Positions 1-64,000 of a DNA stretch of 64,000 bases are shown one piece after another. The stretch is from positions 1 to 64,000 of IMG/VR virus record IMGVR_UViG_3300035670_000009. One strand, given 5' to 3'. Under the pieces are notes generated by a model, which searched no databases, was not told the DNA's origin, and saw nothing but the letters and a program-made list of their open reading frames with translations. The stretch comes from a virus. Taxonomy: Duplodnaviria; Caudoviricetes. The first letter of the stretch is position 1, and each line of letters opens with the position of its first letter. A program made the translations under genes and the position numbers.

Positions 1-1393
1 CAACAAATGCGCCAGTTTCGTTGCCGATTAGGCAATTATGTAGGTCAGTCGCTTCGCGACCCAACGCCAGATATGCCGCAAGCCCCGCAAACCCCACTCT
101 TGATAGGTTTCCGTTTATGTCCAATTTATATGTTGTTGAAGTCAGCCCAACCGCAACATTTCCGCTCGCATCAATCACAAACGGATCGGTATCGCTGCTG
201 GCGTCGTTGACGACGAAACTATTGGCAGTTCCTGTGTTGGTAATCGTTACTGGGACGACGTTGCCGCTGTTCTCAAACGTGGCGGCCCCAGTGATCGCCG
301 CCCCCGCCTGCCCGACGATCTGCCCCGCGAACGTGGCGGTGCCGGTGGAGGAAATAGTGAGGCGGGTGGTGTTGTTTGTATCGATGTAGAGCGGCTTGTT
401 GACCTCAACGCGGATCACGCCCTCTTCGTTGCCGTTGAGGCCAAGCAGAAGCCCGGTACTGCTACCAGAGTCAGTGTTGGTGATGCGAGCGTATACGTCA
501 GCACCAGACCCTTCATGGACGTGTAGTTTCTGCGTAGGCGTTACGTTGATGCCGACACTGCCCGTGAAAGTCGGACTCGCCGTCGGCTGCACGGAGAGCG
601 CGGTCCTCGCCGCTGCGGCCGACACCGCAGTCAGCACTCCGCTGGTTGTGGTGACCACGAATTGATCCGCCGTCGATCCGATCGCACCGGCGTTGCTGAT
701 GTTGCCGTGCGTGTGCGATGTCGGCGTGCGTGCATCCGAGAGCCGCGAGTCGTTGCCCTGACAAGCCGTGCCGCTACTGGTCCCGTACGCGACGCTCGCC
801 GTCCCAGACGACACGCCCAGTCCCGTGCCGACGATGATTGCGCCCGCTGCGCCAGTTGTCGCTAAAGGAAGCCTGGCGGGATCCAACGTGCCGCTCGTTA
901 TGCTCGCCGCTGTAATTGGCGCGGCGATGCCGTTGAGGCTGACACCAAAAAAAGCCGCGTCGGACGCGGGCGCCTGGCTAAACGTAATGTTGTTGCCCGA
1001 GACTGTGTAATCTGTGACAGGTTCTTGCACAACACCGTTGAGCGAGATAATCAACGCCGCCGCGCTAGCTGGATACACAGCTGTTGCGCCGCTGAGCAAA
1101 GCAAACGTAGTCGTCACGCCATTAAACGTAAGCGCGTCGAGCTTGAGCGCTTCGCTTGCCGGACCGGTTGGCCCCGAAGGCCCCGTGGGCCCCACAGGCC
1201 CCGTTGCGCCAACTGCGCCCGTTGGACCGACCGGCCCCGTTGCGCCTGGCAGATTCAGCTGCTGAATGACGTTGTTCGCGTCTTTGTAAAACAACTTGCC
1301 GTCGGCATAGTTTAATGCCAGCTCGCCGTGTTCGAGCACTGATGGCGTGTTTGACGCGGTGCCGGAGCGTTTGATGCGAATCGTATTGGCCAT
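1..1393 (-). CDS. Tail fibre/receptor-binding protein with short collagen-like segment (3' end beyond the window edge)
   Basis: Translated by hand from ATG at 1393 (MANTIRIKRSGTASNTPSVLEHGELALNYADGKLFYKD...[16 protein letters not shown]...). The frame stays open to the left edge, so it is absent from the ORF track. The N-terminal IRIKR/GELA motif and Gly/Thr/Ser-rich body are typical of phage fibres. Confidence 0.75.
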   Translation of the reverse strand, partial: MANTIRIKRSGTASNTPSVLEHGELALNYADGKLFYKDANNVIQQLNLPGATGPVGPTGAVGATGPVGPTGPSGPTGPASEALKLDALTFNGVTTTFALLSGATAVYPASAAALIISLNGVVQEPVTDYTVSGNNITFSQAPASDAAFFGVSLNGIAAPITAASITSGTLDPARLPLATTGAAGAIIVGTGLGVSSGTASVAYGTSSGTACQGNDSRLSDARTPTSHTHGNISNAGAIGSTADQFVVTTTSGVLTAVSAAAARTALSVQPTASPTFTGSVGINVTPTQKLHVHEGSGADVYARITNTDSGSSTGLLLGLNGNEEGVIRVEVNKPLYIDTNNTTRLTISSTGTATFAGQIVGQAGAAITGAATFENSGNVVPVTITNTGTANSFVVNDASSDTDPFVIDASGNVAVGLTSTTYKLDINGNLSRVGFAGLAAYLALGREATDLHNCLIGNETGAFV

Positions 1394-1529
1394 GCGCAGC
1401 AGAACTCCGTCAAAGCAATTTAGGCGCGAAAACGCAGCCCTAAATCCTACTAACGAAGGAGAAAGGCGGCAACGGCTGAAATTGCGGCCAAAAAGCCACG
1501 CAGCGCCAAAAGATATCTTTGGGCGCGCG

Positions 1530-2408
1530 TCAACCGTCTTCTTTGCGCAGCAGAAAGTAGTCCATGGCGGCCGGAGCAGCTGCTGTGTAGCGCAACAGGC
1601 CGTCTTCCCGGTACTCGACGGGCGGCTCGCCGCTCGAAAGTTTGGGAAAATAGGTCTCGCGCTTGAGATATTGCCTATTTACGCGCTCGCCGTGCCAAAA
1701 ATGCGTCGCAGAGTCTCCCGGCACGCAGCCCACCCGAAAACGTTGATCCAAAGCGTTGGCCCGGTACAAATCGAAGCTCTCGACTCCGATATTCATCTCG
1801 CCTTTTCGCGCTTTCGTACGCAAAATCGATTCCATTTCAGGATGGTCTGAAAGCGCAAACCAAAACGCAGCGTCTCCGCCACCCGCAATTGCGCGATCGT
1901 AAAAACCGCCTAGGCGCTCAAACGCATCGCGGGTCATCGCCACGCCAAATCCAGGATGCGCGCGATGCGGCCACGGCGCTAAACCGCGAGTGACGGCCGC
2001 GCCAGCTGAAAGCATTTGCTGAAAAATATTGCCGTCTTTATCGAGCCACCGCGCGCGTTGAAACGGCGAGCAGATATCGAGCGCGTCGAGCACGCCAGAA
2101 ACATGACCCGCCCAGCCGTCAGACAGCCGAATGTCGCAGTCTAAGAAAAGCAGCTTGTCGCACTCTGGCAGCAACTGCGCGCCGAGATTCCAGAGATTTT
2201 CTTTGTAGAAAATCGGCTCTGCGTTTTCATAAACGCGGACTCGTACGTCTTTTGGCGCTGGCTGCGGCTCCTGGCCGGAGAAAGTAGCCTGCGTAAAAGC
2301 TACTTGAACTCCGGAATCCAGAAGCCACTGCAGCGTTGTCGCCAAATGACGCTTTGGCAGTTCGTAGTTACACGGACTGTAAAACGAAACGACGGCTCCG
2401 AGCGGCAC
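1530..2408 (-). CDS. GT-A fold glycosyltransferase (GT2/GT7-like)
   Basis: DxD motif LFLDCD, KENLWNLGA, and C-terminal AFERLGGF...GGGD. Confidence 0.7.
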   Translation of the reverse strand: MPLGAVVSFYSPCNYELPKRHLATTLQWLLDSGVQVAFTQATFSGQEPQPAPKDVRVRVYENAEPIFYKENLWNLGAQLLPECDKLLFLDCDIRLSDGWAGHVSGVLDALDICSPFQRARWLDKDGNIFQQMLSAGAAVTRGLAPWPHRAHPGFGVAMTRDAFERLGGFYDRAIAGGGDAAFWFALSDHPEMESILRTKARKGEMNIGVESFDLYRANALDQRFRVGCVPGDSATHFWHGERVNRQYLKRETYFPKLSSGEPPVEYREDGLLRYTAAAPAAMDYFLLRKEDG

Positions 2409-2422
2409 GGAGAACTCCGTTT

Positions 2423-4126
2423 TCAGAAGGTGCCGCCATCCAGCGAATCAGTCCACGCAATCGTGTCGCTCGACGCGGTGTACAGCAGCAGCTTGTCGGT
2501 CGAGCCGCCGCCGTCCAGCGCCGAAAGCGTGTCCGCGGTGTTCGCCACCAGGAGACTGCCTTTCGCAATTGACGTCAGTCCCGTGCCGCCCTGCGCCACG
2601 CCAACTGCGGTAAAACCTGTGCCAAGCGCGCCGCTTGTAAGCGTGCCAACGCTTGTAAGCGAAGACGCAGTGACACCCGAGCCGAGCGTGCTCGCACTAA
2701 GCACCGACGCGCCGTTGATGCGGTACGCGTATGTCGCGCCCAACTCAACGTTCTGATTAAAAGTCCAGCTGTCGGTCGCGTTGACCCACAGAATGGTTTT
2801 ATCCGTCGCGCCCTTGAGCGTAATGCCGCCGCCGTCGGCCGTGGTGTCGTCCGGCGCATACACGCTGCCCAGCTCAATGTTCTTATCGTCAACTGTGATC
2901 GTGGTGCTGTTTACGGTTGTAACCGTGCCATTTACGGTCAATGAACCGGAAACGACAAGATCTTTGTTAACCGTAACCGTGCCACCGGCGCTGGAGCCGA
3001 GGTTGATGTTCGTCGTCGAACCCGACGCGCCGCTTGTGCCAATGTTGATCGTGTTGGTTGCGCCGCTGTTGGTCGCGCCCACCGCCACATTGGTCGTGCT
3101 CGCACTCGTGCCGTCATAGCCCAAGTTCAACGTCGTGGCGGCGCCGAAGGCGTTCACCGTCGTCGCCGTCGTATCGAATACGCCGAACGTCGTGCTGCCC
3201 GTAGTTACGCTCGTCGTAAACGCGGGGCTTGTGCCAAACACCAGCGCGCCCGTGCCAGTCTCGTCGGTCACAGCCGTTGCGAGATTGGCACTGGACGGCG
3301 TGGCCAGAAAATCCGCGACTCCAGCGCCCAGACCAGAAATACCCGTGCTGACAGGCAGCCCCGTGCAGTTTGTCAGCGTGCCAGACGTTGGCGTACCAAG
3401 TACGGGCGTAACAAGCGTCGGGGTGTTGGCGAACACCAGCGCGCCCGTGCCAGTCTCGTCGCTGATTACGCCAGCCAACTCAGATGAAGTAGTTGCGGCA
3501 AAAGCGCTCAGCTTGTCAGTCGTGTAAACGACTGTGCCACCCGCGCCGAACGCGACGCTGCTGGAGTCGGTGCCCGTGAACGTCAGCGTGTTGCTCACGG
3601 TGAGCGTCTTGTTGTCGGCGATCGTGAGCGTCGCGGCCGTGGCGGGCGCGGTGATCGTGACCTTGTTAACCGAGGTCAGGCTCAGATGCCGCAGGCTGGC
3701 CAGGTCTTTGTTGGCGTCGACGACCAGAGCCTTGCTGGCGGTGACGGTGCCAGCTGTAACATCATCCAGAACGTTAAGTTCGGCGGCGCTCGTGTTGACC
3801 GTGACATTGTCAATCTTGATCGTGCCTTCAAGATTGACCGTGCCGTTGAACGTGTTCGTGTACGTCTCGCCAAACGTATTGTTTGCATCAAGTTTGGCGT
3901 ACTGCGACAAATTTGAGTTTGTCAGCGCTGTATCGACGTAGCTCTTGGTGGCAAAAGTTCCGTCGCCACCGATGGCAATGACGCTCGTAGCTACGCCGTC
4001 AGAATCGCCTTTACCGTAGTAAAGCGTATTGTTGACTTCGTTAAATGCTAACTCGGCGTTGGCCAGACTTGCCGGAGCGCCTGAATCACCAGTCTTACGA
4101 CGCTTGATGCGAATAACATTGGCCAT
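2423..4126 (-). CDS. Tail fibre / long virion structural protein
   Basis: Start MANVIRIKRR (GGAG upstream), LANAELAFN motif, Thr/Gly-rich, internal repeat DETGTGALVF x2, C-terminal DGGTF. Confidence 0.7.
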   Translation of the reverse strand: MANVIRIKRRKTGDSGAPASLANAELAFNEVNNTLYYGKGDSDGVATSVIAIGGDGTFATKSYVDTALTNSNLSQYAKLDANNTFGETYTNTFNGTVNLEGTIKIDNVTVNTSAAELNVLDDVTAGTVTASKALVVDANKDLASLRHLSLTSVNKVTITAPATAATLTIADNKTLTVSNTLTFTGTDSSSVAFGAGGTVVYTTDKLSAFAATTSSELAGVISDETGTGALVFANTPTLVTPVLGTPTSGTLTNCTGLPVSTGISGLGAGVADFLATPSSANLATAVTDETGTGALVFGTSPAFTTSVTTGSTTFGVFDTTATTVNAFGAATTLNLGYDGTSASTTNVAVGATNSGATNTINIGTSGASGSTTNINLGSSAGGTVTVNKDLVVSGSLTVNGTVTTVNSTTITVDDKNIELGSVYAPDDTTADGGGITLKGATDKTILWVNATDSWTFNQNVELGATYAYRINGASVLSASTLGSGVTASSLTSVGTLTSGALGTGFTAVGVAQGGTGLTSIAKGSLLVANTADTLSALDGGGSTDKLLLYTASSDTIAWTDSLDGGTF

Positions 4127-4172
4127 GGTTAGCACTCCGTTGTTGCTGCTTGAAAGTCAAAACCTAAAGTTG

Positions 4173-4694
4173 TTAAAAACTGCCGCCGTCCGTAAGGCGT
4201 TCAAGTTTTGCCGGACGCCACTGATTGGTGTCAGGATCGTACACTAATGCTGATCGGTCAGGAGGTATTGTATCATCTACGTCGGTCAAACCGGCCAGCG
4301 TCGGCGTGGGCGCTAAAATCGGCGCCCAGTTCTCCAGCACGGCGGGATTCTGCCCCTGCAAAACAAACGTCGTGCTGATGTCTTCGCGAATGGCCAGGTC
4401 GCCAATTTGCGCCGACAGCGCAAGCATAGCCGCGGCTGAACTTACTGTAAAAGTCTCGGTGATCGCAACAGCAGGGAGCTGCGCCGCGGGGACGCGCGCG
4501 TTGGCGTCCAACGTTGCCACGCCGTCTGCAGCGCCCTTTTCCGGCTGCCGCACGGCGTTGACCTCGTCGATAATATCCTGAATCGTCGTGCGCTTTGTTT
4601 TCCGCCGCGCGAGCTCCGAGTCGACGATCGGAAGAATGTCCGTCGGCGCAAGATTACTCTTCGGCTCGAGTTCAGAGATTTTTTTGCGCGACAT
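4173..4694 (-). CDS. Virion/tail-associated protein
   Basis: N-terminal KKISEL...TDILPIV motif, GVATLDANARVP, C-terminal DGGSF shared with the neighbouring fibre. Confidence 0.55.
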   Translation of the reverse strand: MSRKKISELEPKSNLAPTDILPIVDSELARRKTKRTTIQDIIDEVNAVRQPEKGAADGVATLDANARVPAAQLPAVAITETFTVSSAAAMLALSAQIGDLAIREDISTTFVLQGQNPAVLENWAPILAPTPTLAGLTDVDDTIPPDRSALVYDPDTNQWRPAKLERLTDGGSF

Positions 4695-4838
4695 GGTCAG
4701 CCCTAGCAAGCTTTACACCACACCAAGCCCGCCGCTCCGAGCTCAAAGAAATACGCCGAAAAGCACAGATTACCGGCCCAAAGATATCAAATTCGCGCGC
4801 AGCCGTGTAAGCCTGTAGCTGGTAGCTAGCGCGGCGTG

Positions 4839-5405
4839 TCAGCGTACCTTCTTAACGATGACCTGGTTCAGCTTGTGCAGCAGCATGAAGCGCGTAGCGT
4901 AGGCCTGAAGAAAGCCGTCGATGCCCAGGCCTGGATCGATCACGCCGACCTGGTCGTTGGGATGGTTCCAGCGGTAATCGTCGAAGATCATGACGCCGCC
5001 GTTGCGCAACAGCGGCCAGGCCAGTACGGCGTCGCTGAGCACTCCCGCGGCGTCGTGATCGCCGTCAACGTAGACCACGTCATAGTGCCGGTCTGAACTC
5101 GCCTGCGCCGCCAGCCAAACAAACGACCGGGATTTGACCTTCTCGACCCGCGCGGCATAGGGCGCCATGGTCGCGTCCCAGGCCTGCTCGATCTCCGGCT
5201 TCCACCAGCCGTCGATACAGGTCATCCGGTCTTCCGGCCGCAGAATGTTCTCCAGCACCCAGGCAGCGCCATGGCCGCTGTAAGAACCGATCTCCAGCCA
5301 GTGCGCCGGGCGATTCGTGGGAAGCAGCCCGGGAAGAATTTTCAACCAGGCGGCGGTGTTTGCGAAATGCCAGGTCGTGCCCGGCGCATCAACCGCGTCA
5401 GTCAT
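4839..5405 (-). CDS. Class I SAM-dependent methyltransferase (Methyltransf_24-like)
   Basis: LEIGSYSG, YVDGDH, LRNGGVMIFDDY motifs. Confidence 0.85.
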   Translation of the reverse strand: MTDAVDAPGTTWHFANTAAWLKILPGLLPTNRPAHWLEIGSYSGHGAAWVLENILRPEDRMTCIDGWWKPEIEQAWDATMAPYAARVEKVKSRSFVWLAAQASSDRHYDVVYVDGDHDAAGVLSDAVLAWPLLRNGGVMIFDDYRWNHPNDQVGVIDPGLGIDGFLQAYATRFMLLHKLNQVIVKKVR

Positions 5406-5434
5406 GAAATCAACCTTCTTTTAATTACTGTCGC

Positions 5435-6571
5435 CTACAACGGCGCGCTGCTCGAGCTAGCTATGTCGGGTAAAAAGTCCTGCGCGGCAGTGCCAAACCA
5501 GTTTGTGCCGTCTGAGACAAATCGAAAGATATCTATGGCGCCGACTTCTGGCGTGACTTCTGGTGCAATACCTGCAGGCCACCATGCGTCAGCAAATACA
5601 GCCGTGTAGGCGCCCAGCTGCGTTAGTATTACCGTGAAGCTGCGCCCTGCAATGGGCGCAGGCATCGTAAAAATACAGTCGTCCGTGAGCGCATACGCCT
5701 GCACGCCCCCGTCGTCGAGCGTGATCACCGGCGAAGCACCTGAGCTCGCGTGTTCGACGAAGCCCTCGGTCAGGGGCCCGCGCAGCTTGAGTCCTTCGAC
5801 GTACGTTGTGTTGGGCTCATCGGCTGTTAAATACGAACCAAGCAAGTGCGCGTTCGTTTGCTCGTTCGTGTCATTGAACTGCCCCGCCAGCACGCTTGAG
5901 TAATCTCCGCTGGCGACGTTGTCATTGTCGACATACGCCACGAGACTGCCCGCGCCCGTTCCGGCAGTAATAAGGCTGCTGCCAGAAGGCCCAGTAGCGC
6001 CAACTGCACCAGTTGCACCCACTGCGCCAGTTGCGCCAGTTGCGCCAACAACGCCAGATGGCCCAGAAGGCCCAGTAGCGCCAGAAGGGCCGACTAAGCC
6101 AGTAACGCCGACTGCGCCAGACGGACCCGCGGGCCCAATAGCGCCAGTAGCACCAGTTGCGCCGACTGCGCCAGATGCTCCAGATGCTCCGCTTGGGCCA
6201 GTTGGACCAGTCGGGCCGCCTGCCGGGCCGATCGGGCCGGTTGCGCCGCGCTGGCCTTCAGGACCAGTTGCGCCTGTAACGCCGCGAGGGCCAGTTGCGC
6301 CGCGCGCGCCTGTTACGCCCGTTGGGCCTGTTGCACCCGTAACGCCGACTGGACCTGTAGCGCCTGTCGCGCCCTGATATTGCGGCCCGCCGTCTTCCGG
6401 CGCAAAAGTCACAATCGTGCCGTCTGTTTTGGCGATGTAAAGCCGCTCTTCTGTCTCGCCAAAAGCTAATTCGCCGCGTTTCAGGCGCGTCGGCTCGCCG
6501 TTTACCGCATTTGCAGCGCGGCGACGCTTAGACCAGAGCCGAATAATGCGGAAAATGCGAGTAATAGACAC
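5435..6571 (-). CDS. Collagen-like tail fibre/virion protein
   Basis: About 43 contiguous Gly-X-Y triplets (GATGPTG...), N-terminal LKRGELAF motif, C-terminal beta-rich domain ([14 protein letters not shown]). Confidence 0.8.
5981..6373 (-). repeat. Collagen Gly-X-Y coding repeat (Y mostly Thr, also Ser/Val/Ala)
   Basis: 9-nt periodicity such as gcgccagtt/gggccagtt. Confidence 0.85.
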
Positions 6572-6622
6572 AACGCAGCCTCATGCAGCAGCCAATGCCC
6601 GCAACAAAACAGTGATTGTAAT

Positions 6623-7306
6623 CTATTCGGTGGGCGGCGAGCTTGGGGCTAGGTCTGGAGTTAGGTCTGGCGCTGGGTCTGGCACCGGGGCAAGAACTGG
6701 CTCAACCGCGGGGTACGGCGGCAGCTCATCTGGCTGAATTTTGTAAGAAAAACGACGCAGATCTTCTTCCCACCAAAAACGCAGTGCTTCAATTACAGCC
6801 CGCGATAAACACGTGTTCCAACGCGGACTTGACTGGTTGGCGTCAAAGTAGTTTGAGCGCGGCAGATCTGTTGGAGCGGCAAGAACGCCAGCCTCATAAA
6901 GATCAGCGCCGAGCGATTCTTGCCGAATCAGCTCGTAGTTGTCAGCGCCCAGCACGCGGCTTTGATTCCAGCCGTAAAAATAGAAAGGATGAGCCTGGTG
7001 CACCACGTCCCAGGCAAACTGTTCGGGATTCGGTGCGCCACGGCCGTGCAGTAGCTCGTTCTTGGCAAAATGCCCCCAAAGACTCATGAGCCGCTGGAGC
7101 GGATGCCGCACCGTGGCAAGCTTGCGCCAGCTGTGCGCCAACGGCGGCGTCGCCGTCGAGTGATGGTCGTAGTGGCCTTCGTTACCAACCGGGCCGACGC
7201 ACAAGATGGCGTTATAAGGCGCGCGGCACAGCACCTCAATAAGCGTCGTGCTGGCGGTCTTCGGCGGCGTGTAAATCACCAGCTGTTTGTCAGGAAAAAG
7301 CAACAT
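6623..7306 (-). CDS. Sulfotransferase family 2-like protein
   Basis: PAPS-binding motifs YTPPKTASTT and TVRHPLQRLMSLW; Pro-rich tail; start moved to MLLFPDK. Confidence 0.75.
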   Translation of the reverse strand: MLLFPDKQLVIYTPPKTASTTLIEVLCRAPYNAILCVGPVGNEGHYDHHSTATPPLAHSWRKLATVRHPLQRLMSLWGHFAKNELLHGRGAPNPEQFAWDVVHQAHPFYFYGWNQSRVLGADNYELIRQESLGADLYEAGVLAAPTDLPRSNYFDANQSSPRWNTCLSRAVIEALRFWWEEDLRRFSYKIQPDELPPYPAVEPVLAPVPDPAPDLTPDLAPSSPPTE

Positions 7307-7366
7307 GGCGCGTCTCTCTTTTGTGCGAGCTAGTGGGCTGCACGCTGTAGTAGCCTGCGCCCGCAT

Positions 7367-8341
7367 TTAACATTGTGCCATAAACCACTGCGCGGTTAAT
7401 CGCAGGCCGTAGCTCAGCGGCACGGTCGGTCGCCATCCCAGAATTTCATGCGCACGTGAAGCATCCACGAGATTGCTGCGTAGATCTCCTGGCCGTGCTG
7501 GACCGTATTCGGGCGCGGGCACGACAAACTGCGGCTGCTGCTCACATTTTTGCGCGCTAATTTCAGCCCGCACACGCGCCTCGAGCACGTTGACATCCGT
7601 GCCGATGCCCGTGCCGATATTCAAGCTCGTGAGCGCGCCTGCTGAAAGTAGCGCCGAATTTGTCAACGTCAGTGCCAGCACGTTAGCCCGCGCCACATCG
7701 GCTACGTAGACGTAGTCGCGCACGTAGTTTCCGTCGCCGTTGATACATGCCGCTTGGCCCGCGAGAAACTTCTTGCAAAAGATAGCCACCACGCCCGCCT
7801 CGCCGTGCGGACTTTGCCGCGGGCCGTAGACATTGGCGTAGCGCAGCGCGACAGCCGTGAAATTGTATTGCCGCGCATAGAACTCGAGATAGCGTTCGCC
7901 GACCCACTTCGAGATGCCGTAGGGGCTCACTGGGTTTGCCGGTGCAGACTCTGGCGCTGGCGCGCGCACGTCGCCATAGAGCACACCGCCGCTTGAGGCA
8001 AAAATTACGCGAGAGCACTTGTGTTGCACCGCGGCGTCGAGCACGTGCAACAAGCCCAGGCAGTTGATTTCAGCGTCAACGACTGGCTCGCGCACCGACC
8101 GGCTGACTGACAGCTGCGCTGCCTGATGGCACACGGCCTCGGGCTGCTCTTGCGCAAACACTTCGCTGACAGCTTTGGCGTCGCGAATATCGACGGCGTG
8201 CAACAACACGCCCGCCGGAAGATTTGCGAGCGTTCCCGTCGATAAATCGTCTAGTACGGCAACTGTGTGCCCAGCAGCACACAGCTGGTCGACAATGTGG
8301 CTGCCAATGAATCCCGCACCGCCAGTGACAAGTACGCGCAT
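7367..8341 (-). CDS. NAD-dependent epimerase/dehydratase (UDP-glucose 4-epimerase-like)
   Basis: TGGAGFIGSH Rossmann motif, YGISK catalytic YxxxK, RYANVYGPRQ, VRDYVYVADV. Confidence 0.92.
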   Translation of the reverse strand: MRVLVTGGAGFIGSHIVDQLCAAGHTVAVLDDLSTGTLANLPAGVLLHAVDIRDAKAVSEVFAQEQPEAVCHQAAQLSVSRSVREPVVDAEINCLGLLHVLDAAVQHKCSRVIFASSGGVLYGDVRAPAPESAPANPVSPYGISKWVGERYLEFYARQYNFTAVALRYANVYGPRQSPHGEAGVVAIFCKKFLAGQAACINGDGNYVRDYVYVADVARANVLALTLTNSALLSAGALTSLNIGTGIGTDVNVLEARVRAEISAQKCEQQPQFVVPAPEYGPARPGDLRSNLVDASRAHEILGWRPTVPLSYGLRLTAQWFMAQC

Positions 8342-8375
8342 GTTTGAACTACCGAGGAAAAATCGGGCGTTCGTA

Positions 8376-11144
8376 TTATGGCGATTTTTGCTCGTCTTGC
8401 TTGGCTGGCGTGCCGACCTCGCGCAGAATCTTGCGAAACGCCTCGTTGAGCTGCTCTTTGTTCTGAGAGAGCGTCTCTAGAACCTCGTCGCCGGTGCGCT
8501 GGCGGCGTTGGCCCAGAAGCCTGCCTAGGAAACCCGGCTCGTCACTGCCGGATAGATATCTTTGGACCTGGACGTTCTTGAGATCTTCCGGCAGTCCTGC
8601 GTGCGAGTCAAAGCGCAAACCGCGGCCGCGTGCCTGCTGCGTACGGGCCTCGTTCCAGTGCGGATCCAGAAGCTGTATGAGATTCGTTCCCTTGGTCGAG
8701 ATACCCTCGGCGCCAGCTGGGCCAATAAGCAGGGCTCTGAGCTTGCCCTCGTTGTACTCTTTCAGCGCCTTCTGCCTGGCCTCGGGTGAAATTCCGCCAT
8801 GGAAAATGCCGTGCGGAATACCAGCACGCGCGAGCGCCGCAGCGTATGGGTTCACGCCGGACTCTATGAAGTTCGAGTAGATCAGCGCCTTCTTGCGCTC
8901 GTCGCCCTCGAGAGCTTTCTGCAAATTTTGCATGGCTGTCTGGAGTTTCCCAGACTGGTCGAAGGCTTTCAGTGGATCCCGGTCGCCGCGGAAGCTCTGC
9001 GTGGACAGCGATACTTGCCGGAGGCCATTGAGAAAGCTGTTCATCTTGGCCAGCTCTTCGCGCGACATCGGAAACTCTTTGTCCATCTTCCAGAGAAACC
9101 CTGGCGGCACTTTCGTGCGAATAGCTTTTTGGATCTTCTGCTGCGCCTTGGAGAGCGGCGTTTTAATCACCTCTTCTTGGACGTCCACGCCCTCGGGAGT
9201 CTTGCTGGGGTGGTAATCAACCCGGCCCTCGAGCAGCTGGCGCAGCTCTTTTTCGTTTTTGACGTACGGCACTTCGCCCCACTGCGCGCCGCGAAGATAC
9301 GGAATAATTCCCGGAAACTTAGACTTGTAGCCGATGTAGCGCTCTTCAAACTGCTTGGGCGTGAGCTCTTTGCTGGTCAGCATCGAGATCAGGCTCGCCA
9401 TGTCAGTAGGCGAGTTCGTGATCGGCGTGCCAGATAGGAGCACAAGGCGCTTGGCTTTCTGCGCTGCCTCGCGGGCTGCGCGAGAAGCTGCGCTTTCAGG
9501 GTTACGTAATCTCTGCGCCTCGTCCATGACCAGCGTGTCTGGCTGCGACTGGAACTTTTTGCCCAGCGCGAGTCCGGAGTAAGAAAGCAGCTCAGGATTC
9601 GAGCCCTGCGTGAACTTGCCGAGTTCTTTCTGAAAGTTGCCGCGCAAACTAGCTGGCACAACGACGCCGTAATTACCGCCATGGATTTTCTGCGCGGCTT
9701 CAGCAGCGGCAATAGCCGAGAGAGACTTGCCTGAACCTAAGCCGTGATAGACCAACAAGCGCGGGTCTTCTCCAGAGACGCGATCTGATACGCGCTGCTG
9801 ATGCTCCTGCAGCTCGACGTCGGGCGAAAGGGCGGCGGTCTTAGGGCGGCCGAGCCAGTATTTGCGCACAGCATTAGCGCGCGTGTTCTCACCTGGCAAG
9901 GGCGGAATGAGCTCGCGGCCGCTCAGGATATCGCCGGACCCGCCAGCCTGTCTGCCGCCAGACAAAGGCAACTGATAGTCGATGAGTTGTCCGCCTGGTC
10001 CTAGATTATCAGGGCGAATGTCTTTAACGCCAAAATTTAATAGCGGTTGATAAACCTTACGCGCCCGCTGCACCGCTTCGTTTTCTAGCGCTTCTCGCCG
10101 TGCCCATGGGTACGGCATCCCGGTCGTTAGATCGATGAACGTATCGTCAAAGCCCTTGTCAGTAATTGCAGGCAGGCCCGGCGCAAAGGTTGTGATCCAG
10201 CCGGGCACTACTGGCTTGTCGCCAAACTCTTGAAACACGCCTTTAACGCCGCTGCCGCGCAAGTATTTAGCTGCAGTGCCGGGAAACTGCCGGGCTAGAA
10301 TGCGCGAACCTTCAAGACTGCGTGCGGCTTCAGTGCGCAACGCTTGCCGGGACAAATCATGCGCGGGTAATTTGCGCACAATTAAACCAGACGTGCCTTT
10401 AAGTTTGCCCGCCATAAGGTCAGCTTGGTTAAATGTGCCGCGGCCAAGACTCTTGATAAATCGCATACTGCCGTCGGGCATACTGGCCGTAATCTTGCCC
10501 AGTGCCGCTGGAGAAAGCTGCCCTGCTCGGGCCAGCTGCACCCATTTTGGCGCGGCTGTTTTAACGTACTGTGCCAGGTCTTCATCGTCGTACGCGGCTG
10601 ATTTAAAAAGCGCAGACACAGCCCGCCACACCTGGCCCGGTTCCGCTTCGGTGCGACGTTCGTGACAGGAAACCGGAAAAACATCCCCTAGCTGTGTCTG
10701 CGCCTGTTTCACTTTGTCTTGGACGTATCGTTGCATCGCCTTTCGCTGGTACTCGTCCAGCATTTCGGTGACGCTGTTGGCCTGTTCGGCAGCTACGAGT
10801 TTTGCAGGATCAACGCCCCAGTTGCGCAGCGCCCAGCCGCGGCGAGCTGTGGGCTTGGCCGCAAACGGGCCGCCGTGGCGGGCTTTGAAGCTCAGCCAGC
10901 GTTTGATCTGGCGCTCGTCCTCGCCGGGAATTCTGCGACCACCAGCATAGCGCTTGTACCACTGCGCCCAGCCTTTGGGGTCGTGCTCGCTGAGCCACTC
11001 GGGTTTCCATTCGCCCAGGCTGGCTAGCCTGGGTGCGGCGCCTCGATACAGCGAGTCATATACGCCGAGATTTTCCAACTGCTCTGGAGTGTAATCTGGC
11101 TGGAACTTCGCAGAGATGTCGGGTTGTTGCGGCACATCGCTCAT
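8376..11144 (-). CDS. Multidomain protein: conserved uncharacterised N-domain + kinase-like domain + SNF2-type SF2 helicase
   Basis: Helicase motifs HGLGSGKS, DEAQ, SGTPITN, DPHWN, QARGRGLR; kinase-like LGRGTF, IVRK, KDIRPDNL, LIDY; start at MSDVPQ overlaps the upstream stop (ATGA). Confidence 0.75.
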   Translation of the reverse strand: MSDVPQQPDISAKFQPDYTPEQLENLGVYDSLYRGAAPRLASLGEWKPEWLSEHDPKGWAQWYKRYAGGRRIPGEDERQIKRWLSFKARHGGPFAAKPTARRGWALRNWGVDPAKLVAAEQANSVTEMLDEYQRKAMQRYVQDKVKQAQTQLGDVFPVSCHERRTEAEPGQVWRAVSALFKSAAYDDEDLAQYVKTAAPKWVQLARAGQLSPAALGKITASMPDGSMRFIKSLGRGTFNQADLMAGKLKGTSGLIVRKLPAHDLSRQALRTEAARSLEGSRILARQFPGTAAKYLRGSGVKGVFQEFGDKPVVPGWITTFAPGLPAITDKGFDDTFIDLTTGMPYPWARREALENEAVQRARKVYQPLLNFGVKDIRPDNLGPGGQLIDYQLPLSGGRQAGGSGDILSGRELIPPLPGENTRANAVRKYWLGRPKTAALSPDVELQEHQQRVSDRVSGEDPRLLVYHGLGSGKSLSAIAAAEAAQKIHGGNYGVVVPASLRGNFQKELGKFTQGSNPELLSYSGLALGKKFQSQPDTLVMDEAQRLRNPESAASRAAREAAQKAKRLVLLSGTPITNSPTDMASLISMLTSKELTPKQFEERYIGYKSKFPGIIPYLRGAQWGEVPYVKNEKELRQLLEGRVDYHPSKTPEGVDVQEEVIKTPLSKAQQKIQKAIRTKVPPGFLWKMDKEFPMSREELAKMNSFLNGLRQVSLSTQSFRGDRDPLKAFDQSGKLQTAMQNLQKALEGDERKKALIYSNFIESGVNPYAAALARAGIPHGIFHGGISPEARQKALKEYNEGKLRALLIGPAGAEGISTKGTNLIQLLDPHWNEARTQQARGRGLRFDSHAGLPEDLKNVQVQRYLSGSDEPGFLGRLLGQRRQRTGDEVLETLSQNKEQLNEAFRKILREVGTPAKQDEQKSP
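11048..11120 (-). repeat. 73-bp direct repeat copy 1 (encodes DISAKFQPDYTPEQLENLGVYDSL)
   Basis: Matches 11737-11809 with 3 mismatches. Confidence 0.95.
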
Positions 11145-11824
11145 GTTTTTACCGCCAGGCATTGATTCTGATGAATATCTAACACCTGCGTATCTGGAAA
11201 GAACTCTGTAATAGCCCGGCGAATGCCAGGGCAACAGACGTCGTCCCAGTCGTCAAACAGAATCGCGCCTCCCGGCACAATCTTTGGCCAAAACAACGAA
11301 AGCGCGTGACTTGTTGAATCATAGTGATCCATATCCATGTGCACGAAACAAAACGCGGCATGCACGTCTTTCGCAGACACTGGCAGCCAGCCGGGATAAA
11401 AGCGACAATTTGGCTTGTCGTCGAGATATGCCCGCACGGCCTCCAACGACGTATCTCCAAAACTGCCCGTATGAAATTGATTGGGCATTGAATCGTCGCA
11501 GATAAACCCCTGAAACGAATCAAATAACAGCACGTCTTTTGTTTCAAATGCCGTGGCTAGAATTCGCGCAGCGCCGCCTTTGTACACGCCGCACTCAGCC
11601 ACATGCCCGGGCAAATTCTTAGCCGCAATGTCGCAACAGACTTTGGCCAATAGCCTACGCTTTTCACCCAATACAGAGTGGTCAGGTTTTGCGGCAAACG
11701 CGCGGGCGAGCAGCGCATCCGCAGCGGCGTAGGGGCACAGCGAGTCGTACACGCCGAGATTTTCCAACTGCTCTGGAGTGTAGTCTGGCTGGAACTTCGC
11801 AGAGATGTCAGACGGCTCGGGCAT
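11141..11824 (-). CDS. TylF/MycF (macrocin O-methyltransferase)-like sugar O-methyltransferase
   Basis: VAECGVYKGG, FDSFQGF, VHMDMDHYDS, GGAILFDDW motifs. Confidence 0.85.
   Translation of the reverse strand: MPEPSDISAKFQPDYTPEQLENLGVYDSLCPYAAADALLARAFAAKPDHSVLGEKRRLLAKVCCDIAAKNLPGHVAECGVYKGGAARILATAFETKDVLLFDSFQGFICDDSMPNQFHTGSFGDTSLEAVRAYLDDKPNCRFYPGWLPVSAKDVHAAFCFVHMDMDHYDSTSHALSLFWPKIVPGGAILFDDWDDVCCPGIRRAITEFFPDTQVLDIHQNQCLAVKT
11737..11809 (-). repeat. 73-bp direct repeat copy 2
   Basis: Matches 11048-11120 with 3 mismatches. Confidence 0.95.
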
Positions 11825-11897
11825 GCTGGCGTCCTTGCCATTGCCAATAGATATCTATGTACCGGGCCAGTTTACCAAATGCACTTACACCCGAGCT

Positions 11898-11945
11898 CTG
11901 ATAGCAAAAGGAAAGCGGAGCGCCGGGGCCGAAGCCCCGGGCGCT
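11898..11945 (-). terminator. Intrinsic terminator, cassette family copy 1
   Basis: GC hairpin with C(UUCG)G loop followed by UUUCCUUUUGCUAUCAG. Confidence 0.75.
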
Positions 11946-11969
11946 GTTGCTTGCCTTGTGCGGGCTTTA

Positions 11970-12224
11970 TCAGCTCGCAAGCGCGGCGAGGCCCGCCTGG
12001 GCGATCACCGCGTTGAGCGCGGCGCCGAACTCCTCGACGGCGGCGACGATCTCCTCCTCGGAGAACTTGCCGACGTTGGCCTGGATCGCCTCGAGCTTGG
12101 CGCGCGCCTTGGTCAGTCGCCGCGTGGCGCGCACCCGCTTGCCGAGCTGGATGCCCTCGTGTACGGCGCAGCCGCCGATCGCCACCACCGCCACAGCCGC
12201 CACCGCCTTGATGAGCATGTTCAT
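11970..12224 (-). CDS. Small protein with N-terminal hydrophobic helix (cassette gene)
   Basis: Own promoter, leader and terminator; AVAAVAVVAIGG segment. Confidence 0.7.
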   Translation of the reverse strand: MNMLIKAVAAVAVVAIGGCAVHEGIQLGKRVRATRRLTKARAKLEAIQANVGKFSEEEIVAAVEEFGAALNAVIAQAGLAALAS

Positions 12225-12308
12225 CGTATCAGCCCTTCAGGTATTCTAGCCTGCAACGCTCACCCGGCGTTGCTGCAGCAAGTCCTGACTACCTAATCAG
12301 GGCTCACT
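12225..12308 (-). promoter_or_regulatory. Structured 5' leader, subtype B copy 1 (CGGGUGA loop)
   Basis: Similar to 18381-18465; stem CAACGC-CGGGTGA-GCGTTG. Confidence 0.6.
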
Positions 12309-12310
12309 AG

Positions 12311-12339
12311 ATATGCCCGGCTGTGCGCTTTTCTTTAGC
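12311..12339 (-). promoter_or_regulatory. Phage promoter GCTAAA-N16-GGCATAT
   Basis: One of 7 exact-spacing copies, all upstream of minus-strand units. Confidence 0.8.
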
Positions 12340-12341
12340 TA

Positions 12342-12893
12342 TCAGCGCGCAGCTTGTTGCGCAAACTGCTGCGCCGCCCCGGTGTAATTAAACGGCTTGG
12401 CCGACGACGTGATGCCCGGCAACAAATCCCACATCGGCTTCTGATAGCCGACTCGTGCAAGCTGCGCTGTTTGCCCAGCGTTCAACGCAACGGGCGCGCC
12501 GCCGCGTAAAACCTGCACGCCGTTGACCAGAGTCCGACTCGGCTGCGCTACGCCATTGATAGTCTGCGTGATGTGATTGAGCTGCGGCGTGTGAATCATG
12601 GCGTTGTGCATCGTGTGCCCGCCGCCCAAGAGCGCCAGGCCCGTGACAGCTGGCTTGACGACGCGGTCCATAGCAAGCTGTTTGAGCTTTGTGCCCATAG
12701 GCGTGACAGGCGCCCGGCCGGTGACCATCTGCGTGGCCTTTTGCATGAGCGTAGGCTTTGGCGCAGCCACGGCAAGCCGTTTGAAAGCAGGCGCCAGAGA
12801 ATGACCCAGCGCATCGAGCAGAGCTTGCTTTTCGCGCGGGCTTGTTTGCGCGCCCAGAACGTAGCCGAACTCGTAAGCTGACAGCGCGCTCAT
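12342..12893 (-). CDS. Hypothetical virion-type protein (EKQA linker)
   Basis: ORF coupled to upstream gene (ATGA overlap); basic, Ala/Gln-rich. Confidence 0.6.
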   Translation of the reverse strand: MSALSAYEFGYVLGAQTSPREKQALLDALGHSLAPAFKRLAVAAPKPTLMQKATQMVTGRAPVTPMGTKLKQLAMDRVVKPAVTGLALLGGGHTMHNAMIHTPQLNHITQTINGVAQPSRTLVNGVQVLRGGAPVALNAGQTAQLARVGYQKPMWDLLPGITSSAKPFNYTGAAQQFAQQAAR

Positions 12894-15799
12894 TTTTTGC
12901 TCTTCTCTTTTTTCTGCCTGTCGGCCTTCGACTTCGATGCGGACTCTGACTCGTCGCGGTCAGAGTTGCTGTCTTCCGGCTTGTCGTCAGCGTACGTTCC
13001 CTTGCGCCGGGCTGCTTGCAACAGGCCATAAGCCTTGCCGCCGACCAGGCCAGCCAGTGCGCCATTCGGGCCGCCCAGCATTTTGCCCGCGTAGCTGCCG
13101 TACCCAGCAGGCAAAACTTTCTGCCGGTCGTGCAGAATCTCGTTGAGCTTGTTGGGCTTATCGCCGAGCGCCTTACGCAACGCCCGCTCAGAGCGCTGAT
13201 TTGCATTGGCCTCGTGAAGCAACGACACGAGCGGAATCTTGCCCGCCACGCTGTACAGATCTCGCTGGAGGCCCGTGCCCTGACGGCGCAACCAGGTAAG
13301 CAACTTGTTCTTGCCGGGCTCGTACTCGGGGACTTTCTTTGCGTTAAAGTCTAGCGCGTGGCCCAGCTCGTGTGAAAGCGCCGCAGGATTATTGCCGTAA
13401 AGATATGTGCTGTCGGAGAACGGGTTATAAGCGTTGCCGCGCGTCAGGGCCGTCGCGAGATAGCTCAGCGGCAACGAAGCGGTGCCAATTGCTTTGCCTG
13501 CAACGCTCGTACGGGGATTGGTCATCGTGCGCTTGATTTCCCGAAAGAAGCGCGGGCCGCCAAGATACACCTGATGATTACTCAAAGCTTGCGGGTCAGC
13601 CTGCGCCATGGTTTGCGCCAGCGCTTTCATTTTCTGCGCGCGAATGTCTTCTGGCGCAGCCTCGGGGTCAGTCACGCCCGCTGCGCCAGTCCAATCGGTT
13701 GGATTCACATGCAGCTGCGGCGAGAGAATGAGATTGCTGGGAAAGCCGCCGAGGTGCCCAAGCGTACTGCTCAGCGCCATGGCAGGCAGACCGCCGCGGG
13801 ACACGTCGATAGATATCTTTTCAGCCTGCGCGGCGCCGCGTGCAATAGCGAACAAGTCACACGCTGACTTTGGACGAATGCCCTGCAGCTGGCCCCACGT
13901 TGTCGCCTTCGTTGGCACATCGCCAAAGAACGACACAAACTCGCCCGTGCCGTACGACGAGGGAATACGCCCGGCAGCTTGGCCCACGCGTGTATAGCGC
14001 TGCATGGCTTTGCTCATTGCTGCCTGCGCGGCTTCAGTGTCGCCGAACCTGCGGAACATGTGAATGCCGTCGGGCATGCGCAGGCGCGTCGTGGGCGGCG
14101 CGATGGGGCGCGGCGTTCGGTTCCACAGAAACTCTGCCAGCTCGCTTAGCCTGGCCCCTGGTACCGCCTCGCGACGTGCAGCAGACAGCGCGGGCAATAC
14201 AGACGGATGCGCCGTTGACATACTCAGGACTTTTTTAGCCGCTGTTTGCGCTGCGCCAGCTACGCGAGAAGGCAACGCGGGCGCAGCTTCGCGGCCAAAG
14301 ATACCCGCCATCGTGCCCATGCGGCTGCTGAGATTTCGCGTCAAGTCGGTCATGAAGTTGGCAGACTTTTCACTCTGCGCAAGACCAGCTAGGACAGCCA
14401 GGTCTGTTACAGAACCGCATTTGCAGTTCCACTTACGCAAAGATTTGTTAATGCGCGAGTCGGGGTCTGATTTCGTTTCACTTCCCGTGTTCACGCGTTT
14501 CATGCCGCACATGCGCGCACAGAACGAATTTTGGCGCTTCTTACGCTCGCCGCTGGGGTTGCTCTCAGTGACGGGCGGCTTGAGATTCCCGCCGTGCGCT
14601 TTCTCGTAGCTCTTGCGGCCTTTTTCATTCAGGCCGCCTTCGGGGTTCTTGCCTTCGCTGCGCTGCCATGCGGGACTCGCTGCGCCTTGTTTCGCAAGCG
14701 CCGCCTCGATGAGCTGGCGCATCTCGGGCTTGAGCTGGCCCATGTGCGAGAACTCGAGTCTATTTGGCTGCTCCATGACGTGCATGCCGCGAATAGCCTT
14801 GAGCTTGCGCTTGTACTTGGGCACGTCTTCGCGCAGCACATAGGGATCCCGATCGAAGATTCGGCGCAGCCAGCCAGGCGGCTTGTCTACAACGTCGACG
14901 CCGTGCGTGTGCCCGTAGCGATATGCGTTGCCCACGTCGACGAGACCTTCGGCGCCGTACCAGCCGGGCATCTTTTCATCATTGCCGCCCAGAATGCTCG
15001 TAATCCCAGCGGTCTTTGAGCTATCAGGCGAGTTCTTCTGGCCGAACGCCGCGTTGCCATTGAGCTGGCCCTTGGCGCCCAGTGGCCCAAACGCCTGGAT
15101 GGGATTGTGCTGCGGATTCGAGCCGCCGCCGACCGGGCTGTTACTGGGTTGCGGCATACCTTGCTGCGCTGTTTGGGCGCCCTGCGCAGCTGACGCATTC
15201 GCCGGGGCGTTAACCGTACCCATGGGGGGCGTAATGTACGGAGACGGAATCGAGTACCTCTTCAACCCCATGTTTTGCGGGACAAAACGCGGCTCTCGAC
15301 CCTCGGCCAACGCTTGCGCAGTTTCCATTTCATTGCGAAAAGGCTTCGCCAAAACAGTGGAAATCTTTGCAAGCAAACTTTGCGCCGCCTCTTTATCGCA
15401 CTCTTCACGCTCACGCGATTCAGACTGCGAAGACTCGGCGTTGTCTAACTTTTGCTCGCCCTGCTCACGTTCTTGTCCGGCATACGTGGGTTTGTCGCTG
15501 TGGGGAATGTCCACTTTGACCAACGAATCCATAGCCGTTTTAGCGTTGGCGCTACCTTCTGTATTGCATATTAAAAAGGCACCGTTGCCCGAAAATTGTG
15601 CAAGCCCGGCCGAAAGAGCCGCGAGAGCGGCAGCTTTTTCTTTGCTATTGGCGCTGGGCTTTTTCTGGTCGTGGTCTTTCTTATCGGCGTACATCGGCAG
15701 ACCCTTGTTGGATTCGGGGTACTCATGCGCCCAACGTTTGGCGATGTCGGGATGCGCTGCCCATAGAAAACGGCGCTGCTTCTCAGACTGAAATGGCAT
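12890..15799 (-). CDS. 969-aa multi-module protein with C-terminal HExxH metallopeptidase-like motif
   Basis: Modules PFQSEKQRRFLWAAHP, AWQRSEGKNPEGGLN...FCARM...RKWNC and SHELGH...HEANAN, separated by KxA-type linkers. Confidence 0.65.
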   Translation of the reverse strand: MPFQSEKQRRFLWAAHPDIAKRWAHEYPESNKGLPMYADKKDHDQKKPSANSKEKAAALAALSAGLAQFSGNGAFLICNTEGSANAKTAMDSLVKVDIPHSDKPTYAGQEREQGEQKLDNAESSQSESREREECDKEAAQSLLAKISTVLAKPFRNEMETAQALAEGREPRFVPQNMGLKRYSIPSPYITPPMGTVNAPANASAAQGAQTAQQGMPQPSNSPVGGGSNPQHNPIQAFGPLGAKGQLNGNAAFGQKNSPDSSKTAGITSILGGNDEKMPGWYGAEGLVDVGNAYRYGHTHGVDVVDKPPGWLRRIFDRDPYVLREDVPKYKRKLKAIRGMHVMEQPNRLEFSHMGQLKPEMRQLIEAALAKQGAASPAWQRSEGKNPEGGLNEKGRKSYEKAHGGNLKPPVTESNPSGERKKRQNSFCARMCGMKRVNTGSETKSDPDSRINKSLRKWNCKCGSVTDLAVLAGLAQSEKSANFMTDLTRNLSSRMGTMAGIFGREAAPALPSRVAGAAQTAAKKVLSMSTAHPSVLPALSAARREAVPGARLSELAEFLWNRTPRPIAPPTTRLRMPDGIHMFRRFGDTEAAQAAMSKAMQRYTRVGQAAGRIPSSYGTGEFVSFFGDVPTKATTWGQLQGIRPKSACDLFAIARGAAQAEKISIDVSRGGLPAMALSSTLGHLGGFPSNLILSPQLHVNPTDWTGAAGVTDPEAAPEDIRAQKMKALAQTMAQADPQALSNHQVYLGGPRFFREIKRTMTNPRTSVAGKAIGTASLPLSYLATALTRGNAYNPFSDSTYLYGNNPAALSHELGHALDFNAKKVPEYEPGKNKLLTWLRRQGTGLQRDLYSVAGKIPLVSLLHEANANQRSERALRKALGDKPNKLNEILHDRQKVLPAGYGSYAGKMLGGPNGALAGLVGGKAYGLLQAARRKGTYADDKPEDSNSDRDESESASKSKADRQKKEKSKK

Positions 15800-15878
15800 G
15801 GCGCGCTTTCTGCGTTAAAGATCGTTGTATCTTCGCAAAACGCGTGCGCTACGGCAACGGCCAGAGTGTACGAGAGCG

Positions 15879-15930
15879 CTGATAGCAAAAGGAAAGCGGG
15901 AGGCCCGGGGACCGTAGCCCCCGGGCGCTC
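15879..15930 (-). terminator. Intrinsic terminator, cassette family copy 2
   Basis: Hairpin with C(UACG)G loop plus UUUCCUUUUGCUAUCAG. Confidence 0.75.
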
Positions 15931-15975
15931 CACGTCTTTCCTCGCGATGAGGAGCAGCCGCGTGACCGCATGGCA

Positions 15976-16431
15976 CTAGGCCTGGGCCAGACCGCCCTGC
16001 GCGCAGATCTGCTGCACGTCGGCCGGGACCTGCTGGGCCTGCGCCTCGGGGGCGTAGAAGCCCTGCATGACGCCGCGGCTGAGCGGGTTGCTGCTGACCG
16101 CGGTGCCCGCCTTGGTCGTGACGTCGAGGACGGCCCGGGCGCTGCGGCCGATGCCGTAGCCCGTGACCTCGACGCCCTTGACCGCCGCGTCCGCCGTCAC
16201 CGTCGCGGCCGTGATGGCCGTGTCGGCGATGAGACAACCGGCGTCGAGCACCGCGCCGGTGGCGACCACCGCGCAGCCCGTGGTGAAGTTGCCGACCTTC
16301 GCGACGCCCTCCACCACCTTCTTGTCGCCACCGGAGCGGCGCAGGAGGTAGGACGCGACGGCGACGGTGCCGACGGCGATGGCGACCTTGGTGGCGGACT
16401 TGGCGAACAGGTTGCTGATGACGTGGAGCAT
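15976..16431 (-). CDS. Small Ala/Val/Gly-rich protein with hydrophobic segment (cassette gene)
   Basis: ORF between leader and terminator; VAIAVGTVAVASYLL. Confidence 0.7.
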   Translation of the reverse strand: MLHVISNLFAKSATKVAIAVGTVAVASYLLRRSGGDKKVVEGVAKVGNFTTGCAVVATGAVLDAGCLIADTAITAATVTADAAVKGVEVTGYGIGRSARAVLDVTTKAGTAVSSNPLSRGVMQGFYAPEAQAQQVPADVQQICAQGGLAQA

Positions 16432-16540
16432 CTGATTCCTCGAGTGTTAAGCTCGAGGTCCCAGTGGAGACAGATGGGTTTTCTAAGCCCAGGTTTCGGC
16501 CTTGTGGATCACCCGTCCACAACAGCTATATCTGCTCCAT
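16432..16540 (-). promoter_or_regulatory. Structured 5' leader, subtype A copy 1
   Basis: Near-identical to 17703-17812 with compensatory changes. Confidence 0.7.
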
Positions 16541-16543
16541 CTC

Positions 16544-16572
16544 ATATGCCGGGTTTTTGGCTGTTATTTAGC
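16544..16572 (-). promoter_or_regulatory. Phage promoter GCTAAA-N16-GGCATAT
   Basis: Exact consensus and spacing. Confidence 0.8.
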
Positions 16573-16633
16573 TCGCCCCAGATCATATGCGTAATACACC
16601 GTTTTGCGCACGTTTACGCATATGCGCGGGGCG

Positions 16634-16688
16634 CTGATAGCAAAAGAAAACCGCACGCCAGCGGCCCTGCAGACCGCCAGCGTGGTTC
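16634..16688 (-). terminator. Intrinsic terminator, cassette family copy 3
   Basis: Hairpin plus UUUUCUUUUGCUAUCAG. Confidence 0.65.
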
Positions 16689-16948
16689 TCTTCGTTGGAG
16701 TTTCACCAACACCCCGTTTCTTTCCGGTTTCCCGGTTCAGCCTTTCGGCAACCCCGCGAGGGGCGAGTGAGTTTCTCGACCGTAAGCACCTGCTAAGACG
16801 GCAGGCCCTTACGGATTTGGTCGGCCTCAGTCGACCTATACGGCGCTCGTCTTCCCGAAGCCAGGGAAAACTCGGGCTACTCACATGCCGTCACATATGA
16901 GTAACCGTAGCGCCGCTTGGACTATCAGTGCAATATGATAATCCAGGT
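16640..16948 (-). ncRNA. Putative ~310-nt structured non-coding RNA
   Basis: Bounded by consensus promoter and terminator; serial hairpins (CC-GAAA-GG, CCGG-GAAA-CCGG, GGUCGAC/GCCGACC, CCUGC/GCAGG); no credible ORF. Confidence 0.55.
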
Positions 16949-16954
16949 CATTTA

Positions 16955-16983
16955 ATATGCCGGAGTTTTGGCCGGTATTTAGC
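16955..16983 (-). promoter_or_regulatory. Phage promoter GCTAAA-N16-GGCATAT
   Basis: Exact consensus and spacing. Confidence 0.8.
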
Positions 16984-16998
16984 TCGGCGTTCAGCGCG

Positions 16999-17053
16999 CT
17001 AATAGCAAAAGGAAACCGGGCGGCCGGGACCCGAAGGCCCCGGCGCACCCGGT
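16999..17053 (-). terminator. Intrinsic terminator, cassette family copy 4
   Basis: C(UUCG)G hairpin; 17002-17053 is identical to 17849-17900. Confidence 0.8.
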
Positions 17054-17099
17054 GTGAGTGCTGTATTTGCTAACGCGCCCAGCAAGGCGCGGTCGGAGT

Positions 17100-17702
17100 T
17101 CAGTCGCAGGCCGCGGCGGTTGCGGCCATGTCCGGCGCCACTTCGGCGCCAAACATGCACCCCGCCGCATCGAGGGCCTGCATGAGGCTCTCGATGTTCA
17201 GGAACTCTGACCTGGTATCGGTCCCGGTCTTCCACGCGAGCTCGCAGCTCGCGACGTCCCAGGCCTTGTAGCCGACCTGGTTGAACGTCAACTTCACTTC
17301 CACGGACCTGTTTTTGGTCCACGTGCCCTCCCACCAGAGCATTAGCTCGGTGGGCGCGACGAGGCAGCAGCCGTCCTCGTCAAAGTCGGGCTCGCAGCTC
17401 GTGCCGCCCGACGCCACGAACCCTCCGCGGGGCGGGTCGAAGACGCCGTCCTCCGCCTCCGCGGCGGAGCGGAGGATCCGGCGGGCCTCGGCCGCGATCA
17501 CGGCCGGGTTCCAGGTACCCGTCTCGGGCAGCTGGATTGCGCGGATTAACGGGTCGAGCCGCTGCCCGATCAGCCCGGCCCAGTAGGCCAAGAGAACGGG
17601 CAGCGCCCGCCGGACGTTGTCCGGCACCTCGGAGGCGTATGCCTCCGAGGCGAACCAGCCCAGCTTACCCTCTCTGTACTGGTCCGGAGCGAAGTTGAAC
17701 AT
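17100..17702 (-). CDS. Hypothetical protein (cassette gene)
   Basis: Start reassigned to MFNFAP at 17702 because the leader repeat ends at the same offset as in the 16431 gene. Confidence 0.7.
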   Translation of the reverse strand: MFNFAPDQYREGKLGWFASEAYASEVPDNVRRALPVLLAYWAGLIGQRLDPLIRAIQLPETGTWNPAVIAAEARRILRSAAEAEDGVFDPPRGGFVASGGTSCEPDFDEDGCCLVAPTELMLWWEGTWTKNRSVEVKLTFNQVGYKAWDVASCELAWKTGTDTRSEFLNIESLMQALDAAGCMFGAEVAPDMAATAAACD

Positions 17703-17812
17703 TTGATTCCTCGGGCGGTAAGCCCGAGGCTCCAGTGGAGTCAGCATGGGTTTTCTAAACCCAGGTTTCAGCTGCGCGGATCACCCGTCCGCAACAGCTA
17801 TAGCTGCTCCAC
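17703..17812 (-). promoter_or_regulatory. Structured 5' leader, subtype A copy 2
   Basis: Near-identical to 16432-16540. Confidence 0.7.
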
Positions 17813-17815
17813 GTT

Positions 17816-17844
17816 ATATGCCCGAATATGCCCAGGTATTTAGC
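17816..17844 (-). promoter_or_regulatory. Phage promoter GCTAAA-N16-GGCATAT
   Basis: Exact consensus; spacer contains a second GGGCATAT. Confidence 0.8.
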
Positions 17845-17845
17845 A

Positions 17846-17900
17846 CTGATAGCAAAAGGAAACCGGGCGGCCGGGACCCGAAGGCCCCGGCGCACCCGGT
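17846..17900 (-). terminator. Intrinsic terminator, cassette family copy 5
   Basis: 52 bp identical to copy 4. Confidence 0.8.
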
Positions 17901-17930
17901 TTGCATCCGACGAGAACAGAATTGATTGCG

Positions 17931-18380
17931 TCAATCGACGAGGCACCCGCCCCGGTTGTTGACGCTCCATTTCCAGCCCGCCCGGGCCACGCGGGCCAGC
18001 GCCATTTGATGCTCCACAGCCGCGTCCCAGGCTGCGTAGCCCAGGTCCGCGATAGGGACCTCAAGCGCAGCCGTGGTCTCGTCGTGGGCAGCGCATAGCG
18101 CCGCCCAGCGCTCCTCTTGTTCCTCGTAAGAGCCGACGACTTGGTCCATTTCGACGGCCCAGGCGGCCGCCTTGGTCTCCTGGTCGGAGACCGGAGCCTG
18201 GTCTAACCAGGCCCACGGCATGACCTCCGGATGGAAGTCAGCCGGGTCCTCGGCGTCTTCGAGGGGCTGAAGCCAGAACGTCCCCGTCCGGTCGACCGGC
18301 AGGACTTTGCCCCGCTCGATGACGCTGAGGATCGTGAGCACCAGGCACGCCGCCAAAGGAACCAGAACGAAACCAGCCAT
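17931..18380 (-). CDS. Small protein with N-terminal TM helix and acidic body (cassette gene)
   Basis: AGGAGG RBS; MAGFVLVPLAACLVLTILSVI. Confidence 0.75.
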   Translation of the reverse strand: MAGFVLVPLAACLVLTILSVIERGKVLPVDRTGTFWLQPLEDAEDPADFHPEVMPWAWLDQAPVSDQETKAAAWAVEMDQVVGSYEEQEERWAALCAAHDETTAALEVPIADLGYAAWDAAVEHQMALARVARAGWKWSVNNRGGCLVD

Positions 18381-18465
18381 GATAGTGGCCTCCTAGGTAT
18401 TCACAGCTTGCATCGCTCACCCGGCAACGCTGCAGCAAGACCCGCATACCTAGACGGGACTCATT
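18381..18465 (-). promoter_or_regulatory. Structured 5' leader, subtype B copy 2
   Basis: Similar to 12225-12308; GTTGC-CGGGTGA-GCGAT stem. Confidence 0.6.
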
Positions 18466-18467
18466 AC

Positions 18468-18496
18468 ATATGCCCGGGAAACGCGCTGGCTTTAGC
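18468..18496 (-). promoter_or_regulatory. Phage promoter GCTAAA-N16-GGCATAT
   Basis: Exact consensus and spacing. Confidence 0.8.
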
Positions 18497-18516
18497 CGAA
18501 TAGATATCTATTGACT

Positions 18517-18608
18517 GACTGCCTTGCTGAGAGCAGTCGGACTGCGCTCGTGAGAGCAGTCGGACTGCCTTGCTGAGAGCAGTCGGACTGCGCTCGTGAG
18601 AGCAGTCT
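18517..18608. repeat. 4 x 23-bp tandem repeat of alternating palindromic units
   Basis: gactgccttgctgagagcagtcg and gactgcgctcgtgagagcagtcg alternate ABAB; each unit has GACTGC...GCAGTC arms. Confidence 0.95.
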
Positions 18609-18971
18609 GCGTTGCTGCGCGGGCATGTACCAGATTCCAGAAAATGGAAAATGCGCCGTAAGTGTTTTATACGCATGGACTTACGGCACATATTTTTTGC
18701 GAAACACGTAAGTCTTTTGCTGCCCACATGTTGCGCAGTAAATGCTTTTGTTTTGTCAAGCTGTTTGGCTGTAAAAACCACTGCTCGTGTATCCGTAGCG
18801 CGGCCTGTTTTATTGTTTTGCCCAGCAATACCGCAAAAACAGTAATTTTTTGGATACACGGGTATGTATGAAATAGCTGAAGATTGTGTACACAATGCGC
18901 AGTTTGGCAGGCTTCGCAAGTTCCGCAGTTCGCGAATCGCGAATCTTCGTTCCTGCTGCCCCAAAAACCGC

Positions 18972-19030
18972 CAATAGCAAAAAGAAACCGGGCGGCTGGA
19001 GCCTCGACGGCCCCAAACACGCCCGGCGTT
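18972..19030 (-). terminator. Intrinsic terminator, cassette family copy 6 (ends the upstream operon)
   Basis: CCGGGCG stem plus UUUCUUUUUGCUAUUG. Confidence 0.65.
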
Positions 19031-19051
19031 CTCTACGCAGATTTCGCCGGA

Positions 19052-19252
19052 CTACTTTGCGTTCGCCGCAGACGACATTGCGACAAGAGTGATCTCCATG
19101 CCGCATTTGTCCGCGAACTTTCGAATTTCCCGCGGGTGTTTAAACCCGTGTAGGTCGCAAAACACGCTGAACAGATAAGGGAAATACCCTTCTTTTCCTG
19201 GCCAGCGCTGCATCGCGTCTTTCAACACCTCAGCGCTGGCCTCTTCCGTCAT
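19052..19252 (-). CDS. Hypothetical protein
   Basis: MTEEASA start overlaps upstream stop (ATGA). Confidence 0.5.
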   Translation of the reverse strand: MTEEASAEVLKDAMQRWPGKEGYFPYLFSVFCDLHGFKHPREIRKFADKCGMEITLVAMSSAANAK

Positions 19253-19596
19253 CGCAAAAGCGACCACTCCAGGGTCCTTTCTATGACGTCCTCCACACGG
19301 CCCCAGAACCGCTGGGACCACCGGCGGATTGCGCGCCGAGCACGGTGCCACGGCGTGTACAACCCGTTTGCTCGGCAAAACGCGACGTATGCCTGGTAGA
19401 TCGCTTCGTCTGAAGTGCCGTCAACCACGCAGATCTCGCACGGCATGCACTTCAGGCAGGGCACGTTCTTCAGTGGTACGTCGTAGAGCCTCCCGTCGAT
19501 GTTCATCTTCCACACGTCTTTGAACGTGTAGGCGGCCATCGGCTCACCGCAGCGATGACATTTGACGGGTTTGTAGCTTGCTTGCGCTGTCTGCAT
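19249..19596 (-). CDS. YgiT/MqsA-N-type zinc finger protein
   Basis: CHRC...KNVPCLKCMPCE pattern; AAGGAG RBS. Confidence 0.6.
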   Translation of the reverse strand: MQTAQASYKPVKCHRCGEPMAAYTFKDVWKMNIDGRLYDVPLKNVPCLKCMPCEICVVDGTSDEAIYQAYVAFCRANGLYTPWHRARRAIRRWSQRFWGRVEDVIERTLEWSLLR

Positions 19597-19627
19597 GGTC
19601 TCCTTTCTGGTCTGAATTAAAAGAACA

Positions 19628-20263
19628 CTAGAACACACTGCGCCCGCGCTTGTTGGCGCGCGAGCTGGTTTGCGCTGACTCGCCAGCTTCGACGACGGTT
19701 TTGGGCCGCGTGATGTTGGCGATCAACTTCCATTGCCCGTTTTCGTGCTTGAACAAAGCCTCGAACTCGATCGTTTCGTCTCGATCGGTCAAGGCCATCA
19801 TTCGCGCCAACTCGTCTTCCGTGCACTTACCGTCTTGGCAAGTGTCGGCCCATTGGCTTCGAATGTTCTCGGTCTGACGTACGTTGACCGTGCGTTGTTT
19901 AATGAGACACGTTGCATACGGATACTTAAATTGCGCCCAGCGGGACTGTGACCTTTTGAGAACTTTCACGTCCAACAACGTGTTGTAGGTGTCCGTCATC
20001 TCCCAAGCGTTTTCAACCGTATCGATAAACAGTTCTCGGTTGGGCATCTCTTCAGACATGCACGCGAGGAGCTTGTCCATGTCCTCGTAGGTGCACGCCT
20101 CGAGGTTTGCCTGCATGTTCTGGAAGATTCCGTCTCGGGTCGATTCCGTCGTTTCGGCTGCGTCGGCTGCGGGCGTATACGCCAGCAGCACGCACAGCAC
20201 GGCAAGCACAACGCCCCACATCAAAGCGATCTTGATCGCCTTCTTTTTGCTACTACTCGTCAT
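19628..20263 (-). CDS. Secreted/membrane-anchored protein, possibly NTF2-like
   Basis: N-terminal signal peptide; C-terminal FKHENGQWKL. Confidence 0.55.
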   Translation of the reverse strand: MTSSSKKKAIKIALMWGVVLAVLCVLLAYTPAADAAETTESTRDGIFQNMQANLEACTYEDMDKLLACMSEEMPNRELFIDTVENAWEMTDTYNTLLDVKVLKRSQSRWAQFKYPYATCLIKQRTVNVRQTENIRSQWADTCQDGKCTEDELARMMALTDRDETIEFEALFKHENGQWKLIANITRPKTVVEAGESAQTSSRANKRGRSVF

Positions 20264-20345
20264 TTCTTTGTCCTTTACACAAAAGAGTTAAATCAACCGA
20301 TCGCGCAGCCAAATAAGCGCGATCACAAAAACAGCCAATAGATAT

Positions 20346-20510
20346 CTATCCACAAAACCACGGGTTAACACTACGCAACCAGGCCCGATGCGATTCGGGA
20401 ATAGCCGCGTAGACGCCCACTGCGTAGGTTCGGCACCAAAGGTCTTCCCACTGGTGCTCGGCCCACATTTCTTGCCGCAGCGCAGCAAGATACAGCACTT
20501 CAGCCGTCAT
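20346..20510 (-). CDS. Small Trp-rich hypothetical protein
   Basis: MTAEVLYL start overlaps upstream stop (ATGA). Confidence 0.4.
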   Translation of the reverse strand: MTAEVLYLAALRQEMWAEHQWEDLWCRTYAVGVYAAIPESHRAWLRSVNPWFCG

Positions 20511-21007
20511 TCGCCGCTCGGGCGCGCCGACTCCCACTCGGACCGCTCCCGCGTGGCCTGATCGCACATTGCCATCAGTGCCATGCTGCGCTTGGGCCAG
20601 GGTCCGATGCCGATTGGTTTCATACCTGCGACAGCGCCCAACCCGTCGTTTTGAGCCATCTGCACAGCTATATCGACAAGCGCTCCGTCGTCCATCTTCT
20701 CCGCGTACGGATTGATGGCGCGCATGGCCGACCTGTACAGCGCGAAGTCCCAGCGGATCACATGCCACACCGGCCCAGGAGCCTTTCTGATCGAGGGACC
20801 CTTGTCGAAAAGCGGCCCAATCGGGTCGCCTTTCTTCGGGGTGAACTCGATCACCAGAAAGAACATCCCGGTGTCTGTGTCCGCAAACACCTCGCGGACC
20901 GTCTTCACAGTCAGCCACTTCCGGCCGTTAGGGCCGTGAAAGCCGCCCATGCGGAGCTTGAACTCATGCAGGTTGTCCAGCCCGTGGGTCACACCATCCG
21001 TCGCCAT
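20507..21007 (-). CDS. Hypothetical protein
   Basis: AAGGAG RBS; codon bias matches neighbours. Confidence 0.6.
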   Translation of the reverse strand: MATDGVTHGLDNLHEFKLRMGGFHGPNGRKWLTVKTVREVFADTDTGMFFLVIEFTPKKGDPIGPLFDKGPSIRKAPGPVWHVIRWDFALYRSAMRAINPYAEKMDDGALVDIAVQMAQNDGLGAVAGMKPIGIGPWPKRSMALMAMCDQATRERSEWESARPSGE

Positions 21008-21033
21008 CGCGCTGTCTCCTTCTTAGAAATGAA

Positions 21034-21681
21034 TCAGTCTGCGCCGTGATCCCTGTACCACTGCGGGTCCAGGTAGTACGGCACCTCCACGCCCTCAGGC
21101 AACATTGCCCGAGTGTTTTCAGCGTAACGGCTGTTGGTGGCGACCCAAGTCAACGCTCGGAGGCCATCTGCACTGGTCAATAAACCAGTGCGATATTGCG
21201 ACGAGATCGTTTCGAAGTTGTCGATCTCCGTCTCGAGACGTTCCCGCCAAGGGTCATCTTCGTCAGTGGCGGCCAAATAAGCCTCGAGCGCCTGGTGCGT
21301 CCACCAATTCGTGACGAGGTCTTGGAAGAAACTCACCGCCACGTCTTCGGCGGAATGACGGTCGACCGGGTCAGCCTTGTCGCGTGACCACCGCGCGAGT
21401 TGCCGCAGCTGTTCGCTGCCGCACATACCGAGCACGGAATTCCCGGCGTGCCGCGCGATGTCGGCGATCAGCCGGGTTTCGAACTCGGGCACGGCCGTGA
21501 TGATCTTCTGCACGAGCGCCCGGCCCAGAAGATAGAGCCAGACGATCGCGTTGCTCTGCGTGTCTTCCCGCAGAATATGCGGGTCGTCCTGCATTGTGAA
21601 ACGCAGAACGCTGAGGCCATTTTCCGCGTCAGCTTTGATCGCCTCGTCGAGTGTCACCGTCATGTTCGTCGTCTCCTTCAT
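21034..21681 (-). CDS. Hypothetical protein
   Basis: Acidic helical ORF in operon. Confidence 0.6.
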   Translation of the reverse strand: MKETTNMTVTLDEAIKADAENGLSVLRFTMQDDPHILREDTQSNAIVWLYLLGRALVQKIITAVPEFETRLIADIARHAGNSVLGMCGSEQLRQLARWSRDKADPVDRHSAEDVAVSFFQDLVTNWWTHQALEAYLAATDEDDPWRERLETEIDNFETISSQYRTGLLTSADGLRALTWVATNSRYAENTRAMLPEGVEVPYYLDPQWYRDHGAD

Positions 21682-21894
21682 AGGGGTTCGCTTTTCCAAC
21701 TCTCAAACGGCGCTTGACCAATTAAATTAGCCGAGCGCGCCACGTACTCTGGAACTGGCGCCGAGCCATTCCAGGCAGTCAAGGTTCATGAACGAGGGCC
21801 AGCGCTCTTGGGCAAACGCCAGCGCCTCGTTCATGAACTTGACTACGACAATCTCCAGGCTAGCGAGCGCCCGAAATCGTCGAACAACAAGAAA

Positions 21895-22497
21895 TCAAAT
21901 CGCCGCGTGGTTGCCGAGCTTTTTCAGCCGCGAGCGCCGGACGATCACCCGCGTGGCCGGTTTGCGTGTCCGCGGAGCTTTTGCTCGGATCGCTCCGGCA
22001 GTAATGGTCGTTCCTGCTACGCCCGCCGCTTTTTTGTCAGCGGCCCTCTTCCTGGCGGCGGCGGCCTTCGCGCGGGCCGTCTTCTTGACCGCGCGAATAC
22101 GCCATGACTTCGGAAGCGGCAGGATCCGGTACAGATCCGGAGGCAAACCCCAGTCGCCCGTTTTGTCGTCAAACACCTTCAGGTGTTTGGAAAGCACGCC
22201 GGATGTCGCGAACTGCACCTCGATCTTCGCGTCGATGTGCAGCACCTTGGTCAGCCCGGCACCGACTACGAAATCCAGACCAGGCGCGCCCAGCGCCCGG
22301 CGCAGACCCTTTGCGACCACGCACTGGTTGCCGCTGCGGCGCACGCTTTTCTTCAAGAGAGCGGGCGTCGGATCGATTCGGAAGTGGACTGGGTGGTCCG
22401 CTTCCACGACCGTCCAGCCGTCTTCGGTCTGGTAGACCGTCTTTCCCATCTCGAGCAGGGTCTTCTCCAAATTGTTCTTGCGCAACATAGCAAACAT
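21895..22497 (-). CDS. Hypothetical protein with Lys/Ala/Arg-rich histone-like tail
   Basis: KKTARAKAAAARKRAADKKAAG; GAAGG RBS. Confidence 0.6.
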   Translation of the reverse strand: MFAMLRKNNLEKTLLEMGKTVYQTEDGWTVVEADHPVHFRIDPTPALLKKSVRRSGNQCVVAKGLRRALGAPGLDFVVGAGLTKVLHIDAKIEVQFATSGVLSKHLKVFDDKTGDWGLPPDLYRILPLPKSWRIRAVKKTARAKAAAARKRAADKKAAGVAGTTITAGAIRAKAPRTRKPATRVIVRRSRLKKLGNHAAI

Positions 22498-22629
22498 TTC
22501 CTTCAACACGAGAATGCGGGGTCCTCCCGCACATAAAACCAGACAGCTCCAGACAATCTGGAAACATGTCGTTTGACAAACCAATTACGTTTTCGGGCAA
22601 CATTGCCCGTTTTCGCCGTATGGTTTAAA

Positions 22630-23088
22630 TCATGCCGTTGCGACGACGCGCGGCGGCATCTTTTCCATGATCGCCGACAACTCGTCGAGACGAGCCTTGG
22701 CCGCCTTCTGCTTTTCGGCGGCGGCCTGGTACTTGGCCTCCGCCTCGTCTGCCAGCGCCTTAGCGGCGTCCAGCTCGACCTTCGGCGCGTCAGGCGCGTT
22801 GGGGTCGAGCTGCGCGGCCGCAGCATGCGCGACCTTGAACGCCTCATAAGCCTCGCGAGCCGCATCGGCGTCGGCGCTCGCCGACACCTCTTCGACCACA
22901 GACATGGTGTGCGCCTCCGCCGCCTCGTCGTACTCCTCCTGCTTCTGGAGAATCGGAAGGGCAGCGTGACGATGCTCGGGAGCGAAGTCGAACAGCTGCT
23001 GATGTTCATACCATGTTATTTCGGTGTCGCCGTACAGCTTCACCGGACCCATCATCAAGCCGCCGATCTTGTCGAGCCAAAAAGGCAT
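22630..23088 (-). CDS. Ala/Glu-rich coiled-coil protein
   Basis: AAAKALADEAEAKYQAAAEKQKAAKA. Confidence 0.6.
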   Translation of the reverse strand: MPFWLDKIGGLMMGPVKLYGDTEITWYEHQQLFDFAPEHRHAALPILQKQEEYDEAAEAHTMSVVEEVSASADADAAREAYEAFKVAHAAAAQLDPNAPDAPKVELDAAKALADEAEAKYQAAAEKQKAAKARLDELSAIMEKMPPRVVATA

Positions 23089-23130
23089 GCTTTGTCCTTT
23101 CCTAAGAAGTGATAGAAACACAAACACGAA

Positions 23131-23203
23131 TGCGGCCCCCGGGAATCGAACCCGGAACCGAGGGATTAAAAGTCCCTTGCTCTGCCGATTGAGCTAGAGC
23201 CGC
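23131..23203 (-). tRNA. tRNA-Lys(UUU)
   Basis: GCGGCTC acceptor stem, AGGGA-CTTTTAA-TCCCT anticodon arm, GGTTCGATTCC T-arm; CCA not encoded. Confidence 0.95.
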
Positions 23204-23210
23204 GACCGAA

Positions 23211-23283
23211 AGCCAGCGGCCGGGAACGATCCGGCGACCTACGGTTTACAAAACCGTTGCTCTACCAATTGAGCTACGCTGGC
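23211..23283 (-). tRNA. tRNA-Thr(UGU), atypical T-loop
   Basis: GCCAGCG acceptor stem, ACGGT-TTTGTAA-ACCGT anticodon arm; T-loop reads ATCGTTC. Confidence 0.88.
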
Positions 23284-23301
23284 AAATTCCACAATCAATT
23301 A

Positions 23302-23660
23302 TGGAGGCGCCGGGAATCGAACCCGGGTCCAGTGATGTTTCAGAACAAACGTCTACGTGTGTATTTGGTCAACTTAAATCTCGTCTGTGCGCCCCCGGCC
23401 AACAGGGTGCAGCACAGACCAGCCTAGAACTTGTTTAGCCGCGACCGTACCAGGCGGTGAATCGCAGCGAGTCGGATTTGACGACCGCTTAGAAAGCCCT
23501 CCCGACTGGAGCTAACTTTGCGGGCTGCTGATTTTTAGATCAGGCAGCGAGAGCAAGCGGAGCGCCGGTTAAGCACTCAATCGACTTTTAACGTGGCCCG
23601 TCGATCAACCACGACACGCAATCTGAACCTCATGTCATCCTGTCGAAACCTTTTCGCCCC
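23302..23660 (-). ncRNA. ssrA: tmRNA, predicted tag (A)GAPLALAA*
   Basis: 5' GGGGCGAAAAGGTTTCGAC, 3' GGTTCGATTCCCGGCGCCTCCA tRNA-Ala-like domain, pk1, tag frame 23540-23566 ending LAA-stop. Confidence 0.92.
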
Positions 23661-23699
23661 CTTGGTTCCGCAGTCTAGCAGACTGCAAAACTTGGACAA

Positions 23700-24083
23700 T
23701 CAACACTGCGGCAGGTTTTCGGGCACCGCCGCGTAGCACGACGTAAAGTACGACCGTTCTTCGCGCCACTTGTTGTACTCTTCGACGGGCATGGTGCCCA
23801 CGAACCACGTGTAATCATGGTAATACACGATCACGTAATGCTTTTGAAAATACATTGTCCCGACGATCGTAAAATTCTTGTTGCCGTACCGCCAAAGCGA
23901 CTGCTCGGTCGCCTCGGGATACACCCGCCGAATGAAGCCCAGAATGATCTGGGCCACTTCGGGCGCGACTGCGGCGTCCTCCGGCCGCGCGTCGCTGAAC
24001 GACAAGAGAGCGCCCCACTGACAGATATCGCTGGGGTAACTGCCGTGCCTCGGGATCTCGAACACTTCGGTTTCAGTCGTCAT
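23700..24083 (-). CDS. Hypothetical protein
   Basis: GGAG RBS; Tyr/Trp-rich ORF. Confidence 0.6.
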   Translation of the reverse strand: MTTETEVFEIPRHGSYPSDICQWGALLSFSDARPEDAAVAPEVAQIILGFIRRVYPEATEQSLWRYGNKNFTIVGTMYFQKHYVIVYYHDYTWFVGTMPVEEYNKWREERSYFTSCYAAVPENLPQC

Positions 24084-24212
24084 CCTCCATCTCCTTCGTA
24101 GGAATGGCGGCGCGCCGCCTTGGGGTTGCAGATTAACCGCGTAACTCCTGAAACGCTCAGGGTCACGTTTTCTTCGCGCCCGGCGTAGGGCGCAAGAATA
24201 TCAAACCAATCT

Positions 24213-24719
24213 TCAAGATTTGGCATTCTCAGCCTCCTGGGCCTCCCGCTTCTCGCGGTACTTCTTCCAGCACTCCCGGTCGTGCGCGTCTGCGATGGCC
24301 AGGTGGTGTTCCGCCTGTTCCAGCAAGCTGCGCGCGATGTAATAGTGCTGAAAAGCAGTGTCGGCTTCGAGGCCCCATTCTGGGCCGGGCAAGAAGTCGG
24401 TGAAGATCATCTTCATCTTCAGACTGCCGACGATGTTCTTGACCTCCCGGATGTCCTCGAACCGGTCGTCTTGCCGCGGCATTTTGCCGGTCTTGTGGCA
24501 GCACAGGCCCGCCGCCATGGCGCGCATGTGCTGATCTTCAGCCCAGTTCTCGTTGGCAAACTGGTCCGCAAAGATCGACTGCGGCATCGAGTAGTAGTCG
24601 CCGCCATCGTCGCCGTGGCGCGCGATAATGCTTTGGTTACCACAGAGGTACACGTCGTGATCATAAAAATGACCGAGGAACGTGCAGGTCTCGCAGTCGT
24701 GCGTGAACTTGGGTTTCAC
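24213..24719 (-). CDS. Hypothetical phage protein (N-terminal His/Cys motif)
   Basis: KFTHDCETCTFLG; overlaps upstream stop. Confidence 0.6.
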   Translation of the reverse strand: MKPKFTHDCETCTFLGHFYDHDVYLCGNQSIIARHGDDGGDYYSMPQSIFADQFANENWAEDQHMRAMAAGLCCHKTGKMPRQDDRFEDIREVKNIVGSLKMKMIFTDFLPGPEWGLEADTAFQHYYIARSLLEQAEHHLAIADAHDRECWKKYREKREAQEAENAKS

Positions 24720-25054
24720 TTCAGGTCTCCAAGGTTAAGATCGTAAATCGCGCGCCCGGCGATAAATCGCGCGACCATATCCATGACTTGAATAGCGCCC
24801 TGGTCGCTGTAGACCCGCCGGGCTTCGGTTGGCGAGTACGAGCCAAAGCACGTCACGCGAAACTCCATCGGAATAGTTTTGCCGATTTGCTCGACTTGTC
24901 CGGTATCGTTCAGGCGAAGCTCGGCACGCTGGCCAGGCGCGGTCACTTCGATGGTTTCGATGTGGCCGTCTTGCTCGCCTACTCGCCCATCTTCCAGCGC
25001 GCGATTGCAGGCGTCGCGCAGCGCCGTCACGAACAATTGACTATTGTGGTCCAC
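24716..25054 (-). CDS. Hypothetical protein
   Basis: GGAGG RBS with GTG start. Confidence 0.55.
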   Translation of the reverse strand: MDHNSQLFVTALRDACNRALEDGRVGEQDGHIETIEVTAPGQRAELRLNDTGQVEQIGKTIPMEFRVTCFGSYSPTEARRVYSDQGAIQVMDMVARFIAGRAIYDLNLGDLK

Positions 25055-25063
25055 GGGGCCTCC

Positions 25064-25114
25064 AACAAAATGAAAGGGCGGGCGCCAGGAAGGGTGAATT
25101 CCTAGCGCCCGCCC
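25064..25114 (-). terminator. Intrinsic terminator
   Basis: GGGCGGGCGC/GCGCCCGCCC stem plus UUUCAUUUUGUU. Confidence 0.6.
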
Positions 25115-25180
25115 GAGAAACCGGGCCTTGATGCACGTCAGCCTTGCGGCGAGCGGTGCGCCCGGTGTGTTTCGCTCAGT

Positions 25181-25513
25181 TTACCGCCAGCTGCGGACTC
25201 GGTACCACCGACCGTCCGAGCCCTGCGCTGACGCGTCGCCCGTCAGGCGCATACTCGAACTCGGCGTGCAGGTGTTGCAGTTAGGCGAGCTACCCATACC
25301 AACACCCTCGAACCGCCCGATGCACGAACCGACGTGACCGCAGAACCGGCGGGATGCCATGATGTTGGCTTCCTGCTGGCAACGAGCCTGGTCGCTGCCC
25401 GCGCTGTCTATGACGTAGCTCATCGTGGGCTGGCTGTACGTTCGCCGCGGAGCTGCCTCGGCGATTCCCACACCGAGACCGACGAGCACGAGAGCAAGAA
25501 CAAAGCGAACCAT
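25181..25513 (-). CDS. Small secreted Cys-containing protein
   Basis: Signal peptide MVRFVLALVLVGLGVGIAEA; AGGAGG RBS; GH...FEGVG...WY pattern. Confidence 0.65.
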   Translation of the reverse strand: MVRFVLALVLVGLGVGIAEAAPRRTYSQPTMSYVIDSAGSDQARCQQEANIMASRRFCGHVGSCIGRFEGVGMGSSPNCNTCTPSSSMRLTGDASAQGSDGRWYRVRSWR

Positions 25514-25704
25514 TGGAATCCTCCTTGAGACCAAGAAACACAAAAACGCGATCAGCTGCCATAGCCCCTCACTCATTAGTTTGGACCTGTAGAGTGGCTG
25601 AAAAGAGGCGGGTTGACTGATCGCGCACAGAGGGCAGCCGGGGAACGAACCCGAGCTGACAGGTTGGGTACTGCCAGGCGCTGCGTTGCGCTCTACCCGT
25701 CGGA

Positions 25705-26181
25705 TCAGGAACCGACCCTGAAGACTTCAGGAACCAGGCCGATGGATCGGCCATAAATGGCGACTGAGTCTCCGGGATAAACCCGGCGCGAAACATCGTC
25801 TGTTTCCAGGTTATTGACCTGGACACGCCGCATGATGATCAATTCACGCGCCGTCGACGTGTCGCAGTCGTTCTTAGCCGCCACGAAGTCGACAAGCGAC
25901 TGCGCCTCGGACAGCGCCTGGTACTCGGCCAAGGCCGCCGGGTGACGCTGCAGCACGGCCAGCGCCTTGTCGAGCCGCCCGAGCGCTTCAGCGTGGAGCT
26001 TGTGCAGGTTGCGGGCAACACTCATCATGTTGCCCGCATTCTGCAGAAACACGTCGAGGTCGTCGATTTCGTGGGCCGCGATCGGCACCGTGAAATCGCC
26101 GTCGTATACTTTCGGCAACGACTGCTCGAGACGAATCAAGGCGGCCTTACATCTCTCAAATTGGTCATCAATCATCGCCAT
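25705..26181 (-). CDS. Protein with C-terminal S4-like RNA-binding domain
   Basis: STARELIIMRRVQVNN...VSRRVYPGDSVAI resembles S4 consensus (SEARQLI..G.V.VNG...PS..V.PGD.I). Confidence 0.55.
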   Translation of the reverse strand: MAMIDDQFERCKAALIRLEQSLPKVYDGDFTVPIAAHEIDDLDVFLQNAGNMMSVARNLHKLHAEALGRLDKALAVLQRHPAALAEYQALSEAQSLVDFVAAKNDCDTSTARELIIMRRVQVNNLETDDVSRRVYPGDSVAIYGRSIGLVPEVFRVGS

Positions 26182-26350
26182 CTTCGTCCACCTCCATAGG
26201 TTGGGTCAGAATGTCCGCCACGAGCGCAGCGCTGAACATCCCGGCCATTGCGCCAATTAGAGTCCACGCGTCAGTCTCGGCTGACACGTATCCGAACACT
26301 CCGCCGAAGAGCCCGGCGGAGGAGACTATCGCGTGCTTAACGAAGAACAT
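26168..26350 (-). CDS. Small two-TM membrane protein
   Basis: Two Gly-rich hydrophobic helices. Confidence 0.5.
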   Translation of the reverse strand: MFFVKHAIVSSAGLFGGVFGYVSAETDAWTLIGAMAGMFSAALVADILTQPMEVDEDGDD

Positions 26351-26573
26351 GAACGCCTCCTTGCGCAAGAACATGTTGCCGCCACACCAGCCACTGCCCT
26401 TGCTCGTACTTCCACCACTCGCCGTTGTGGTAGATGACGTTCGTTTGGCCGACTTCCGGCGGTTGTGGCGCCCGTTCGGTTACGCGGGCCTGCAGACGAT
26501 TCACCGCTTTTTCGACCTGTGTTTGAACCACCGGCGAAAAAAGCGACACGAGTAACAGTATCAACCAGTTCAT
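26337..26573 (-). CDS. Small secreted/membrane protein
   Basis: MNWLILLLVSLF start with GGAGGG RBS. Confidence 0.5.
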   Translation of the reverse strand: MNWLILLLVSLFSPVVQTQVEKAVNRLQARVTERAPQPPEVGQTNVIYHNGEWWKYEQGQWLVWRQHVLAQGGVHVLR

Positions 26574-26607
26574 TTCCCCCTCCGTGGAAAGATATCTATC
26601 CAACCAA

Positions 26608-26644
26608 CAAAAAACCCGCTGCCAAACACGCGTTGGCAGCGGGC
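26608..26644 (-). terminator. Intrinsic terminator
   Basis: CCCGCTGCCAA/TTGGCAGCGGG stem plus U-run. Confidence 0.7.
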
Positions 26645-26671
26645 AAGTTAACACAAGCAATAGCGACGACA

Positions 26672-27028
26672 CTACTGCGCCGCGGCTACTTCTTCTGGTT
26701 TGTTTTGCGCAGTCTGGGCGGTCTGCGCTGCGGCGTCACGCACGGCGTTCGCCTGGTCGTATCCGGCGTGCCAAATGGCGCGCAGATCTGGCTGCGCAAG
26801 CGCGGCCGTGACGCCCGTCACGAAGTGCCGAGTCTTGGACATCTCCAGCTCGATCTTCATTTGCTGCAAGTCGTACAGCAAATCGCGAATCTGATTCGCG
26901 TCGATCTCGCGGATTTTCTGGCTGATGGCGACGGTTTCTCGCGCCTTTGCCAAATCCCGATTCGTCGACCACCACGCCCAGCTTGCACCAACAGCCGTCA
27001 AGACGGCGAGCCACCCTATCGCACGCAT
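26672..27028 (-). CDS. Membrane-anchored coiled-coil protein
   Basis: N-terminal TM helix then heptad-rich region. Confidence 0.6.
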   Translation of the reverse strand: MRAIGWLAVLTAVGASWAWWSTNRDLAKARETVAISQKIREIDANQIRDLLYDLQQMKIELEMSKTRHFVTGVTAALAQPDLRAIWHAGYDQANAVRDAAAQTAQTAQNKPEEVAAAQ

Positions 27029-27078
27029 GTCTGTCTCCGTGAAAAGAATTGAGACTGCAACCTCGGTCAGAATTGTCT

Positions 27079-27555
27079 TTATCTGCGCGTGTCTGTCCAG
27101 GTCTGCGTGACAACGCGAGCGACTTTTTCTTCCGCAGGTTCACCGCCGCGCAAATCGCGCACTTCGCTGGCGCGCTGCAGAATCTCTTCTTCGGTGGGGT
27201 CTTTTTCGGTCTTTTCTTTCCGCGGGCGGCCGCATTTCTTTTTGGGCGCCGTCTGCAACGCGAATACTTTGCGCACCGTTCGCTGCAGAGACCAACCGAG
27301 CGAACGCATGATCATTCGGGTCGGCACTTTGTTCTTGACGAGCCACGCGGCCCACACGTCTTCTGTGAGCGCGGGGATGACTCGCGAACAAGTCCGCTTC
27401 ATTATTTCGGCGTGCTCGTCGCCGGACCGGCTCCACAACCAGTTCACCAGCTCAAATATCTCGCTGGTGTCCACATCAAACTTGCGCGCAACTTCTTTTG
27501 CGCTGCGTTTCTTGTTGTACTCGTCGACAGCGGCCGCGGCTGTCTGGTAGTCCAT
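27079..27555 (-). CDS. Putative HTH DNA-binding protein
   Basis: SAKEVARKFDV and TRMIMRSLGWS...TVRK HTH-like segments; first gene after promoter 27598. Confidence 0.5.
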   Translation of the reverse strand: MDYQTAAAAVDEYNKKRSAKEVARKFDVDTSEIFELVNWLWSRSGDEHAEIMKRTCSRVIPALTEDVWAAWLVKNKVPTRMIMRSLGWSLQRTVRKVFALQTAPKKKCGRPRKEKTEKDPTEEEILQRASEVRDLRGGEPAEEKVARVVTQTWTDTRR

Positions 27556-27597
27556 CACCGTTTGCCCCCTTTCTGGTAGCGACACACTGGGCACCTA

Positions 27598-27626
27598 ATA
27601 TGCCCGCAAATTGGCATTTTTTTAGC
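27598..27626 (-). promoter_or_regulatory. Phage promoter GCTAAA-N16-GGCATAT
   Basis: Exact consensus and spacing. Confidence 0.8.
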
Positions 27627-28774
27627 TAGCGGCTGGCAATAGCGCGCGGCCCCATGGGCGCAGAAAACGGCCGAGGCATAAACGCCTGGTCGATTTTGGG
27701 AAGCGTGTACCAACCGTCTTCATATAACTCGTCAAGCTGCCGAAACACGACGTCGTATTCAGAGCCGCACTGCTGCAAACTGTAACGGGCTCGAGCAGCC
27801 GCGGCAATCTTTCGCCGATCGAGCTTTCCGGCCGCCTGAATTGCGCCCAGCCATTGTTTCAGCACGTGACAACGGTAGCCGTTAAAACCGGGCTGAACAG
27901 TCTCTGTGAAAGCGCCAAAGTCGCGGGCGATCAGTGGCGTGCCGCAAAGCAACCCTTCGACGCCTGAACCACCGAATGGCTCTACGAATTCTGTAGGCAT
28001 TAGCTGGCAGTAGGCATTGCGCAAAAAATCGCTGCGCTCGCGGCCTTTGAGCGCCCCAACGTGCTCAATGTTCGGGTGCGCCCATTGCCGCATATCGCCC
28101 TGCCCGGCAACTTTAATTGGCACGTTGATGCGTTTGGCAATTTCTAACAACGTATCCATGCCTTTCGCAGAACCAATACGCCCAAGAAACGCTATGTACT
28201 TGCCGGGCTCGAAGCTGGGTTCCCATTCGTCTACGTCGAAATAGTTGGGTATGACCCATTCGTAATTGTGCCCGACACGTTTTTCTCGCCCCTGGTGGTA
28301 ATGCATCCAGGCGTAACTCTCAAAAATCTTCATTGCGCCGGGCAACAACGCGTTGTACCCGATGCCGGTTTCAAGATGGACATTGTTGGGAAACTCTTGC
28401 ACAAGCCGCGCGTGCGCGTGACCGAACGGATGGCAAATGATGTCGCGCGGACGTACACGATCACGAAGCGCTGAAACAAGCCGCTCTTCAAAAAGCGCGT
28501 GCCACGGACTTTGAATTTGCGCCAGGTCACCGTGAAACATTGCTTCGCGGTGGCGCCTGCCGAGCAAATTCTCAAACTCGTCGTGCGAAAGCATCGGAAC
28601 TTTTTCAGCTGCGACGCTTTCACTGCCCTCGTTGGCATACTCGATGACCTGATAACCGTAAGGTTGCACCATTTTGGCGAAGCGCAACACTTTGCCGGTA
28701 AAAGCGCAGTGCGAAAAAGCGCTCGTCGGCACCGTGTGAAAAACGCCGATCAAATGCAGCGCGGGCTTGGCCAT
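27626..28774 (-). CDS. GT4 (GT-B fold) glycosyltransferase
   Basis: FLGRIGSAKG and EPFGGSGVEGLLCGTP (ExFG-x7-E motif). Confidence 0.88.
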   Translation of the reverse strand: MAKPALHLIGVFHTVPTSAFSHCAFTGKVLRFAKMVQPYGYQVIEYANEGSESVAAEKVPMLSHDEFENLLGRRHREAMFHGDLAQIQSPWHALFEERLVSALRDRVRPRDIICHPFGHAHARLVQEFPNNVHLETGIGYNALLPGAMKIFESYAWMHYHQGREKRVGHNYEWVIPNYFDVDEWEPSFEPGKYIAFLGRIGSAKGMDTLLEIAKRINVPIKVAGQGDMRQWAHPNIEHVGALKGRERSDFLRNAYCQLMPTEFVEPFGGSGVEGLLCGTPLIARDFGAFTETVQPGFNGYRCHVLKQWLGAIQAAGKLDRRKIAAAARARYSLQQCGSEYDVVFRQLDELYEDGWYTLPKIDQAFMPRPFSAPMGPRAIASR

Positions 28775-28777
28775 CGC

Positions 28778-29188
28778 TCACTCCGGAAACTGAAACAACA
28801 TTTGATTCGAGTTGTTTTTGGAGACGACCGGAGAAACGGCCAGGTCAGCAGCCGCCTGCGCGCACTGCGTGGCAAGTACGCGCCGTTGCTGCGCGCTGAC
28901 TGCAGGGATGTGCAAAACGTAAGAATTATCGGGACCAAACCGCAGAGTGAGCGCGCGATTCTTGGCGACAATTTCTGGAGGCGTAATTGGTTGGCTGGGC
29001 CGGACTAGCGCGACAATCATTTGCGCAAGCTGAGCTAGTTCTGCCGTGTCCCAAGCAAAACTGTCAATTCCAGTTCGGGCGACCTCGAGCAGGCTGGTAA
29101 GCGCTTCGCCTACGCCGAGTCCAAGATCGAGCAGCATTTCATTGCGCGGTAAATCGCACTTGCGGCACCCATCTTTTTTGCAGCTCAT
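28778..29188 (-). CDS. Hypothetical protein
   Basis: ORF in operon; Cys-rich N-terminus. Confidence 0.5.
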   Translation of the reverse strand: MSCKKDGCRKCDLPRNEMLLDLGLGVGEALTSLLEVARTGIDSFAWDTAELAQLAQMIVALVRPSQPITPPEIVAKNRALTLRFGPDNSYVLHIPAVSAQQRRVLATQCAQAAADLAVSPVVSKNNSNQMLFQFPE

Positions 29189-29266
29189 ATTCCGGCCCGT
29201 AGAGAAACGAATTTTGACGACGTTTCGGATTATGAGACCGCGCACGAGAAGGCGCAATGGTCGCGT

Positions 29267-29848
29267 TTACACACGCTCAGCGAATCGGTGCTGCTCGGCA
29301 AAACACGCGGCGCACGCGGGCTGGTAAAGTTCTTCAGCGCCCAATTCGATTGACGGCCCTTCTCGCGTAGGCCGCCCGGCGACAAACTTCAGATTAAAAA
29401 TCGCTTTGCGGTCGCAGTAGGCGCAGGTCGTCTTGATCTCTTCGATCGTGTCGGCCAGCTCTAGAAGACGGGCGGCGGCCGGAAAGAGCTTCGTTTTGAA
29501 ATCAGTCCGCAGGCCGTAACAAATCACGGGGATCTTTGGATTGTTGTGCGCGATGTGCGCAAGCTGTTCAACGACGAACAACGGCAAGAACTGCGCCTCG
29601 TCAACCAGCGCGCAACAGGCGCCTTGAAGCTGGTCGCAGGTAATCACGGTATTTGGTTCACAGATGACGTCGGCACGCGCTTGAAGGCCTGCCCGGGCCG
29701 TAATCCACTCTTGCCCCCAGCGAGTGTCAAGCGCTGGTTTGACCAAAAGTGGCCGCTTACCCTGCTGGCGATAATTGTGCGCAACAGCCAGAAGGTTGAG
29801 CGTTTTAGCCGAATTGACCGTACCGTACCGAAAGTAAAGCTTAGCCAT
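29267..29848 (-). CDS. tdk: Thymidine kinase
   Basis: YGTVNSAKT P-loop, VDEAQF, YGLRTDF, CAYC zinc site. Confidence 0.95.
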   Translation of the reverse strand: MAKLYFRYGTVNSAKTLNLLAVAHNYRQQGKRPLLVKPALDTRWGQEWITARAGLQARADVICEPNTVITCDQLQGACCALVDEAQFLPLFVVEQLAHIAHNNPKIPVICYGLRTDFKTKLFPAAARLLELADTIEEIKTTCAYCDRKAIFNLKFVAGRPTREGPSIELGAEELYQPACAACFAEQHRFAERV

Positions 29849-30141
29849 CAGAAAAAATCACGGCTCAGATTTGGTGGCTGTATATGTCCGTAATAGCGAT
29901 TCAATGATCGAAACGAATGACGATGCCGCGCAAACCGAATCGTGTAGGTTGGCCGATGCCGCATGCTGTGTTTGCGATTTTGAAAATCGCTCAGCCAATG
30001 ACGGCGAAAACGCTGACGGAGCCAGCAAATTAAGTAGCCGCAAACGGCGCCAGATAGAAAACAACTAACTGAAATCAGTGCGATCACAAAAACCTCCAGA
30101 AGAGTACGCGCAGCGGCATTATCTGCCGCTTTGCGTTGCCG

Positions 30142-30441
30142 TCAAGTTTCGTCGTCTTGCTCGTAGTGCGACGGCTTTGTGCCCGCGCGCGGCTTGTGGC
30201 TATCTGCGCCTTCGAGCTCGTCTGCCGCGCGCTGCAGCCATTTTGCTAGCTTTCGCGCTTCAGTGGGCGAGATTAACGGCGAGACGTCGCCAAAGACGGA
30301 GACGGAAATGCCGGAGATATTTCCGTGCGCCGTTTTCCATTTGCCCGACTCGAGGAGCAAGGTCGGCGCGTCGTTGCCTTCGCCTGGAACGATTTCGTTC
30401 TTCAGCTCAAAAATGTCGCTTTCGTTTGTGACAATTACCAC
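30142..30441 (-). CDS. Hypothetical protein
   Basis: ORF in operon. Confidence 0.5.
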   Translation of the reverse strand: MVIVTNESDIFELKNEIVPGEGNDAPTLLLESGKWKTAHGNISGISVSVFGDVSPLISPTEARKLAKWLQRAADELEGADSHKPRAGTKPSHYEQDDET

Positions 30442-30974
30442 GGTTTTCGCAGCCTCGTCTGAAATTGTTCCAAATCGTCTAGAAACAACGCCGCAATGTC
30501 GCTGGCGTGCTGATAGGCGTCTCGCATGCCGCGTTGATATTCCGCACTGCCTTTGGCGGGCGGCCTATCCGCCAGATCGGCGACGGTTGCTAGACCCGCG
30601 ACGGCGCGGCTCCGCAGCAATCGATATTCGGGCGCGCTGAGCACAAGCGCCGCTTCTTGGTCTGCGGCAACTGCTTGCATTTCGGCGGGCGCCTCGACCA
30701 GGACGCCAAGCGTCTGCAGCAACTTGGTGCAGCGCGCGACCAGATTGAAATCATGAAAATTTGTTGCGGAAACAGACTTTCGCGCAATTGTATGAAGGAG
30801 CACGCAGAGATCGAGCAAATCGTTATCAGGTTTTGGCGGCGTCGCCTCTTGCGACAAGGAACGCGAAATAGGTTTTTTTCTGCTTCTTTGTGCCGTAGTT
30901 CTTTCCTGCTTTTCGGCGTGCGCAAAGTCGAAATACAGCTGATTTTTCATCGGCTTTCTAACCGGCATGGTCAG
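30435..30974 (-). CDS. Hypothetical protein
   Basis: GGAG upstream of MLTMPV; helical ORF. Confidence 0.5.
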   Translation of the reverse strand: MTMPVRKPMKNQLYFDFAHAEKQERTTAQRSRKKPISRSLSQEATPPKPDNDLLDLCVLLHTIARKSVSATNFHDFNLVARCTKLLQTLGVLVEAPAEMQAVAADQEAALVLSAPEYRLLRSRAVAGLATVADLADRPPAKGSAEYQRGMRDAYQHASDIAALFLDDLEQFQTRLRKPW

Positions 30975-30991
30975 CATAGATGAACTCCTTT

Positions 30992-31615
30992 TCAGGTTTC
31001 GACAGTCGCAGGTGAATATTTGCACGCGTAATACGAGCTGTAGACGTGCTTATGAACGGCGTCGGGTGACAATAAAGCGTCGCTGATAAACGTCTGTTCT
31101 CCAGCTTCGCGTTTGCTTGCGTGCCGAAGATACGCTTGACGCATTGCAACGCGCGTCTCGACCGGAATGCGCTCGTAACGATCGCGGCCGGGGCCGGTAC
31201 GCTGCACTGAAATGTCGCCGGGCATGTCCAGCAAAAAACACAGGTCCGGGACGAGGCTCGAGGTTTGGCGGAAAACCTGGAGAATAAACTCTTCGTCGAT
31301 CCGGTTGATCTCGCCCTGGTAAACGAGCGTTGAGAGCAACCACCTATCACAGATTACTGTGAAATTGTCGGCTAGCCGCTCACGAATGTAGGCGGCCAGC
31401 TCCGCCCGGGCGGCGGAAAACAAAAGCATCTGCGCTGCGCTAGAAATCGGCGCGTCGTTATGCAGCAGGATTTGCCGAATAGCAGTACCAATCTGCGTTG
31501 TACCTGGATCTGCCACCTGCTCGACTCTGCCGCCTTCGGATTTAAGGCGGTCGTACAACATGCGGGCTTGGGTGGTCTTCCCAGCCCCGTCGATTCCTTC
31601 GAACACGACGAACAC
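30992..31615 (-). CDS. tmk: Thymidylate (dTMP) kinase
   Basis: VFEGIDGAGKTTQ, LFSAAR, CDRW, PDLCFLLD. Confidence 0.95.
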   Translation of the reverse strand: MFVVFEGIDGAGKTTQARMLYDRLKSEGGRVEQVADPGTTQIGTAIRQILLHNDAPISSAAQMLLFSAARAELAAYIRERLADNFTVICDRWLLSTLVYQGEINRIDEEFILQVFRQTSSLVPDLCFLLDMPGDISVQRTGPGRDRYERIPVETRVAMRQAYLRHASKREAGEQTFISDALLSPDAVHKHVYSSYYACKYSPATVET

Positions 31616-31645
31616 AGCGTCTCCTTGCTGCGAGTGGATAGATAT

Positions 31646-31960
31646 CTATCGCCCAGTGATACCGAAGCTCGGCGAATCGCCCAAAATACGGCGCGGGTCT
31701 TCACGCTGGGCTGCGTTTATGCCGACCGATGGCGTGTCGGTCGTTGCGTACGGCGTATCCGCCGTAATCAGCGCCAATTGGCTGCCGTCGGCCAGGCGCA
31801 ACGCCAAACCGGCCGCTTGCATGCCGACACCTTGAATGCCTTTTTGGGCCAGCCAGTCGGTCATGAATGCGCAAAAGTGGTCAATCGGCGCGGCGGCCGC
31901 GTTTGGATTGGCCTGAAGATACTGTTTACGAATCTCGTCGACCAGCTCGCTTTTTGCCAC
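31646..31960 (-). CDS. Hypothetical protein
   Basis: AGGAG RBS with GTG start. Confidence 0.5.
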   Translation of the reverse strand: MAKSELVDEIRKQYLQANPNAAAAPIDHFCAFMTDWLAQKGIQGVGMQAAGLALRLADGSQLALITADTPYATTDTPSVGINAAQREDPRRILGDSPSFGITGR

Positions 31961-32675
31961 TGGGTTTCTCCTTTTTGGGGTTTTCTTCGTGACTGACACG
32001 CGCCGCGATTCGTGCGCGAGCCTGACCCGCGATTTGCGCTGCCTGGCGCGCAGCGCGAGCTTTGGCTTTTGTTTCTTTTATCATTTGGCTGACTTCTTGC
32101 AAGCGATTCCGCGCGGCGTGTACGTAGAGCCGCAACTGATAGAACCGCGCTGCAGAGGTAACAGCGAGCAGATCGCCGTCCAATTGCATCAAAATCTTAC
32201 GCGCGCGGGCGGCGGCTTCAATACCGCGGTCGCTTAGTAGTGTCAGCAGCTCGCTAGCTGTGCAAATGACGTCAGCGACAGCGATGATCTGCGTTTTTAC
32301 AGTGCTTGCGCTAAGCCGCCCGCGATATTCCATATCGCGTTTGGTTTCCACCAGGCGAAAATCACGACTTAAATCGGCTACAGTGGCGGCAATCTGCACA
32401 GTCGTGTGTTCGGCGATTTGCTCAAACGGACAACGACTAACGTTGATCACATCATGCAGCAGAGCGCTGTGCACGACAATCGCCACACTCTCCTGCGTTT
32501 CTTCGCAAATCAAGTCTTTGCGAACGTCATAATAAACTTTGGTGGCAATCGTCTCGGCCATACGGGCTACGGCGACTGCGTGTTCCAACAGTGTCTGTCC
32601 GTGGACAGACGGCTTGTCCTGGTAGTGCTGCCGGGCGAAAGCCATGGTTGCACTAATCGTCTGTTCGACGTTCAT
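31926..32675 (-). CDS. HD-domain protein, RelA/SpoT hydrolase (small alarmone hydrolase)-like
   Basis: EHAVAVA, ALLHDV, VADLSRD, IIAVAD pattern of HD_4. Confidence 0.65.
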   Translation of the reverse strand: MNVEQTISATMAFARQHYQDKPSVHGQTLLEHAVAVARMAETIATKVYYDVRKDLICEETQESVAIVVHSALLHDVINVSRCPFEQIAEHTTVQIAATVADLSRDFRLVETKRDMEYRGRLSASTVKTQIIAVADVICTASELLTLLSDRGIEAAARARKILMQLDGDLLAVTSAARFYQLRLYVHAARNRLQEVSQMIKETKAKARAARQAAQIAGQARARIAARVSHEENPKKEKPSGKKRAGRRDS

Positions 32676-32697
32676 CGGCACCTCCTTGTGCCTATGC

Positions 32698-33738
32698 TTA
32701 CAAGTTCAACAGCTTTCGCCAGCTAGCCTCAAACACGTCCCGGCGCGCCTGCAGATTGTACGAAACTTTCTTTTGCATTGTGCTGATGTGCCGCGGATCG
32801 GCGATCAGTTCTTGGAGCGCGGCGGCGTACCGGCCATAATCGGCGACAGCGTGCGGCACGCCGTTGTCGTCGTAATCGATTTTGGTCTTGACCAGAGTCG
32901 CGTTGACGTCCGGATAGAGAAATTCAGTCTGCGGCGGAACGGCCAGACTCAGCAGCGGCGTACCCGCTGCCAAACTGCTCAAAGCACAATATCCGTAGTT
33001 ATCGCACTCGGCAGGCCACAGGGTTAAATCGGCGTTTGTATACAGGTTAAATCGCTTGATCAAGGGTACGTTGCGCACCAAAGTCACTCGACCGCCCACG
33101 CGTTTTCCAAGCCGCGTGAAATAACGGGCAACTGCGGGACCAAAACGGCTCGAACTCACCGCCACGGTTAGGTGCGGCTCTTCCATCCGCTCGAGGATAT
33201 AGCCCAGCGCGCCGATAAAAATGCGGGTCGCGCAGCGCGCATTTCTGTCAAACCACGGGAGAAACAGTCGAATGTGCCGGAAATCGAGTGGTTGACTTTT
33301 GCGCGTGATTGGCAGACCCGCGTCAAAAGGAATGAGCTCGACACGATTGAGTCTGTAAACGTCAACAAACAAATCACGGCACTCGTTCGACATAGCGACG
33401 ATGTGATCTGCGCGCTTCAACGTTTTTTTAAATGGCGGCACCAGCTCTTGCCACATCGGCACAATAATGGTTTTTATGCCGCGGCGCGCAGCGTAATTTA
33501 CTTGCTCGACCCGCGGCGCGTGCGTCCAAATAATCGCGGAACGGTTTTTAGCCCAGTCAGTGAACTTGCAGTTACCTCGAAAAAGCACGCTGTGGTCGAA
33601 CGACAGCCGCAATTTACCGGGCGAGTTGTCGGAATAGATGTCGCACGGCTCGCCCAGTCCGCGCAATAGCCCTGCCAGGCGCACTGCGAGATAGGCCTGG
33701 TCGCAATGTGCGTAGTGGGTGTAGATCCCAACACACAT
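32698..33738 (-). CDS. Divergent GT-B (GT4-like) glycosyltransferase
   Basis: ADHIVAMS; AECDNYGYCALSSLAAGTPLL resembles the GT4 C-terminal motif. Confidence 0.6.
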   Translation of the reverse strand: MCVGIYTHYAHCDQAYLAVRLAGLLRGLGEPCDIYSDNSPGKLRLSFDHSVLFRGNCKFTDWAKNRSAIIWTHAPRVEQVNYAARRGIKTIIVPMWQELVPPFKKTLKRADHIVAMSNECRDLFVDVYRLNRVELIPFDAGLPITRKSQPLDFRHIRLFLPWFDRNARCATRIFIGALGYILERMEEPHLTVAVSSSRFGPAVARYFTRLGKRVGGRVTLVRNVPLIKRFNLYTNADLTLWPAECDNYGYCALSSLAAGTPLLSLAVPPQTEFLYPDVNATLVKTKIDYDDNGVPHAVADYGRYAAALQELIADPRHISTMQKKVSYNLQARRDVFEASWRKLLNL

Positions 33739-33744
33739 TGTGGT

Positions 33745-35652
33745 TTACCCGGGGGGCTGACCCTGCCCAAACTGCTGCGCCATCATCATGGCGCCGCCCT
33801 GGGTTTTCGCCTGTTGTCGAATGTCGTCAATAATGCTCGACACCAGCGCGTGCGTTGTTGGGTCGGTGCGTTTGAGCTTAATCAGTTCAGAATCTTTTTG
33901 CGCTTCGGGCAGCGCAAGAATCTGCTGCGCAAGCAGCTGCGCCTGAGACTGCATATCTTCTGGCGTAATGGGAACATTGGGAGAATTTTGTCGCTGCATC
34001 ATAAATGCGTCGACAGGGCTTCCACCGCCCATACCTGGTTGCATTGGCGCGCCCGCAGGGGCCGCGCCGGGCTGCCCTGTCGCGCTGGCACCTGGATTGC
34101 CCGCGCCCTGCATCATCTCGGCCTGCTGCGACAGATCCTGCATGCTTTGAGCTTGCTCCATCTCTTTTTGCATGCGGCCCTGTTCCTCGGCGTAAATCCG
34201 CTCTTCTTCGAGCATTCGCTTTGTTTCTTCCTCGTAGTCCAGGCCCACGCTCTTGAGCCCCGTGGTCTTGGAGACCATTTGACCCTGCATGAGCTGGAGC
34301 TTGGCCATCTGGCGGTTGAGATCGTCTGCGTGAGTGACCCGCTGCAGTTTGATCGAGATCGGCTCCCACGATTGAACGCGCGAAAGCGCCTGGCCCAAAT
34401 TACGAAGAAAGTTGTTCAAGCAATGCGGCAGATGGCTCCAATTGGCCTCGAACAGTCGCAACGCTGCGGGCGCCGCCTGGAAGCTGAGCGTGCCGTTCAT
34501 CAATTCGACCGGCATGCCGATGCATTTCATAAGCGTGTCGAACGCCTGCTCAATAAGATCACGCGGCGCCAGCGCCGTGGCGTCGCCGCCCAGCGCCTGG
34601 TATTCAACGGGAAACGGAAGAATGTTCCAGCGCGCGGGGTCAACGCGACGGGCGCGAAGCATTGCCTGGACGCGCGCCGTGAAGCTGCCCAGATTAATCG
34701 CGTGAACCGGGTCGCCGGACGCTGGATCTCCACCGCGAGGCGCGGGCGTGATCACGCGGAAGGGAATCACGTAATCCAACGCGATCGCTTCGTTGTAGCG
34801 CTGGAGAATTTGGTAGTACCACGCCTGCCGGAAATTCACCAACACGCGCGAAATGCCCCAACCTCGGTTGCGCATTCCAGACAGCGCGTCTTCTTTGGCG
34901 TGATAAATGACGGCCTTATCAAACATCAAATCCTTGCCGTCCTTAATCGCCTGAATCACTTCCCAGCTGGCGTGCTCTAGGTGGTGAAGGTGCCCGGCTT
35001 TGATCAGGTTTCGGTAGTCCTCGGGAATTTTCCAGACGTAGGTGCATTCCTCGCTGTACGGGTCCCAAAGAATGTCGATCTCGTGCGGGTTCCAACGTTT
35101 AATGCGCAGGCCGTCTTCGCTGGAACGGCGATCGATGTGATTGAATCGGCCGCTGTAATGGCACTGCGGGCAGGTCGCGTGAAAGTCGAATTCTTCCCAC
35201 TTAAATTTGTAAGCAGACGAGCTGTGCATTTTGACGAGCGGCGCTTCAAGCCCGCATTTTTTGCACGCGAGATACCTGCGAAAAGGAACAAGCAAACTGG
35301 TGAAGCTGTTTCCGTAGGTGAGCATGTCCATCGCAACGGTTTTGAGAACCGTTTTGATGCCCAGCGTTTCCTCGAGAAACACCCGGTACTTTTCCTTCTC
35401 CTCGCGGCCGATCGTGTTTTCGCCGAGATCGCCTACCTCGACGTCAGTGATGAAGTACGAAACGACGCGGTCAATGGCCTGCCGGTAAGGGCCATTGGCG
35501 TTCATGATGTACTCGCACCACCGTAGCGCGACCTGGATGCTCTCCGGCATCGACAGGCTGGCGACGTCGCAAAACGGGTCGGGAAAACGCTCGTCGGCCA
35601 AGGCGCCGCGACCAAGATTGCCGAATCCGGCGGAGCCAGAAGGAGTTAACAC
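33745..35652 (-). CDS. Putative portal protein with inserted Zn-ribbon
   Basis: 635 aa; FPDPF...WCEY N-terminus, RIKRWNP, RGWGISRV, Gln/Met/Gly-rich C-terminus; CKKC...CPQC insert. Resemblance to large-phage portals is from recall only. Confidence 0.45.
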   Translation of the reverse strand: MLTPSGSAGFGNLGRGALADERFPDPFCDVASLSMPESIQVALRWCEYIMNANGPYRQAIDRVVSYFITDVEVGDLGENTIGREEKEKYRVFLEETLGIKTVLKTVAMDMLTYGNSFTSLLVPFRRYLACKKCGLEAPLVKMHSSSAYKFKWEEFDFHATCPQCHYSGRFNHIDRRSSEDGLRIKRWNPHEIDILWDPYSEECTYVWKIPEDYRNLIKAGHLHHLEHASWEVIQAIKDGKDLMFDKAVIYHAKEDALSGMRNRGWGISRVLVNFRQAWYYQILQRYNEAIALDYVIPFRVITPAPRGGDPASGDPVHAINLGSFTARVQAMLRARRVDPARWNILPFPVEYQALGGDATALAPRDLIEQAFDTLMKCIGMPVELMNGTLSFQAAPAALRLFEANWSHLPHCLNNFLRNLGQALSRVQSWEPISIKLQRVTHADDLNRQMAKLQLMQGQMVSKTTGLKSVGLDYEEETKRMLEEERIYAEEQGRMQKEMEQAQSMQDLSQQAEMMQGAGNPGASATGQPGAAPAGAPMQPGMGGGSPVDAFMMQRQNSPNVPITPEDMQSQAQLLAQQILALPEAQKDSELIKLKRTDPTTHALVSSIIDDIRQQAKTQGGAMMMAQQFGQGQPPG

Positions 35653-35673
35653 AATAGCGCCTCGTCCTTGAAG

Positions 35674-35856
35674 TTAACGAAGCGACTTTTTGGTCGCCTC
35701 GGCCGCAGCCTTGCGAAAATCACTATCCAGCTGGCGAACGATTTCACGCCCGGCTTCAGTCGTTTCACACGGTTGTGTGATACTGGCCGCGGTTTTGGCC
35801 GTATCGCCGTCTTCGGGCGGCGTGGTGTGAGGCGCGATGATTCCTTGTTTTTCCAT
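35674..35856 (-). CDS. Small hypothetical protein
   Basis: AAGG RBS; ORF in operon. Confidence 0.45.
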   Translation of the reverse strand: MEKQGIIAPHTTPPEDGDTAKTAASITQPCETTEAGREIVRQLDSDFRKAAAEATKKSLR

Positions 35857-36812
35857 CACTGGTCGGATCCTTCCAACGCCCAAAGCGCCTTTTCGACGCG
35901 AAGTACACAATACTCCCGAGAATCGTAAATGTACTGAAAACCAGTGGTATGGACAAGATATAACCGGTTGTCGTCGCTAATCTTAGCGGCCCAGGGACGC
36001 GCGTAAGGATCGTTGCTAGGCGGAAACCACCTGGCGGCAGACTGTTCAAATCGCACGTCATAAACCAGCACAATAAACCCCATTTCTTCCGGACTGTCTG
36101 GCTCAGGCCGGGCCACGTGAACCAGCACGTCGTGGAAGAAAGCCGGGACCGTGCCGATTCCTTCTTTCTCGAAATAGACGAGTTTCTGTGGCGGGCCATT
36201 GGTTGCGCTTTTTGCAACCACTGGAACAGTGTTGGCGGCCATAGAGCCTTTCTTCAGGCCGAAAGCGGCCATGGGACTGTAGCCCCGGTCGATTTTATCA
36301 ATGGGCGGCGCAGCTGGGCGCAGAACAGGCTGCGCGAATCTGCGGATGGCTTCGACTTCTTCTTCCAGCTCAGCGACGACGTCTTGCTCTTCAGTGTCGT
36401 AAGAAACCGCTACAGGCGCTGGGGGCACGGGCGGCGGAGTTTGTTTGATCGGCACCCGTTTCACGCCCGACTTAGATATCTTTGCCAATTCCTCGAATGC
36501 CACGGCAGCGCGCTCCCGGATTGAATTAATGTCGTTTCCCTGTACAGCTTGCCGTGCGGTCGCCAGGGCGTGCGCCACGGCGTCACCGGTAATTTTGTCC
36601 ATAGTCAAAACGGCGTTACCCCCGTCGGGTTCTACGTGGATCTCCAAATGCGCGCGGTCATGCGGATCGTAATTCTCCGGCAACCCGCCTGGCGTCGAGG
36701 GCGCAACCACAACACCGCGGATGCCACCTGGCCCGCGCCGCATTAAATCGGCCAAGGAGCGGCCGTTGTCCATACGGACTTGGGACGGATCAAGATAGTT
36801 TGTTGTGCTCAT
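35856..36812 (-). CDS. Hypothetical protein
   Basis: 318-aa ORF abutting next gene. Confidence 0.65.
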   Translation of the reverse strand: MSTTNYLDPSQVRMDNGRSLADLMRRGPGGIRGVVVAPSTPGGLPENYDPHDRAHLEIHVEPDGGNAVLTMDKITGDAVAHALATARQAVQGNDINSIRERAAVAFEELAKISKSGVKRVPIKQTPPPVPPAPVAVSYDTEEQDVVAELEEEVEAIRRFAQPVLRPAAPPIDKIDRGYSPMAAFGLKKGSMAANTVPVVAKSATNGPPQKLVYFEKEGIGTVPAFFHDVLVHVARPEPDSPEEMGFIVLVYDVRFEQSAARWFPPSNDPYARPWAAKISDDNRLYLVHTTGFQYIYDSREYCVLRVEKALWALEGSDQ

Positions 36813-36872
36813 AAGCGCTGATATCTAAAGAAGAGCGTAGGCCCGGGGCTTGCGCCCCGAGCTTAGCTCTTC

Positions 36873-37151
36873 TCACTCAAAGGCGGCCGAGGTCAACTCC
36901 GGGCACGTACTATATAGCGCAGATCTTGCAATCTGGAAATACAGCCGCCCCAGCGGAAACCCCGGGCCGCAGACTTCTTTAAGGTGGTCCGCGGAAAGGA
37001 CTACCTCAGCTAATACCTCACCGCTTATCAAATGCGCACACACCAGTCCTTTGTCTTTCTCTGCTGGAAAGAAGGGGAGCACGTGTGGATGGCCGTCTTG
37101 AGCGAGCAGCCACGCAAGCGTTTTCCCCGGAGGACGAAGTATGTAACGCAC
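36873..37151 (-). CDS. Hypothetical protein
   Basis: GTG start just after upstream stop. Confidence 0.45.
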   Translation of the reverse strand: MRYILRPPGKTLAWLLAQDGHPHVLPFFPAEKDKGLVCAHLISGEVLAEVVLSADHLKEVCGPGFPLGRLYFQIARSALYSTCPELTSAAFE

Positions 37152-37156
37152 TTGAT

Positions 37157-38353
37157 TTACGCCGCGTTGGCGCCCACGCTGCGCGTCTTTGTCGGCGGAC
37201 GCCAATCCGGCGGCGGGAGAAAATCGCCCGCGTACGGCGCTGGCAACGCCGTCAAGCTTTCCGCCGTGACGATCTGTGTCGCCGACAGCCGAGAGAGCAA
37301 CAACGGACCGCGCGGATTTTGCGCTGCCCGCAGGAGATCCTCGTCCGAGGCCTCCCAAGCAGCGCGACTGTTGCCGCACGCGTGCCGCATTGCCAAAGCG
37401 ACGCGGTGTGGTTCAAACCCTTCGAATCCCGCCGCGCAATTCACTTGCTCAGAAGGATTACAAAGGGCGTCAAAGAGCTCCTCTTCGGTGAGGCGCTCGC
37501 CGAGTGGAACAGCCGCGCGGAACTCGTGGGCCAGCCGGTCGAGCGTTTCCGCCGAGACTGCTTCCAGATCCGTGACGCCGTATTTGGCCAGCACGTCGGT
37601 CGCCGGGTTCGGCATTTCGTGCAGAGCTGCTGCGGGGTTCCAGTGAGGAACTCCAAGCACCGGCGCGAAATCCTGATACCCAGTTTCTTGATCGATCGCC
37701 TCGGCGACGATCGCGTCAGGCACAATGGCGCTGTTGACCAGCGTCATCCCGCGCACAGACGTGCTATCGCAGAGATCTTCGCGCAGCCTCTCGGCGTACG
37801 CTTCGATCAAAGCGGGCTGCATCCCTGCAGTGAGTGCGCGCAGTTTTGTCATATCGATTTCCTCGCGTCCCGTGAAAAACGGAACAAGGAAACTTGGGTG
37901 CCGCGGAAGCGCCGGTCGGACGCTTCTTGGCTGACTCACGGCCCGCTCACCATATCGCACCAGAGCGCGGAGCATGCCGACTGCACGCCGAGCTAACACG
38001 AGGTTATCTGCGGGCAGGCACGCGCCGCGGGCGCCGATCGTCATGGGTTGCGTGAACTCGTAGCGGAAAATTCCGCCGTAGACCATCTTGCCGTGCCGGG
38101 GACGCGCGACGGCGCCCGAAAACGACAGCCCGCCGGTATCGGTCACTTCCATCTTCACCGCGATCGGCCGCCGCAGCCGGTCTTGGCTCGATCCACCGAT
38201 CCGCCGCGGTCCACTGAAACGCTGCTGGCGACCGGGCAGCCACATAAGAGCGACAAGGCCCGTTACTGCCGCCGCGACCCGAGAAAATCTTCTAAGCTCC
38301 ACGACCTGCTGGTTGATCAGATCGTTGACTTCGTTTTCCTGGTGCGTGCTCAT
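37157..38353 (-). CDS. Hypothetical protein
   Basis: 398-aa ORF; AAGGAG upstream. Confidence 0.6.
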   Translation of the reverse strand: MSTHQENEVNDLINQQVVELRRFSRVAAAVTGLVALMWLPGRQQRFSGPRRIGGSSQDRLRRPIAVKMEVTDTGGLSFSGAVARPRHGKMVYGGIFRYEFTQPMTIGARGACLPADNLVLARRAVGMLRALVRYGERAVSQPRSVRPALPRHPSFLVPFFTGREEIDMTKLRALTAGMQPALIEAYAERLREDLCDSTSVRGMTLVNSAIVPDAIVAEAIDQETGYQDFAPVLGVPHWNPAAALHEMPNPATDVLAKYGVTDLEAVSAETLDRLAHEFRAAVPLGERLTEEELFDALCNPSEQVNCAAGFEGFEPHRVALAMRHACGNSRAAWEASDEDLLRAAQNPRGPLLLSRLSATQIVTAESLTALPAPYAGDFLPPPDWRPPTKTRSVGANAA

Positions 38354-38603
38354 CCCAATGCTCCTTCTTAGGTGGTTGTTTCGTAAACAAATCCAATCGT
38401 CCAGCCGCGAAAGCAGCGTAAGCGGCCTGCCGGGTCATTTTGGTGCCGTCATACACAACGAACACCTTCTCTTTTTGCCAAACTTGTCCTTCGATTGGCA
38501 CGAACTTTTGCGTGTTCGCAAATTTCACAAACACTTTGGTTTTGTCGGGCGCGCCGTACTGCTGTACGACAACGCGCCCCCTGTACGTCAGAAACTGCGC
38601 CAC
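38292..38603 (-). CDS. Hypothetical basic protein
   Basis: AAGGAGGAG RBS with GTG; first gene after promoter 38679. Confidence 0.45.
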   Translation of the reverse strand: MAQFLTYRGRVVVQQYGAPDKTKVFVKFANTQKFVPIEGQVWQKEKVFVVYDGTKMTRQAAYAAFAAGRLDLFTKQPPKKEHWDEHAPGKRSQRSDQPAGRGA

Positions 38604-38678
38604 AGCACGTTGGCTCCTCCTTCGGGCATAAGCCCGGCTAAATGTGCCCCGGGCTAAACACAGCACACTGGGCACGTA

Positions 38679-38707
38679 ATATGCCCGCAAAACGCGCACA
38701 ATTTAGC
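38679..38707 (-). promoter_or_regulatory. Phage promoter GCTAAA-N16-GGCATAT
   Basis: Exact consensus and spacing. Confidence 0.8.
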
Positions 38708-39146
38708 TGTCCGGATCAGGAAGCACGTCGTCAAATACACCAAGGCCATCGCCGCTGTCGTCGAACGGATCTACAGCTGCAGCGCGGTGATTTACCGCTG
38801 GCATTTTTAATTGCGGCGGATCCTCGAGATTGATGGGATCAACGCCCAGGTAGCCGGTCTCGTCTTCTTCAAATTCAGTCGGCGAGTCAAACAACGGGAT
38901 TGGTTCTTGCCCGGGCACAAGCAGGTGGCGCATGGGCGGCTTGGAGATCTTCAACCGCTCGCCACGAAATGCGAACACAGAAACGTCCTGATTAATGCGG
39001 GTTTTGAGATACGCTGTCAGCTCTTCCAGCGTTTTAAATGCCTGCGTGAAATACGTACCGTCATGGTTTAAGACGGCTACGTGGAAAGATATCTTTTGAA
39101 CCTCGGCCGTGGCGGGTGCGGCAAGTTCCTTCTTTTCTTTTGTCAT
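38703..39146 (-). CDS. Hypothetical acidic protein
   Basis: GGAGGG RBS. Confidence 0.6.
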   Translation of the reverse strand: MTKEKKELAAPATAEVQKISFHVAVLNHDGTYFTQAFKTLEELTAYLKTRINQDVSVFAFRGERLKISKPPMRHLLVPGQEPIPLFDSPTEFEEDETGYLGVDPINLEDPPQLKMPAVNHRAAAVDPFDDSGDGLGVFDDVLPDPDS

Positions 39147-39784
39147 CAGTCACCCTCCCTCATCTGCAACGGGTCGCGCTTGGGCACGCCGCCAAGAAAA
39201 TTGGCGCGCGGAATATCGGCGGGCAAAACGCCGCCATGCAGTCCCACATTCCGCGCCAGGGGTCGAAACGGCGATCGGTCTTGCATGTAGGCGACAAACG
39301 TGTTCGCCAGCACGCCAAAAATCTTCACCGACAAAACCTCATGTTTTCGTGAGGTCGGATCGGGAATGAGCAAATCGTAGCTCATCGTGTTTGCGAACAC
39401 GCCGCGGCTTTGATCGGAAAAAGCGATGCCGCCAATGAACTCAAAACAATCTCCGGCGTACTCCTCGTCGATGGCGTACAGGCGCTGATCCCAGTTCACC
39501 TTGGGGTGGCCAGGAATCTGCACAACGCCCAGGCCGTCGAAGAACCGCTCTGCGTCTTTCTTGAGCTGGATGCAGAACGGGCGGTAATCCGGCGGCAAGT
39601 TATACCGCGCGTCAAACTCCTGCACCGGATCGCGGTCAAAGCCGCCGTGCGTAATCAGAAGCGCAGGCGTGAACAAACAAAACTTCTTGCCTTTGTTGCG
39701 CAAGGCTTCTGCGCAAGAGATCTGCCGAACAGCGTCGGCGTTAGTGATCGGCTCGACGGGCTGAAATGTGCTCGGGCGGATCAT
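39146..39784 (-). CDS. Hypothetical protein
   Basis: Coupled to ruvC (ATGA). Confidence 0.6.
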   Translation of the reverse strand: MIRPSTFQPVEPITNADAVRQISCAEALRNKGKKFCLFTPALLITHGGFDRDPVQEFDARYNLPPDYRPFCIQLKKDAERFFDGLGVVQIPGHPKVNWDQRLYAIDEEYAGDCFEFIGGIAFSDQSRGVFANTMSYDLLIPDPTSRKHEVLSVKIFGVLANTFVAYMQDRSPFRPLARNVGLHGGVLPADIPRANFLGGVPKRDPLQMREGD

Positions 39785-40422
39785 GGTTTGACCTTCAGCG
39801 GCGCAGCATTTCGTACGTTCTGCAACAAAAGCAAAAGAACAAAAGCGGCGTCTGCTACGTTATCTAGACCGTCCGACTTGTATTTAGACTGGTCGAACGC
39901 CGTGCCAAGTTTCTTGTTGGCGGCCGCAATCATGTCTTCCTTGTTCGCCCGCCCGTTGCCGGTTGCGAATTTCTTAATCGTGGCGATCGCGTAGCCGTTC
40001 GAGAGAATGTTGTTTTCCTGCGCCCAGGTCGCCACGGTCACCTTGAGCCCGCCCAACACTTCGCTCGCAGTGGCCACGCGAGCGAGTACGGCCGGAATGC
40101 CGAATTTCTTGTTCATGAAAAACTCTTTGGGCGGAGAGTATTTCACGTCTTCGTAGGCCACCGCGTCTGGTTTCACGGCATTGAGAAAAGCACGTAACCG
40201 CACAAACCGCGCTGCGCCGCTCTCTAACCCCTGCGTGGACAGGTCCCATTGAAAAAGCTGGAGTTTTTCCTGAAGCAGTTTTTGGCCTGCGACGTAGTCA
40301 TAAATGGCCACGCCGCAATTGCTCCCCAAGTCGAGACCTAGGCAACGAATTGCATCTTCAGGCGCTTTTCCTAGTTTCCCCGAAAACTCACCGGGGTCTT
40401 TGTACATCCTGTACTTGGCCAC
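39781..40422 (-). CDS. ruvC: RuvC-like Holliday junction resolvase
   Basis: LGLDLG, AYEDV, IKKFATGNGRANKEDM, NVADA catalytic pattern. Confidence 0.85.
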   Translation of the reverse strand: MAKYRMYKDPGEFSGKLGKAPEDAIRCLGLDLGSNCGVAIYDYVAGQKLLQEKLQLFQWDLSTQGLESGAARFVRLRAFLNAVKPDAVAYEDVKYSPPKEFFMNKKFGIPAVLARVATASEVLGGLKVTVATWAQENNILSNGYAIATIKKFATGNGRANKEDMIAAANKKLGTAFDQSKYKSDGLDNVADAAFVLLLLLQNVRNAAPLKVKP

Positions 40423-41067
40423 TTAATTCTCCCGAATGCCGATAAGTTGTTTCCACCAGGGTCGCCGCTCGGACGTCTTGAGCCGGACAAGCTGCGCTTC
40501 AGCCTCGAGCGCGCGGCTGCGCCATGTAATGCGATCGGTCTGCATCAAATCCAATCGCGTGCGCAATAGATCGCACTGTAAACGCAAGTGTTCAGCCGTA
40601 ACGTTGGCGTTAATCACTGGCGCGCCCATGCGGGCTGTAAAATCGCGCACAGCCGCCGCAAACCGGCACATTTCGTTCTGCGACGGAGAATCTTCGCCCA
40701 CCTCGGTCACCTCGCGAACGGCCTTGAACCAGGCGCCCAGAATGACCTCTCCGACGGTTGCGAGCAGGTAGAGCCGCACAGTTAACCGCGTCGAAAACCA
40801 ATCACGGCGGGCGAGCGCTTTTTCAAGCGAGTCCACAGGGTCGGCGCCGTTAACGAAATCACGCTGCGCGTCGGCGAGAACGTTCACGACGGCAATAATT
40901 TCTGCCTCGCTGATCTCGTTGTTTTCTTTCCACTGCTGCAGCTCGGGCGTTGGCGCGTCTAAGTTTTCAATCGCTGTCTTCAGCAGCGTCGGCGTAATGT
41001 ACGCGTAGTCGCGTTCCGGGTGGTAAAGCGGACCGTGGCTGTCCTTTTTCTTATAGCCAATCGTCAT
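40423..41067 (-). CDS. Hypothetical protein with C-terminal coiled coil
   Basis: MTIGY start overlaps upstream stop (ATGA). Confidence 0.6.
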   Translation of the reverse strand: MTIGYKKKDSHGPLYHPERDYAYITPTLLKTAIENLDAPTPELQQWKENNEISEAEIIAVVNVLADAQRDFVNGADPVDSLEKALARRDWFSTRLTVRLYLLATVGEVILGAWFKAVREVTEVGEDSPSQNEMCRFAAAVRDFTARMGAPVINANVTAEHLRLQCDLLRTRLDLMQTDRITWRSRALEAEAQLVRLKTSERRPWWKQLIGIREN

Positions 41068-41744
41068 GATCGCCTCTGAGTCGAGGGGTTTTGCGCTTCC
41101 TGCGGCCGCGGATGCCACTGGTGAAAAAAACCGGGCACCCGTTCCCGCACAATCTCCATTTTCTGATAGGCGCGCCAATACACGTCGTCATCTTCTCGAC
41201 CGTAGCGCGCGCCCCAACGCTGTCCGTTCCAACCGCCTAGATCGTAAAAATCTTCGGCAACAAAACCGCAATTGCCGCGGCCGCTGTCGCGCCACCAGCC
41301 GTTCGCCGTCGAGCCTGGCGCGCGAGTGAACGGGCGACCGTTGTCGCGCACTGCCATTGGCGCGTGCTCGTAGAGCGAGTAACAGATTGGAAAATAGGCT
41401 TGTCCGGTGTTGACATAGCGGCGCACGCGGGCGGAAAAGTCCGGTGGCAGCACCATATCACAGTCGACAAAAAACACCAGGTCATCTGCGCAGGGTTGCG
41501 CGAATCGCATCGCCTGGTTGCGCGCGTGAGCGCGATTGATGTGCCCGTACTCATGCCCGGCGACATAACGGACGCGCCGCGACGACGCGGAATAGATATC
41601 TTTCCCGCTACCGTCCCAGTCGTAGACGTGAAGAAGATCGGTCTCGTTGTCAGGCTGCGCCGCCAAGCGTAAGTAACTGTCCCGCAGAACGGCAAAGGTG
41701 TCCCAGCGATTGTAAACCGCTGTGCAGTAATGAATTCGGCTCAT
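41064..41744 (-). CDS. GT-A glycosyltransferase, chondroitin synthase/GT7-like
   Basis: FFVDCDM, AYFPICYSLY, GWWRDSGRG, DLGGWN...WG...EDDDVY. Confidence 0.75.
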   Translation of the reverse strand: MSRIHYCTAVYNRWDTFAVLRDSYLRLAAQPDNETDLLHVYDWDGSGKDIYSASSRRVRYVAGHEYGHINRAHARNQAMRFAQPCADDLVFFVDCDMVLPPDFSARVRRYVNTGQAYFPICYSLYEHAPMAVRDNGRPFTRAPGSTANGWWRDSGRGNCGFVAEDFYDLGGWNGQRWGARYGREDDDVYWRAYQKMEIVRERVPGFFHQWHPRPQEAQNPSTQRRS

Positions 41745-41759
41745 GCGGCGCCTCGCGCG

Positions 41760-42593
41760 TCATTGGGGATGCGTGCCGCGGCAGTTTAGGCATACCGTGC
41801 CATCGTCGTCGTGTTCGAAGAATCCCATATTAACGCACTGTGTGCATTCGCGCTGGACAAGGCTTTTGGGATAAATGCCCGCGGGGCACTCATCTTGCCC
41901 AACCCAGCATTTATCGCAGTCATGCTGGTAGCCGCGCGGACACGGCTTCGCCCGGCAGCGAACCTCGATCTTTGGTTTGTTTTGCGCAAGCAGCCCGCTG
42001 GAATTGCTCACTGTCTGAAAATAGGGCGCGTCCGTACTGCGGCCTGCCTCGATGTGGGCGAAAAACATCAATCCCATAAAATACGTCGGCGACTTGTAGG
42101 GGTAGAGCCCGCGCGACGAAGAAAAGCCGAGCGTGCGCGAAATTGCGCGACAGCTGCGCAAGCTGAAGAACTGCGAGAACACCATCGGACAAGGCGTGCC
42201 CGCCAGTGCCCGCACATCCATAATGTAGCCCAGGCTATTACGCCGTTTGTCTGGGCGCATACGCTCTACGCGCACCGGTACGATCTCGTCTTTAATTTGT
42301 CGCGTCCATGGAAGCACCCGTTCGCCGCGGACAAGACTATCAACGTTTCCGGCCAGCCGCCAGGCGAGGTCCCGCGCCTCCCGGTGGCTGAGCGTTGTGC
42401 CCGCGAGAACACGCAATGACTCAAAAAGCGCGTGACGCGAGGCGGTCTCTGGGAGCTCGCGCAAAATGTCGTTACAAACATCCGTGACGGTCTCGCCCAC
42501 GAGTCGCGCGCCTACGTACGGCCGCAGCGCATGAGCAAAAAGACGGTCACGCCGGAGCCGCACGCGAGAGAAGCTGAACCCTTTGACTTTCAT
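41760..42593 (-). CDS. Hypothetical protein with C-terminal Cys-rich Zn-binding region
   Basis: CRAKPC...CDKC...CTQC...CLNC. Confidence 0.6.
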   Translation of the reverse strand: MKVKGFSFSRVRLRRDRLFAHALRPYVGARLVGETVTDVCNDILRELPETASRHALFESLRVLAGTTLSHREARDLAWRLAGNVDSLVRGERVLPWTRQIKDEIVPVRVERMRPDKRRNSLGYIMDVRALAGTPCPMVFSQFFSLRSCRAISRTLGFSSSRGLYPYKSPTYFMGLMFFAHIEAGRSTDAPYFQTVSNSSGLLAQNKPKIEVRCRAKPCPRGYQHDCDKCWVGQDECPAGIYPKSLVQRECTQCVNMGFFEHDDDGTVCLNCRGTHPQ

Positions 42594-43024
42594 GATGCAC
42601 CGTTGCGTTGGGCGTTTACGGCGTACTGCGCACGGCTACAGACTGCTTCAATGACCTCAGCTGCCTCGCGAGCACGCGCAGCCTGATCGCGGATAAGCGC
42701 GATTAGGCGATCGGTTTCCTGTGAAAGCAACGGTGCAAGATCGCCTACACGTTTTACTGCGCGGAGCACGGCTGTAGTTTCCTTGCCGTTTACCTGAAAC
42801 GCGATAGTGATCTTGTTAATATCGACGTGATCTGGAATCGGGTCACTGTCGTGCAACCCGTTGAGCTGGCTAGTCAGCGCGCGCAGCGCGTCGTATGCCT
42901 GATAGGCGTCAACGATCCGAGGGCCTGCCGCGGAAATTGCGCTGGCTGGGTCGTTGGCTGCGGGAGCCGCTGCGCTTGCAGTTTCCAGCGCCGAAGCAGG
43001 CAAAGAAAGCGGAATCTTGACCAT
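42590..43024 (-). CDS. Hypothetical protein
   Basis: GGAG RBS; coupled. Confidence 0.55.
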   Translation of the reverse strand: MVKIPLSLPASALETASAAAPAANDPASAISAAGPRIVDAYQAYDALRALTSQLNGLHDSDPIPDHVDINKITIAFQVNGKETTAVLRAVKRVGDLAPLLSQETDRLIALIRDQAARAREAAEVIEAVCSRAQYAVNAQRNGAS

Positions 43025-43027
43025 GGT

Positions 43028-43429
43028 TCACTCCGTGATGATGGCAAATCCGACCCAGTTGCAAATGCTGACGCACTCCTGCGTGTCAGGGTCGTAACGC
43101 AGTTCAACCGGAACGCCGGTCACGATGTACAACTCGGTGATCGGCGTCGGCAAATAGCTGGCGCAGGACAACCCCAGCTGCAACATGAACGCCAAGGCCT
43201 TGTCGCCTTTGGGGCTGAGCGTGTACGGAAACAGGGGAATCCGAATGTACTCGTCGTGCTCAGTTTTGGCCCAATGCGGCGCGGTGCCGGACACCAACGG
43301 GTCTGCGAGCACCACCCATTTGCGTTTATCTTCTTTGCGCGACCGAATCAGCGCAGGGCGAAAGGGCTGCTCACGCGGCCAGCGCTCGCGCGTCTCGATA
43401 AGGTCGACGGTTTCGACTGTCAGTTTCAT
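43028..43429 (-). CDS. Hypothetical protein
   Basis: ATGA overlap with upstream small ORF. Confidence 0.55.
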   Translation of the reverse strand: MKLTVETVDLIETRERWPREQPFRPALIRSRKEDKRKWVVLADPLVSGTAPHWAKTEHDEYIRIPLFPYTLSPKGDKALAFMLQLGLSCASYLPTPITELYIVTGVPVELRYDPDTQECVSICNWVGFAIITE

Positions 43430-43614
43430 GATTTGACCTTCGTGCTACCGCGCCTGTACCGCGGTTCATAAGGGCAGTTCTGACAGCCAGAGCCGCAGCA
43501 CTTACCTTGGGCCAGAAGCGCCTGGCGTGGGAGCGGGCGAGGGCCGATAGCGAAAGCCGATCGGCGCCTCGTTGTGCCCGCGGCGGGGCGCTTTGCTTTC
43601 GACCCCTTTTTCAT
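43426..43614 (-). CDS. Small Cys-rich protein (CCGSGCxNCPY motif); start uncertain
   Basis: LLAQGKCCGSGCQNCPY; overlaps upstream gene. Confidence 0.4.
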   Translation of the reverse strand: MKKGSKAKRPAAGTTRRRSAFAIGPRPLPRQALLAQGKCCGSGCQNCPYEPRYRRGSTKVKS

Positions 43615-44269
43615 TGGCGTTAATCCAAACTGAGTCACGAAAGTGAGAAATCGGCACGTCTTGCTGGCCGCATAGCGCGCCCAGCATAACGTCGCCTCCT
43701 CGATGCCGCAGGTCTCGCGGCGGCCAGTCGTGCAACAAAAGCAGACTAGAACGCGCCACCCACCAGCCGCCCGTAATAAACTTGACATACGGCGGAATGG
43801 CCCTTCCCGTATACCATGGCTGGTCTTTAATCCACCGCGGTTGGTCGCCTAACAGCCGCTGCCTGTAAAGCGATCCGACCATGGCGTACGTGTCGAGCAA
43901 ATTCTTAACCCTTGGCCACCACGTTGCCACGTCGCAGTTCGGCGCCAGACAAGAGTCGTCGTCGAACCACATCGTAAGCGGCGCACGAAGCGGCCGGTCA
44001 TACAGCATCCGGCGCATGATGGGGTATTTGAAAATGTTGCCGTCGGGCTCGACCCACACGTGTGTGTGAAAGTCGCGCTCTGCGGCCTCGCGCACGTACG
44101 CCTTGGTCTTCTCGCCGACAGCGTTGAAGCCAAACCGGAACTCGACGTTTTGCTTAGCCAGGGCGCGCATCGGTGCATTAAGCACTCTTTGTGCGAGCGG
44201 CAGGCAAATGTCATCTTCTCCGTAGAAGAGCACGCACACGCAAAGTTCAGGAGTTGCGTCACACGCCAT
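43502..44269 (-). CDS. GT2-like glycosyltransferase
   Basis: MWFDDDS DxD motif, FITGGWW, HRGGDVMLG. Confidence 0.65.
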   Translation of the reverse strand: MACDATPELCVCVLFYGEDDICLPLAQRVLNAPMRALAKQNVEFRFGFNAVGEKTKAYVREAAERDFHTHVWVEPDGNIFKYPIMRRMLYDRPLRAPLTMWFDDDSCLAPNCDVATWWPRVKNLLDTYAMVGSLYRQRLLGDQPRWIKDQPWYTGRAIPPYVKFITGGWWVARSSLLLLHDWPPRDLRHRGGDVMLGALCGQQDVPISHFRDSVWINANEKGVESKAPRRGHNEAPIGFRYRPSPAPTPGASGPR

Positions 44270-44303
44270 CGTGGCCGTCCTTGGCTAAATTCGCGCGGGG
44301 ACG

Positions 44304-44852
44304 CTAAATGCGCGCGTTTTGTAGTTTGCTTTTAGCAATTGCTACAGGAAGCACCACAGGCTGCACGCGAGAGCGACTGAGAAGGTTTACCGCTTCCGTC
44401 ATGTCCGTTTTGGCAACGGAACCACCCTCCCGAACCGCCTTCACCATGTTCTGCATTAGCGTTACAAACTTGTTGCGATCCTTGGCTACGCTAAAACAAA
44501 ACCGCACAGAAAACTGCGTTACAGACTTGCCCGCGTGCTCGTCAATGACAGCATGACGTTCCCACGCTTGGCCTTTCTTATCGCGGGTGTAAACCAGCGA
44601 AAGGCGGCCGAGCAAATCGTACACCAATAACAGCGGCGATTTATCCACGTCGTCGTTGAGCGAAAAGACGTGCGGATGCTCGGTCGTTGGCACGAGCGGC
44701 AAACTAGGCGCGGTCTTCTCGTCCAGCGGAACACGGAAAAAGTGCGTCGCGACAGTTCGCTCGCCCGCGACGTCATTGTTGACGAGCATGCTCGCCTCCA
44801 ACACGTTGACGCCGGGCTCGATGACCACAGGGATTTCACGAACAAAGAACAT
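44304..44852 (-). CDS. Hypothetical protein
   Basis: ORF in operon. Confidence 0.55.
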   Translation of the reverse strand: MFFVREIPVVIEPGVNVLEASMLVNNDVAGERTVATHFFRVPLDEKTAPSLPLVPTTEHPHVFSLNDDVDKSPLLLVYDLLGRLSLVYTRDKKGQAWERHAVIDEHAGKSVTQFSVRFCFSVAKDRNKFVTLMQNMVKAVREGGSVAKTDMTEAVNLLSRSRVQPVVLPVAIAKSKLQNARI

Positions 44853-44861
44853 GAGGAAGCC

Positions 44862-45764
44862 TCAGCGGGTGATTTTGTTTTTGCGCCGAGTCGCGGCGGC
44901 GGCCGCTGCGGCGCGCCGTGCACTAGTCGTAAGATCTGAATCGCTCTCCTCTTCTTCGTCCTGCTCAGCAGGTTCCAGGGCCTCGCAAGCCTTGTTGAAC
45001 ATGCCAACGTGATCGCCCACTACGTCTGAGAGCTTGGTAAGCATCTCACCAATTTCTTCCCAGTGTTGCTGGGCCACGCCGTCTCGCTTGGTGGGCGAGG
45101 TGTTTACGTAGTCGTCGTAGATGTTCTCGTCACCCAACCAGAGGCTTTCAGAACGGCCAATAAACCGCCGCAAATGCTGCAGCAGGTCGTGGAGCTGGTT
45201 TTTGATGCCCTTGGGCGCCTGGTGGTTCCGGCCACCCTTGCTCTTCTTGCCGCGCACTTCCTGCAGTTCAACGGCAAGCGTTTTGGCCGGAAGAGCCTCT
45301 TCTGCGCACTTTTCTTCGAGAGCCGCGCGCTTGTCGTCGTCTGAAATTTGGCTGAGCAGCTGGACGTGCGACATCGTCAAACGCCACCGCGGCGCGGACG
45401 GGCAACGCATTTCCAGCAGGCGCTGCAGCTGTCGTTCACCTGCGTACCGCTCGTAAAACGTTTCCGCCGACCGCATTTGATCTGCGGTGTAAATCGGAGC
45501 AAAAACAGAGATCAGCAGCGATGCGGCGTCGACATGCGCCGTCTTCTGTTCAGCTGTAAGGTACGTGTCGGGGTTTTCCGATACCTCACGAATAAGCCGC
45601 CCGATATTCCAGAATGACGTCAGGCTTACGGCGTGCGCCTCGCCGAACAACCCTTCGATCTGGCGAACGACTGTCTGCATGTTGGGCGCCAAATCAGGCG
45701 CATTTGCGATACGCGTGGCCGCCGCCGTTTGTGCAACAACCATTGCATTAGATTTACGAGCCAT
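44862..45764 (-). CDS. DUF1016/YhcG N-terminal-like helical DNA-binding protein
   Basis: AAGGAGG RBS; FWNIGRLI, MRSAETFYERY, LTMSHVQLL...DDKRAAL pattern. Confidence 0.55.
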   Translation of the reverse strand: MARKSNAMVVAQTAAATRIANAPDLAPNMQTVVRQIEGLFGEAHAVSLTSFWNIGRLIREVSENPDTYLTAEQKTAHVDAASLLISVFAPIYTADQMRSAETFYERYAGERQLQRLLEMRCPSAPRWRLTMSHVQLLSQISDDDKRAALEEKCAEEALPAKTLAVELQEVRGKKSKGGRNHQAPKGIKNQLHDLLQHLRRFIGRSESLWLGDENIYDDYVNTSPTKRDGVAQQHWEEIGEMLTKLSDVVGDHVGMFNKACEALEPAEQDEEEESDSDLTTSARRAAAAAAATRRKNKITR

Positions 45765-45832
45765 AGAAACCTCCTTTAATGAATAACCCGTTTCTACTTC
45801 TTGCTCTGATAAAGTCAAGACAATTTTCAAGA

Positions 45833-46996
45833 TCAAGCAGAATCGCCCGGTTTTCGACCCTTCCGAATTTTTGGCGTCATCATTTCCATTGCTGCCATCT
45901 GCAATCGATCTCGCGAGGCGGCGGGCTCGTCGCGAGCGAAGCGCAGCAACGAACAGACCAGGTCATAGGCTGTGCGCGCACCAAGAACACTGTGCGTATA
46001 GACCTCAGTCGGGTCGCGAGGATCCAGATCTGCGCCGACCATTGCTGCGTTTTTAACGATTGTTTTGGCGTCGTCGCGCAGCAGGCCACGCCGTACAAGC
46101 TGTTCCACCCACTGGCCGACAACGTCGTTGAACTTCTCCGTGTCGTCAGTCAGCCCGAGCGGCGTTGCTTGTAGCTTGCCCAGTTGCGCCACAATACGCG
46201 GCATATCCAGCTCGCGAACGACGGCCTTGGCGACAAGCATGTTTGTACGCCCGGCCAAATCTGCGCCCACGTGGCTCATACGGGCGTTGTTTCTGGGCCG
46301 TTCCAACGCAGGGCCAAAACGCGTCAGCAAGCAAAGCACGGCGCTAATCGCTTTGTGTCGGTCTTCGCTATTGTTGAAAGACCAGCCCGCGGCAATCGTG
46401 TGCCGTGAATCTCGATAGATATCTTTCCGCTGACTGGTCGGGTCGATGTAGAACACGCGCAACGCGCGGCCAACAAGCTCGGCTCGCTGAAAACGGGCCG
46501 TCGGCTGCTGGGCCTGCATCTCGTTAACGACAATCTCCAAGAACGCGCTATTGTCGAGCATGCGATGATTCAAACCCAAGAACCCCTCGACGACGCGTTC
46601 GCGGTGATCGACCAGAAGCGTCCGCTCACGCACGGCGTCAATTCGAGTGCGGGCAACAAGGTTAAACAGACTGACCGCGGCTTGCAGGCTCGGCTCTGCT
46701 TCTTGATTTGCACTAATGCGCTGCTCGCCCGCCACTTCGCTGAAAACGCTGGCAAGGCCTGGCGCTAAACCGGTCGCCAGCGCCTGAAAGCCCAGGTAGT
46801 TAAACCGGTAGCCGTTTTCTGCCAGGCGGCCGTCAGGCGCCATGAGAAGCTGCTCGACATCTGAGATGGGCACGCAGTCCGTGTGCTCGCTGCGCTGCGC
46901 AAGAAACTGTTGCAGATCGTTCAGCTGCTGGGAGTTAAAAGCCAGCGCCGTGACGGGCGCAAAAATCGATCGGTTACGAATTGTAGCGCCAGCCAT
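45833..46996 (-). CDS. Hypothetical protein, possibly DUF932-like
   Basis: LLVD...GFLGLNHRMLDN. Confidence 0.45.
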   Translation of the reverse strand: MAGATIRNRSIFAPVTALAFNSQQLNDLQQFLAQRSEHTDCVPISDVEQLLMAPDGRLAENGYRFNYLGFQALATGLAPGLASVFSEVAGEQRISANQEAEPSLQAAVSLFNLVARTRIDAVRERTLLVDHRERVVEGFLGLNHRMLDNSAFLEIVVNEMQAQQPTARFQRAELVGRALRVFYIDPTSQRKDIYRDSRHTIAAGWSFNNSEDRHKAISAVLCLLTRFGPALERPRNNARMSHVGADLAGRTNMLVAKAVVRELDMPRIVAQLGKLQATPLGLTDDTEKFNDVVGQWVEQLVRRGLLRDDAKTIVKNAAMVGADLDPRDPTEVYTHSVLGARTAYDLVCSLLRFARDEPAASRDRLQMAAMEMMTPKIRKGRKPGDSA

Positions 46997-47010
46997 CCAT
47001 GCGCCTTCAG

Positions 47011-47553
47011 TTAGAGCGAGAACCAGTCTAACCCGATGGTTTTGAATAAGTGTTTAGTGGGGCACGTTGCAATTTCGAGGCGGCCGTCTTCGTCTCGCAA
47101 TTGAAACGACGGGCCGGACACGTTGTAGTCCAAATTGTGAGCACAATAGAACGTACGCACCACTGGAAACACGAAAATCCAACGATTATCTGTGCCGTTA
47201 ACGGCGTCTGTGGCCAGCGATTTAGTCACCGCTTTTACAAGTCGATTCTTGTCATGCGGCCTAAAAAGTGCCTGAAAATCCAGCTCGTGAAGTCGAGGAA
47301 CCCGCCGCCCGTGAAGCCGCCCTGGAAATCCGCGAAACGTATGATTAAACCAAGCAAAGTTCAGTTTGTTCTGACCTGTTTCGCGACGACACGCGTTCGC
47401 CATAAAACTCCAGCCAGTAATCTTGATGCCGCATTCGGCAAAAACGCGTTTGATGACGCGCTCTTCGTAGTCGAGCTGCCGTTGTTGGCGGCGGAGCTCG
47501 TCCTGCGCAGTGTCCTCACGGCGGAGGTTGTCAAAGAAGTTGTCACGGTTCAT
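47011..47553 (-). CDS. Hypothetical protein
   Basis: ORF abutting upstream stop. Confidence 0.55.
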   Translation of the reverse strand: MNRDNFFDNLRREDTAQDELRRQQRQLDYEERVIKRVFAECGIKITGWSFMANACRRETGQNKLNFAWFNHTFRGFPGRLHGRRVPRLHELDFQALFRPHDKNRLVKAVTKSLATDAVNGTDNRWIFVFPVVRTFYCAHNLDYNVSGPSFQLRDEDGRLEIATCPTKHLFKTIGLDWFSL

Positions 47554-47885
47554 CAGGTCGCCTGCGCGGGTTGCTCCGGTTCCTTCTTCAGCAGCTCGCC
47601 CTGTGGTTTCTCGGACTTGTGTTGGCGTTCACGCCGGACACGCCGCTTGAGCGTTTCGATTTCGCGCTGCAGCGCATTCACCTTCGTCGCCATAGTCCAA
47701 AGCGCGAACTTGATGTCGGCTATGTGCGGAATTTCAGGCCCGTCCTCAATGTCCATTTCAAACTGCTCAAGCATGAGCCCGCGACACACGCCAATAATCA
47801 AATCCGGTTCTGCGTCTTTCCGCAGCAAATGACTCAGCTGCTGATACGGAGTCATCTCGTGCGACTTGTGCTTTGTGGTTGCCAT
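47553..47885 (-). CDS. Hypothetical coiled-coil protein
   Basis: AAGG RBS. Confidence 0.5.
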   Translation of the reverse strand: MATTKHKSHEMTPYQQLSHLLRKDAEPDLIIGVCRGLMLEQFEMDIEDGPEIPHIADIKFALWTMATKVNALQREIETLKRRVRRERQHKSEKPQGELLKKEPEQPAQAT

Positions 47886-47901
47886 ACAAACCTTTCTATA
47901 A

Positions 47902-49275
47902 CTAACTGACCTGCCCCAGAGGATCAAAATCCGCCGGAATCACATCTTCGGTCATGCGAGATTCGCTCGCGCGCAACTCGGGCTCATCGACGATGTTTTG
48001 CTTGGCCAGTTCGGCCATCACCTGTTCGCGATAACGCACTGCTGGGTCGCACACCAGATAGTCATTTACACCCAGAAGCCCGTGAAGCACGCCCATTACC
48101 TTGGTGTTCTTCTCGAGCACCATGGCGATGTCGACCTCAGACAGGGCTTCTTGTTTGGATACGCCCAAAGCCTCGGACCAGACCAGCGGCACGTCGGCGT
48201 TTTTGGTGCCGTGCTTGTACTCCAGATCACACACCTGCCGGAGCAGCGCCGGAAGCTTGGGGTCCATGCCCGCCGGGAGCTTCTTGTTGTTCTCGTCCTG
48301 CAGCTCTATGAGGAGCCGGATCGTGGCGGTGTGCCAGTCCCAGTAGTGGAACTGCTGATTCTTGAACGTGTCCTCGCCGTTTTTGTCTTTAGCGGGCACG
48401 ATCTCGTTGTACCACATGAGATTAACTACAACTTTGCGCCCAGGCGCGCCGAGATTGTTTTTGGTCGCCGTGATGCGCACCGCCTGGCCTTCGGCCCGGC
48501 CGAACTGAAGCGTCTTGCTCGAGGTGCGTTGCATATCAAGAATCAAGGTCGGATAGTAGTCGAGACTGGCGCCGCCGGGAGCGTATTTCTTGGGCGGGCC
48601 AAACCCCATGGAGTTGATTTCCTCCTTGAGGTGGTTGGTAGCCACGAACGCGATCGGGTAATGCCGCAGGGTGGGCACCAGCGCCGTGCGCATAAAATCC
48701 GATAGGTTGCGGGCCAGGTACGGGTGACCTGCCGCCGCGTGCCCCTCTTCGGCCACCTTGTCGACGCGACGATCGACCTCCACGGCCGAGATCGAGTCGA
48801 TGCCGATGCACACGGGAAAAGCCTTGTCGGCGTTGTCGGCCTGCGCGTGGATCTTCTGGCAGAAACCCATGTACTTCTTTTGCCAGTCTTCGACCGACTG
48901 CGCTTTCACGCAGAACGTGCGCTTCTTGTAGTCGGCGTTGTGCCCCATGATGCCCTCGAGCATCGTCTCGGAGTTCTTGTTCTCCGTGTCAATCAGGATT
49001 GCGCCGCCGCCGTAGACGTTAAACCAGCGCATGATCTCCATGAGCAACGCAGACTTACCGGCAGAGAACTCGCCGCGAAGCTGTGTAAACCGCGAGAGCG
49101 GAAAGATGTTGGCCTGAAGCAAGTACCGCGCAGCCAACGACGGCAACGGCAAACCGATTAGTGGATCCTGGTCCTCGGCATTCGCCTTGAGAACTTCCGT
49201 GATCGCGGGGTGCTCCCCGTTCCTCGTTTGAAGGCTAATTCCTTCTTCTTCCGTCGCCTTTTTACGTTTTGCCAT
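47902..49275 (-). CDS. recA: RecA/UvsX-like recombinase
   Basis: GEFSAGKS Walker A, IDTE, IGIDSISA Walker B, ATNHL, APGGASLDYY, KNNLG. Confidence 0.85.
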   Translation of the reverse strand: MAKRKKATEEEGISLQTRNGEHPAITEVLKANAEDQDPLIGLPLPSLAARYLLQANIFPLSRFTQLRGEFSAGKSALLMEIMRWFNVYGGGAILIDTENKNSETMLEGIMGHNADYKKRTFCVKAQSVEDWQKKYMGFCQKIHAQADNADKAFPVCIGIDSISAVEVDRRVDKVAEEGHAAAGHPYLARNLSDFMRTALVPTLRHYPIAFVATNHLKEEINSMGFGPPKKYAPGGASLDYYPTLILDMQRTSSKTLQFGRAEGQAVRITATKNNLGAPGRKVVVNLMWYNEIVPAKDKNGEDTFKNQQFHYWDWHTATIRLLIELQDENNKKLPAGMDPKLPALLRQVCDLEYKHGTKNADVPLVWSEALGVSKQEALSEVDIAMVLEKNTKVMGVLHGLLGVNDYLVCDPAVRYREQVMAELAKQNIVDEPELRASESRMTEDVIPADFDPLGQVS

Positions 49276-49375
49276 AACTCCCTCAAAAACCGCCGCGCAC
49301 TACACAGTGCTGACAGTAGGCTGTGAAAAACACCAACACAGTGCCCGCGCGGGACCGCTGTGTCTAATCAGACGT

Positions 49376-50791
49376 TCAGCGCTTACGGGCCGAAGCTGCC
49401 TGCCGCGCTTTAGCGATGATGTCTTGAACATTCGCAACCGGGCGCGGAGTTGCCGCGGGCGTCGACGGAGGCGTTGCGTCAGCCGCAGAAGAGAACATCT
49501 CATCAACGCCTGCAGCTTCATCGTCAGTCAGCTCGCCCGGCACATTAAACGGCACAGACTGGGCGGTAGCGGCGGCGGGCGCGACGCCAGTCGCTTTGGT
49601 TTGATTCACCGGCGGCGAGAACGGCTGGACTGCCGCACGGCGTGGCGCGACTTCCGGTTCCTCCAGATTCTCGACGTCGCAGTCGCTCATATCGACCGTC
49701 GTCGTACCGCGCGGGAGCGTCCGCAGATACTGCGGGAACTCCTGCCAAGCGAACTGCAACGCCTCTCTGGGAAACGCCTTGGACAGCATTTCAGCCTGCT
49801 CTTCGTACGTGGGAATAAACATGTATTCGTCCCACGACTGCGTCTCGGTAACAAGCTGCTCGGCGTAGGGCTCGAGCGACACCGGGTGCCCGTTGTAGGC
49901 ATCGTGAATCACCACACGGTGCGTCATTGAGCTCGGCTGCGCGCAGCTGCCCACAATCACAGGCGTTTGCTGCTGCGCGTACTTCGGAATCTGCACGCCC
50001 GTGAGACCCTGAACCGACATCGCCGTAGCGTTCTTGACGTTGTGCCCGTTTGTGAAACCCTCGGGCACAAATGTGATCAGTTTGGCGGCCCCAAAGCTGA
50101 GCATGTCACCCGTGAGGTACTCGCCGGTCGCTTCGTCACGAACGGCCAATGCCGAGTAAAGCGCTTGAGCGGCCGAGGTCTTCAGGCCGATAATCCGGGC
50201 GTTCTTCTTCTGGTCTTCGCCGAACGTCAGCAGTGTGGGACGGCCCATTTCATCGAGGCCCACGGCCGAGGCCGACACGAACAACGTCTTCTCCGGCTTG
50301 CGGAGCGAACCGACGTGCGACTTGGGCACAAAGTTTTTCGACAGCAGTTCGGCGTAGAGCCGACCGATGCCCGGGGTGTCCTGATTCTTGTACGCCGTGT
50401 TGCGCAGGACGTGATAAGGCGACTCATACATGTCCAGATCGGGGTTGCCGTCGTGGATGATGAAGCACACGCCCGGGTTGCCGACCCAGTTGGCGCAGGT
50501 ATAGAGTCGCGACCAGTCGCCGAATGCGGCGTCGTCTCGACCTTCACGAAAATTGACAAACTGCCGATTACCGGCAGCGTCCTTGTTGGTCTCGTCATAA
50601 ATCGGCAAAAGACGAATGGTGAAGCCGTTGGCGAACAAATCCGCGCCCTGAGCTACCAGGACGTTGTTCTGCTTGCCGTATGCGTAGCGGCGTTTGGCTG
50701 GGTCGCCGCCACCGCCGCCCGAGCCGATACCGTGCGCCTTGCGGTACTCCGGATCGATGGCGGCCAGATTTTGAGAAGCGTATCGGGGCAT
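49376..50791 (-). CDS. Hypothetical replication-region protein (possible ssDNA-binding protein)
   Basis: Between polymerase and recA; IRLLP motif; low-complexity tail; GAAGGAG RBS. Confidence 0.45.
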   Translation of the reverse strand: MPRYASQNLAAIDPEYRKAHGIGSGGGGGDPAKRRYAYGKQNNVLVAQGADLFANGFTIRLLPIYDETNKDAAGNRQFVNFREGRDDAAFGDWSRLYTCANWVGNPGVCFIIHDGNPDLDMYESPYHVLRNTAYKNQDTPGIGRLYAELLSKNFVPKSHVGSLRKPEKTLFVSASAVGLDEMGRPTLLTFGEDQKKNARIIGLKTSAAQALYSALAVRDEATGEYLTGDMLSFGAAKLITFVPEGFTNGHNVKNATAMSVQGLTGVQIPKYAQQQTPVIVGSCAQPSSMTHRVVIHDAYNGHPVSLEPYAEQLVTETQSWDEYMFIPTYEEQAEMLSKAFPREALQFAWQEFPQYLRTLPRGTTTVDMSDCDVENLEEPEVAPRRAAVQPFSPPVNQTKATGVAPAAATAQSVPFNVPGELTDDEAAGVDEMFSSAADATPPSTPAATPRPVANVQDIIAKARQAASARKR

Positions 50792-50875
50792 ATGTGCCAC
50801 TCCTTCGAGAATGCCATGTTTCAAATGGCGGTGTGAAATCGCAGTCTAACTCGGAAAACCAGAAAGTCCAGATGA

Positions 50876-53800
50876 TCAGTCCGCGCAAAGCCAACCCAAG
50901 CCCAAAGCCCTTGCCTGGTCTGGCTTTAGCTTTTCTCCCCAACTGACAAACACCTCTCGATCAGCGCCGAAGTGGTACGGCTGCTTGATCGGAATCAGTG
51001 ACCCGTCAAGGTAACGAGGCCAAAACGGGACATCGTCGACCATGCATTTAGGCACCACGTGCTTGTACACGTGCTCAGCGTGTTCAACTGGCACGATAAG
51101 CATGATTGCGTCGTGGATCTGCAGCGCAATGTCGTATTGCACTTCGGGATGCGCGCGACGGTATTGATAGAAGTTGTTTAACGCGATCGATACAGCGTCC
51201 GCCACGCCGCCTTGAATCGGAAAGTTCTGCGCCTGGCGCTGTTGTTCCCCGATCACGGCGCGGTCAGTCGACGGCATAAACCGCCGGTAGCGACCGTACG
51301 GACCCACGAGCCAGCCTGGCATTTGGCTACGTTCGCGGCACTCGGCCAGAAAATCTTTGGTGCGGGGATACGTGTCGAAGTAGGCGTCGATCATCAATTG
51401 GCACTCTTCGGCCGTGACCTCGACGCCCTCCTCTTTGCACTGCCGCGCGATAGCCTCGGCGCCGCGGCCGTAAGGAATTCCAAAATTCACGTTCTTGGCC
51501 GCCACCCGAAGGCCTTTCTTACCGGCCTTCTTCATGCCGCCCTTGGTCGGCTCAATGCCAGTCAAGGCAAAAGCCTTTACAGCCTGCCGAGAATGGATGT
51601 CGTAGTGGTCAGGGTGCTCCTCGGGCAGGAGATTCCGCCTTACGTGTTCGATAAAATTCTGGTCCTGGCTCAACCACGCGAGGACCGCCAGTTCCGCACC
51701 TGTGAGGTCCGTCTCGATGCCAACGCAGCCCTCGGGTACACGAAGGATCGAGCGGACGGGATGCCGGTAGGACTCTCCGAGGATTCGCCCGTAGTCGTCT
51801 TCGCGGCGGGAGCTGAGGTTTTGCAGCGGGGGCCGGGAGCTGCTGGCGCGGCCGGTTTCCTTGGTCTGAAAAAGATGCGTGCGCACTTTGCCATCTGCAT
51901 GCATAGCGCCAATAAGGCCTTTTTCATATTGGTAGTGGCCGCCTTCATCGGTTTCAAAATCTCCATCTTCGTTAATGGCTGGTTTCCGCAACACGGAAAC
52001 GAGCACCTGGCTGATGAACTTGTAATCGCGGATTTTAGCGGCCGTAACGTTCTGGTGTCCAAGAATGCCGAGGCTTTCTTTGTCGGTACTGGGAACGGCC
52101 GACTCCCTTCGCGTTTTGTAGTTCAATTCGCGCCAGAGCGCGGGCCGTTTGCCCGTTGTCTTGATGGGCGTAAGCCCAAGCGGTTGCGCGTCGTCAGGAA
52201 CCTGAACCGCTGCGGCGTAACGGTTTAGGAACTGCCTCCCAAACAGCGCCACGGAAAGCTGCGGCTGACTTTTGGGATTAAACGCAGGCCAGTTTAAGTC
52301 TGCGCGAAGCTCTGCCAGCAACCGGTCCTGCGCGTTCATGAAGATGGTCGTTAATTCGTCGGCCCGCGCGCGATCCACGACCAAACCGGTTCGCTCCATT
52401 TCCAGAAAGGCGAGACTGGCCTGATGAGCCGTCCAGTATGGCAGCCAGCAGTCGTTTCCATAGATATCTTTGGCGATCAACCCGTCGGTTCCGTCGGTGC
52501 CGTAAAAGCGCAGCATGATCCGCCGAGTAACGTCGGCGTCGTAGCTGGCATAAGGGTGAAGAACAGAACACGGAATCACGCCGTAGCCCGCCATCTCGCT
52601 GGCCTTGATCTTCTTTCGCTTCTCGTAGCGTTTCTTCCACTTGTCCAGCGCGACCCAGTAGGTCGGCGCGGTAGTGAACCGCATTGAGCACTCGTCCAGG
52701 CCGAACTTCGCGGTCTCGTTGACTGCGTGATACATCAAGCTGGTGTCCCAGCCGCCCTCGGTACGAATGTCGGGAGAAGCCGCCGGGGCGTACTCGTCGC
52801 GGCAATCTACGCCGAAGTCGATGAGCCACGGCAAATCGGCGCGGAGGAAATGGCCGCCCACCCGGACCTTGCGGTCTGGGCTGCTCTTGAGGAGCCGGTT
52901 CAGCTGAACGCGAGCTGCTTCAAGATTGGGCCGGAACGCCTCCGCGCCGTTGTCGTAGCGAAGGACGACGGTCCGCGCCCACTTGTCGCGGTTGCTGACC
53001 TGAATCGTCCTAAGATAAGCGCCAGCCTCCGTCGGGTAATCGCCGTGCCATTCGCAGTCCACGGCGATGATGTTTGCGTTTGGGTCAGGGTCCGAGAGCA
53101 TCTCATCGACCATCTCGGTGAGCGCCTCTTCGGTGTAAACGTCGGCATGGTCGACCAGTTCTTGCTCAGGCATGCGGTCATGAATGAGATCCACGAACCG
53201 CCGAACCTGGCCGCGTAAGTCTTCGTAAGCCTCGGGCTTACGCAACAAGTACGCGGGGTTCATGGCCGTCATCACCTTGATTTCGCGTTCGCCTGCACCG
53301 TCGGGGACCTTGATCGTCATCACCCGCCCCGAAAGATTGGAGACGTTGCCGGTCGTGTTTAACACGGCCTTAGCGGCCTCTTGGCCCAAGCAGAGAACAT
53401 AGTCCGGCCGGACAAGCTGCAGTTCTTGGTGCAAGAGCGGCGCGCAATCTTTGAGCCACGCAGCCGGGGTCGTGCTCGAGTCGGGCGTCGGCGAGCCGAA
53501 CTTGCAAGCGAAAGTAACGTACCAGCTGTGATATTCCTCCTCGGGCACGTTCAGGTCGGCCAGCACGTTTTCAAATTCCTCGCCGATTCGGCCGGTCATT
53601 ACGCGCTGCGCGGCCATCTCGTCTCGTCCAGGTATTTTCGAGACGACCATCACCCGCGCCGCTTTGGGGCCGTACGTGCCTTCGTCTGCTAGGCCCCAGA
53701 TGTGCCCGGGGACGAACTGCGAAACCTTCGAACCGTTCTTGAGTTTGATTGGTAACGAAAAAGTCGGCTCGTACAGCGCGAGGCGGTAGAGATAGACAAG

Positions 53801-54016
53801 ATGTTTTCCGGGGTCGACTTTCTTTTTCTTAACCTGCGCCGGGTCAATCGAGTCGCCCAACATGGTGGCGTGCTCGATGAAATTCGGCCCTGGTTGCGGC
53901 ATGCCTGGGCCGGTCATGTCTAGAAACGGGTAGAGAGCGTCGGCCAGGGCGGCGCTCTCCTCGTCGCCGTCCAGGGCCCGAGACAACAGGTGCGTAAACG
54001 TCAGCGTGGCCGTCAT
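50876..54016 (-). CDS. polA: Family A DNA polymerase with N-terminal uracil-DNA-glycosylase-like domain and 3'-5' exonuclease
   Basis: Pol motifs DLTGAEL, RVAAKNVNFGIPYG, IHDA; exonuclease VDCE; UDG-4-like CAPLLHQELQLVRPDYVLCLG and NPAYLLR; start MTATL overlaps upstream stop. Confidence 0.92.
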   Translation of the reverse strand: MTATLTFTHLLSRALDGDEESAALADALYPFLDMTGPGMPQPGPNFIEHATMLGDSIDPAQVKKKKVDPGKHLVYLYRLALYEPTFSLPIKLKNGSKVSQFVPGHIWGLADEGTYGPKAARVMVVSKIPGRDEMAAQRVMTGRIGEEFENVLADLNVPEEEYHSWYVTFACKFGSPTPDSSTTPAAWLKDCAPLLHQELQLVRPDYVLCLGQEAAKAVLNTTGNVSNLSGRVMTIKVPDGAGEREIKVMTAMNPAYLLRKPEAYEDLRGQVRRFVDLIHDRMPEQELVDHADVYTEEALTEMVDEMLSDPDPNANIIAVDCEWHGDYPTEAGAYLRTIQVSNRDKWARTVVLRYDNGAEAFRPNLEAARVQLNRLLKSSPDRKVRVGGHFLRADLPWLIDFGVDCRDEYAPAASPDIRTEGGWDTSLMYHAVNETAKFGLDECSMRFTTAPTYWVALDKWKKRYEKRKKIKASEMAGYGVIPCSVLHPYASYDADVTRRIMLRFYGTDGTDGLIAKDIYGNDCWLPYWTAHQASLAFLEMERTGLVVDRARADELTTIFMNAQDRLLAELRADLNWPAFNPKSQPQLSVALFGRQFLNRYAAAVQVPDDAQPLGLTPIKTTGKRPALWRELNYKTRRESAVPSTDKESLGILGHQNVTAAKIRDYKFISQVLVSVLRKPAINEDGDFETDEGGHYQYEKGLIGAMHADGKVRTHLFQTKETGRASSSRPPLQNLSSRREDDYGRILGESYRHPVRSILRVPEGCVGIETDLTGAELAVLAWLSQDQNFIEHVRRNLLPEEHPDHYDIHSRQAVKAFALTGIEPTKGGMKKAGKKGLRVAAKNVNFGIPYGRGAEAIARQCKEEGVEVTAEECQLMIDAYFDTYPRTKDFLAECRERSQMPGWLVGPYGRYRRFMPSTDRAVIGEQQRQAQNFPIQGGVADAVSIALNNFYQYRRAHPEVQYDIALQIHDAIMLIVPVEHAEHVYKHVVPKCMVDDVPFWPRYLDGSLIPIKQPYHFGADREVFVSWGEKLKPDQARALGLGWLCAD

Positions 54017-54375
54017 GGCGAACTCGTAGCTTCCTGACTTTTCTTGAACTCTTCGCTCAGGTCTTTCACGTAAATGCGCATTAACTTGAGCATCTTCTCG
54101 AAGAACACCGGGTGCTCCCGCATTATCCGCCTGGTGTCGGAGCTGTAAGGGCTCATTTCGCAAACCGTGTTGCCCGCGTGAACATAGGTCGTCATGTTGT
54201 CGGCGTGCCGGACAGGCTGAACCTTGATGAGGTTGCAAAAGTTGCCTAGGCCGATCGTCGTCGGACCCGAGACAGCGTTGCTGGCTGCATACACGGCGTC
54301 GGCGAATTCCTGCGCATGCGTGCGAATCAGGTCAATGCCGTCGTTGTAAATTGTCAGTGTGGTCAGGTTACCCAT
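54013..54375 (-). CDS. Hypothetical phage protein
   Basis: AGGAG RBS; MGNLTTLTIYND. Confidence 0.6.
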   Translation of the reverse strand: MGNLTTLTIYNDGIDLIRTHAQEFADAVYAASNAVSGPTTIGLGNFCNLIKVQPVRHADNMTTYVHAGNTVCEMSPYSSDTRRIMREHPVFFEKMLKLMRIYVKDLSEEFKKSQEATSSP

Positions 54376-54383
54376 GGGGCTCC

Positions 54384-55409
54384 TCAAAGAACTTGAGAGA
54401 TCAACGCGTGGATATCCTCACGTGAATAATCCGCCGGATCGCGTTCGTCCGGCAGATAGGCCAACCGGACGTCGGCGCCGCGGGCCTTGAGCAGCTCGGC
54501 GGCCTGCGCCATCTCGTTGCGGGCATCATAGTCGAGCATCAGGACTACGGGCTTGCTCATCCAGGTTGTGGCGAGCGTGATCTGCTGCCACAGACTCATT
54601 GTCTTGCCAAACAGGCAAACGGCCGGAGCCCCGATCCGCCAGACACTCGGCACGCCCTCAACCACAACGACATACGGCTCTTCGCGCGCCCGATCGTAGT
54701 TGTAGAGCATGCGGCTCTTCGAGCTGCCCGGGCAGTTGAAATACTTGGGCGCCCCAGTTCCGCCGAGCACGCGCCCTTGCCAACTCACCAGCTGCCCGTT
54801 GAACGTAATTGGAATGTAAATTCGGTTGAACATCACGCGATAAGCAGGTTCTTTGACATACGTGCAAACGCCAATCTGAAATTCGCGGTCAAGCGCCGTC
54901 GTGTCGAAATCTCGCGACCGCAGGTATTGCACGGCCGGATGAAAATCTGGCAGTCCGGCAACCGAACAAATTTCGCCCGGAGGCGCCACAGCCTTGTGAA
55001 CGAACTCTGCCGTGGCGGCTTTGATCGTGGCGCGTTTAATCAACCGCTTGCCGCCCCCGAAGATCAAGTCCTCGAGCTGTTCGCGCTTGCCAGGTTGGTC
55101 GATGCAGTTCTCGTTGTAGCAGACGGCCAGGTGCGTGTGTGTTCGTCGGTTGTTCTTGTAGTCTGCGCCGTAAAGATGGTTAATCCAAAGCCGCTGTCGG
55201 GTGTCTTTGCAAAACGGACAATTAACGCAATAGTATTCGCCCCAGGTATGTGCGCGCTCAATTACACGTCCCGGACGCAGCGGGTCGTTCATGCGCTGAA
55301 TGTGTGCAGAGACCCCCTCGTTGGCTATCTTCACCTCGCCGAATTTGTGCTCTAGCAGCGAGTAAAGCATGGAATTTAAAGGGTCAACGGCAGGCGCGGT
55401 CATTGTCAT
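54384..55409 (-). CDS. dnaG: DNA primase (Zn-finger + TOPRIM)
   Basis: CPFCKD...CYNENC, VSWQGR, KYFN, VVEG...MLDYD. Confidence 0.85.
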   Translation of the reverse strand: MTMTAPAVDPLNSMLYSLLEHKFGEVKIANEGVSAHIQRMNDPLRPGRVIERAHTWGEYYCVNCPFCKDTRQRLWINHLYGADYKNNRRTHTHLAVCYNENCIDQPGKREQLEDLIFGGGKRLIKRATIKAATAEFVHKAVAPPGEICSVAGLPDFHPAVQYLRSRDFDTTALDREFQIGVCTYVKEPAYRVMFNRIYIPITFNGQLVSWQGRVLGGTGAPKYFNCPGSSKSRMLYNYDRAREEPYVVVVEGVPSVWRIGAPAVCLFGKTMSLWQQITLATTWMSKPVVLMLDYDARNEMAQAAELLKARGADVRLAYLPDERDPADYSREDIHALISQVL

Positions 55410-55420
55410 GGTGGTCCTTT

Positions 55421-57100
55421 CTAGAAGCCGTCCGCAAAAGTATCAGTGTCCCACCCACGACGGCGATTGTTGTCTTCACGGCCTTCGCGCACGGGGGTCG
55501 CTACGCGAACTTCGTTTCGGCGCAAAATTGCGCGACTTGCCGAGTCAGCGATGTATTCATCGTTGACTAGGTGGACGTCCACAAGATGGTCATCCATGCG
55601 AATCAATCCGTGAGGCGTACCGCAAGGCGGAAGCCCTAGACGGATTTTGGACCAGTAAATCGTCGAAACCAACGTGGAAACATCCCGAATGTTAATGCAC
55701 ATGCAGGAATGAACGTTCTCGGCGAAACTTTTGGAACCAGACGCATCTAGGTGCGAAATGTATTCAAACGGTTTAATTTTCTTGCACTCGCCCGGCGCAA
55801 GCTGGTGCGCCAACACAACCGTGCACCGCATTGGAACCGCAATCGTCGTGCGAAGTTCGTCGGGGACTTTCTTAATCGGCCTAGTAATGGCGTTTTGTTC
55901 CGTCATCGCGCGTGTGTTTCCGGACGCCGAAATTTCGCGCTCAACAAGAATGCCCGCGTAATCCACACTAACACAACCAATCTCCATTCCGCGCTCATCC
56001 GATAACCGTTCCAGCGCAGATTTGATCTCTACTACGCCGCCAGCACCGCGACCACCCGTCGCCTCGTTGTAACTGAAATCAAGAAACACGAAGTTCCGAT
56101 TGAACCAATGCATGGCCGCTTCCCAGCGCTCTCGCTCTCCAAACATAATTTCGCCATTGCGGTTTTCCGGAAGGTTTCGGTCGTAGTCTTTAAGCTGGTT
56201 GCGGTCAGATAGCTCTGCCCAGAATCGTTCTCCCGCTGAAGTAAAAAGATTGCGGTCAATTCGCGCAGCAGCAGACCAAAAAAGCGGGCCCATACGCTCG
56301 GCGCCGTCTTCGTAACCCACAAACACTGAAAGCTTATTTTCACCCAGATTGGCGTAGAGCTCCGCCATGCGCACAGCGAAAGTAGCCAGAATCGTCGTCT
56401 TGCCGCCTGCATACGGACCAAGTACGCCAATCACGTCGCCGGGGCGAACGCCGCTGATGTACTGATCTATCCAAGGCAATCCGGTTGTAACCGCTGGCGG
56501 TGGCAACACAATAGGAGAGCCAAAACTCGGCATCGCTGCCGAATTCAATGTCGGCGTACCGATGTGGTCTACCCGCTGCGCCGCCCGGCCAAACCGCTCG
56601 AGCAGATTTTTGATCTGCGCTGGAACGGTATCTTCCGTAGACCGGTTCAGGATATTCTGCAGTTGCGGCTTGATGTACCGCACATTCATGAATCGTTTGA
56701 GCACGCTCTCGAGAAACTGGCGCTCTGCGCGCTGACCCGCGGCGTCAGGCAGCGGCGCGTCGAACGCCTCGTCGATAACGCCCTGCCCTTCGGCGGCTCC
56801 GAACAAGAAAACGATTTCCTGCGGGCTGAGAATGACAGCTTCTGTTTCGATCCACGATCCGATCTTAGTGAGCATCATGTCCTTGGTCACCGAGCGGAAC
56901 TCGTTGTAGAGGTCCCGCGCGGCTGAGAAAAGGACCAGGAACACCTGCTCGGTGTGCTTGAAATGCGACGCATTAAAATCCAGCTGCAGCGCCTCCTTGA
57001 GCAAGGAGGGATACCGCAAAAAGCCCTTGAAGAGCGAAAGGATTTCGTCACGCGTCAGCGCTGCGTCTTCTTGTTCAAATTGTCGCTGATCCGTCATGCG
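55421..57100 (-). CDS. dnaB: DnaB-like replicative helicase
   Basis: GPYAGGKTT Walker A, VGYED, SVDYAG Walker B, LAHQL; next to primase. Confidence 0.75.
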   Translation of the reverse strand, partial: RMTDQRQFEQEDAALTRDEILSLFKGFLRYPSLLKEALQLDFNASHFKHTEQVFLVLFSAARDLYNEFRSVTKDMMLTKIGSWIETEAVILSPQEIVFLFGAAEGQGVIDEAFDAPLPDAAGQRAERQFLESVLKRFMNVRYIKPQLQNILNRSTEDTVPAQIKNLLERFGRAAQRVDHIGTPTLNSAAMPSFGSPIVLPPPAVTTGLPWIDQYISGVRPGDVIGVLGPYAGGKTTILATFAVRMAELYANLGENKLSVFVGYEDGAERMGPLFWSAAARIDRNLFTSAGERFWAELSDRNQLKDYDRNLPENRNGEIMFGERERWEAAMHWFNRNFVFLDFSYNEATGGRGAGGVVEIKSALERLSDERGMEIGCVSVDYAGILVEREISASGNTRAMTEQNAITRPIKKVPDELRTTIAVPMRCTVVLAHQLAPGECKKIKPFEYISHLDASGSKSFAENVHSCMCINIRDVSTLVSTIYWSKIRLGLPPCGTPHGLIRMDDHLVDVHLVNDEYIADSASRAILRRNEVRVATPVREGREDNNRRRGWDTDTFADGF

Positions 57101-57825
57101 AACGCTCTCCAATGCTGCCTAATTTCTAATGCGGCTGCGCGCAACGCAGGTGTGACGCACCACGACTCAACAGCCGTGTCGTAAATGCGCTGCTGCGCCT
57201 CGTAATCCAGCGCGGCGAGCCATAGATATCTTTCCACGCCGCGCGAGTTTTCCAGCTGATGCGCAAAGGCATGCCGGAAAAACGGGCTGGCCGAGACGTA
57301 GCCCTCGTCGCAAAGAACGTAGAAAACCTGGTCGTCAGGGGCCAGGTTTAGCGCCTGCGTGCCGCGGATGCGATTAGCGATCGTCGCTCCGGCTACGTCA
57401 AAGCTGTACTTGAGCATCTTCGGCAAGGCCTGAAGATACTCTTGGTAAATTGCGGGAGATTGCGCGCCATACAACCGGCTTGGCCGCATGTCCGGAACAA
57501 TATGCGTCTGCGCAACCTGTCGCGCATACTGCACGCCTGAAAAGTGCGCAGCCACGTAAAGCCCGGGGTCGGCTCGCGACGCGCGCACCGCGTCCGCGAT
57601 CTTTTGCCATACAGCTGTACGTTTAACGCCGTACGCGTCTTTACCGCCATCCCAACTGACGCGCCGTCGATTATGAACTGGCGCATCCCAATCCGGCTCA
57701 TTTTCGTAATGCCGGACAAACTGATACCGCAGATAGGCAGTCAGTTGATGTGCTTGAAGCGTTAAATGCCAATCCGGGGATAGGTCAATCTCCGCCAATG
57801 CCGCGCCAGCTTCTCTGCGCTTCAT
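57094..57825 (-). CDS. Hypothetical protein
   Basis: ORF in replication operon. Confidence 0.55.
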   Translation of the reverse strand: MKRREAGAALAEIDLSPDWHLTLQAHQLTAYLRYQFVRHYENEPDWDAPVHNRRRVSWDGGKDAYGVKRTAVWQKIADAVRASRADPGLYVAAHFSGVQYARQVAQTHIVPDMRPSRLYGAQSPAIYQEYLQALPKMLKYSFDVAGATIANRIRGTQALNLAPDDQVFYVLCDEGYVSASPFFRHAFAHQLENSRGVERYLWLAALDYEAQQRIYDTAVESWCVTPALRAAALEIRQHWRAFA

Positions 57826-60331
57826 GCCAATTCTGCTCCCATCCCAATAGCTTGTAGCTGTTTCGACGACCAAGGCTTTTTCGATAAAAAGTTGGGTCGA
57901 ACGTGTCCATGCAGTCGAGTACTTCTCCGTACTCCTTGCGGGTTCCATCCGGCGCTGTGTAAATGCGGCTCACGCGGCCCGGCCCCTGAACGTCGACGAT
58001 ATCGCTGTCGCGGTCGTCGGCGCGGACCAGTACGTTGAGCTGCTCAAAGTCGACGCCCGTAGACCACACATCCGTAGCGATGACACGACGCAGTTCGCCC
58101 GACTCGAACTGGGCGCGCATGTTGTGCTTTTCGATTTCACTGAGCGGCGTGTAATTTTCGGGCAACAGTTTGTGCTTTCTGTACGCCGCGCAATCAGCGG
58201 GCGACATCGAGCCGTAGACCAGCCGAAAATCCGGTAACTGCGCGCCCAGGTGAACTGCATGTTCAATCGTTTCAACCAAGATCAAGATCTGATGCGTGTC
58301 GGGATAGTCCCGAACGGCGGCGGCGATGATAGAGTTGCGCTCGTGGTTTGTCCAGATTCCGTGTCGCTTGCGGGCTACACGGTTGCTGAATCGCTCAGCT
58401 GGGTTGGTCAACAACCGCATCGGCAGCCACTTGACCCGCACCGGCACGACCAGCCCCAGATCAACGGCCTGCTGATATGTGAGCTCAAACACCATCGGCC
58501 CAAAGAGCGGCTCGAGCACGTTGTGCGCGTTGTCCATCCGAGCATAGGGCGTAGCCGACATGCCAAAGTTCCGCGAATTGCGGTAGCGACTGGCGAGCGT
58601 TGTCGAAAAATTGATCGTCGCCAGCTGGTGAACTTCGTCGGCAAACAGAAAGTCTGCGTCGCCATCGGCGTGCTGCAACGAACCCGCGGTGATAATCGTT
58701 ACTCGTTGTCGCTCGCGCCAGCCGTCGCCAATCATGCCGACCTTGGGAACAAATCGCCGCAAACTGCGCTTGATCCGCTCGGCCACGTCGACGCTTTTGG
58801 TCACAACGTCAATGCGGGCCTCGGGGAAAAGCAGCGCGGCAGCGCCGATCAAAGTTGTATTGTGCGTGACGGTGTAGTCGCGCGTAAGGTACAACCCGTC
58901 GTCGGCGCTGACAGAAATGCAAGCGCACGGCATTTGACCTGCGGGGCGGATGGCCACAATTGCCTTGGTCTTGCCCTGCTTAGTTTTTGCGCGCCAATGT
59001 TTCGCTTTGCGCGGCAACCAAAAGGGATTTACGGGCAAATTCACGGCCACGCGCCAGTACGTTTTGCCAGGCTGTGCCGCGTATTCTTGTGATTTGACCC
59101 GCGTCACGCCGCCCAGCGACCGCACAAGGTCGCAGACGTCCTCGGCTAACTGTTTGGACGCGACGGGACCAAACTCGACGTGATAATTGCGTTTACGCAA
59201 CGTGCCGTCCGTGTCCATCAGGCCGCGCAACAGTTCAAGCCGCTGCTCGTAGCTGGCGTGCTTGTAAATTTCCGGGATCTTCTTGTCATGCGACAAAACG
59301 CACACGCCGAGCTGTTCAAGCGCTGTCTTGAGAAGATTTTCGCGTTTCTTGATGCCGTGCGTAATTCGCCAGTCGTGTCCGGCAATGTACGCCGTAAACA
59401 AATCAAACGGCGCCACAAGTTGCTCAACACGATCGACAATTTCGGGATCGTCGGTGCTGAACCGAACGCCGCTTTGCGTCAACCCGCCATCCCCCAGCAA
59501 AACGCCGAGAAGATACGGATCGACCGGCAACTCGCGCCGCTGAAAACGGACGGGGCCGGTCACCGGGACAAACCACTTCTTGTTGCCCTGGTTATCAAAC
59601 AGGTCGTCGACCAACTCGCCAATAGCAACGGCGCAAAAGCCCTGTTTCCGGTGCTTTTGCGTTTTGGTTTGCACGTTCCACAGATGCTCTTTGCAGCACT
59701 GCACCACAGAACCATCCGAAAATTCAACCTCGACGATATCCTTCACGCCTTGCGGGTAGACGCCCGTCACTTCTGTGGGGTATCCGTTCGCGCCGATGAC
59801 GTAGTCGCCCGGCTGAAGGGCACCGAGCGGCACAGGACCAATGGGCGTATACACGGTTTCGGTGAGCGGTTGCGCTTTCCCGAACCCGGTGACGGCCTTG
59901 ATAACGCCGCACGGCACGCGAGCGATCGTTTGAAGGCACTCTTCCTGGCGGGCGCGAAACTCGATGCGGCTGCGCAGGTTGTCCCACTGCGGCACGAAAC
60001 AATTGGGCCGTTTACGTTCAGGTGAGATGTCTCGTAATGACGTCTGACACCCGAGCTTTCTGAGCCGCCCGACCATCCGCGCTAAATAACCAGCCAAAAC
60101 GATCACTTTGCCATTCTCGATCCGGTGCAGCTTGTACTCTTTAGTCTGGTAGTACATCTTCTGCCCGGTAATTGGGTCGCGGCGGCCCTGCCCGCCCTGG
60201 ACCGCCTCCATATGCTCGTACCGCAAGTCGAACGTGAGGCGTTTGATCAACGCCTGTTCGAGCGGTCCGCCGTCAGAACCCGACAGAGTGAGCACGTTGC
60301 CGCTACGAGTAATCAGCACAGGTTGCTGCAT
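57785..60331 (-). CDS. SF2 (UvsW/DEAD-like) helicase with intein in Walker A
   Basis: VTGFGK|T split by intein, ADEVH, GMSATP, ATDVWSTGVD, VQGPGRVSR. Confidence 0.85.
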   Translation of the reverse strand: MQQPVLITRSGNVLTLSGSDGGPLEQALIKRLTFDLRYEHMEAVQGGQGRRDPITGQKMYYQTKEYKLHRIENGKVIVLAGYLARMVGRLRKLGCQTSLRDISPERKRPNCFVPQWDNLRSRIEFRARQEECLQTIARVPCGVIKAVTGFGKAQPLTETVYTPIGPVPLGALQPGDYVIGANGYPTEVTGVYPQGVKDIVEVEFSDGSVVQCCKEHLWNVQTKTQKHRKQGFCAVAIGELVDDLFDNQGNKKWFVPVTGPVRFQRRELPVDPYLLGVLLGDGGLTQSGVRFSTDDPEIVDRVEQLVAPFDLFTAYIAGHDWRITHGIKKRENLLKTALEQLGVCVLSHDKKIPEIYKHASYEQRLELLRGLMDTDGTLRKRNYHVEFGPVASKQLAEDVCDLVRSLGGVTRVKSQEYAAQPGKTYWRVAVNLPVNPFWLPRKAKHWRAKTKQGKTKAIVAIRPAGQMPCACISVSADDGLYLTRDYTVTHNTTLIGAAALLFPEARIDVVTKSVDVAERIKRSLRRFVPKVGMIGDGWRERQRVTIITAGSLQHADGDADFLFADEVHQLATINFSTTLASRYRNSRNFGMSATPYARMDNAHNVLEPLFGPMVFELTYQQAVDLGLVVPVRVKWLPMRLLTNPAERFSNRVARKRHGIWTNHERNSIIAAAVRDYPDTHQILILVETIEHAVHLGAQLPDFRLVYGSMSPADCAAYRKHKLLPENYTPLSEIEKHNMRAQFESGELRRVIATDVWSTGVDFEQLNVLVRADDRDSDIVDVQGPGRVSRIYTAPDGTRKEYGEVLDCMDTFDPTFYRKSLGRRNSYKLLGWEQNWHEAQRSWRGIGGD
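58859..59875 (-). mobile_element. 339-aa intein with LAGLIDADG homing endonuclease (Ala1, class 3 signature)
   Basis: Starts AQPL, ends VTHN before Thr+1; HLW in block B, Cys in block F; LLGVLLGDG and LLRGLMDTDG. Confidence 0.9.
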
Positions 60332-60332
60332 G

Positions 60333-60830
60333 TTAGCTGGCGTTGAGCCCTGGTCCGGCGACGGGTTCGATTGAAACAATTTCAAATGTCCCATATTTTT
60401 CGCTGTCGTTGTTAAACGGTGAAAACCCCTTGTACTTGCCAATGAGTGTGAGCATGTGCTCAAAATCACTGATTGAGATCTCTTCGGGCAAAACGGCAGA
60501 GATTGTTGCAGTGTCGCCAGGTCGAAACGCTTCGTGTACCACAAAATGACTTTTGGTTTGCGGGCCGCCCTGCGTCACAACTGTGCGGCGCCAATCGTTA
60601 CAGGGTTCGCCGCCTACTACTGGGCAGAAATCGATTTTTTTGACTGCAGATTGATGCCGGTTGGCCAGTTTCGCCGCATATCGCATAAGACTGGCCCAGG
60701 CGCTGGGTAAAAACATGACGCGACCGTTCGGATCGCGTTCAAACGCAAATACGGTCTGGCCGTGTCGCCGCCGTTTAGCTGCGCCCAGCGCCACACGGTT
60801 GAAACGCAGCGTGACAGTAACTTCTTGCAT
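60333..60830 (-). CDS. Hypothetical protein
   Basis: ORF in operon. Confidence 0.55.
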   Translation of the reverse strand: MQEVTVTLRFNRVALGAAKRRRHGQTVFAFERDPNGRVMFLPSAWASLMRYAAKLANRHQSAVKKIDFCPVVGGEPCNDWRRTVVTQGGPQTKSHFVVHEAFRPGDTATISAVLPEEISISDFEHMLTLIGKYKGFSPFNNDSEKYGTFEIVSIEPVAGPGLNAS

Positions 60831-60835
60831 AGATA

Positions 60836-61198
60836 TCAATCCGCATTTTGTCGCGACATCCAATCACGGATCTTTTTGACAGCCTCGATGAGGTGCGCCA
60901 TCCGCTCATCGTCATCGAATATGCCGTCTCCACGAGGATGCGCCTCGTGAACCGTCTCGCCGCTGTAGTCCGGACAGGATACCCGGAACCAACCGTGTCG
61001 CAGCCGAAGATACCCCACTTGTCGCTCGCCGTCGAATACGTCGTACTGCTCTGGGCAGGCGCCGCTGGTGCAGACAAACTTTAAGCCGTCGATCTCGAGG
61101 TTCTCGGGCCACCTGAACTGGTCCAGGCCGAGTTCCTGATCAAGCGCGGAAAGCTCGTTCAGCGCCTTCAGGCGCGGGTCTTGATTGTCGGTCATCAA
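60836..61198 (-). CDS. Hypothetical phage protein
   Basis: ACPEQYDV...VGYLRLRHG motif; GGAGG RBS. Confidence 0.6.
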   Translation of the reverse strand: MMTDNQDPRLKALNELSALDQELGLDQFRWPENLEIDGLKFVCTSGACPEQYDVFDGERQVGYLRLRHGWFRVSCPDYSGETVHEAHPRGDGIFDDDERMAHLIEAVKKIRDWMSRQNAD

Positions 61199-62007
61199 TC
61201 CTCCTGTTGTTTGTTATTCAGCTCTGGTATGAGCGTGACTTCGGCGCACCGCCCGCGGCCGCCTTTTTCAATTCTGAGCAAACCGGCTTTCTCCAAAGCG
61301 TGAATGCCCCGGCGGGCTTGGTCGTTTGACAGCCCCATCGACCGACGGAGGAAAGCATTGACGCGAATAGGCAGCGGTTGACCCCGGCGCAAACCGTGCT
61401 TGAACCACAGCGCAATTCCGACGGTCACAGCCGATTTGCTGATTTTTGCCGCATTCAACAGCCACTCCATGGGCGGTTTGCTGCCGAGATACAGTGGCTT
61501 TTTTCTTTTTGGCGGCGAGGTCGTTTTCGATTGCGCGCCGCGCCACTGCACGAGGTTTCCTGCACGTTTCCAGAGCTCTGCAACATCTGTGTTGATAAAA
61601 AAAGGAAGATCAAACACACCCGCACCAGCGCCGTGGCTCATTTCAAACACAGTCACAGTTGGGTCAACTCCAAACCCCGCACCGGCGTTTGCGTCAATTT
61701 TTTCCACTTGTCCCGTGAAATCGTTGTAACGCTGCCCATACGCCCAAGTCATGCACGGGTGATTCTTGAAATCTGCCGCGTCGAAGTACGGTTTCACTTC
61801 GACAAACAACGTGTGACAATCGGGGCATTCAGAATGGCCGCATGGAAATTTAAGCCAAAAATCCGGCGTCCAACCGTAAAGGTCGATTGACTCATATTGC
61901 CATTCAAAACCGCAAAGATCGAAGAACGCGGCCCAGCGCGCTTCAAGCCGCGAGCGAAACATAACGCCGTTGTATTGCGTCGGGTGCGCTTTGAATTTGT
62001 ACTTCAC
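61195..62007 (-). CDS. PD-(D/E)xK nuclease-like domain fused to C-terminal winged HTH
   Basis: FRSRLEARWA, WQYE, TPDFWL, VEVKP; GLSNDQARRGIHALEKAGLL. Confidence 0.65.
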   Translation of the reverse strand: MKYKFKAHPTQYNGVMFRSRLEARWAAFFDLCGFEWQYESIDLYGWTPDFWLKFPCGHSECPDCHTLFVEVKPYFDAADFKNHPCMTWAYGQRYNDFTGQVEKIDANAGAGFGVDPTVTVFEMSHGAGAGVFDLPFFINTDVAELWKRAGNLVQWRGAQSKTTSPPKRKKPLYLGSKPPMEWLLNAAKISKSAVTVGIALWFKHGLRRGQPLPIRVNAFLRRSMGLSNDQARRGIHALEKAGLLRIEKGGRGRCAEVTLIPELNNKQQED

Positions 62008-62573
62008 TCACTCACCGACATGAATCGCACGGGAAGGCTCTGCCGTGCCAGCTTTTCGGGGTATCCGTTGTCAATCATCCACTGCCGCATATCTGGATGC
62101 TCTTTTCGGTTCCAGATCTTTGGAAACCCATATCGCCAGCCGCTCGGCGGGTCGACCCAAACTTCTTCGGCATCCATCCATGACGTGTCGGGCGCGGGCT
62201 TTTCCGGCAGTTTTTTTGATTCCACTGTTGGTCGATTTCTTGGCGCGTTTGGCGCGAGAGCTTCGGCTTCCGCTTCTGACATACCATAGTCGTCTGACTG
62301 CGCCTCTCGTACGACCGTCAACATACGCGCTGTTAACGCCTGCTGCTCTTCCTCGTCGCGCGAAAGTTCTAGTTCATCAAACACCTCTGGGCAGGCTCTG
62401 GCAGCCACATGCAGCTCATACAGCCCCGGAAAGTGCCGCAGAATAGCCAAAGCTTCAGCGCGGACGGCGCTGGGAATTTTTTTGAAACCGCCCGCAACAT
62501 AAGGACTGGTCAATTGCTTCAAAAACTGCGCCGCGCTGATCACAGCTCGTGTGCGTTGATTAGGCAACGTCAT
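62004..62573 (-). CDS. Two-module hypothetical protein (MTLPxxRTRA...LRHFP N-module; WVDPPSGWRYGFPK C-module)
   Basis: Both motifs resemble recurrent small phage proteins (from recall). Confidence 0.55.
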   Translation of the reverse strand: MTLPNQRTRAVISAAQFLKQLTSPYVAGGFKKIPSAVRAEALAILRHFPGLYELHVAARACPEVFDELELSRDEEEQQALTARMLTVVREAQSDDYGMSEAEAEALAPNAPRNRPTVESKKLPEKPAPDTSWMDAEEVWVDPPSGWRYGFPKIWNRKEHPDMRQWMIDNGYPEKLARQSLPVRFMSVSE

Positions 62574-63501
62574 TCATGAACCTTTCATATGTCTCTCGCT
62601 CGCTTGGCGTTTTAAAAAACAACTCAGGCGCAAATAACCCATCTCTTGCGCCTTTTCGTTTGTCAATGGCGTCCAACCAGTTGTAACGCAAATAACGCAA
62701 GAACGCCTGGTTTGCCCGCAGATCACCCCGCGGACCCATTCCCGAAGCGGCGTAGATGCGGTAAAGAAAATTGCGCGGATCGGCAAAGTTAACCGCGTCG
62801 GGGTGCTGGGTCTTCCAGGATTCAAGAACTGCTGCGCACCGCAACTCGCGCGATTTCACCAATAACTGCGTCTCGTCAGAAACGCGCCGCTGGACCGCAG
62901 GCGTCAGCCCCATGAACAACTCAAGTTTGCCTTGCCGTTCCGGAGCCCGCCGGTCAACGTACCAACGAGGATCGACGATGAGCTGCACTACCTGCGCGGC
63001 ATTAAACGCAGACAACGTAGGAATGTAAGAAAGCGCGCGAAATACCGGATGCGCGCTAAAGTACGTCGCGGCGACAGAATCAAATGTCCCGCTGGTTCGG
63101 CGAAACCGCGCGATTAACGCATAGGTTAGATAATCCGCTTCATTGGCCGTGTGCCATCCGCCGCAAGCGCTAGCCAGCGACGTAGACCGCATCCGATAAA
63201 AGACGGTTTCTGGATCATCAAGCTCGTCGCGCGTTTCACAAATATTAGGCCCGGCGATCTCGATTGATACAACCTCGCGTTTGTGCCGCCGCAAATACAA
63301 CGCCGTTATCAGTTCGGCATTTTGCGGCACTCCCAACACGCGCACGCGCAGGCCGATTCCGCTGATCACTGGCGAGAGCAAAAACGCGTCGAGAATTTTT
63401 CCGGAATTTTGCGCCGCATTAATTGCCGCCGCGTACCAGACGTTGCCGTGCCTATCAATGTGAAGCTTGAGCGAAGTTTCATCCGTTTGTAAGGGCATGA
63501 C
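62560..63501 (-). CDS. Protein with IS110-transposase C-terminal-like segment
   Basis: ALSYIPTLSAFNAAQVVQLIVDPRWY...KLELFMGLTP resembles L.SIPGIG...A..L..EIGD..RF...L.AY.GLxP. Confidence 0.45.
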   Translation of the reverse strand, partial: VMPLQTDETSLKLHIDRHGNVWYAAAINAAQNSGKILDAFLLSPVISGIGLRVRVLGVPQNAELITALYLRRHKREVVSIEIAGPNICETRDELDDPETVFYRMRSTSLASACGGWHTANEADYLTYALIARFRRTSGTFDSVAATYFSAHPVFRALSYIPTLSAFNAAQVVQLIVDPRWYVDRRAPERQGKLELFMGLTPAVQRRVSDETQLLVKSRELRCAAVLESWKTQHPDAVNFADPRNFLYRIYAASGMGPRGDLRANQAFLRYLRYNWLDAIDKRKGARDGLFAPELFFKTPSERETYERFMNDVA

Positions 63502-64000
63502 GCAGTTCCGGTGGCTCGAGTTCAATAGCAGACTCGAATAGATTAGACAACGTTGTCGCGTGCGTCACCAGCAGACACTGCAGCCCCTTGGCGGTCGACA
63601 GCTCGCGCAACTTTTCTAAGACCGGCGCCAGCGCGCGAATTCGGGGCTGATCCAGTGACGCAGTCGGCTCGTCCAGTGCGAGCAGTCCAATCTCTTCGGC
63701 GAACTGAGCGTTGACAGCCACGCGGAAAGCCAAGGCCAATACAGTTTTCTGGCCGATGGAGAGCCGCTGCGCAACCTGTCGGCGGCCATCGTAGAACTCT
63801 GCAATAAAGGTCGGCGTACCGTCTTCAGCTACCTTGACCTGGAAGTTCACCTGGAAGATACGTAGCAGCTCATTGATTGAAGCCTCTAATCGCTGCAGGT
63901 TGCGCTGGGCCACAAGCCGCGGCGCGTTCTTGAGGGCCTCGCGTGTTCGTTCTGCTCGCTCAACCCAAGTGCGCAGCCGGGCGGCCGTCTGTTCGGCGGC
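63479..64000 (-). CDS. sbcC: SbcC/Rad50/SMC-family ATPase, C-terminal part (5' beyond the window edge)
   Basis: LSIGQ signature, LALDEPTASLD Walker B/D-loop, LVTH H-loop, preceded by coiled coil. Confidence 0.8.
   Translation of the reverse strand, partial: AAEQTAARLRTWVERAERTREALKNAPRLVAQRNLQRLEASINELLRIFQVNFQVKVAEDGTPTFIAEFYDGRRQVAQRLSIGQKTVLALAFRVAVNAQFAEEIGLLALDEPTASLDQPRIRALAPVLEKLRELSTAKGLQCLLVTHATTLSNLFESAIELEPPELRHALTNG

Follow-up and report, generated by a model that had tools for sequence, protein, structure and literature searches.

INTRODUCTION

Near the left end of an uncultured jumbo phage genome of about 204 kb, the minus strand at 16640-16948 carries some 300 nt that lie between small genes, hold no convincing reading frame and are bounded by a promoter-like motif and a terminator. 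What kind of element occupies this place? A first-pass annotation, made from the letters alone, had taken it for a hairpin-rich phage ncRNA of a kind so far undescribed, acting for example as a protein sponge, an anti-defence decoy or a scaffold. The analysis given here upholds the first part of that proposal, an undescribed and independently transcribed phage ncRNA: the stretch matches no Rfam family, is non-coding, has a strand-specific fold that substitutions spare, and is the part of the region to which contigs from RNA libraries are confined. The suggested functions, sponge, decoy or scaffold, gained support from no test, and neither a partner nor a target was found.

Few structured phage RNAs have a promoter and a terminator of their own, and for most of them no function is known. 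The present RNA is a clean candidate that comes with environmental transcript evidence. In our judgment 16640-16948 is probably a stand-alone structured ncRNA gene of about 300 nt, the payload of one cassette of the array in which it lies.

The window analyzed here covers the opening 64 kb of an IMG/VR virus record of 203,910 bp, which has direct terminal repeats and is rated 100% complete. Its GC content is about 58% and its minus strand carries nearly all genes. Among its genes are those for SNF2 helicases and for a family-A DNA polymerase that carries a fused UDG-like domain; a tmRNA and two tRNAs are also encoded. The array near the left genome end is hyperplastic, being built of terminator-promoter cassettes like the PeSL cassettes discussed below.

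RESULTS

Boundaries of the unit

Cassettes of the array have the order terminator, promoter motif, structured leader, small gene, and the RNA unit is one such module. The repeat families of the array are D1, D2 and D4. The elements that bound the unit are, in the direction of transcription:

16996..17056, minus strand: terminator module of the upstream 215-aa gene cassette, a 61-nt direct repeat of 17843-17903
16955..16985, minus strand: promoter-like motif of the RNA unit, GAGCTAAATA-N14-GGCATAT
16643..16693, minus strand: intrinsic terminator, an extended GC-rich stem followed by the U-tract UUUUCUUUU
16544..16574, minus strand: promoter-like motif of the next cassette (leader and 151-aa gene), the downstream limit of the RNA unit

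The layout proposed at first pass, a unit flanked by its own promoter and terminator, was thus recovered for 16640-16948 on the minus strand, with a clade-specific promoter-like motif on one side and a strong intrinsic terminator on the other. The exact motif GAGCTAAATA-N14-GGCATAT has two matches in the window, where chance predicts 0. A looser form, CTAAA-N15/16-GGCATAT, has 10 sites in the genome (nine units, one of them with a doubled box), all on the minus strand and all before transcription units. With a degenerate version of the promoter pattern, 18 stretches were found in IMG/VR contigs that in several cases are about 200 kb long, and the motif is conserved in the 18 stretches. It corresponds to no known promoter type and differs from the sigma-70 consensus, and a scan of 15500-18500 for sigma-70-type sites returned none. 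Its position and conservation suggest that 16955-16985 serves as a promoter; the transcription start just past the GGCATAT box and the exact ends of the RNA used throughout are predicted ones.

The terminator has a core at 16654-16684 with 14 pairs followed by a T-run, which was the top-ranked terminator-like site in a scan of the region. Its tail motif, TTTTGCTATCAGCGC, occurs nine times in the window against 0.74 expected. The upstream module at 16996-17056 also appeared terminator-like in the scan, and is 95% identical to its repeat at 17843-17903.

Predicted fold

RNA positions are counted on the minus strand, position 1 being 16948. Ahead of the terminator lie about 255 nt rich in hairpins, which fold into the following parts, from 5′ to 3′:

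16919..16948, minus strand: putative transcript start and 5′-terminal hairpin P1 (RNA 5-30), pair probability 0.99
16840..16916, minus strand: domain I, a three-way junction with stem 33-40/102-109, a 14-bp hairpin at 43-74 and an 8-bp hairpin at 78-100
16819..16836, minus strand: hairpin P3 (113-130), the most variable element
16780..16814, minus strand: hairpin P4 (135-169), with 7 + 6 bp around a 1x1 internal loop and a 7-nt apical loop
16694..16777, minus strand: 3′ domain (172-255), a row of short hairpins joined by A-rich linkers

The whole unit has a minimum free energy (MFE) of -153.9 kcal/mol (z -7.69), and is more stable than every one of 100 shuffled sequences (0/100 equally stable), as the hairpin-rich RNA of the first-pass annotation ought to be; the body without the terminator still gives z -6.89. 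When stability was adjusted for GC content and compared over 816 windows of the genome (both strands, 204 kb), a single one exceeded the unit, and this exception is a palindromic repeat array. The eight stems that had been drawn by eye are all present in the MFE structure, at pair probabilities of 0.75-0.99. The structure adds one stem to them, 33-40 with 102-109, which closes the three-way junction. Pair probabilities are 0.98-0.99 in domain I and 0.99 in P4. The loops of the 3′ domain include one UGAAACU loop and two GAAA tetraloops, the latter being suggestive of tertiary contacts.

Hairpins of the GGAUAU type, like P1, open other units of the same promoter class. Because transcripts of that class have such similar first hairpins, we read P1 as a generic 5′ feature that lies outside the specific payload.

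Evidence for environmental transcripts

Two metatranscriptome runs have sampled words in common with the RNA but not with its flanks; they come from two studies, possibly parts of one campaign. Metatranscriptome contigs were compared to 15976-17750 at 80% likeness. Run one contributed a single contig of 206 nt (16716-16922) and run two a single contig of 155 nt (16774-16923). Both fall wholly within RNA positions 26-233 and end at 26/27, with no contig in the flanks. They differ from the window at 11 positions plus one gap and at 9 positions plus one gap, respectively, and these differences equal those of variant L054 (below) over the same ranges. Since L054 matches the window at 96-99% identity in the flanking promoter and leader segments, contigs from the flanks would be expected in the comparison if they were present. 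The pattern is a real hint of a discrete and abundant RNA, with the reservation that contigs at about 2.7x coverage cannot define its ends and that DNA carry-over is possible.

Variants and their substitutions

The unit is carried by three further contigs. L009, a 198.8-kb JGI contig, has a unit identical to that of the window; L008, a 114.7-kb ENA contig, has four changes in it; and L054, an 11.9-kb ENA contig, differs in the body by 17 substitutions and one deletion, and in the terminator by eight substitutions and two deletions that keep its pairing throughout. DNA contigs from a freshwater run and from a marine run carry the L008-type unit. Further runs (X7-X11) contain part of the stretch and may bring additional variants. 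The variants differ by up to 7%, all three distinct sequences are predicted to have the same architecture, and RNA positions 180-268 (89 nt) are invariant across them.

How this compares with the rest of the genome is seen from identities to the window. For L008 they are 98.7% in the RNA, 98-99% in the backbone and 63-90% in the neighbouring cassette genes; for L054 they are 92.9% in the RNA body, 94.9% in the 969-aa gene and 70.8% in the 151-aa gene. From these values the RNA evolves at the backbone rate, while the small genes that flank it are hypervariable. We had considered a special conservation of the RNA in L008 and rejected it, the identity being that of the genome background and the neighbours being hypervariable instead.

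The changes are unevenly spread over the fold. In domain I the three variants show just one, U80C, by which a G-U pair becomes G-C. In L054, P1 survives six substitutions, including one double compensatory change at 12-23; P3 has several substitutions and a 1-nt deletion in or beside it, which leave a weaker hairpin; and P4 has one broken pair. Counting of pairs, over only three distinct sequences, gave one double compensatory pair, several wobble-compatible ones and four broken cells, and did not exceed shuffles. In the homologue and covariation check named at first pass, structure-sparing variants were found, and, with only three sequences, pair counts remained within the range of shuffles.

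A mutation simulation compared L054 with random mutants of the window RNA that received L054's numbers of transitions, transversions and deletions. The body of L054 folds at -114.7 kcal/mol against a mean of -99.4 for the matched mutants, 2% of which are as stable. The share of mutants matching L054 was 5.4% for the body without the 5′ hairpin, 3.4% at the 5′ hairpin P1 (P = 0.034) and 0.25% at the terminator (P = 0.0025); at P3 and P4, preservation was no better than chance. A version with unweighted mutations gave similar values. Substitutions spare the RNA structure (P = 0.02 for the body).

Database searches

The undescribed status assigned at first pass was confirmed in Rfam 15, no family of which reaches its gathering threshold at the unit; over the whole window only the tmRNA and the two tRNAs pass thresholds. 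A permissive scan of 16300-17300 yielded scores of 11-18 bits, against thresholds of 45-210, and these fell mostly on the terminator.

Searches of 15 related IMG/VR records, of which four are nearly complete, gave no match to the RNA by BLAST or by its covariance model (R1). R1 showed no homologue in L002, L004, L005, L007 or the more distant L026-L028, and matched only the near-identical copies in L008 and L054. A 22-mer from the invariant 3′ domain had 0 matches in an exact-word scan of IMG/VR, and nothing in the GenBank phage genome collection resembled 16400-17200. A 19-mer had 15 matches in JGI metagenomes, which were discarded as chance matches, all of them lying in LysR-type regulator genes (peptide AAERLNR). 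As far as these searches reach, the RNA is an orphan, limited to a single species-level lineage.

Traits of several known RNA classes were also sought. For a tRNA-like module, ARAGORN found only the genes at 23131-23661 and the permissive scan gave no tRNA-clan match; domain I is a three-way junction, and by eye its 7-nt loop is not a T-loop. For a ToxI-like RNA, 16500-17100 contains no tandem repeats (nor any iterons), and the neighbouring proteins match no Pfam or PHROG family. The terminator and U-tail expected of Hfq-type sRNAs are present, and complementarity to the own phage genome is at chance level: in a search for an antisense target elsewhere in that genome the longest complementarity was a single 13-mer, 12-13-mers being what chance gives. 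For CRISPR-repeat mimicry, exact 23-mers of hairpins P4 and P2b were absent from 185,579 GTDB species genomes.

A second structured RNA family in relatives

Relatives of the phage carry ORF-less DNA at the equivalent array position. In L027 this is a 651-nt unit (z -13) with a closing helix of 26 bp, and in L026 it is more than 1 kb without a credible ORF. A family of RNAs of about 455 nt was delineated, with the following members:

L027: 8706-9109
L026: 7131-7581
six IMG/VR records: about 455 nt

The L026 and L027 copies sit in the same array, upstream of a DUF6321 gene. Each of the six IMG/VR copies has a terminator and, by eye, a sigma-70-like promoter, TTGACG-N16-TAnAAT. A consensus from five copies has 148 pairs, 15 of which show compensatory changes. 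The family model (R2) detects L027 with E 2.5e-31 and, with E 1.9e-10, the copy in L026 that is undetectable by other means; the family has no Rfam match.

In the present phage, R2 finds nothing at 16.6-17.0 kb or anywhere else in the genome, and an nhmmer profile likewise finds nothing. With both blank, the window RNA is not a detectable member of the family; it occupies the same niche. Alignment of the window RNA to the second ORF-less unit of L026 showed no convincing homology beyond one small hairpin. The two kinds of RNA are alike in being stand-alone, ORF-less, terminator-ended and highly structured, and in belonging to a clade with the cassette promoter motif; by eye only, they also share a 5-bp hairpin with a UGAAA-type loop and a run of G before it. 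They are unlike in that no relationship by sequence or covariance model was found in either direction, and in that the ~455-nt family is larger, has a long-range closing helix of 25 bp and is widespread in the clade, whereas the window RNA has 309 nt, is without such a helix and is found in one lineage. For experiments and comparative work the ~455-nt family is the better handle.

Neighbouring cassettes

L054 is without window positions 17057-17842, that is, the 215-aa cassette, the 61-nt overlap at the junction mapping to both repeats, and it keeps the RNA cassette. A link between the RNA and the 215-aa protein was therefore rejected. L004 and L005, at about 80% protein identity, have the same promoter, the same leader and a homologue of the 151-aa gene, and are without the RNA and the 215-aa cassette. 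No close relatives of the 151-aa, 215-aa and 969-aa proteins came up in IMG/VR.

DISCUSSION

Alternative readings

Might the unit be a transcribed but functionless leftover, a cassette whose gene was lost or was never there, with GC-rich filler that folds by accident while selection and recombination act on the flanking modules? Its confinement to one species-level lineage would suit this, as would an identity to relatives that is merely the genome background, covariation without significance among three sequences, P3 and P4 hairpins that are not preserved beyond chance, and the fast turnover of such cassette arrays (PMC2839356). Filler of this kind would nevertheless have had to outfold 815 of the 816 genome windows, to take substitutions that spare its structure (P = 0.02), and to hold an 89-nt stretch invariant though the variants differ by 7% elsewhere in the unit. 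It would also have been kept in three sublineages through the loss of a neighbour cassette and the divergence of adjacent genes down to 63-71% nucleotide identity; and at its array position the relatives, too, have structured RNAs without an ORF, among them a family that clearly covaries. We regard the leftover as unlikely, while taking it seriously.

The cassettes next to the unit bear on another possibility, that it is a cis-acting insulator, attenuator or stabiliser for the 151-aa or the 215-aa gene, working through partial read-through. The unit does lie between two same-strand genes, in an array where structured leaders abound, and some relatives, L046 for instance, have leaders of several hundred nt before a gene. 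However, between it and the 151-aa gene stand a strong terminator and a complete second copy of the promoter motif; L004 and L005 have a homologue of that gene with the same promoter and leader in the absence of the RNA; L054 keeps the RNA without the 215-aa gene; and the contigs from RNA libraries reach into neither neighbour. A cis role is on these grounds quite improbable.

Many inverted repeats could equally mark a DNA-level element, such as a replication origin, a packaging signal, a recombination site or a cluster of protein-binding palindromes; only 1.6 kb off there is a candidate origin, AT-rich and palindromic (18501-18752, the top window of the genome fold scan), and contigs of other samples break at nearby terminator modules. 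The two strands differ in their folds, however. The body folds at -119.4 kcal/mol on the transcribed strand and at -101.8 on the complement, a difference of 17.6 kcal/mol, and about 10 helix positions are G-U pairs that become A-C mismatches on the opposite strand; because the difference arises through these pairs, it argues for structure at the RNA rather than the DNA level. With a promoter-like motif and a terminator in gene orientation, RNA-library contigs over the unit, and neither iterons nor tandem repeats in it, we give a DNA element very little weight.

For a small protein, the sequence offers a 106-codon frame that is open (a GTG frame at 16564-16884, the longest one crossing the unit) and an AUG at the predicted transcript start, from which a leaderless peptide of 8-9 aa could be read. 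The first-pass annotation had discounted the crossing ORFs as lacking a ribosome-binding site and running through the terminator, rightly for the 106-aa frame, which has no Shine-Dalgarno sequence and reads through both the terminator and the next promoter. Its GTG start sits within the 14-bp stem, and its GC content by codon phase is flat (0.55/0.60/0.58), whereas neighbouring cassette genes have GC3 values of 0.81-0.97. It has zero relatives, even miscalled ones, among 5.8 billion predicted proteins, and no gene was called over the stretch by three pipelines (JGI, ENA; three independent contigs). The body of the RNA has two AUGs, each directly followed by UGA, and in the mini-frame of 8-9 codons the three changes of L008 are all non-synonymous or stop-shifting. 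A protein product of either kind is hardly credible.

Proposed role

The reading as a stand-alone ncRNA gene is reasonably supported. None of the tests above points to a mechanism, and the role given here is a proposal. Transcription would start a few bases after the GGCATAT box and stop at the intrinsic terminator. From its 5′ end the RNA would form a generic, protective hairpin, the domain with the three-way junction, two further hairpins and, toward the 3′ end, a row of hairpins with tetraloops, and it would act in trans, early in infection. Most likely it would bind a protein, of host or phage origin, and serve as decoy, sponge or scaffold; pairing with a phage transcript is the less likely mode. 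We infer such a trans-acting, protein-binding RNA made early as the most likely role because the unit stands alone, has a compact multi-hairpin fold with GNRA loops, lies among hypervariable small genes and has positional RNA equivalents in relatives. The narrow distribution and the missing covariation limit what can be claimed at present.

An array of fast-evolving small genes that is being shuffled is a typical place for functions in host takeover or counter-defence, and should a host protein be its target, the RNA would enlarge that repertoire by an effector made of RNA. More speculatively, the early cassette array ahead of the DUF6321 gene may offer the clade a slot in which one RNA payload can replace another, the 309-nt kind in this lineage and the ~455-nt kind in others; these would act in trans in host takeover or counter-defence, for example as protein decoys. 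We offer this idea tentatively, as a long shot; if it is true, the RNAs of the slot would be the RNA counterpart of the adjacent hypervariable small proteins.

Comparison with known systems

The closest described parallel to the array among the systems compared here is that of the PeSL (promoter-early stem-loop) cassettes of the T4-type phages RB49 and phi1 (Arbiol et al. 2010, PMC2839356). Both cases concern a hyperplastic region in which small non-essential units are bounded by a repeated module of terminator stem-loop and promoter, and in which units are gained and lost through recombination between modules; here the 215-aa cassette, absent in L054, is an instance. PeSL promoters are strong and sigma-70-like, whereas the motif here is CTAAA-N15/16-GGCATAT and not sigma-70-like; PeSL payloads, as described there, are protein genes, whereas one payload here is an ORF-less folded RNA; and promoter and terminator activity was measured for PeSL, whereas here it is predicted from sequence.

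As to the payload, the RNA is an orphan within an already known kind, the phage-encoded structured RNAs. RNA anti-CRISPRs (Racrs) are solitary phage ncRNAs that are decoys for host defence proteins (Camara-Wilpert et al. 2023, PMC10651486). The window RNA is likewise a small, solitary, phage-encoded ncRNA, and a decoy mechanism is of the kind proposed at first pass. Racrs are, however, defined by mimicry of CRISPR repeats, whereas two hairpins here have no exact match in 185,579 species genomes and the RNA is about 10x longer than such a repeat.

GOLLD and ROOL are often encoded by phages or prophages. Together with OLE they measure 500-800 nt or more, have strong covariation support and are represented by Rfam models. 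The window RNA resembles these three in being a highly structured ncRNA that was found computationally and has no assigned function; it is unlike them in having 309 nt, and it matches none of them in Rfam scans. GOLLD, ROOL and OLE are described in one study as ornate large RNAs that form homo-oligomers (PMC12286853).

In cultured jumbo phages such as PA5oct, ncRNAs have been annotated by RNA-seq (PMC7318152). The window RNA is like these in being encoded by a jumbo phage, and the GenBank phage genomes hold nothing similar to its stretch. The lineage that bears it has been sampled in subsurface or soil, freshwater and marine or other aquatic data.

Promoter-like motif and small cassette genes

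The cassettes share a promoter-like motif that is specific to the clade: CTAAA-N15/16-GGCATAT, then NNN-RTG. It does not resemble a sigma-70 consensus, and its conservation extends to 18 stretches from IMG/VR contigs. In the full ~204-kb genome of the phage its sites lie on the minus strand at ~12317, 16550, 16961, 17822, 18474, 27604, 38685, 107541 and 151069.

Small cassette genes and associated elements in the window
15976–16431 (−), small cassette gene
17100–17747 (−), small cassette gene
17931–18380 (−), small cassette gene
16420–16572 (−), structured leader, ~100 nt
17691–17844 (−), structured leader, ~100 nt
16996–17056, 61-nt terminator module
17843–17903, 61-nt terminator module

The small cassette genes are hypervariable among strains whose backbone identity is 95–99%: nucleotide identity is 63–90% against L008 (a 114.7-kb contig of a close strain), and the 151-aa gene is 71% identical to its counterpart in L054 (an 11.9-kb close-strain contig). 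Their GC3 is extreme (0.81–0.97, with backbone genes at ~0.64–0.73), and none of the three matched a family in Pfam or PHROG.

Structured leaders

In cassette genes a structured leader of ~100 nt separates the start codon from the promoter motif. Its two copies in the window are 76–80% identical to each other, and it is also found in the relatives L004, L005 and L054. In another related locus (L046, ~3160–3886, minus strand of the locus), the promoter motif known from the cassettes of the window drives an untranslated structured leader of ~470 nt that precedes a small gene; long folded 5′ regions are therefore recurrent in the clade.

Terminator modules and cassette shuffling

The two 61-nt terminator modules, a 95% identical pair, stand one on each side of the 215-aa cassette. 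The interval between them is missing exactly from L054, and in two other samples contigs break at the 61-nt module, with several different continuations. Such loss and rearrangement at the modules is modular shuffling like that of the PeSL (promoter-early stem-loop) cassettes of the T4-type phages RB49 and phi1.

The 166-aa ORF at window 18464–18964 is probably not a gene, because codon periodicity is absent (GC by phase 0.49/0.50/0.47). A palindromic repeat array at 18501–18752, which forms the most extreme fold of the genome, overlaps it.

Other RNAs of the clade

Related jumbo-phage contigs carry an uncatalogued structured RNA family, found in 6 of the 15 related IMG/VR records at a length of ~455 nt.

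Copies of the ~455-nt family
L027:8706–9109
L026:7131–7581, distant copy
L059:1280–1734 (−)
L061:1404–1854 (−)
L060:1281–1734 (−)
L058:1279–1732 (−)
L056:1281–1735 (−)
L042:1–71, partial copy

This RNA is closed by a long-range helix of 25 bp, and its consensus has 148 pairs, 15 of them with compensatory changes among the five sequences compared. The family units have a terminator and a sigma-70-like promoter, the latter read by eye. The covariance model of the family (R2) also recovers the distant L026 copy (E 1.9e-10). Rfam gave no match for the family, nor was it found in the genome of the phage studied here.

The related jumbo-phage contig L027 (212 kb) carries a Pistol self-cleaving ribozyme at positions 870–939; it scores 52.8 bits with Rfam RF02679, for which the threshold is 34.5.

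The jumbo-phage clade has a conserved tmRNA encoded by the phages themselves; that of the window has the predicted tag GAPLALAA and is adjoined by tRNA-Lys(UUU) and tRNA-Thr(UGU).

tmRNA locations
Window 23131–23661, tmRNA region
L004:2478–2901
L026:4753–5097
L027:3742–4088
L028:3492–3837
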